From positions 1 to 10,573 of the forward strand of contig JAZLAL010000136.1 of the NCBI GenBank assembly GCA_045613185.1: a DNA stretch of 10,573 nucleotides. The letters are read 5' to 3'. Positions 1-10,573 of the stretch are shown here, piece by piece. Below the pieces are notes generated by a model. The model was not told the origin of the DNA. It did not search any database and saw only the letters and a program-made list of their open reading frames with translations. Position numbers and translations under genes: made by a program. Origin of the DNA: Bacteroidales bacterium (lineage in GTDB: Bacteria; Bacteroidota; Bacteroidia; Bacteroidales; F082). Within the stretch, counting starts at the first letter, position 1. Each line of letters begins with the position of its first letter.

Positions 1-179
1 ATGTGGCTGTGCACTCTCCGTGCATGTACCTCATACTGTTCAAGTGTGGGGCATTGTATCGTTTATTTCAGCTTAGGTCTTTCCACAACCTTCTAACAAA
101 TAAACGTGAAGCAACTCCACACTTTCTTTTTTTTATAAACATTATAATCCTTTGGAGTTGGGGTGTTTGTAAAAATGAT

Positions 180-1280
180 ATGAACATAGTAGATGTTGTC
201 AAATGGGAGGTAAACACAAAAGAATTAGTTCATAAGTTTGAATCAGATTCATTGCGTCTTGGTTCGCAACTTGTTGTTTATCCAAGTCAGACTGCCTTAT
301 TCGTCAAAGGAGGTGTTATCGCTGATGAGTTTCAAAGCGGCACATACACAATAAAATCCGAAAACATTCCGATTCTTGGAAAACTGATAAACATACCTTT
401 CAATAGTGAAAGTCCTTTCAAAGCTGAGGTTTGGTTTGTCAATCAAATATCTAAACTTGACTTAGCATGGGGAACGCCACAACCAATACAAATTGAAGAT
501 CCAAAATACAATATAATTGTACCAATTAGAGCACATGGACAATATGGTATTCGTATAAGTCAGCCAAGATTATTTTTGGAAAGTTTAATTGGCAACATGC
601 ACACTTTTGGACAGGAACAAATAGAACATTATTTCAAAGGAAGAATAATAACCAATCTTAACACTATATTGACCCAACAAATCATAGAGAAAAAAGTTTC
701 TGTTCTTGATATAAATACACAATTGGTATTATTATCAGAAGAATGTAATAATCTGTTAAATATCCAATTGCAAAAATATGGAATAAGCATTATAGACTTC
801 TCTATAATGTCAATAACAGTCCCACAAGATGATGAAAGTGTTATTAAACTTAAAAATGCAAAAGATATCGCAGCTAGATTGAATATTACAGGACGAGATG
901 TATATCAAATGGAACGTTCATTTGACATTCTTGAAAAAGCTGCAGCCAATGAGGGTGTAGGAGGACAGATGATGGGAATGGGTGTAGGATTAGGTGCAGG
1001 GGTTAGCGTTGGAACTACTATAGGAAATATCGCAGGACAAATGATTAACACAACCCCACCACCATTACCTTCACAGGATGTTAAAAAATATTACCTTTAT
1101 ATAAATGGAGAGCAGATACCAAATCTATCATTACAACAAATAGAAGAGTATGTAATAAATGGGGCGGTAACTCACGAAACACTCGCATGGACAATCGGCA
1201 TGTCTGAATGGGCAAAAATATCTGACATACCTGAATTACGCAATCTATTAGGCGGTATTACGCCACCACCTATCAAATAA
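180..1280 (+). CDS. SPFH/Band-7 superfamily protein (Band_7_1-like) with Gly/Met-rich linker and C-terminal DUF4339 (GYF-like) domain
   Basis: The frame is open from nt 3, but the first ATG is at 180 (MNIVDVVKWEV...), and the translation of 3-179 is low-complexity with no coding look. The N-terminal ~260 aa carry the SPFH/Band_7_1 pattern (VxWE...G..L.V.P.Q.A.F.KGG...F..G.Y.I.SENIP.L, AEVWFVN...WGT). The linker is EGVGGQMMGMGVGLGAGVSVGTTIGNIAGQM followed by TTPPPLP. The C-terminal KYYLYINGEQIPNLSLQQIEEYVINGAVTHETLAWTIGMSEWAKISDIPELRNLL matches the DUF4339 consensus (W..GM..W....D.PEL). The stop TAA is at 1278-1280. Confidence 0.75.
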   Translation: MNIVDVVKWEVNTKELVHKFESDSLRLGSQLVVYPSQTALFVKGGVIADEFQSGTYTIKSENIPILGKLINIPFNSESPFKAEVWFVNQISKLDLAWGTPQPIQIEDPKYNIIVPIRAHGQYGIRISQPRLFLESLIGNMHTFGQEQIEHYFKGRIITNLNTILTQQIIEKKVSVLDINTQLVLLSEECNNLLNIQLQKYGISIIDFSIMSITVPQDDESVIKLKNAKDIAARLNITGRDVYQMERSFDILEKAAANEGVGGQMMGMGVGLGAGVSVGTTIGNIAGQMINTTPPPLPSQDVKKYYLYINGEQIPNLSLQQIEEYVINGAVTHETLAWTIGMSEWAKISDIPELRNLLGGITPPPIK

Positions 1281-1286
1281 TAAATT

Positions 1287-1634
1287 ATGAAGGCACTGAC
1301 TTTAAAAATTGGCTTAATAGTACTGATAAGTAATATTATATTTGGCATTCTAATCTCCAAGTATGCTGTATTTAATATATATTTGAATAGTGTGATTATT
1401 GCTATTACAACCGCAATGATTATGTTTGTTAATAGCACAAAGATAAAATCTGCCTTTAAATTTTCATTGTCATTTATATTCATTTTTGGCGGACTTGTTG
1501 AATTTATATGTGGATTATTTTCTAAAAGTTCTATATATGATAATTGGGCAATCCTATTGTGTACAATAATCACTATATTGGAAATAACACTTTTAACTAC
1601 AATAGTATCAATGTCTAAAAACAACAAATCATAA
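1287..1634 (+). CDS. small integral membrane protein (about 4 predicted TM helices)
   Basis: The ATG at 1287 lies 7 nt after the upstream stop, and the TAA at 1632-1634 lies 5 nt before the next ATG, which implies an operon. The translation has four ~20-aa hydrophobic stretches (LKIGLIVLISNIIFGILIS, IYLNSVIIAITTAMIMFV, FKFSLSFIFIFGGLVEFICGLF, WAILLCTIITILEITLLTTIVS). This AT-rich DNA also gives a 151-aa ORF on the opposite strand, so coding status rests on the operon context. Confidence 0.55.
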   Translation: MKALTLKIGLIVLISNIIFGILISKYAVFNIYLNSVIIAITTAMIMFVNSTKIKSAFKFSLSFIFIFGGLVEFICGLFSKSSIYDNWAILLCTIITILEITLLTTIVSMSKNNKS

Positions 1635-1639
1635 TAATT

Positions 1640-2695
1640 ATGAAATCATTAACGTGTGAAATGTGTGGAAGCACCAATCTTATTAAAAATGAAGGTGTCT
1701 TTGTATGTCAGTCTTGCGGAACAAAATATTCTGTAGAAGAAGCAAAAAAAATGATGATAGAAGGAACTGTTAATGTTGAAGGTACTATAAAAATTGACAA
1801 TTCTAATGAGTTACAGAATTTATACGAAATAGCAAGACGAGCAAAAATAACTGATAATATAGAACAAGCAGAAAAGTATTATGACAAAATTCTTGTTTGT
1901 GATCCAAACAGTTGGGAGGCTAATTTCTATACCGTTTATTACAAAGCGATGTCGTGCAAAATAGCAGGTATAGCCAATGCAGGTAACACATTAACACTTT
2001 GCTTGCCCACTGTGATTTATTTGGTGAAGACATATATACCTGAATCGGAACAACATGATATTATTGAAGAAATTTATGGTAAGATTATCAATATCGCTTC
2101 TATGCTTAGTGAAGCTGCAATGAATCATTATTTTGATATTGACATAAGTATCAGGGAAAGATTCGCACAGGATTATGTTAACAACATGGCTTCAGTTACA
2201 TTTTTGGTATATTCTTTAGGAAATATTATTGATGAAAATTGGGGAGCAAAAGAACAGTTTAACTCTGTAGCTTTATGGGATGCTGGTATTGGTTATCAAA
2301 ATAAATATTTTAGATACTTATTAGACCCTTCGCCGACTATAAAATCTATGGAAACGTATGCTGATAAAATAAAAGCATATAATCCAGAATATAAACTTCC
2401 TGAATTAAAAAACACATCATCAGGTGGAGGTTGTTATGTTGCCACTTCCATATATGGTTCTTACGATTGTCCTGAAGTATGGACATTGAGACGATACAGA
2501 GATTATACTCTTGCAGAAAAATGGTATGGAAGAACTTTTATTAAGATATATTACGCAATAAGTCCTACACTTGTCAATTTGTTTGGTGAAACAAGATTAT
2601 TTAAAAAAATATGTAAAGGTAAACTTGACAAATTTGTCAAAAAACTTCAAAGTAACGGGGTGTCTTCAAACCCATATAACGACAGGAATTGGTGA
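1640..2695 (+). CDS. zinc-ribbon protein (CxxC-x13-CxxC) with TPR-like helical region and a conserved C-terminal Cys-containing module
   Basis: The ATG is at 1640. The N-terminus CEMCGSTNLIKNEGVFVCQSCGTKY is a 4-Cys zinc ribbon. The middle region is helical and TPR-like (NLYEIARRAKITDNIEQAEKYYDKILVCDPNSWEANFY). The C-terminus is SSGGGCYVATSIYGSYDCPEVWTLRRYRDYTLAEKWYGRTFIKIYYAISPTLVNLFG, a Cys..ATxxYGS...CPEV..LRxYRD motif followed by a hydrophobic stretch. The stop TGA is at 2693-2695. Confidence 0.75.
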   Translation: MKSLTCEMCGSTNLIKNEGVFVCQSCGTKYSVEEAKKMMIEGTVNVEGTIKIDNSNELQNLYEIARRAKITDNIEQAEKYYDKILVCDPNSWEANFYTVYYKAMSCKIAGIANAGNTLTLCLPTVIYLVKTYIPESEQHDIIEEIYGKIINIASMLSEAAMNHYFDIDISIRERFAQDYVNNMASVTFLVYSLGNIIDENWGAKEQFNSVALWDAGIGYQNKYFRYLLDPSPTIKSMETYADKIKAYNPEYKLPELKNTSSGGGCYVATSIYGSYDCPEVWTLRRYRDYTLAEKWYGRTFIKIYYAISPTLVNLFGETRLFKKICKGKLDKFVKKLQSNGVSSNPYNDRNW

Positions 2696-2782
2696 AACTT
2701 ATCATTTATACCTAAATAACAAGAATGCCATGTTATGATATCATTTTTTTAAAACAAAAATGGCACAAAACACATATATTAC

Positions 2783-2820
2783 AAACAAAGACTCCCGAAA
2801 AATTTCGGGAGTCTTTGTTT
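2783..2820. terminator. bidirectional intrinsic terminator (perfect 18-bp inverted repeat, GC core GACTCCCG/CGGGAGTC)
   Basis: aaacaaagactcccgaaa (2783-2800) is the exact reverse complement of tttcgggagtctttgttt (2803-2820), with loop aa. This gives an A-run then a T-run on both strands. It sits between the convergent + cassette (ends 2695) and the - strand gene whose stop overlaps the arm at 2820-2822. Confidence 0.7.
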
Positions 2821-3929
2821 CACCCTATCATTCTGCTGTCATCAACCTTAAATTTATACATTCCTGTTTCATACGCAATTCGTCCAAGAACAATCCATTT
2901 GTTCATACCTTTTTCTTCCGCCCATACAGTATAGACTTTTTGAATATCTATAGGATTCATACGTACTTTAGGGGCATCCTTCCATTCTTTATTAGGTATC
3001 AACGCATTTGCTGCATACTCGTTTGCTTCTCGTTCTTCAGATCTTTCATTGTCATATTCAGAAATGCTTAACTTGTAATTTTGTTTTGAAGCATCTTTAT
3101 AATGTTTGTATATATGGCCAATCTCATGCATCAACGCAAAAGCAAAACTGTCAATCTTGTTATATCTTCTCGTTAAAATAATATATGGCATTCCATTTTC
3201 AAAATACGAATATCCATCAACCGAAGCCTTGTCTATTTTCTCTATTATACAAAAAGCTATGCCATATTTTGACAATATATTTTTCACTATAGTTTCTGTG
3301 TTTTGGTTTTCATGCAAGGCCTTGCTTAATTCGCTTACCAACATCGGCTCATCATCTCTTACAAATGATCCTTCAACAACAAGCGTCTTTGCTTTTGTTT
3401 CAGCCAATATCTTCCACGTCATCAGCATTCGCATATCTTGCCCTGTCTTCGCTGATTTCTTAAATTTACCAGCATATTCCAATTGCAACTCTGCTGGTTT
3501 AGGAAGTCCACAAATTTCTTTAAGACATCTAAGGTTTTCAACTGCAGATTCTGCCAACATCCCAAGTCTTTTAAGCAATATCTTCACATCAAACACCTCA
3601 TCATAAAGCTTCAATGCATTAAGTGCCTTTTGTTCCTCAACACTTTTTTGCTCTATGACGCTCATGTCATATTCGTATTTAACCTGCATATTCACTAATG
3701 AAATCGCAGAAATACCCAACGTTTCTTCAATCTTAGTAGCAATAAATTTAGTCAGCGTACGCTTTCCTTTTATAAGTTCGCAAACATGACACCTTTGCAT
3801 ACCTATCATTTCAGCAAATTCCTTCTGAGAAATCCCTCTTTCTTCCAACTCATACTTCAATATAGTACCAGGATGAGTCGCTATCCAAGTCGTAGTATTT
3901 TCATTTCTTGTTGCCATAATGATCTTCAT
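2820..3929 (-). CDS. HigA-type HTH (Xre family) antitoxin domain fused to ImmA/IrrE-family (COG2856, Peptidase_M78-like) zinc metallopeptidase domain
   Basis: The N-terminal THPGTILKYELEERGISQKEFAEMIGMQRCHVCELIKGKRTLT matches the HigA antidote HTH pattern (HPGEIL...G.SQ..LA..LGV....I..I..G.R.IT). The C-terminal half has the HEXXH motif in ALMHEIGHIYKH, typical of the ImmA/IrrE peptidase family. ATG starts are possible at 3929 or 3917. The stop is TGA at 2820-2822. It overlaps the upstream higB-like gene by 17-29 nt. Confidence 0.85.
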   Translation of the reverse strand: MKIIMATRNENTTTWIATHPGTILKYELEERGISQKEFAEMIGMQRCHVCELIKGKRTLTKFIATKIEETLGISAISLVNMQVKYEYDMSVIEQKSVEEQKALNALKLYDEVFDVKILLKRLGMLAESAVENLRCLKEICGLPKPAELQLEYAGKFKKSAKTGQDMRMLMTWKILAETKAKTLVVEGSFVRDDEPMLVSELSKALHENQNTETIVKNILSKYGIAFCIIEKIDKASVDGYSYFENGMPYIILTRRYNKIDSFAFALMHEIGHIYKHYKDASKQNYKLSISEYDNERSEEREANEYAANALIPNKEWKDAPKVRMNPIDIQKVYTVWAEEKGMNKWIVLGRIAYETGMYKFKVDDSRMIG

Positions 3930-4224
3930 TTATTTCAATTAGTGAAATCTGTATTCCATCTTCTGTCTCTTTGAACAGCAGCCGCTCAACTCTACCATTG
4001 ATTATTCTTACAGAACTCAACGAAATATATTTCAATTGTTCATAATGTAAAAAACTAAAATCTTTTAACTTAGACACATGCTCCAGAGAACAAAATAAGT
4101 TATATATATGCGTAAGTTTTGTTACGAACTTTTTATCACGAGCAAACTTCTTATATTTTCCCTTATTCTTACCTTTAAAAATAAGTTCTCTCAAATCATC
4201 ATCAAGTATTTCTACCTTCAACAT
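3901..4224 (-). CDS. higB: HigB-like (RelE/ParE superfamily, plasmid-maintenance killer) toxin
   Basis: The C-terminus FLHYEQLKYISLSSVRIINGRVERLLFKETEDGIQISLIEINEDHYG fits the HigB-like_toxin pattern (LH.L.GD..G.WS.RI...WRI.F.......I..IDYH). It sits upstream of, and overlaps, a HigA-type HTH gene. The first in-frame ATG is at 4224; the maximal ORF begins with TTG at 4233. The stop is TGA at 3901-3903. Confidence 0.75.
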   Translation of the reverse strand: MLKVEILDDDLRELIFKGKNKGKYKKFARDKKFVTKLTHIYNLFCSLEHVSKLKDFSFLHYEQLKYISLSSVRIINGRVERLLFKETEDGIQISLIEINEDHYGNKK

Positions 4225-4377
4225 AGATTCCAATAAAATGTTTTTGATTCTGGTGCAAAGTTAAAAATAAATTCCCAATAACATGGAACTTTTTGTTAGT
4301 ATTTTTTAATTACTATTATATTTTCACAAATAAAAGTCTTTTCTACAAATCGACAAAAGACCAATCTATTTTTTTCC

Positions 4378-4385
4378 TAAATTTG
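4378..4385 (+). promoter_or_regulatory. candidate Bacteroidota sigma-A -7 element (TAAATTTG = TAnnTTTG) upstream of rlmN
   Basis: This is an exact match to the Bacteroides-type -7 consensus TAnnTTTG, about 80 nt upstream of the rlmN ATG. I did not find a convincing -33 TTTG. Confidence 0.3.
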
Positions 4386-4465
4386 CACACTTCTCAACGA
4401 AGTTTTTACTGGACAATGACTGTTGTCTGTCGTCCATTGTCTGTTGACCTATAAAAATATAAATC

Positions 4466-5479
4466 ATGAAAGCATTACTCGGTTTAACCTTAGCAGAAAT
4501 ACAGGAAATCGTCAATCAATATGGATTGCCTAAGTTCACAGCCAAACAATTGACTGAATGGCTCTACAAAAAACACACTGGCAGCTTCGATGAAATGACA
4601 AACCTCTCTAAAGCAACACGTCAGCTTCTCTCCGAAAATTATACTACCGGCTACCGTAACTACGAAACCGTACAAGAATCGAAAGACGGAACTAAGAAAT
4701 ATCTCTTCCCTGGCGCAGATAATTTCATCGAATCTGCATATATCCCTGATAAAGAACGTGCTACATTATGCGTCTCTTCTCAAGTGGGCTGCAAAATGAA
4801 CTGCCTCTTCTGTCAGACTGGCAAACAGGGTTTCCAAGAGAATCTTCCTGCTAGCGATATCCTGAACCAAATACTCAACCTTCCTGAATACGAGAAACTT
4901 ACAAACTACGTATTCATGGGAATGGGCGAACCGATGAACAACTACGACAACCTCATGCGCACGCTCAACGTGATGACATCCGACTGGGGTCTCGCCATGA
5001 GTCCAACTCGTATCACAGTGTCGACAGTAGGCGTGATACCTTATATGAAACGTTTCCTCGACGAGTCGAAATGCAACCTCGCTGTCAGCCTCCACTCTCC
5101 TTTCCACGACGAAAGAATGAAAATCATGCCTGTGGAAAAAGCTTATCCAATTCGCGAAGTCATCCACGCTATCCGTCAGCACGACTGGAGCGGACAACGC
5201 CGCGTATTCTTCGAATATATCGTGTTCAAAGGTCTCAACGACACTTCCGACCATATCAAAGAACTCGCAAGACAACTCGGCAGCTTGCGTTGTAAAGTCA
5301 ACCTCATCCGTTTCCACAGCATCCCTGGCATCAACCTTCAAAGTCCGACGATGGACGATATGGAACGCTTCCGCGACAGACTCAACGACAAAGGCATCAT
5401 CGCAACAATCAGAGCATCACGCGGTCAAGACATCGACGCCGCCTGCGGATTGCTATCAACGAAAAATAAATTAGGTTAA
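4466..5479 (+). CDS. rlmN: 23S rRNA (adenine2503-C2)-methyltransferase / tRNA m2A37 methyltransferase RlmN (radical SAM)
   Basis: The length is 337 aa. The radical-SAM CxxxCxxC appears as CKMNCLFCQTG. The protein has the RlmN-type N-terminal (LTLAEIQEIVNQYGLPKFTAKQLTEWLY) and C-terminal (GQDIDAACGLL) signatures. It starts with a clean ATG and ends with TAA. Confidence 0.93.
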   Translation: MKALLGLTLAEIQEIVNQYGLPKFTAKQLTEWLYKKHTGSFDEMTNLSKATRQLLSENYTTGYRNYETVQESKDGTKKYLFPGADNFIESAYIPDKERATLCVSSQVGCKMNCLFCQTGKQGFQENLPASDILNQILNLPEYEKLTNYVFMGMGEPMNNYDNLMRTLNVMTSDWGLAMSPTRITVSTVGVIPYMKRFLDESKCNLAVSLHSPFHDERMKIMPVEKAYPIREVIHAIRQHDWSGQRRVFFEYIVFKGLNDTSDHIKELARQLGSLRCKVNLIRFHSIPGINLQSPTMDDMERFRDRLNDKGIIATIRASRGQDIDAACGLLSTKNKLG

Positions 5480-5486
5480 TATATTT

Positions 5487-5564
5487 GCTGTGAGCAATGG
5501 GCTATGAGCCGTGAGCAATCAAACAGAAATAACTGCTCATGGCTCACATCTCAAAGCTCATAGC
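5487..5564. repeat. long imperfect palindromic element with internal direct repeats (gtgagcaat x2; gctatgagc / gctcatagc inverted)
   Basis: gctatgagc (5501-5509) is the reverse complement of gctcatagc (5556-5564). tgagccgtgagca (5505-5517) pairs with tgctcatggctca (5536-5548) with one mismatch. gtgagcaat is directly repeated at 5490-5498 and 5511-5519. No T-run follows on the + strand. Confidence 0.5.
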
Positions 5565-5587
5565 AAAAAGTTCTTAGTTAATAAAAA

Positions 5588-6316
5588 ATGGCTGATAAAA
5601 ATTTCGTGCGTTCGATGTTCAACAACATCGCTCCTACTTACGACAAACTGAATCATATTCTTTCACTTAACATTGATAAGATTTGGAGGAAGAAAGCCGT
5701 CAAACGCATTTGTAAAAGTCTCAAAGACACAAAGACACAAAGTCTCAAAGTCCAAAACGCTCATGTTCTTGATGTGGCTTGTGGCACTGCTGATTCTAGC
5801 ATCGCTTTGGCAAAGGCCGGAATTCCTTTCGTGACGGGCGTCGACATTTCTGAAGGTATGATTAAAGTTGGTGAAGAAAAAATAAAATCTTTAAACCTCA
5901 ACAACATAAATCTCAAAGTTGAAGATTGCGAAAATCTCAGTTTCGAGGATAATAGTTTCGACTCTGCTTTTATCGCCTTCGGAATAAGAAATTTTGAAGA
6001 CAAGAAAAAAGGATTGAACGAGTTAAGACGCGTCTTGAAAGACAACGGACACCTTCTTATATTAGAACTTTCCGTCCCTCAAAATAAGATTTTGCTTTCA
6101 TTATACAAGTTGTATTTCCTTCATATTCTTCCTTTTATCGGCAAGAAAATCTCTGGCGACAGCAAGGCTTACACTTATCTTCCTAATTCTGTGATGAACT
6201 TTCCAAAACCAAAAGAGTTTATGGCAATAATGGAAGAATGTGGATTCAAGAACGTAAAGCAAAAAGCATTGACATTCGGACTTTGCAGAATTTACGAGGG
6301 ATTTGTGATTAGTTAG
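5588..6316 (+). CDS. menG: demethylmenaquinone / ubiquinone-menaquinone biosynthesis C-methyltransferase (UbiE/MenG family)
   Basis: The N-terminal VRSMFNNIAPTYDKLNHILSLNIDKIWRK matches the UbiE/MenG signature (F..IA..YD..N...S.G....W+). The SAM-binding motif is LDVACGTAD. The length is 242 aa. Confidence 0.88.
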   Translation: MADKNFVRSMFNNIAPTYDKLNHILSLNIDKIWRKKAVKRICKSLKDTKTQSLKVQNAHVLDVACGTADSSIALAKAGIPFVTGVDISEGMIKVGEEKIKSLNLNNINLKVEDCENLSFEDNSFDSAFIAFGIRNFEDKKKGLNELRRVLKDNGHLLILELSVPQNKILLSLYKLYFLHILPFIGKKISGDSKAYTYLPNSVMNFPKPKEFMAIMEECGFKNVKQKALTFGLCRIYEGFVIS

Positions 6317-6323
6317 GAGTTTG

Positions 6324-6483
6324 GAATTAGGAGTTAGGAGTTGTAGAGACGCGTCAATGTATCCTACAAAAATTAATACACATTGACACGTCTAATCAAT
6401 TAAGAATTAGGAATTAAGAGTTGTAGAGACGCGTCAATGTTTCCTGCAAAAATAAATACACATTGACACGTCTATCAAATTAG
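6324..6483. repeat. two tandem ~80-bp direct repeats, each with an internal 14-bp inverted repeat (agacgcgtcaatgt-N19-acattgacacgtct)
   Basis: Unit A (6324-6403) and unit B (6404-6483) are about 90% identical, and a partial third start (gaaattaagaatt) abuts the menA ATG. The inverted-repeat arms are 6347-6360/6380-6393 and 6427-6440/6460-6473. Each left arm carries the palindrome gacgcgtc. Together they fill the entire menG-menA intergenic space. Confidence 0.8.
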
Positions 6484-6495
6484 AAATTAAGAATT

Positions 6496-7377
6496 ATGTT
6501 AAAAAACATTAAGAAATGGTTTGAGATTATCAGGGCAAAGACTTTGTTAGTCTCGATGGCTTCTGTCATCATGGCGATTGCATTGGCTTTTGAAAATGGC
6601 GGAAACAATTGGTTGCCAGCGATTTTATGTTTGTTATTCGCCATATTAGCGCAGGCGACATCGAATGTTGTAAACGATTACGCCGATTACAAAACTGGCT
6701 GCGACAACGAAAACAGTCTCGGTCCTGACAGAAAACTCGTCAGCGGCGAAGTTAGTATCAAAACCATAAAAAGAGCCATAATATTATTAGTCTCAATTTG
6801 TTTCTTAGTCGGATTTAGTTTGATTTATTGGGGCGGATGGATTTTATTGCCATTCGGCTTATTGATAATCGCCGTTGCATTTTGTTATTCATTAGGTCCT
6901 ATTCCATTATCATACAACGCATTAGGCGATATCGCAGTGATATTATTCTTCGGAATTGTTCCAATAACATTCACCTATTATATATTAACAAAAGAAATAA
7001 ACTGGGGAATAATCGCGGCTGGTTTTTCTATGGGACTCGTTGTAGATGAATTACTTATAGTCAACAACGTACGTGACGAGATTGAAGACAAACAATTTAA
7101 TAAAGTCACTACGGTAGGAATTTTCGGAAGCAGATTCATGAAAAAAGTATTTTTATTTAATCCTTTGATTGCTTGCGGATTAGGATTTTATTTCATGAGA
7201 GGCATCTGCGATTACAAAACATGGGCAATCGCGATAATACCAATGCTGATTTATTCAGTCAGCGTTTATATCAAATTGGAAAAATATAAAGGCAAGCAAC
7301 TCAATGCATTATTAGGTCAGGCATCGCTGGAAGCATTGATTTTCGCCTTGACGGTCGTTGCCGTTACATTATTATAA
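6496..7377 (+). CDS. menA: 1,4-dihydroxy-2-naphthoate polyprenyltransferase (UbiA superfamily, MenA)
   Basis: The UbiA-family aspartate-rich motif is NVVNDYADYKTGCD. The 293-aa protein is polytopic, with at least 8 hydrophobic helices. The adjacent menG supports a menaquinone locus. Confidence 0.88.
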   Translation: MLKNIKKWFEIIRAKTLLVSMASVIMAIALAFENGGNNWLPAILCLLFAILAQATSNVVNDYADYKTGCDNENSLGPDRKLVSGEVSIKTIKRAIILLVSICFLVGFSLIYWGGWILLPFGLLIIAVAFCYSLGPIPLSYNALGDIAVILFFGIVPITFTYYILTKEINWGIIAAGFSMGLVVDELLIVNNVRDEIEDKQFNKVTTVGIFGSRFMKKVFLFNPLIACGLGFYFMRGICDYKTWAIAIIPMLIYSVSVYIKLEKYKGKQLNALLGQASLEALIFALTVVAVTLL

Positions 7378-7977
7378 TCATTCGTAAATCTCGGATTCTT
7401 CGACGAGATTATTAAGCAAAGCATAAACAGTAAGACCGGAAACAGATTTGATTCCGGTTTTTTTGACGATATTTTTACGGTGTGTTATGACAGTATGAAC
7501 AGAGATATTAAGCATATCTGATATATCTTTGTTTGTCATACCTTTAGCCACGCAAACCAAGACATCGACCTCACGATTTGACAAGTCGACGCTTTCGTTT
7601 TGAGCAGAAGTCTCTTCGTTATTATTCTGAAGGTTAAGTATTTTATTGATAACCTTCTGCTTATTGTCGTTAAGTTCTATTACTTCCTTAAAATTCTTTA
7701 AGATATTTTTGTCAACGTAAGAAGTTACAAGAGCCACGCGATTTATGTTAGGATAATTTTGCGTCATCTGCTTAGCAAAAGCATTAACCATATAACCCAG
7801 CATCATCGGATTGATTATCAACACATCTGGACTATGCACGATTATTTTATCCTGCAAATCTTCAATATTATCAACGACTGACGCAACAACAATTTGATTC
7901 ATATCATTGAAAAATGAAGACAATCCGTTGCTTATTATCGGCGAGCTTTCTGCTATGATTATCTTTGTGATTTTCAT
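7378..7977 (-). CDS. LuxR/FixJ-family transcriptional regulator with atypical (pseudo-)receiver domain
   Basis: The C-terminal LuxR/GerE HTH is LSNREVDVLVCVAKGMTNKDISDMLNISVHTVITHRKNIV. The N-terminal region has a CheY-like fold, but the acidic pair is ES (IIIAESSPI) and the phospho-acceptor position in VLIINPMM is Asn instead of Asp. The ATG is at 7977. Its stop TGA (7378-7380) directly abuts the menA stop (7375-7377). Confidence 0.85.
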   Translation of the reverse strand: MKITKIIIAESSPIISNGLSSFFNDMNQIVVASVVDNIEDLQDKIIVHSPDVLIINPMMLGYMVNAFAKQMTQNYPNINRVALVTSYVDKNILKNFKEVIELNDNKQKVINKILNLQNNNEETSAQNESVDLSNREVDVLVCVAKGMTNKDISDMLNISVHTVITHRKNIVKKTGIKSVSGLTVYALLNNLVEESEIYE

Positions 7978-7981
7978 AACA

Positions 7982-8632
7982 TTAACCCTCCATCATTTCA
8001 ACAAATGGAACAAGCACGCGTTCTTCCACCAAAGTATGACAGCTCAGGTCGGAAGTCACTTCCATAATGTCGAGAGATATTTCAATTCTCTCTTTTGGGA
8101 AGATATTTGCAGGAAGATATTTGATAAGGATATTCATCAAATCGTTGAGTTTATCTTCGATATTACTATGATTTGACTCAAATTCACGTATTGAGAAATT
8201 AGAAGTCAAAGCATTATTGCACAACGACTTAATATAAGGGAATACTATTTCTTCTTCGTATTTAAAGTGACTTTCCACCTCGTCTTTATATTCATTGAAG
8301 AAGCGATTTATCGTGTTGCCGAATCTAGCAGGACAAGCCTCGACGATACGTTTGAGATGTGATTCGATGTGAGGCAATCTCTCTTCGAGGTAATACTTAT
8401 GAGATTCTGAAAGATAAGACAATATCGCATTTGCATCTACAGACTTGATATCATCTTTGGTAGGAATAAATTCCGGATTGGAGTATAAGTTACAGATTAA
8501 CAGAAAGAACGACGGCGACACTTTAGCTTTTTCGCATACCTCTTTGACATTTTGGTCGCCGAAGCCGAGTTCAATTCCAAATCGTGACAGTGTGAGCATC
8601 AGCGTTGGATTTGAAATCACCAACTCAGCCAT
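7982..8632 (-). CDS. ScdA_N-like plus hemerythrin-like (RIC/YtfE-related) putative di-iron protein
   Basis: The N-terminal MAELVISNPTLMLTLSRFGIELGFGDQNVKEVCEKAKVS resembles the ScdA_N/DUF542 fold, but the GFGD site corresponds to the usual CCGG. The C-terminal half has His/Glu spacing typical of hemerythrin-like proteins (ESHKYYLEERLPHIESHLKRI, ESHFKYEEEI, HSNIEDKLNDL). The start is ambiguous: ATG at 8632 (chosen), ATG at 8671, or TTG at 8695. It lies 4 nt upstream of the regulator gene, implying an operon. Confidence 0.5.
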   Translation of the reverse strand: MAELVISNPTLMLTLSRFGIELGFGDQNVKEVCEKAKVSPSFFLLICNLYSNPEFIPTKDDIKSVDANAILSYLSESHKYYLEERLPHIESHLKRIVEACPARFGNTINRFFNEYKDEVESHFKYEEEIVFPYIKSLCNNALTSNFSIREFESNHSNIEDKLNDLMNILIKYLPANIFPKERIEISLDIMEVTSDLSCHTLVEERVLVPFVEMMEG

Positions 8633-8680
8633 TTTAGTATTTTCAGTAAAAAACAAGTTTGTATAGTTCATAATGTATAA

Positions 8681-8740
8681 TAAAAAATGAGTCAATATTC
8701 TATAAGCTAACGAGTAATACTTATAGACTTATTGACTCAT
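8681..8740 (-). terminator. nested hairpin followed by a T-run on the - strand; probable tRNA-Thr terminator
   Basis: atgagtcaata (8687-8697) is the reverse complement of tattgactcat (8730-8740). The inner pair is tctataag (8699-8706) / cttataga (8720-8727), with a 13-nt loop. On the - strand it is followed by TTTTTATTAT (the + strand 8681-8686 is taaaaa). Confidence 0.55.
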
Positions 8741-8761
8741 AGTCTTATAGTCTTTATTTTG

Positions 8762-8834
<73 letters not shown>

Positions 8835-8843
8835 TTTTTTGAG

Positions 8844-8894
8844 CTAAGAACCTAGAACTCTGAACCAAGAACCAGTTCTTAGTTCTTCGTTCAG
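8844..8894. repeat. imperfect palindrome built from GAAC/GTTC repeats between glnS and tRNA-Thr
   Basis: ctaagaac (8844-8851) is the reverse complement of gttcttag (8875-8882). ctgaaccaagaac (8860-8872) pairs with gttcttcgttcag (8882-8894) with one mismatch. No canonical U-tract follows on the - strand. Confidence 0.4.
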
Positions 8895-8940
8895 GGTCCT
8901 TTGTTCAAGATGCAAAGATACGATTTTTTCTTTTCAGAAA

Positions 8941-10573
8941 TTACTTCTGAGGAAGTTGGAATGTATCTTTTAATGTGACTGTTCTGTTAAATACCAGATG
9001 TTCTGCTGTGCTTTCTTTATCTGCTGTGAAGTAACCTATTCTTTGGAATTGGAAGTGGTCGAGAGGTTTTGCGTCGGCGAGGAATTTCTCTACATAGCAT
9101 TCCTTTCTAATTTCCAATGAGTTAGGATTTATCACTTGTTTCATTGCTTCAAGAGCCGAGCATTGTTGCTCTTCTTGGATAGCAGCGATGGCTTCGCGAG
9201 GATTTTCACTCATCCACAATCTGTCGTACAATCTCACTTCAGCTTGGATGCAATGATCGCAGCTCACCCAGTGCAATGTGCCTTTAACCTTACGGTTTGC
9301 GCCTGCCATACCGCTCTTTGTTTCTGGATCATATTCTGCATGAACCTCAACGATATTGCCGTTTTCGTCTTTCTTGCAATCTTTACATTTCACGATGTAA
9401 GCATTTTTCAAACGTACTTCGTTGCCTGGTGTCATGCGGAAATATTTCTTAGGAGCGTCTTCCATGAAGTCTTCGCGTTCAATCCACAATTCGCGAGAGA
9501 ATGTGATGTTGTGTACGCCTGAGTTTTCATCTTCAGGATTATTGACAGCTTCCATTTCTTCTGACTGGCCTTCTGGATAGTTTGTGATGACGAGTTTCAC
9601 TGGATTGATGACAGCAGAAACGCGTGTTGCGCGAGCATTCAAGTCTTCACGAATTGTGCTTTCCATAAGTGCGAAGTCGTTGACAGCTTCGTATGTTGTG
9701 TAACCGATTTTGTCGATCAATTTATGAATTGACTCTGGAGTGTAGCCACGACGACGGAAACCGCAGATAGTAGGCATTCGAGGGTCATCCCAGCCATTGA
9801 CGAGACCTTCTTTCACGAGGATGAGGAGGTTACGCTTGCTCAACAATGTATAGTTGAAGTTCAATTTATTGAATTCATACTGACGTGGACGATGGTCGTC
9901 GAGGTCTTTTTGTTCTTTAAGTTCGTCGATGAAATAATCATATAAAGGACGGTGAACAACGAACTCGAGAGTACATAAAGAATGAGTAACGCCTTCGAAA
10001 TAATCGCTTTCGCCGTGAGCGAAGTCATACATAGGATAAGCATACCATGTATTTCCTGTGCGGTGATGAGGAGTTTTCACCACGCGATAGATGATAGGGT
10101 CGCGGAAGTGCATATTTGAATTTGCCATATCGATCTTAGCGCGAAGCACCATCTTGCCTTCTTCGATCTCGCCTCTGTTCATCTTTTGGAAAAGTTCCAA
10201 TGACTCTTCAACAGGACGATTGCGATAAGGACTTTCGATGCCAGGAACAGTAGGAGTTCCTTTTTGAGCAGCGATTTCTTCAGAACTTTGCTCATCGATA
10301 TAAGCCTTGCCTTCTTTTATGAGACGAATAGCGAAATCCCAAAGTTGTTGAAAATAATCAGAAGCATAATACTCATTAGCCCATTGGAAACCAAGCCATT
10401 GAATATCTTCTTTAATAGAATCTACATATTCAACGTCTTCTTTTGTTGGATTTGTATCATCGAAACGAAGGTTACAAACACCGTTATATTTCTTTGCAAT
10501 ACCGAAATCCAAGCAGATAGCCTTAGCGTGACCAATGTGAAGATAACCATTTGGTTCTGGAGGGAAACGTGTT
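8941..10573 (-). CDS. glnS: glutamine--tRNA ligase (GlnS), 5' end truncated by window edge
   Basis: The translation continues to the window end. Past the listed Met, the reverse complement of the last bases encodes TRFPPEPNGYLHIGHAKAICLDFGIAKKY, the class I HIGH motif. The protein has strong GlnS/GlxRS hallmarks throughout (VLRAKIDMANSNMHFRDPIIYR, the MSK-type region VKGTLHWVS). The stop TAA is at 8941-8943. Confidence 0.93.
   Translation of the reverse strand, partial: TRFPPEPNGYLHIGHAKAICLDFGIAKKYNGVCNLRFDDTNPTKEDVEYVDSIKEDIQWLGFQWANEYYASDYFQQLWDFAIRLIKEGKAYIDEQSSEEIAAQKGTPTVPGIESPYRNRPVEESLELFQKMNRGEIEEGKMVLRAKIDMANSNMHFRDPIIYRVVKTPHHRTGNTWYAYPMYDFAHGESDYFEGVTHSLCTLEFVVHRPLYDYFIDELKEQKDLDDHRPRQYEFNKLNFNYTLLSKRNLLILVKEGLVNGWDDPRMPTICGFRRRGYTPESIHKLIDKIGYTTYEAVNDFALMESTIREDLNARATRVSAVINPVKLVITNYPEGQSEEMEAVNNPEDENSGVHNITFSRELWIEREDFMEDAPKKYFRMTPGNEVRLKNAYIVKCKDCKKDENGNIVEVHAEYDPETKSGMAGANRKVKGTLHWVSCDHCIQAEVRLYDRLWMSENPREAIAAIQEEQQCSALEAMKQVINPNSLEIRKECYVEKFLADAKPLDHFQFQRIGYFTADKESTAEHLVFNRTVTLKDTFQLPQK

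Follow-up and report, generated by a model that had tools for sequence, protein, structure and literature searches.

Genes for SPFH proteins are typically paired with one small membrane partner. To our knowledge, soluble SPFH proteins of the YdjI type are known from a single studied case, where the role of the protein is to bring PspA to the membrane. YdjI is soluble, and its membrane localisation requires YdjG and YdjH (PMC8581546). YdjH is a TPM-domain membrane protein, and YdjG consists of two zinc ribbons, an NTF2-like (YpeB-like) domain and a TM segment (PMC11237479); one zinc ribbon forms its N-terminus (PMC9239133, PMC11237479). Also relevant is GltJ, whose bacterial GYF domain binds a proline-rich sequence, and pairing with a zinc ribbon occurs in about 44% of bacterial GYF proteins (PMC11135422). 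No paper was found on the CFI-box-CTERM domain, which has no described function, and literature searches on CFI-box, Band_7_1, DUF4339/GYF_2, COG4260 and SPFH with defence returned nothing on the cassette described here.

We analysed three adjacent genes (G1, G2 and G3) in a window of 10,573 nucleotides, which is the whole stretch of DNA studied, from a contig of a Bacteroidales bacterium. The features of the cassette are:

180-1280, + strand: G1, 366 aa, Band_7_1 SPFH domain and C-terminal GYF_2 domain, soluble
246-860, + strand: SPFH (Band_7_1) domain of G1, aa 23-227, model pLDDT mostly 80-94
834-953, + strand: long helix after the SPFH domain of G1, aa 219-258, from DSSP on the AF2 model
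954-1088, + strand: Gly-rich disordered linker of G1 with a proline-rich end, TPPPLP; pLDDT < 50 for aa 239-299
1089-1238, + strand: GYF_2 (DUF4339) domain of G1, aa 304-353, Pfam 2.2e-11
1239-1277, + strand: conserved C-terminal TPPPI motif of G1; P362 invariant, P363 and P364 nearly so
1287-1634, + strand: G2, 115 aa, integral membrane protein with four predicted TM helices
1640-2695, + strand: G3, 351 aa, zinc ribbon, helical body and CFI box, no TM segment
1646-1729, + strand: N-terminal C4 zinc ribbon of G3, aa 3-30, with C6, C9, C23 and C26
1802-2380, + strand: all-helical repeat-like body of G3, aa 55-247, confident in the AF2 model
2432-2635, + strand: CFI-box-CTERM domain of G3, aa 265-332, followed by a basic amphipathic helix
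2783-2820, strand not assigned: hairpin terminator with a 17-bp stem and 4-nt loop (-26.4 kcal/mol, z = -8.76), common to the cassette and the convergent gene

The genes are separated by 6 nt (G1-G2) and 5 nt (G2-G3). An earlier note on this DNA had the shared + strand and the second gap right, but gave the first gap as 7 nt. The strong terminator that it placed at the end of the cassette is borne out by the stable hairpin, which begins 88 nt past the G3 stop. Homology with cassette copies in other contexts stops directly past this hairpin, and in one related locus (L171) the stem is apparently preserved via changes in both arms (judged by eye, not counted). The GC content is 35% in G1, 26% in G2 and 32% in G3, against 46% in rlmN and 42% in glnS of the same window. 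The neighbouring ubiE, menA and LuxR-type genes are also only 35-37% GC, so the AT-richness of the cassette is moderate, not dramatic; the earlier description of very AT-rich DNA was right in direction but too strong.

Domain composition of the three proteins

Residues 23-227 of G1 belong to Band_7_1 (PF13421; Pfam 4.2e-47, 160.9 bits against a gathering cutoff of 24), and the small C-terminal domain is GYF_2 / DUF4339 (PF14237; 43.8 bits against a gathering cutoff of 25.8). Both assignments agree with the earlier reading of G1 as an SPFH-like protein with a GYF-like tail. The AF2 model matches the cage subunits of stomatin, HflK/C, prohibitin, flotillin and QmcA (of QmcA-YbbJ) with a Foldseek probability of 1.0, and the alignments with HflK/C, stomatin and flotillin span 230-290 columns. 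As modelled, the helix at aa 219-258 is the counterpart of the coiled-coil helix that builds the wall of SPFH cages. In the linker, the G-rich and PPP columns are conserved among homologues. The GYF domain is similar to that of GltJ (PDB 7z3c), both by profile (6e-8) and by fold. No TM segment was identified in G1 by hydropathy.

Kyte-Doolittle hydropathy places four TM segments in G2, as the earlier note had it, and G2 is the sole membrane-spanning component of the cassette. A Pfam profile search found no family match for this protein. Gene callers often skip G2 and annotate an overlapping antisense ORF. We conclude that G2 is a real gene because its ORF is preserved in 69 related loci, whereas the antisense ORF is open in only 18. 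A protein search with G2 returned only three close matches, because the protein diverges fast and often goes uncalled; its homologues in related loci were found with a local HMM.

The N-terminus of G3 is a C4 zinc ribbon with two CxxC pairs that are conserved among homologues (C6, C9, C23 and C26 are invariant in 25 of these). The model has strands at 14-17 and 20-23, in keeping with the β-hairpin "knuckle" of a zinc ribbon; Pfam zinc-ribbon matches to aa 3-30 were all below cutoffs. The first three helices of the body resemble a TPR or MIT unit. A Pfam search identified no TPR family at E <= 0.1, a fold search returned designed helical repeats and generic TPR, MIT and PCI-like matches with no specific relative, and a sequence search against the PDB gave nothing meaningful. 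The separate zinc-ribbon protein with a TPR-like region described earlier is confirmed as to the ribbon and the all-helical repeat-like body, but not as to a TPR match in Pfam.

The C-terminal Cys module of G3, previously called unusual, is present but is a curated NCBIfam domain, CFI_box_CTERM (NF041770; 4.8e-20, 71.1 bits against a cutoff of 40). The sequence CYVAT, from aa 265, fits the CFI-type motif C-[FY]-[IV]-A-T. This domain also terminates unrelated cytoplasmic-type proteins on plasmids. Hydropathy gave no TM segment in G3, CFI box included; from its sequence, the CFI box may be membrane-associated. The Cys module is not a metal cluster, and conservation of its second Cys does not extend beyond the G3 family.

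Gene order, the third position and genomic context

The three genes are a conserved unit. The earlier note had proposed recurrence of the triplet across genomes as a test, and the triplet does recur: when G3 relatives are the starting point, 43/80 genomes, from two phyla, have an SPFH gene close upstream in the same orientation, and from relatives of G1, a G2 homologue lies directly downstream in 65 of 66 loci. G3 occupies the third position in 35 of 61 loci. In 25 of the other 26 its place is taken by another protein that likewise starts with a zinc ribbon (CxxC...CxxC), and most of these alternative proteins end in a C-terminal hydrophobic helix. On closely related G1-G2 pairs the third-slot proteins are of at least six unrelated kinds, with G3 the commonest. 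A conserved fourth gene was not found among 124 flanking proteins. In 37 of the 80 genomes, the 7 kb upstream of G3 and the roughly 4 kb downstream of it contain no SPFH gene; G3 thus has or can have an independent role.

In Clostridial versions the SPFH protein, also Band_7_1, has the architecture of YdjI, with a double zinc ribbon at its C-terminus; it is accompanied by an unrelated protein with about four TM helices in the middle position and by G3. The middle protein is usually ~230 aa, its C-terminal half being long and helical, but some versions of ~140 aa lack that half; it has no Pfam match. Because the hhalign probability between it and G2 is 0.8%, the two are treated as analogues, not homologues. 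Altogether, about 1,650 G1-like and about 6,200 G3-like protein clusters were found, mostly in gut and rumen metagenomes.

Horizontal mobility of the cassette, raised as a possibility in the earlier note, is supported by identity of > 50% across Bacteroidota and Bacillota, by identical G3 in different genomic contexts and by a Clostridial copy inside an element, where it lies between a resolvase and a MobA_MobL relaxase and is accompanied by a large serine recombinase. The copy in the window is located downstream of tRNA-Leu in a variable region. No integrase is encoded in the window, and no att-like repeat of the tRNA-Leu 3' end occurs there, so nothing points to a classical integrated element. 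In a related genome the cassette is at the same chromosomal site (prs ... rlmN) with no mobility genes, and many other copies occur amid ordinary housekeeping genes. Flanking genes are mostly miscellaneous, and recombinases are the commonest flanking families. Only 5 relatives of G3 were identified in 2.9 M viral contigs; the cassette is therefore not a set of phage genes. Phage and plasmid records contain no full-length G3, just the CFI box or the N-terminal module by itself.

The earlier note also allowed that pspA could lie upstream of position 1. An identical contig extends past this point, and tRNA-Leu and prs are found there instead. At none of about 160 related loci was pspA found near the cassette. 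At three of these (L176, L178 and L179), no gene called within 10 kb has PspA_IM30 among its recorded Pfam families (many genes have no entry), and PspA is not in the best 25 of 108 families listed for the 124 flanking proteins. A phmmer search of loci L001-L168 with PspA probes gave zero matches; this search is a weak test.

Proposed function and competing explanations

We give about an even chance to the cassette being a scaffold that is complete in itself and sits on the cytoplasmic side of the membrane, with a YdjI/YdjGHI-type layout and working without PspA. The SPFH fold of G1 is that of proteins which build closed rings or cages on membranes, and G1 may itself assemble into an oligomeric cage; it has no anchor of its own. 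G2, almost inseparable from G1, would tether it to the membrane, as YdjH does for YdjI. The third-slot protein may dock on the G1/G2 platform through its zinc ribbon. Its variable body and membrane-seeking C-terminus (the CFI box and basic amphipathic helix in G3, a TM helix in other versions) would then make this protein a client or adaptor that the platform organises. The tail of G1, made up of the Gly-rich linker and a GYF domain with PPP motifs on either side, may bind proline-rich segments of its own or of a partner, cross-linking or gating the assembly. The likely outcome is that membrane patches are organised or protected during envelope stress.

It is possible, though this is tentative, that G1 and G2 are the unchanging part of a membrane platform whose third slot accepts different plug-in proteins, the zinc ribbon being a universal docking tag and the bodies interchangeable sensors or effectors. 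The cassette would then be an unrecognised SPFH-based conflict/defence or stress-sensing system that has spread horizontally through gut and rumen Bacteroidota and Clostridia. Rather doubtful, in our estimate, is the idea of an abortive-infection-type module against phages or mobile elements, in which the third-slot protein senses, the SPFH ring restrains G2 and triggered G2 permeabilises the membrane. The patchy, cross-phylum distribution at > 50% identity and the identical G3 in different contexts fit such a module, and neighbours include a type IIG-like methylase, MNT/HEPN pairs, ZnR-TPR-TIR proteins, recombinases and relaxases. Frequent residence by recombinase, relaxase, TA, R-M and TIR genes suits it at least as well as it suits housekeeping membrane maintenance. 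Swapping of the third gene on a constant core recalls sensor/effector swapping in defence systems, the N-terminal module of G3 resembles that of an adjacent ZnR-TPR-TIR protein (8e-6), and 5.2-kb Acinetobacter plasmids carry a CFI-box protein as their only cargo. In the window, an HTH-M78 gene adjoining the cassette matches PADLOC PD-Lambda-2_B. This is the sole PADLOC match, however: PADLOC-DB 2.0, a check proposed in the earlier note, returned no family for any of the three cassette proteins at E <= 0.1, and PHROGs gave no match for them. The cassette encodes no enzymatic effector domain, many copies lie amid housekeeping genes with mostly miscellaneous flanking genes, and the literature (searched at result-list level) yielded no report of an SPFH protein as part of an anti-phage system. 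The earlier suggestion of a defence module, made by reference to SPFH scaffolds in anti-phage operons, has no direct support from these searches; a defence role is neither shown nor excluded. The rarity of the cassette in viral contigs is neutral in this respect.

Improbable, too, is a regulator of membrane-protein quality control of HflK/C or SPFH-NfeD type, with a G1 cage enclosing a protease or transporter encoded elsewhere and an NfeD-like G2. The fold of G1 matches that of the HflK/C-FtsH and QmcA-YbbJ cages, and the near-constant G1-G2 pairing (65/66) is what is usual for SPFH genes and their membrane partners, but G2 has neither an NfeD domain nor any soluble domain, G1 lacks the TM segment of HflK/C and QmcA, no protease gene recurs nearby, and the obligatory zinc-ribbon partner is left unexplained. 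We consider it quite improbable that the cassette is cargo, serving mobile elements (entry exclusion, or support of maintenance and transfer at the membrane) and not host physiology. The Clostridial element, the frequency of recombinases among flanking families and the variable region downstream of tRNA-Leu would be expected of such cargo, but the absence of an integrase and att repeat from the window, the copy at the prs ... rlmN site without mobility genes and another copy amid housekeeping genes argue against it. Next to no probability attaches to coincidence or annotation artefact, with the trio no functional unit. G3 does occur alone, and callers do replace G2 with the antisense ORF, yet order and strand are kept in independent loci (43/80 and 65/66) of two phyla, the gaps are 5-6 nt, and a single terminator coincides with the cassette boundary. 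Chance adjacency is effectively refuted by the recurrent gene order together with the homology boundary at the terminator.

If the scaffold interpretation is correct, the cassette represents the same kind of scaffold as YdjI, widespread and operating without PspA. It would provide a compact three-protein model for the recruitment of anchor-less SPFH proteins and for what these organise, and would open a first route to the function of bacterial GYF_2 and CFI-box-CTERM, both of them orphan domains. Should the third slot be a sensor/effector slot, these genes would constitute a new family of membrane-based conflict systems.

Comparison with described systems

G1 shares with the SPFH-NfeD and HflK/C cages (QmcA-YbbJ, HflK/C-FtsH, stomatin, flotillin, prohibitin) an SPFH fold followed by a wall helix, and with SPFH-NfeD pairs a tight pairing with one small membrane protein. 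G1 differs in having no TM or hairpin anchor. G2 lacks an NfeD/OB domain (NfeD, PF01957, gave no match in G2 or G3 at E <= 0.1), and the cassette adds a zinc-ribbon partner and has no associated protease encoded nearby.

The likeness to the ZnR-linker-GYF switch module of Myxococcus GltJ lies in the GYF_2 domain of G1, by profile and fold, and in the co-occurrence of a GYF domain and a zinc ribbon at the cytoplasmic face of a membrane complex (PMC11135422). In the cassette, however, these are on separate proteins (GYF in G1, zinc ribbon in G3), the GYF domain sits C-terminal to an SPFH domain, and there is no link to gliding motility or MglA/MglB. G3 is similar to the plasmid-borne Acinetobacter CFI-box protein in combining a TPR-like helical region with a CFI box, but differs from other CFI-box-CTERM (NF041770) proteins in its N-terminal zinc ribbon and second conserved Cys. 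No SPFH gene annotation occurs within about 2.5 kb of two plasmid CFI-box examples.

The earlier note equated the domain set with that of ydjGHI, which holds for the layout and for the Band_7_1 family, but not for G2 as a YdjH homologue or G3 as a YdjG homologue. Apart from the SPFH domain and a small zinc ribbon, no part of the cassette has homology to YdjG or YdjH. The genes come in the opposite order, and G2 is a bare 115-aa 4-TM protein with no TPM domain. G3 is a zinc ribbon, helical repeat and CFI box without a TM segment, and has only the N-terminal zinc ribbon in common with YdjG as its architecture is published. G1 ends in GYF_2, whereas YdjI ends in a zinc ribbon. Nevertheless, the layout is common to both systems: a soluble Band_7_1 SPFH protein, a protein integral to the membrane and one that has a zinc ribbon at its N-terminus (PMC8581546, PMC9239133, PMC11237479). 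G1 and YdjI are in the same Pfam family and lack a TM segment (PMC8581546), and each has a low-complexity linker before a small C-terminal adaptor domain. In Clostridial cassettes the SPFH protein itself carries the C-terminal double zinc ribbon of the YdjI type (PMC8581546, PMC11237479).

Composition of the cassette

The cassette is a tight array of three forward-strand genes (G1, G2 and G3) followed by a hairpin.

Features of the window
180-1280, + strand: G1, ORF of 366 aa
1287-1634, + strand: G2, ORF of 115 aa
1640-2695, + strand: G3, ORF of 351 aa
2783-2820, no strand: hairpin terminator, perfect 17-bp stem, -26.4 kcal/mol, z = -8.8
2820-3929, - strand: convergent neighbour, HTH_3 + Peptidase_M78, PADLOC PD-Lambda-2_B (1.7e-38)
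3901-4233, - strand: ORF of 110 aa that precedes and overlaps the HTH_3 + Peptidase_M78 gene, HigB-like by eye, no family match
8761-8834, - strand: tRNA-Thr(CGT) (ARAGORN and Rfam), between a hemerythrin-like gene and glnS, unrelated to the cassette

The earlier note had described this array as having gaps of 7 and 5 nt, as lying in very AT-rich DNA and as ending at a strong terminator. The second gap is indeed 5 nt (TAATT), but the first is 6 nt (TAAATT). The GC contents of G1, G2 and G3 (35%, 26% and 32%) compare with 46% for rlmN, 42% for glnS and 35-37% for other core genes, so the cassette is AT-rich, but only moderately so for this genome. The terminator was found as a hairpin that begins 88 nt beyond the stop codon of G3 and directly adjoins that of the convergent gene; a generic terminator scan did not pick it up. 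Homology to other cassette copies extends through the hairpin and ceases directly beyond it, and thus the terminator is part of the cassette. In the related locus L171 the stem is apparently kept via changes on both arms (judged by eye, uncounted).

Profile searches identify G1 as a Band_7_1 SPFH protein (Pfam, 4.2e-47, aa 23-227) with a GYF_2/DUF4339 domain (2.2e-11, aa 304-353), as had been proposed. Among its top 120 relatives, Band_7_1 occurs in all and GYF_2 in all except two truncated or fused entries. No transmembrane (TM) segments are predicted (Kyte-Doolittle). In the AF2 model (pLDDT 74), the alpha/beta SPFH domain spans aa 6-213 and leads into a long helix (219-258) that is confident over its first ~20 residues only; a disordered linker rich in glycine then connects to the small GYF domain (304-357). 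Foldseek comparison of the model with the PDB recovered human stomatin, HflK/C, prohibitin, flotillin and QmcA-YbbJ cage subunits (E 1e-8 to 1e-5, probability 1.0). The GYF domain is matched to that of GltJ by fold (Foldseek) and by PDB profile search (7z3c, 6e-8), and is flanked by conserved proline-rich motifs, PPPxP on its N-terminal side and TPPPI at the C-terminus.

Two variants involve this gene. In L171 (P0121), G1 has strongly diverged over its first ~100 residues and is otherwise identical to that of the window, and the DNA upstream also differs; this looks like a recombination mosaic within the SPFH gene. In P0080, a 1565-nt Logan contig from a close relative, G1 aa 1-255 is joined in frame to the remainder of G3 from ~aa 160 onwards, by a deletion of the tail of G1, all of G2 and the head of G3. 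The deletion may have arisen in nature, or the contig may be a chimera produced in assembly.

G2 has four predicted TM segments (Kyte-Doolittle) and no family match in profile searches. Some public annotations have an antisense ORF of 150 aa in its place. The G2 ORF is kept in 69 related loci and the covering antisense ORF is open in just 18; codon position 2 varies least in the G2 frame, and the four-TM pattern is conserved.

The predicted zinc ribbon of G3 (aa 3-30) gives only sub-threshold Pfam matches, yet none of its four cysteines (C6, C9, C23 and C26) varies across 25 homologues. G3 also lacks TM segments (Kyte-Doolittle). In the AF2 model (pLDDT 77) the ribbon is of low confidence and the all-helical body (aa 55-247) is confident; residues 258-274 form a disordered linker, and the C-terminal region has three helices. 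The Cys module in that region, described previously as unusual, is present, but corresponds to a curated NCBIfam domain, CFI_box_CTERM (NF041770; 71 bits against a cutoff of 40, aa 265-332). Its common motif is C-[FY]-[IV]-A-[ST]-x-x-Y-G ... L-R-x-[FYW]-R-D ... G-R-x-[FA]-I-x-x-Y-Y-x-x-S-P, then a basic amphipathic helix. The second cysteine of G3 (C277) is not conserved beyond the G3 family, which rules out a metal cluster. A literature search found no paper mentioning the domain. In tblastn searches of plasmids, the CFI box occurs without the rest of G3 at the C-terminus of unrelated cytoplasmic-type proteins. On a Burkholderia plasmid (L174) it ends a cold-shock-domain and zinc-ribbon protein flanked by a Lar restriction-alleviation gene and an integrase gene, and on 5.2-kb Acinetobacter lwoffii plasmids (L175) a TPR-like protein with a CFI box is encoded by the sole gene beyond those for replication and mobilisation.

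Conservation of the unit and its third slot

The G3 family comprises 6,192 clusters at E <= 0.001, and full-length relatives are 50-65% identical. A G3-based scan taking one genome per species gave 80 loci (29 Bacteroidota, about 50 Bacillota and one labelled Saccharibacteria). In 43 of the 80, G3 is closely preceded on its own strand by a Band_7_1 gene; in the other 37 genomes no SPFH gene was found in the 7 kb upstream or the ~4 kb downstream of G3. About 15 of the 80 have a G2 homologue between the SPFH gene and G3. Almost all of these bear a Bacteroidota label; two do not, a Butyricicoccaceae bin (L027) and a bin labelled Candidatus Saccharibacteria (L078), and both carry a Bacteroidota-type G1-G2-G3. 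Gene lengths, spacing and E-values in L078 match those of the copies in Bacteroides muris (L073), Muribaculaceae (L075) and Odoribacter (L077), and the two cases probably reflect mis-binning or a very recent transfer. Isolates with the cassette include Bacteroides muris NM69_E16B and Muribaculaceae Isolate-013. The middle gene of Clostridial loci encodes a different protein with about four TM helices (21 loci), mostly ~230 aa with a long helical C-terminal half, sometimes ~140 aa without it, and without detectable relation to G2 (hhalign probability 0.8%).

The G1-based survey covered 80 metagenome loci, 66 with room for G2 and 61 assessable for G3. Of the 66, 65 have a G2 homologue after G1, and 35 of the 61 have G3 in the third position. 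The triplet is conserved as a unit, in keeping with the cassette proposed in the earlier note. Among the 26 loci that lack G3, 25 have in its place, encoded by the following gene or genes on the same strand, an unrelated protein whose N-terminus carries a CxxC...CxxC zinc ribbon; most of these proteins have a variable body and a C-terminal hydrophobic helix, and Pfam recognised the ribbon alone. The layout of SPFH-GYF_2 protein, four-TM protein and N-terminal zinc-ribbon protein therefore holds in 60 of 61 loci. The cassette has an unexpected modular third slot, of which G3 is the commonest occupant.

The C-terminus of some alternative third-slot proteins, "SGC + hydrophobic helix", resembles the "GGGCYVAT" at the start of the CFI box. 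From this likeness we infer that the CFI box may be a peripheral membrane-association module.

Genomic setting and mobility

The earlier note had placed a possible pspA upstream of position 1. A public contig (L173), identical to the window across the overlap, reaches 1.6 kb further upstream and contains no pspA. The order in L173 1-1780 is prs (- strand), tRNA-Leu(CAA) at 1034-1118, about 660 nt of non-coding DNA, and G1. The non-coding stretch includes a short tandem repeat, TTCCTCAA, at ~1228-1262, and a Bacteroidetes-type -7 box, TAACTTTG, at 1478-1485, which may be the cassette promoter. On a relative's 98-kb scaffold the cassette occupies the same site (prs ... G1-G2-G3, rlmN, ubiE), and PspA_IM30 is not on record within 10 kb of it, nor within 10 kb of the copies on two other long contigs. 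A Pfam survey of 124 flanking proteins revealed no recurrent fourth partner gene, and PspA was absent among the 25 families displayed of 108 found. As a weak test, phmmer with E. coli and B. subtilis PspA probes gave zero matches in 160 loci; the probes detect each other at 1e-19.

What flanks the cassette varies, with tyrosine and serine recombinases as the most frequent families; relaxases, MNT/HEPN pairs and ZnR-TPR-TIR proteins also occur, and other copies lie among housekeeping genes. A Clostridial cassette (L179) has a resolvase on one side and, on the other, a MobA_MobL relaxase with a large serine recombinase. The very same G3 is followed by different genes in L169 and L172, and Bacteroidota and Clostridia copies share >50% identity, which argues for horizontal transfer. 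The cassette is horizontally mobile, in line with the acquisition proposed earlier.

The interval from prs/tRNA-Leu to rlmN is variable among relatives. In a related genome (L176), rlmN directly follows G3 without the HTH_3-M78/HigB-like pair, and thus the pair is a separate insertion. The HTH_3 + Peptidase_M78 gene also matches NCBIfam HigA (2.2e-11), below the model cutoff. In one lineage (L081-L083, G1 67% identical), a type IIG-like methylase of 805-887 aa (N6_Mtase plus specificity domain) ends 8 nt before G1 and is preceded by seven same-strand genes without significant Pfam match. At three Clostridial loci (L008 6102-7922, L038 and L042), the cassette adjoins genes for large proteins that combine an N-terminal zinc ribbon with TPR and a TIR_2 domain; the ribbon and first helix of these proteins resemble those of G3 (BLASTP 8e-6).

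Possible function and comparison with YdjGHI

The cassette proteins have no enzymatic domain. By analogy with YdjH and YdjI of Bacillus subtilis, G2 would hold a G1 ring or cage on the cytoplasmic face of the membrane, and the zinc ribbon would dock the third-slot protein onto this platform. The GYF domain may bind proline-rich segments: that of GltJ binds AglZ at its proline-rich region, and a ZnR adjoins about 44% of bacterial GYF proteins (PMC11135422). G1's own PPP motifs could be targets, cross-linking or gating the assembly. The output would most simply be to organise or protect the membrane under envelope stress. A role in defence or conflict, also raised earlier, is a serious rival, in which the variable third slot is the sensor and G2 the membrane effector. 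Direct evidence for it is lacking: PADLOC and PHROGs returned nothing for G1, G2 or G3. The family is almost absent from viral contigs and phage records.

The original observation thus stands with small corrections. Its interpretation holds in part, for the unit, the layout and mobility, but not for the PspA system or an upstream pspA. The domain set had been equated with that of the pspA-ydjGHI module, in which membrane localisation of YdjI depends on the membrane proteins YdjG and YdjH, and PspA foci require YdjI (PMC8581546). YdjG has N-terminal zinc ribbons, an NTF2-like (YpeB-like) domain and a TM segment, and YdjH is a membrane protein with a TPM domain (PMC9239133, PMC11237479). G1 is a family-level homologue of YdjI, and Clostridial SPFH proteins adjoining G3 share with YdjI a C-terminal double zinc ribbon, which SHOCT replaces in a few. 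However, G2 is a bare four-TM protein without a TPM domain and not a homologue of YdjH, and G3, all-helical with a CFI box and no TM segment, is not a homologue of YdjG. The likeness is therefore one of layout and not of membership: the cassette is an SPFH scaffold operon that resembles YdjGHI in layout and lies outside the PspA-YdjGHI system.

Follow-up and report, generated by a model that had tools for sequence, protein, structure and literature searches.

Toxins of the RelE and PIN families that are encoded beside COG2856-Xre fusions were catalogued by Makarova, Wolf, and Koonin in 2009 (PMC2701414). From this catalogue, which was drawn up without experiments, they proposed a "three-component" type of toxin–antitoxin (TA) system, with the Xre antitoxin as the substrate of the protease (PMC2701414). 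HTH-M78 antitoxins have been described in phage defence for RosmerTA (RmrT/RmrA; Millman et al. 2022, 10.1101/2022.05.11.491447; Ernits et al. 2023, PMC10440598), and PD-lambda-2 of E. coli ECOR42 is an experimentally validated abortive-infection defence against phages (Vassallo et al. 2022, PMC9519451). In PD-lambda-2, the fusion protein B is toxic alone and the HigB-like protein A rescues the cells, and a third protein, C, is required for defence in E. coli (PMC9519451). Signal-activated cleavage of a repressor is established for ImmR/ImmA of ICEBs1, DdrO/IrrE of Deinococcus, and CapH/CapP of CBASS (PMC2701414, PMC6868357). Our literature searches found no solved mechanism for a HigB combined with an HTH-M78 protein. 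The original prediction for the locus described here, made from its sequence, had called the mechanism of Xre-COG2856 fusions poorly defined. The architecture as such is not poorly known: it was catalogued in 2009, is annotated by PGAP, and has a validated relative in PD-lambda-2.

The window, i.e., the whole stretch of DNA analysed, comprises 10,573 nucleotides of a Bacteroidales contig (JAZLAL010000136.1). On its minus strand, two overlapping ORFs encode products of 107 and 365 aa (Table 1). The small ORF starts with the ATG that ends at position 4224, where its homologues begin as well, and its longest open frame reaches a TTG at 4233. The product of the large ORF would have 369 aa if translation began at another ATG, at 3929 (2820–3929). 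Nearly all homologues have 365 aa, and the ATG at 3917 is hence the likely start. With this start the two genes overlap by 17 nt, the lower end of the predicted 17–29 nt, a range that spans both start options. The ATG of the downstream gene is made from the Y103-G104 codons of the upstream one. Across 80 related loci the overlap measures 17 nt in 67 cases, 14 nt in eight, and 26 nt in five.

The pair faces the 1640–2695 gene in convergent orientation, and its neighbours in the window are housekeeping genes (rlmN, ubiE-like, menA-like). It had been predicted to converge with an SPFH cassette in a shared low-GC block. Convergence with the 1640–2695 gene stands; linkage to the cassette is not supported, since in relatives the cassette is not syntenic with the pair. 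The low-GC block is weak at best, with a GC content of 0.32–0.36 for the pair versus 0.34–0.38 for the core genes at 5500–8700. The association with the SPFH cassette is incidental.

Table 1. Coordinates of the HigB-like/HigA-M78 pair and its predicted regulatory elements in the window
Feature	Position	Strand	Basis or detail
HigB-like (RelE/ParE-fold) putative toxin gene, 107 aa	3901..4224	-	stop codon 3901-3903
HigA-HTH::M78 metallopeptidase fusion gene, 365 aa	2820..3917	-	Pfam, PADLOC, homologues
Overlap of toxin 3' end and antitoxin 5' end, 17 nt	3901..3917	-	sequence
HigA-like module, residues 1-108	3594..3917	-	HTH helices 16-67, long helix 71-108
Helical middle domain, residues 111-217	3267..3587	-	AF2 secondary structure
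M78 (ImmA/IrrE) metallopeptidase domain, residues 221-351	2865..3257	-	Pfam PF06114, Foldseek
Putative operator, imperfect palindrome GTTCCA-tgttatt-GGGAAT	4271..4289	-	comparison of upstream regions
Putative Bacteroidetes-type -7 box TAACTTTG (TAnnTTTG)	4256..4263	-	39 nt upstream of toxin ATG
17-bp perfect hairpin, from last stop-codon base	2783..2820	-	RNA fold -27 kcal/mol, z -6.3

Computationally, the 365-aa protein consists of a complete HigA-type HTH antitoxin, a connecting helical domain, and an ImmA/IrrE (M78) zinc peptidase that is intact. Pfam HTH_3 matched residues 24–74 (E 1.7e-7, over the gathering score) and Peptidase_M78 residues 229–335 (E 8e-9, 35.7 bits, cutoff 22). TIGR02607 HigA of NCBIfam was a near miss over residues 17–87 (E 2.2e-11, 43.4 bits, under the cutoff of 47.7). 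The PADLOC model PD-Lambda-2_B (PDLC03982) covered residues 15–360 with profile positions 55–382 of 402 (E 1.7e-38). The protein has 318 homologous clusters, mostly of 365 aa, some of which are named HigA or ImmA/IrrE. In its AF2 model (pLDDT 86.8), all top Foldseek matches of the HigA-like module were HigA/GraA antitoxins, and the best PDB match by phmmer was HigA of P. vulgaris (4mcx_A, E 2e-6). For the M78 domain Foldseek found CapP (7t5t). The HEIGH motif lies at 3114–3128 and E295 at 3033–3035; H264, E265, H268, and E295 are invariant in two alignments of 48 and 50 fusions, homologues from Proteobacteria plasmids included. The fused HigA-type HTH, the complete M78 domain, and the intact HEXXH of the original prediction are thus all borne out. 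The helical middle domain lies inside the PD-Lambda-2_B match and outside the Pfam M78 match. It contains a loop that is conserved yet modelled with low confidence, G150-x-F-K-K-S-x-K-x-G-x-D...W168, with pLDDT <50 at residues 153–159. This conserved, disordered loop, residues 150–161, is no more than a candidate cleavage site.

The small protein was more difficult to place. Profile searches gave no Pfam, NCBIfam, or PADLOC match at E ≤ 0.1, and a search of PHROGs profiles nothing useful; a PHROGs glucosyltransferase match (E 0.014) was noise. PDB sequence matches to the RRM of hnRNP Q/R (E ~5e-4) came from a short stretch resembling LKDYAFIHF and were discarded as spurious, because the fold searches returned RelE/HigB only. 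The predicted fold is that of RelE/ParE, with β1, two to three helices, and an antiparallel sheet of three to four strands. The ORF is not a chance reading frame, as it has 117 homologous clusters at 90% identity and relatives in 207 species genomes. Hhalign comparisons of the family profile with single sequences, the Proteus HigB and an Acinetobacter PF09907 HigB, were not significant, and the link to HigB needed intermediate sequences. A search with the family profile yielded 252 representatives. PF05015 matched 12 of 30 distant ones (best E 1.5e-11), the family profile reached GraT (6f8s_B) with E 0.007, and hhalign aligned the family with a PF05015 toxin of a Tenacibaculum plasmid at 98.6% probability. 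The family is connected in this way, by transitive profile homology, to recognised PF05015 members.

Computation thus places the upstream 107-aa protein as a divergent HigB with a RelE/ParE fold, and it represents a toxin family that is common in Bacteroidales of the gut and rumen and has hitherto had no name. It had been predicted as a HigB-like toxin; fold and transitive homology bear this out, while a direct HMMER profile match did not appear. In an alignment of 71 loci, H60, R73, R81, H102, and Y103 are invariant. They sit in an LH...SxR...R..F...HY pattern that can be aligned with GraT and PF05015 members. An active site equivalent to that of HigB is suggested by this motif pattern rather than by residue-level superposition. 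As to the parts of which the module consists, their identity is hardly in doubt.

Surveyed from the toxin side, an HTH partner directly follows the toxin in 80 of 80 loci. From the fusion side, the toxin is found directly upstream in 58 of 65 loci; the remaining seven fusions lack it, so that the fusion can exist without HigB. The pairing is hence conserved from both sides, as had been anticipated. The partner, however, comes in different lengths. It is a full-length fusion in 46 of the 80 loci, a short plain HigA in 26, and of intermediate length in four. The HigA-like module is the only part that the fusion has in common with the short partners of 95–150 aa. Loci with long and short partners are interleaved on the toxin tree, and the invariant toxin residues are identical in both sets. 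Downstream of the short-partner genes we found no separate M78 gene, and no further gene family that could serve as a third component is common to the 80 loci. While the HTH is present in every partner, the M78 domain is optional; with 46 full fusions beside 26 plain HigA proteins, the protease appears as an add-on to a HigBA chassis.

Upstream of the pair, promoter elements could be recognised once the search was adapted to the phylum. A sigma-70 promoter scan did no better than on shuffled sequences. Bacteroidetes promoters differ from the sigma-70 type, and we therefore searched for TAnnTTTG, the Bacteroides -7 consensus. This motif occurs within 160 nt upstream in 77 of 79 loci, 75 of the occurrences falling between -30 and -40 relative to the ATG. 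At a fixed distance of about 26 nt from the -7 box, on its upstream side, nearly all loci have a palindrome with the family consensus (A/G)TTCCC-N6-7-GGGAAT. Its arms are perfect (7/7) in 40 of 77 loci compared with 4% of shuffled controls; in the window, four of six arm positions match. A general repeat search had missed it, the arms being short, and it came to light when the upstream regions were compared. Half-site and HTH recognition helix covary: TTCCC goes with MQxSH, TTACC with MQATH or VQPTH, TTATC with MPAPN, TTGCC with MPLSE, and TTCAC with MSPSQ. The palindrome covers the upstream half of the pair's own promoter. Its fixed position, its enrichment over shuffled controls, and the covariation with the helix support autoregulation by the HigA-type HTH, in which the palindrome would act as operator. 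At the other end of the operon, none of 200 shuffles folded as well as the hairpin at 2783–2820. A consensus terminator scan found nothing; it missed this hairpin, probably because the tail is too poor in T. From the RNA folding it is likely a terminator, common to the pair and the convergent 1640–2695 gene.

Only the toxin and partner genes are common to the 80 loci, and the flanks vary. Relatives occur on plasmids of several phyla, where PGAP routinely annotates such toxin/fusion pairs, and on 10 IMG/VR viral contigs; searching viral sequences with the fusion alignment returned three loci, all of them already known. Some loci lie beside genes for an RM methylase, AbiH, AbiJ, or DUF2971, and most lie outside obvious defence islands. 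The genetic hallmarks of TA systems are present, namely two small overlapping genes, a putative autoregulatory operator, and a patchy, mobile distribution. The two genes form a type II TA-like unit of the HigBA lineage, which is autonomous and horizontally mobile.

What the peptidase contributes is a matter of interpretation. In the best explanation, to which we give about even chances, the HigA part of the fusion neutralises the toxin and represses the operon while the M78 domain gates toxin release, leading to growth arrest. Binding and neutralisation of HigB by the HigA part is suggested by the plain short HigA that accompanies toxins of this family, their invariant residues being identical, in about one-third of the loci. 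The M78 module would then be an addition that was gained or lost repeatedly, and it most likely ties the stability or activity of the antitoxin-repressor to a signal. In analogy to ImmA/ImmR, IrrE/DdrO, and CapP/CapH, the HigA part or the linker could be cleaved in cis or in trans, upon which the operon would be derepressed and the HigB mRNA interferase set free. The resulting growth arrest might serve as abortive-infection phage defence or as addiction to a mobile element. This protease-gated release of the toxin is our favoured hypothesis and, resting on analogy, is unproven; self-cleavage of the fusion is plausible, although purely inferential. In PD-lambda-2, the only close analogue to have been tested, the fusion is toxic and rescued by the HigB-like protein, and a third protein is needed; a simple model in which the protease destroys the antitoxin and the toxin kills predicts neither result, which counts against it. 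Nor do toxicity and rescue match the originally suggested antitoxin that simply auto-inactivates and so releases the toxin.

A more specific version of protease-gated release is tentative. The M78 domain might be a plug-in trigger, given that it is present in 46 loci and absent from 26 on an otherwise identical chassis of toxin, overlap, promoter, and operator. The fusion would then be a LexA-like, self-cleaving antitoxin-repressor that senses phage and frees the mRNA interferase, cut perhaps at the 150–161 loop. If this is true, the Xre-COG2856 class of TA and defence systems would for the first time have a defined mechanism, and the odd genetics of PD-lambda-2 could be explained as mutual locking of toxin and protease.

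The polarity of the pair might also be reversed, with the HigA-M78 fusion as the growth-inhibiting effector, acting for example as a protease on host targets or as an off-target repressor, and the HigB-like protein as its inhibitor. On phage infection, the complex would be disturbed and the protease let loose. The behaviour of PD-lambda-2, with B toxic alone and rescued by A (PMC9519451), speaks for such an arrangement, as do the nearly full-length match between the window fusion and the PD-Lambda-2_B profile and the invariance of the M78 catalytic residues, which implies a protease under selection. We nevertheless regard it as unlikely. The toxin, with the same invariant His, Arg, and Tyr, has nothing to inhibit in the 26 loci where it accompanies a short HigA without protease, and the seven of 65 orphan fusions are hard to square with intrinsic toxicity. 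In addition, PD-lambda-2 has a toxin of another HigB family (PF09907), and stand-alone COG2856 proteins were non-toxic in S. pneumoniae or E. coli (PMC4257102).

We judge it similarly improbable that the locus is an ordinary HigBA addiction or stabilisation module without a dedicated role in phage defence. The M78 domain could in that case be a platform for dimerisation or toxin binding, break down surplus toxin, or process a substrate that is unrelated. Strict conservation of the HExxH and the Glu across phyla argues for catalysis, two related architectures have experimental defence activity (PMC9519451; PMC10440598), and some loci are neighbours of RM, AbiH, or AbiJ genes. These points have to be weighed against the wide, context-independent distribution of a mobile module on chromosomes, plasmids, and phage-like contigs, against the short HigA partners that are enough in one-third of the loci, and against the housekeeping genes around the pair in the window. 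An ImmR/ImmA-like mobile-element switch in one protein, controlling neighbouring genes while the small ORF is an unrelated accessory gene, is very improbable. For it speak the control that ImmA/ImmR, IrrE/DdrO, and CapP/CapH exert on other genes (PMC2701414; PMC6868357) and the resemblance of the M78 domain to CapP. Across 80 loci, however, the pair has no conserved neighbour, and the putative operator is part of the promoter of the pair itself. None of the toxin-side loci lacks the small ORF, which overlaps the fusion gene and whose product has a HigB fold, and the hairpin closes the operon directly after the fusion.

The toxin family offers a clean comparative system, in which close HigB toxins have as partner either HigA alone or HigA fused to the protease and in which the operator code can be read. 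Partner swaps or removal of M78 in such loci would directly reveal what the protease contributes. The role of an ImmA/IrrE peptidase inside TA antitoxins has been a question since 2009 and became more puzzling after PD-lambda-2; the window locus leaves this picture unchanged. Furthermore, Pfam, NCBIfam, and PADLOC models miss the toxin family, which is hence undercounted in censuses of TA and defence systems in Bacteroidales.

The architecture itself is not new, having precedents in the 2009 catalogue, RosmerTA, and PD-lambda-2, and the window pair is a divergent member. In PD-lambda-2, a HigB-type small protein is likewise encoded directly upstream of a HigA-HTH::ImmA/IrrE fusion. The PD-lambda-2_B match of the window fusion is distant, with 131 bits compared with ~470–500 bits for proteobacterial members. 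The upstream protein is not PD-Lambda-2_A, as the PADLOC models gave no match; these models do match both PF09907-type HigB toxins tested, from Acinetobacter and Paraburkholderia plasmids. The PD-lambda-2 toxin is of the PF09907 HigB family, whereas the window toxin is of a PF05015-like lineage. The window also differs in having no gene for C, which is P4-antitoxin-like: behind the fusion comes the predicted terminator, and PADLOC gave no match in the three ORFs of the neighbouring cassette.

RosmerTA has in common with the window an antitoxin with an N-terminal HTH and an ImmA-type Zn-peptidase. Its RmrA is a hub antitoxin that pairs with varied toxins and has anti-phage activity. RmrA models matched the fusion in the peptidase region only (residues ~218–318, E 3e-11 to 1e-7), and there was no match to RmrT. 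RmrT toxins are unrelated to the window toxin; that of phage Kita, for example, depolarises the membrane. Compared with HigBA of the Proteus vulgaris plasmid Rts1 (4mcx/4mct) and GraTA of Pseudomonas putida (6f8s), the toxin shows no similarity above noise when the sequences are compared directly, and the window antitoxin carries ~255 additional residues, i.e., the helical domain and the M78 peptidase. At the C terminus, the toxin motif reads HYG in the window versus DYH in the Proteus HigB. Like ImmR/ImmA, DdrO/IrrE, and CapH/CapP, the locus combines an M78 peptidase with an Xre-family HTH repressor. In contrast to these systems, both activities reside in one polypeptide, and the regulated cargo would be the HigB-like toxin of the same operon. 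The class of Makarova et al., a RelE-superfamily toxin beside a Zn-peptidase-Xre fusion, has exactly the architecture of the window, from which it differs in that the Bacteroidales toxin family is undetectable with RelE/HigB profiles.

The two genes overlap, as originally predicted, and lie on the minus strand. Homologues of the toxin start at the ATG at 4224, and the automatic ORF call stretches the gene to a TTG at 4233. Fusion homologues (318 clusters) are nearly all 365 aa long, which fits the ATG at 3917 and a 17-nt overlap with the toxin gene; this overlap recurs in 67 of 80 related loci. The codons for Tyr103-Gly104 of the toxin supply the ATG of the fusion. A hairpin stands between the pair and the convergent gene at 1640-2695.

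Features of the toxin-fusion locus (nucleotide positions in the window, or residues of the fusion in its AF2 model)
Feature	Position	Strand	Remark
Three-gene cassette	3-2695	+	
Fusion ORF	2820 to ATG 3917 or 3929	-	two possible starts
Toxin ORF	3901-4224	-	from ATG
-7 box	4256-4263		
Putative operator palindrome	4271-4289		
Hairpin	first base = last base of fusion stop codon		perfect 17-bp; -27 kcal/mol, z -6.3
HTH	residues 16-67		
Long helix	residues 71-108		
Helical middle domain	residues 111-217		
Peptidase domain	residues 221-351		

The small protein had been called a HigB-like toxin, which its fold and its relatives bear out, although the curated profiles of Pfam, NCBIfam and PADLOC did not match the protein itself. 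With homologues in 117 clusters and relatives in 207 species genomes, the small ORF is a real, conserved gene. Its AF2 model (pLDDT 88.8) has the beta-alpha-alpha-beta-beta-beta order of RelE-type toxins, and all its best Foldseek matches are RelE/ParE-superfamily toxins. A toxin-family profile retrieved 252 representatives from 1.84 billion proteins, and 12 of 30 distant full-length representatives matched Pfam HigB-like_toxin (PF05015; best E 1.5e-11). The broader family profile matched GraT (E 0.007) and, with 98.6% hhalign probability, the PF05015 toxin of a Tenacibaculum plasmid, whose gene is followed by that of a 364-aa HigA-M78 fusion. These distant representatives and matches thus form a sequence bridge from the small protein to HigB-like toxins. 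Invariant in 71 loci are H60, Y61, E62, S71, R73, N76, E80, R81, H102, Y103 and G104. Conservation of the YG may in part be an effect of the overlapping fusion start codon; the C-terminal HY is kept in the Tenacibaculum toxin although the genes there do not overlap.

The large protein joins a HigA-type HTH to a complete M78 peptidase, as had been proposed. In Pfam, it scores above the gathering threshold for HTH_3 at residues 24-74 and for Peptidase_M78 at 229-335. H264, E265, H268 and E295 do not vary among 48 close homologues, nor in a broader set of 50 sequences that takes in plasmid homologues from Flavobacteriia, Gamma- and Betaproteobacteria. The NCBIfam HigA model gave E 2e-11, yet slightly under its cutoff, and in the PDB the protein is closest in sequence to HigA antitoxins. 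By Foldseek, the N-terminus of the AF2 model (pLDDT 86.8) resembles HigA/GraA structures and the C-terminus CapP; no solved structure among the matches spans the entire fusion. We regard the low-confidence loop 153-159, in and around which G150, F152, K154, S155, T158, G159, D161 and, further on, W168 are conserved, only as a candidate functional or cleavage site.

Conservation of the pairing in other genomes, which had been proposed as a check, was found from both sides. Directly after the toxin gene, 80 of 80 genomic loci encode an HTH partner that aligns, at its N-terminus, with the HigA part of the fusion, and the toxin lies directly upstream in 58 of the 65 metagenomic fusion loci with sufficient upstream DNA; the other seven fusions all belong to a 38-42%-identity subgroup. 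The 76 complete partners comprise 46 full fusions, 360-370 aa long and containing HExxH, 26 plain HigA proteins of 95-150 aa and four intermediates, one of them a frameshifted fusion. A separate M78 gene was absent from the short-partner loci. Since short and long partners both start with the HigA part, the HigA module is the toxin's constant partner, and the protease is an optional accretion. Long and short partners are intermixed on a quick neighbour-joining toxin tree; the M78 module appears to have been gained or lost repeatedly. At L058:1002-2083, a related locus, the fusion gene lies in two frames (234 aa and 101 aa, the latter beginning at HEIGH); this is a pseudogene or else a frameshift in the assembly.

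In four of the seven loci that lack the toxin, other genes lie downstream instead, namely a DUF4417-family gene (about 250-285 aa) and then a ~140-aa gene (L163, L170, L174), or the ~140-aa gene alone within a 3.5-kb contig (L160). These may be a different partner set of the same hub antitoxin. At L157:3182-4739 (minus strand), an orphan fusion adjoins an AbiJ_NTD4-domain protein and a weakly TIR-like protein, a defence-type neighbourhood.

In 77 of 79 loci a TAnnTTTG motif, the Bacteroidetes -7 box, lies 30-40 nt 5' of the toxin ATG, and directly upstream of the box, at constant offset, stands a palindrome, (A/G)TTCCC-N6-7-GGGAAT, with perfect 7-nt arms in 40 of 77 loci versus 4% of shuffled controls. 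Half-site and HTH recognition helix change together: TTCCC occurs with MQxSH, TTACC with MQATH or VQPTH, TTATC or TTACC with MPAPN or MAASN, TTGCC with MPLSE, and TTCAC with MSPSQ, classes that are partly phylogenetic. The covariation, valid with short and long partners alike, is the sequence pattern that would be expected of a repressor and its operator. By eye, an imperfect inverted repeat (GACAATGGAC ... GTCATTGTC) was seen at about 4405-4445, intergenic and just upstream of rlmN.

Toxin and partner are the only genes common to the 80 loci. In the nearest relatives the pair adjoins rlmN, and the opposite flank is different in each genome. Comparison of window positions 2696-4465 with L001, L002 and L004 places the pair at the edge of a conserved rlmN / ubiE-like / menA-like block. 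The DNA beyond the pair holds genes for small lipoproteins, one for an AAA_14-DUF4143 ATPase, or the SPFH cassette, and the site looks like a hypervariable insertion spot. The cassette had no PADLOC match. Its products are an SPFH/Band_7_1 protein whose C-terminus carries a GYF_2 domain, a hydrophobic protein of 115 aa, and a protein of 351 aa in which a zinc ribbon at the N-terminus is combined with a CFI-box-CTERM domain. Its supposed association with the pair is not supported: it adjoins the pair in the window and in none of the 80 related loci.

Ten IMG/VR viral contigs carry relatives, nine of them with the fusion, and 43 plasmids of several phyla carry fusion homologues. There, PGAP labels the toxins 'HigB family toxin' or 'RelE/ParE family toxin' and the partners 'ImmA/IrrE family metallo-endopeptidase' or 'HigA family antitoxin'. 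A minority of loci lie next to RM methylase, AbiH, DUF2971 or AbiJ genes; one clade (L043, L046, L052, L056-L062 and relatives) lies beside N6_Mtase/HSDR_N restriction-modification, AbiH-family and DUF2971 genes. On the Tenacibaculum finnmarkense plasmid CP116296.1 (L091:4057-5443), the HigB-like and HigA-M78 pair is followed straight away by a second module, whose products are annotated as MqsR-family toxin and DUF4065 protein, the latter presumably a Panacea/SocA-type antitoxin domain; this module had no PADLOC match at E<=0.001.

We favour a HigBA core with the M78 domain as a signal-responsive add-on. The HigA module would neutralise the toxin and repress its operon, and the M78 domain would inactivate this antitoxin-repressor upon a signal. 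Support for the core comes from the loci with short partners, from toxin residues that stay the same and from the operator code, and support for the add-on from the catalytic site, which is invariant, and from the precedents of ImmA, IrrE and CapP. The original observation is confirmed and its interpretation holds in part: the fusion, the HigB fold and the conserved pairing are retained, whereas the SPFH link and a curated-profile match of the toxin are not. The main caveats are the orphan fusions and the genetics of PD-lambda-2, an abortive-infection defence system in which a P4-antitoxin-like protein accompanies a HigB-like protein and a HigA-peptidase fusion (Vassallo et al. 2022, PMC9519451). 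There, unexpectedly, the fusion by itself is toxic and the HigB-like protein rescues, and defence needs the third protein (PMC9519451). A possible alternative is that the polarity is reversed, or that toxin and protease lock each other. For testing the peptidase's role, the toxin family offers natural pairs with and without protease and, as a further handle, a readable operator code.

COG2856-Xre fusions beside RelE and PIN toxins were catalogued by Makarova et al. 2009 (PMC2701414), who proposed a protease-controlled TA system, and HTH-ImmA antitoxins function in RosmerTA phage defence (Millman et al. 2022, 10.1101/2022.05.11.491447; Ernits et al. 2023, PMC10440598). The pair is thus a divergent representative of an already known architecture. 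Its fusion matches the PADLOC model PD-Lambda-2_B (E 1.7e-38). In contrast, its toxin is not PD-Lambda-2_A, since those models detect PF09907-type HigB toxins, and the C component is absent from the locus. The locus hence lies outside PD-lambda-2 as defined and is a relative with a different HigB lineage and two genes only.

Follow-up and report, generated by a model that had tools for sequence, protein, structure and literature searches.

Among described repeats, those closest to the ones reported here belong to the GTAG REP superfamily (Di Nocera, De Gregorio & Rocco 2013, PMC3733652). The REPs of that survey share with our family an unpaired 5' GTAG followed by a stem-loop, sub-families that differ by complementary stem changes, G.T-type stem positions, an arrangement as singletons, inverted dimers and head-to-tail groups, a location mostly between unidirectional or convergent genes with occasional in-frame intragenic copies, and repeats that flank RAYT genes. 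Stems there span 6-13 bp and most loops 2-4 nt, against 14 bp and 14-24 nt here, and the near-exclusive sense orientation of singletons that we observed does not appear in the part of the survey covered. GTAG REPs turned up there among Proteobacteria, Cyanobacteria, Chloroflexi and the PVC group, and the Bacteroidetes had CGTC REPs only. The survey also describes Rickettsia palindromic elements (RPEs), which, like some of our copies, lie in frame within genes and are translated; RPEs are longer, unrelated in sequence and of CGTC type or no type, whereas the copies at our locus are intergenic.

The REPs and BIMEs of E. coli (PMC3333891, PMC3479197, PMC8266576) likewise combine a GTAG head, an imperfect palindrome and a conserved stem irregularity, the last being a two-base bulge (AA/GC) in E. 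coli and a single C.A or T.G position in our family. Both also include an HUH/Tyr gene flanked by REP doublets (a "REPtron"). E. coli REPs stand mostly as inverted pairs (BIMEs), whereas 116 of our 152 copies are singletons. Strand-specific recognition of single-stranded DNA by TnpA-REP needs GTAG and the stem irregularities (PMC8266576, PMC3479197), and the enzymes of E. coli, S. maltophilia and M. aquaeolei have been shown to bind and cleave the GTAG-strand hairpin as single-stranded DNA (PMC8266576). TnpA-REP subclasses 2.4 (RAYT group 4) and 2.6 (RAYT group 5) of Quentin et al. (2018, PMC6006769), which range over Bacteroidetes and Cyanobacteria, have in common with the proteins described below NH[IFV]H, WQ and YIxNN-like motifs, a length of ~180-195 aa, "long" REPs and REPs inside the tnpA-REP gene itself.

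At 11 places our family formed tail-to-tail doublets whose spacer is a constant 31 nt, and such doublets also flanked the RAYT gene, in the manner of REPIN-RAYT systems. Those systems, ascribed to Bertels and Rainey in 2011, are said to be built from REP doublets that form hairpins. Unlike a REPIN, the pair at our locus is head-to-tail, and singletons make up most of the family, so that doublets are not its sole unit and perhaps not its main one.

We analyzed two tandem units between menG and menA in a 10,573-nt stretch of Bacteroidales DNA, the whole of which is called the window below. The units are very probably a head-to-tail pair of GTAG-type REPs, passively carried and part of a RAYT-partnered family dispersed in uncultured ruminant-gut Bacteroidales (Candidatus Limimorpha and relatives). 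REPs are small hairpin-forming "selfish" DNA repeats, a known kind of element and not a menaquinone-specific regulator.

Two tandem units in the menG-menA spacer

The features of the locus were as follows.

5588..6316, + strand: upstream gene, UbiE/MenG-family methyltransferase (PF01209, E 2.4e-61)
6311..6342, + strand: upstream heptamer array, AGTTAGG/AATTAGG, ~4.6 copies, abutting the GTAG of REP copy 1
6324..6403, + strand: tandem unit 1, 80 nt, made of heptamer block, GTAG, hairpin and 3' spacer (TRF; direct-repeat family D1)
6404..6483, + strand: tandem unit 2, 80 nt, 89% identical to unit 1, head-to-tail
6347-6360/6380-6393 (unit 1) and 6427-6440/6460-6473 (unit 2): inverted-repeat arms
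6343..6393, + strand: REP copy 1, with GTAG head 6343-6346, 5' arm AGACGCGTCAATGT 6347-6360, 19-nt A-rich loop 6361-6379 and 3' arm ACATTGACACGTCT 6380-6393; non-Watson-Crick position C6352 opposite A6388, conserved in the family
6394..6422, + strand: junction block between the REPs, starting like the downstream block (ATCAATTAAG AATTAGG AATTAAGA)
6423..6473, + strand: REP copy 2, with GTAG head 6423-6426, 5' arm 6427-6440, loop 6441-6459 and 3' arm 6460-6473; non-Watson-Crick position C6432 opposite A6468
6447..6479, - strand: sole full match to a Bacteroidetes-type promoter, in REP copy 2, opposite the GTAG strand
6474..6495, + strand: downstream heptamer-like block, ATCAAATTAGA AATTAAG AATT, up to the menA start codon at 6496
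6496..7377, + strand: downstream gene, UbiA-family MenA (1,4-dihydroxy-2-naphthoate octaprenyltransferase; PF01040, homolog names)
7378-7977: LuxR/GerE-type response regulator gene (GerE domain), adjoining menA

The first-pass annotation had described two ~90%-identical 80-bp units that fill the menG-menA gap, each with a 14-bp inverted repeat, and both repeat searches agreed. TRF gave one tandem array at 6324-6496 (period 80, 2.2 copies, 89% matches, score 274), and the repeat search of the window found AGACGCGTCAATGT-N19-ACATTGACACGTCT in each unit, with 14-nt arms that are 93% complementary and 19 nt apart. The gap is 179 nt, filled by the repeats, and both flanking ORFs are on the + strand. 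GTAG, which went unremarked in that annotation, stands directly 5' of both hairpins and is the diagnostic feature of the element. The annotation had also rejected a CRISPR array, and we concur: there are two units, the inter-repeat sequence is itself repeated, and the window holds no cas-like ORF.

With up to 3 mismatches allowed, the window contained four instances of the arm motif, where shuffles gave an expectation of 0.68. A covariance model of the family scored REP copy 1 at 74.6 bits on the + strand and 31.7 on the - strand, and REP copy 2 at 75.4 and 31.8; no further match to the model was found in the whole window. The two copies have identical arms and differ at three loop positions, and the loop of unit 2 is the one nearest to the single-copy loop of relatives.

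A dispersed hairpin family

Among the matches listed, the exact-arm pattern was present in at least 109 stretches from ~30 ruminant-gut Bacteroidales MAGs, with 12-15 copies each in single MAGs; all listed exact-arm stretches but one came from such MAGs. The asymmetric stem position was retained in 119 of the 121 exact copies among those matches. A "miniature repeat family" had been one of the options offered for the repeats by the first-pass annotation, and it is borne out by these ≥109 loci in ~30 related genomes, the REP anatomy and the RAYT partner gene.

Family members consist of a 5'-GTAG, a 14-bp stem with one non-Watson-Crick position and an A-rich loop of 14-24 nt, for a total of 47-58 nt (51 nt in the window copies). 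This is above the typical, non-defining range of REPs (20-40 nt with a short loop). Since long REPs with loops of up to 27 nt have been described (PMC3733652), we did not take size as barring membership. GTAG was invariant in an alignment of 110 sequences, and in 152 of 166 good hairpins it was exact and present on one side only, with most of the others being one-base variants. Most copies (137/152) fell outside ORF calls. Besides the window's pair, there were seven head-to-tail pairs at five loci.

Stem pairing is kept by selection, through compensatory changes. Across 110 distinct copies, double-sided changes occurred in 6 of 14 pairs (39 cells, against 11.3 in shuffles), and the covariation score was 0.102 compared to 0.035 in shuffles, with slid controls far lower. 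Paired cells amounted to 93% versus 17-55% in slid controls, for copies pre-selected to have at least 12/14 Watson-Crick pairs. Pair 6 of the stem was non-Watson-Crick in 106/110 distinct copies: C.A in 96 and T.G in 9, with Watson-Crick pairs in 4. A minority subfamily carries T.G instead of C.A on the GTAG strand, and the conserved feature is the non-Watson-Crick position, not a G.U on one particular strand.

Some copies lie in frame within genes and are translated through, giving (S/G)RDASMxPxxKHIDTS, as in a U32 peptidase linker.

Orthologous spacers and origin of the duplication

One REP copy was present in the orthologous spacers L096, L065 and L076, which were fetched by requiring exact arms, and arm conservation there was not counted as selection. 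A second set, L150-L154, is unbiased by arm pattern and shows both loss and decay. L150, whose MenA is 97% identical, had one copy with one arm broken, and L151 to L154 (MenA 91-80%) kept the same gene order with no REP; the menG-menA-luxR-hemerythrin synteny is thus kept in four relatives without any copy. Relatives with the same order hold one, a decayed or no copy, which on these sequence comparisons points to an 80-nt duplication that is strain-specific and dispensable. Of the findings that the first-pass annotation had named as counting against its reading, one was seen, as relatives lack the duplication with the menA context unchanged; another, a lack of compensatory changes, was not, as such changes exist.

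The heptamers flanking the hairpins suggest how the duplication arose. Upstream copy number varies between orthologous spacers. The junction block 6394..6422 opens like the downstream block and closes like the upstream one, with GTT before GTAG (family D2); unequal exchange or slippage between heptamer arrays would be expected to leave a chimera of this kind. The duplication probably arose by unequal exchange between the flanking arrays. The identical arms alongside three loop differences, however, tell against a simple recent duplication: either the arms are constrained or a second copy inserted independently.

We considered heptamers as a general part of the element and rejected this, as 6-9-nt arrays were also found in 140 of 291 REP-less spacers and lay within 40 nt of only 62/152 REPs. 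In an AATTAGG-flanked subfamily, with ~100 nt of similarity to the non-orthologous loci L058, L025, L028 and L016, they may be part of it. A literature search on STRR heptamers gave nothing useful. Three by-products of the analysis are more unusual: the orientation in sense only, the copies that lie in frame within genes, and the pervasiveness of heptamer arrays.

Orientation and folding of the hairpins

Elements were over-represented between unidirectional and convergent genes, under-represented between divergent ones, and lay a median of 23 nt past the upstream stop codon. Of 38 independent unidirectional sites, 36 had the GTAG strand as the sense strand (36 vs 2). Replication strand appears insufficient as a cause of this bias, as non-adjacent genes were co-oriented with the element in 142 cases versus 128; the difference in GC3 skew was small (-0.164 vs -0.101, p 0.009) and may be confounded.

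The RNA folds of hairpins 1 and 2 came to -15.5 and -15.3 kcal/mol on the + strand and -22.3 and -20.3 on the - strand; as single-stranded DNA the values were -9.6 and -9.5 on + and -11.6 and -11.7 on -. Hairpin z-scores were -4.3 to -5.9, and the 179-nt spacer was more stable than shuffles on both strands (z -3.5 on +, -6.4 on -). Because the GTAG strand, with its C.A, is sense at 36/38 sites, any transcript of the elements would, if made, carry the weaker C.A hairpin. When the entire window was scanned against Rfam 15 with E values up to 1, a check that the first-pass annotation had suggested, 6317-6495 had no match. Intrinsic terminators were not found: no U-tract follows the stems, which are followed by AATCAA/ATCAAA on the + strand and CTACAA on the - strand.

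These data bear on whether REP-derived hairpins have been co-opted as sense-strand RNA that stabilizes upstream mRNA, attenuates read-through or tunes downstream translation, in which case the doubled copy would shift the menG:menA expression ratio. Such a role is compatible with a REP origin, and we regard it as unlikely. The sense bias, the enrichment between unidirectional and convergent genes, the short distance past the stop codon, the apparently local nature of the bias (142 vs 128 for non-adjacent genes) and the covarying stem all speak for it. So do the effects of E. coli REPs on mRNA stability and attenuation (PMC3333891) and the argument of Di Nocera et al. (PMC3733652) that many GTAG REPs act as RNA. 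However, the sense-strand C.A weakens the helix (-15 vs -20 to -22 kcal/mol), and selection on RNA would favor a G.U or Watson-Crick pair at that position. There is also no U-tract and hence no intrinsic terminator, no Rfam match, and the same operon stands without the element in relatives; the covariation itself is blind to DNA versus RNA hairpins.

A purely selfish model does not alone predict near-exclusive sense orientation (36:2). It is conceivable, though rather doubtful, that the bias comes from transcription- or R-loop-coupled insertion of the GTAG strand into non-template single-stranded DNA, or from a domesticated role of the weakened C.A hairpin in the mRNAs of these Shine-Dalgarno-poor Bacteroidales. 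To our knowledge, transcription- or R-loop-coupled transposition of single-stranded DNA has been proposed for TnpA-REP and never demonstrated. If either account is true, the family is a natural test system for REP site choice.

A RAYT partner gene

A gene for an HUH/Tyr protein was flanked by family hairpins, or by close arm variants, at seven loci. Two of these have a GTAG-hairpin doublet on either side.

L104:4427-4960: RAYT-like gene, 177 aa, GTAG-hairpin doublet on either side
L090:173-775: RAYT-like gene, 200 aa, GTAG-hairpin doublet on either side

The closest metagenome homologs (L110, L111, L113) were flanked by family hairpins, and L112, L114 and L115 by GTAGAGACG-headed repeats that are arm variants, some without a scored hairpin. 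Around or within the genes of more distant homologs stood 28-nt GTAGAGACG..CGTCTCTAC palindromes; the ones at L116, L117 and L121-L123 have the T.G/C.A position of the family, and in L116, L117 and L119-L123 repeats occur within the RAYT gene itself. The gene was present in 2 of ~30 genomes sampled as 8-kb blocks, and no match to RAYT was found within the 10.6-kb window.

The sole NCBIfam match of the protein was NF047646 "REP-associated tyrosine transposase" (E 3e-14), at 53 bits against a curated cut-off of 80, and the Pfam Y1_Tnp score (19 bits) was below its threshold of 23. A family profile searched against the PDB had TnpA-REP 4ER8 as its top match (E 1.6e-5), with an alignment spanning the HUH (PNHIH) and WQxRF...YIxxN segments. 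The profile was needed, as phmmer with a single RAYT-like protein gave nothing relevant in the PDB. An AlphaFold model (pLDDT 80) had 4er8_A as its top Foldseek match (E 3e-7), followed by ISDra2 and IS608 TnpA. PNHIH and Y163-x3-N167 were invariant among the RAYT-like proteins, several homologs carry the JGI name RayT, and identity to E. coli TnpA-REP was ~17%. Weak tblastn matches (E 0.2-0.5) to an E. coli RayT query gave a first lead, which the Pfam, NCBIfam, profile and Foldseek results bore out independently. Judged by sequence and predicted structure, the flanked HUH/Y1 protein is a RAYT. Its NH[IV]H, WQ and Y-x3-N motifs and its context fit TnpA-REP subclass 2.4/2.6; the Tyr motif is YI(E/K)(Q/N)NI here and ...NNP in the subclass (PMC6006769), the assignment being one by motif and context.

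Movement of the repeats by a true insertion-sequence transposase, as MITEs or IS200/IS605-derived PATEs and not by a domesticated RAYT, is improbable. The copies are indeed short, non-coding, dispersed and equipped with 14-nt inverted arms, and the flanked gene belongs to the Y1/HUH superfamily of IS200 TnpA, with ISDra2 and IS608 TnpA as next-best folds. But no target-site duplication is visible, the copies are not bracketed by direct repeats, and their two ends differ, GTAG being confined to one of them. The residue that follows the catalytic Tyr of the protein at four positions is Asn, as in RAYTs (YIEQN), where IS200 enzymes have Gln. TnpA-REP is the protein's best match by both sequence and fold, and no tnpB-like gene was found beside the L104 and L090 genes.

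Strand asymmetry and the adjacent regulator

The first-pass annotation had seen that the lone odd stem position is C.A on the + strand and G.U on the - strand. That asymmetry is real. The function proposed from it, a small or structured RNA read from the - strand, antisense to menG/menA and built on perfect, G.U-containing 14-bp stems, is very unlikely. As RNA, the - strand hairpins are 5-7 kcal/mol more stable, the spacer z is -6.4 on that strand, and a full promoter-consensus match lies on it at 6479-6447 in REP copy 2. The Bacteroidetes promoter consensus is TTTG-N21-TAnnTTTG. A full match was present in 1 of 149 family members and the -7 box alone in 16/149; the match in REP copy 2 is probably chance, and an outward promoter is ruled out as a family-wide feature. 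The asymmetry, moreover, is inherited family-wide and not local, the GTAG strand is sense at 36/38 sites, the T.G subfamily has the wobble on the GTAG strand, and orthologous spacers occur without the element, in addition to the lack of an Rfam match.

The annotation's further suggestion, that the inverted repeats are operators for a dimeric regulator, with the LuxR/GerE-type product of 7378-7977 as an example and menA as the gene controlled, can hardly be right: each arm does hold the palindrome GACGCGTC, and two evenly spaced sites stand directly upstream of menA with a GerE-domain gene adjoining it, but the same sequence adjoins dozens of unrelated genes and recurs at >100 unrelated loci, coding regions included, compensatory arm changes preserve the hairpin and not a duplex recognition sequence, four relatives keep the menG-menA-luxR-hemerythrin synteny with no copy, and an operator that is bound as duplex DNA would have no use for GTAG on one side or for a conserved mismatch.

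Proposed mechanism

For the REP pair, we propose a model by analogy with E. coli TnpA-REP and IS200/IS605 TnpA. The GTAG strand would fold as single-stranded DNA, and the RAYT (HUH/Y1) would recognize the hairpin strand-specifically by its GTAG head and stem irregularity. This RAYT, whose own gene is flanked by hairpin doublets in relatives, may spread or maintain the repeats. A single REP would have come to occupy the menG-menA spacer in part of the lineage, and REP plus spacer would then have been duplicated with an 80-nt period in the window's strain, most likely when the flanking heptamer arrays recombined unequally or slipped during replication. The REP would be unneeded by menG and menA, a passive intercistronic passenger in the usual sense orientation.

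Implications for Bacteroidales genomes

For annotation, the 80-nt repeats should be labeled as REP elements; a regulatory site, sRNA or operator specific to menaquinone would be the wrong name for them. The REP label also applies to hundreds of intergenic hairpins in ruminant-gut Bacteroidales MAGs, where short spurious ORFs and peptides inserted in frame that read "RDASM..HIDTS" should receive it too. Many RAYT contigs are only ~1 kb, which indicates that the repeats and RAYT genes break assemblies. RAYT-partnered GTAG REPs have been documented mostly in Proteobacteria and Cyanobacteria, and here they form a well-populated family in uncultured Bacteroidales, in which the conserved wobble-type stem position and the transcription-linked orientation bias are testable determinants of RAYT recognition and site choice.

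Repeats and hairpins in the menG-menA spacer

The 179-nt gap between the menG and menA ORFs of the window held a single tandem array at 6324-6496 (Tandem Repeats Finder: period 80, 2.2 copies, 89% matches, score 274). As the first-pass annotation had described, it consists of two ~80-nt tandem units, each with 14-nt inverted arms (AGACGCGTCAATGT / ACATTGACACGTCT) that a repeat search placed 19 nt apart at 93% complementarity. The arm motif occurred four times in the window at ≤3 mismatches, against 0.68 expected.

5588-6316, +: UbiE/MenG-family methyltransferase ORF
6324-6403 and 6404-6483: repeat units, 89% identity (direct-repeat search)
6343-6393 and 6423-6473, +: the two 51-nt copies of the element
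6496-7377, +: UbiA/MenA ORF

At the sole non-complementary stem position, the + strand has C.A and the - strand G.U, which confirms the strand asymmetry reported earlier. RNA hairpin energies for the two copies were -15.5/-15.3 kcal/mol (+) and -22.3/-20.3 (-), and those for ssDNA hairpins were -9.6/-9.5 (+) and -11.6/-11.7 (-). A GTAG directly 5' of each hairpin had gone unremarked in the first-pass annotation.

A dispersed family of GTAG hairpins

The hairpin is a dispersed family and not a feature local to menG-menA, in line with the earlier suggestion of a miniature repeat family. Scanning one genome per bacterial species with AGACGYGTCAATGT-N10-30-ACATTGACRCGTCT matched at least 109 stretches. 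Among the matches listed, all but one came from ruminant-gut Bacteroidales MAGs (Candidatus Limimorpha, "Lentimicrobiaceae" SIG104-106, and unnamed Bacteroidales), and single MAGs frequently gave at least 12. The window shared 90-94% DNA identity with parts of these repetitive extragenic palindrome (REP)-bearing MAGs. The same asymmetric position was present in 119/121 exact copies, and 152/166 good hairpins found by relaxed matching had an exact GTAG on exactly one side. Loops were 14-24 nt, mutually related, and A-rich on the GTAG strand, with a consensus of roughly (T/A)(A/T)CCTGCAAAAATAAACAC. Most copies were singletons (116/152); besides the window there were seven head-to-tail pairs at five loci, and the family included 11 tail-to-tail doublets. 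Two head-to-tail REPs with AATTAGG heptamers also occurred on a contig binned as Methanobrevibacter sp. (L051, JAZNRM010000162.1, 2477 nt), which is probably mis-binned.

Stem pairing was maintained while one position was kept unpaired. In an alignment of 110 distinct copies, 6/14 stem pairs had changes on both sides (39 cells vs 11.3 in shuffles), the covariation score was 0.102 vs 0.035 (0/500 shuffles as high), and 93% of cells were paired vs 17-55% in slid controls; pre-selection of copies for at least 12/14 Watson-Crick pairs inflates the paired percentage but not the double-sided changes. Within the window, a covariance model from this alignment had no matches beyond the two known copies, which scored ~75 bits on the + strand and ~32 on the - strand. 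Pair 6 was C.A in 96 copies, T.G in nine, and Watson-Crick in only four, so conservation applies to a wobble-type irregularity of the GTAG strand and not to a strand-particular G.U.

A RAYT partner gene

At two loci from other genomes (L104 and L090), a 177-200-aa ORF had a doublet on either side, laid out as GTAG-hairpin, 31-nt spacer, and inverted hairpin-CTAC. The sole NCBIfam match of the protein was NF047646, "REP-associated tyrosine transposase" (RAYT; E 3e-14; its 53 bits fall short of the equivalog cut-off, 80), and its Pfam Y1_Tnp match was sub-threshold. The best PDB match of a 39-sequence profile was E. coli TnpA-REP (4ER8, E 1.6e-5), pairing VVMPNHVHLI with VVLPEHMHCI and WQxRFHDRIIR...YIxxN with WQPRFWEHAIR...YIYIN. 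Foldseek with an AlphaFold model (pLDDT 80, pTM 0.76) also ranked 4er8_A first (E 3e-7), with ISDra2, IS608, and IS200 transposases next. The protein collection contained 3339 homologs. JGI labels several homologs "REP element-mobilizing transposase RayT", and many lie on contigs ~1 kb long.

The nearest metagenome homologs, at 58-67% identity (L110, L111, and L113; L112, L114, and L115 with arm variants), had GTAGAGACG-headed repeats on their flanks, most of them hairpins of the window's family. At ~45% identity, compact 28-nt palindromes such as GTAGAGACGTGCCATGGCGCGTCTCTAC flanked and even interrupted the gene, and those of L116, L117, and L121-L123 had a T.G/C.A position in the same place after GAGACG.

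Compact 28-nt GTAGAGACG...CGTCTCTAC palindromes inside RAYT-like genes
L116:2787-2841
L117:905-989
L119:2793-2865
L120:647-719
L121:596-650
L122:2769-2823
L123:1026-1080

According to PMC6006769, TnpA-REP subclass 2.4 is the only one with REPs inside its own tnpA-REP gene. The RAYT-like proteins resemble this subclass, or possibly 2.6, in NH[IV]H, WQ, and Tyr with Asn at +4, and size, host phylum, and REPs within the gene also agree. In L104, the sequence 3' of the doublet preceding the RAYT gene (ggatttttaacattttttaa..., 4351-4375) recurred after the downstream doublet (5146-5165) at the contig end, which suggests either that the entire RAYT unit is tandemly repeated or that the assembly broke within repeats.

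The menG-menA spacer in relatives

Three relatives picked by an exact-arm DNA pattern (L096, L065, and L076) had a single REP in this spacer, with AGTTAGG heptamers upstream in varying number. Because exact arms were required for these, orthologs were also sampled via MenA protein homologs.

Orthologous loci sampled by MenA identity
L150, 97%: one copy, arm broken (GTAGAGAAGCG...)
L151, 91%: no REP; rlmN-menG-menA-luxR-hemerythrin order as in the window; TTCATAA/TGCATAA heptamers
L152, 85%: no REP; menG-menA-luxR-hemerythrin order as in the window; TTCATAA/TGCATAA heptamers
L153, 81%, and L154, 80%: no REP; gene order unchanged; TTCATAA/TGCATAA heptamers
L155-L159, more distant, 75-69%: no REP

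With the REP absent or broken in orthologous spacers, the element is polymorphic and dispensable at menG-menA, and among the orthologous loci sampled only the window's strain has the duplication. The start of the junction block (6394-6422) resembles the downstream block and its end the upstream block, as would be expected from unequal exchange or slippage between heptamer arrays. The two copies have identical arms and differ at three loop positions, reflecting either constrained arms or separate arrival of copy 1.

REP-less spacers of L151-L154 were 61-120 nt long. REP-bearing spacers (window, L096, L150, L065, and L076) contained AGTTAGG/AATTAGG arrays and shared almost no sequence with these TTCATAA/TGCATAA-bearing ones, so the spacer has been replaced wholesale, not simply interrupted. 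Separately, ~100 nt around the window REPs resembles the non-orthologous loci L058, L025, L028, and L016.

Orientation and in-frame copies

An antisense RNA function at menG/menA had been hinted at. With crude ORF calls and orthologous sites collapsed into 64 clusters, 36/38 sites flanked by genes running in one direction had the GTAG (C.A) strand as the sense strand (binomial p 5e-9), which contradicts that hint; the elements, if transcribed, read as the weaker C.A hairpin. Another 12 sites lay between convergent and three between divergent genes (background spacers: 357 unidirectional, 87 convergent, 80 divergent), and 5/5 intragenic sites were sense. The few antisense copies were each a partner in a doublet. 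Co-orientation of non-adjacent genes with the element was 142 vs 128, so the bias is local. It could come from selection against the stronger hairpin or U-rich loop in mRNAs, from a co-opted RNA role, or from elements inserting into the non-template strand; PMC3333891 suggests R-loop ssDNA as one substrate.

The other proposal, an operator pair for a dimeric regulator such as the LuxR-type neighbour, was rejected since the element is dispersed, arm changes keep the hairpin, and syntenic relatives lack the REP. A MITE was ruled out by GTAG on one side and by target-site duplications not being found. CRISPR was excluded, in agreement with the first-pass annotation, and so were known RNA families and an intrinsic terminator. 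A promoter-like TTTG-N21-TAnnTTTG on the - strand of copy 2 was unique among 149 elements and thus probably a chance match.

REP copies within long ORFs were in frame, always sense, and translated as (S/G)RDASMxPxxKHIDTS.

In-frame REPs in fetched loci
U32 peptidase: L017:5250-5292, L018:3591-3633, L068:1174-1216, L072:2206-2248, L092:69-111
GH20 protein: L087:1244-1286, L089:7734-7776
Long ORF: L015:1804-1846

The U32 peptidase insert lies within the linker that joins Peptidase_U32 to DUF3656, and adjoining heptamer arrays are also translated. The arrangement resembles that of Rickettsia RPEs and of the intragenic REPs in Di Nocera 2013.

Heptamer arrays and other window features

Tandem arrays of 6-9 nt, mostly heptamers, were extraordinarily common in the window's lineage (514 in 786 kb; seen in L001-L109 generally) and occurred in 140/291 REP-less intergenic spacers. 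They are reminiscent of cyanobacterial STRR heptamers. Units varied by locus (AATTAGG, AATTGAA, AATTCAT, AGTCGCA, and others) and copy number differed among orthologous spacers.

Short-unit tandem arrays in the window
6311-6342
6398-6419
8719-8754
8846-8892

Adjacent AAGAACC (8846-8874) and AGTTCTT (8874-8892) arrays, near reverse complements of one another, might pair into a long hairpin next to a tRNA gene (8762-8834, -). Within menG, an octamer array (AAAGTCAC, 5.4 copies, 5715-5756) encodes KSLKDTKTQSLKVQ just ahead of the SAM-binding motif (VLDVACGT); the array is conserved in L096 and L109. Elsewhere, an ORF at 2820-3929 (-) has HTH_3 (XRE) and IrrE/M78 peptidase domains; upstream of it, genes for a zinc-ribbon protein and for an SPFH/Band-7 protein carrying GYF_2 have the look of an accessory region. 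A rimP-leader match at 2753-2844 was weak and sub-threshold.

Novelty and proposed mechanism

GTAG REPs, RAYTs, intragenic REPs, and G.T stem positions are already described in PMC3733652 and PMC2817692, as are RAYT subclasses in Bacteroidetes (PMC6006769); the 2013 survey (PMC3733652) leaves GTAG REPs unlisted for Bacteroidetes. In the window's family, stems and loops are unusually long and the orientation bias is striking.

Our analysis establishes the element's anatomy, dispersal, and covariation, and the REP-flanked RAYT genes. By analogy with TnpA-REP and IS200/IS605 TnpA (PMC3333891, PMC3479197, PMC8266576), the GTAG strand would fold as ssDNA and be recognized strand-specifically through GTAG and the stem irregularity, and the RAYT would then cleave and rejoin it, so that copies spread or are reshuffled. 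Activity in E. coli was lost once the conserved bulge was made to pair perfectly (PMC8266576), which would readily account for the conservation of position 6 in the window's family.
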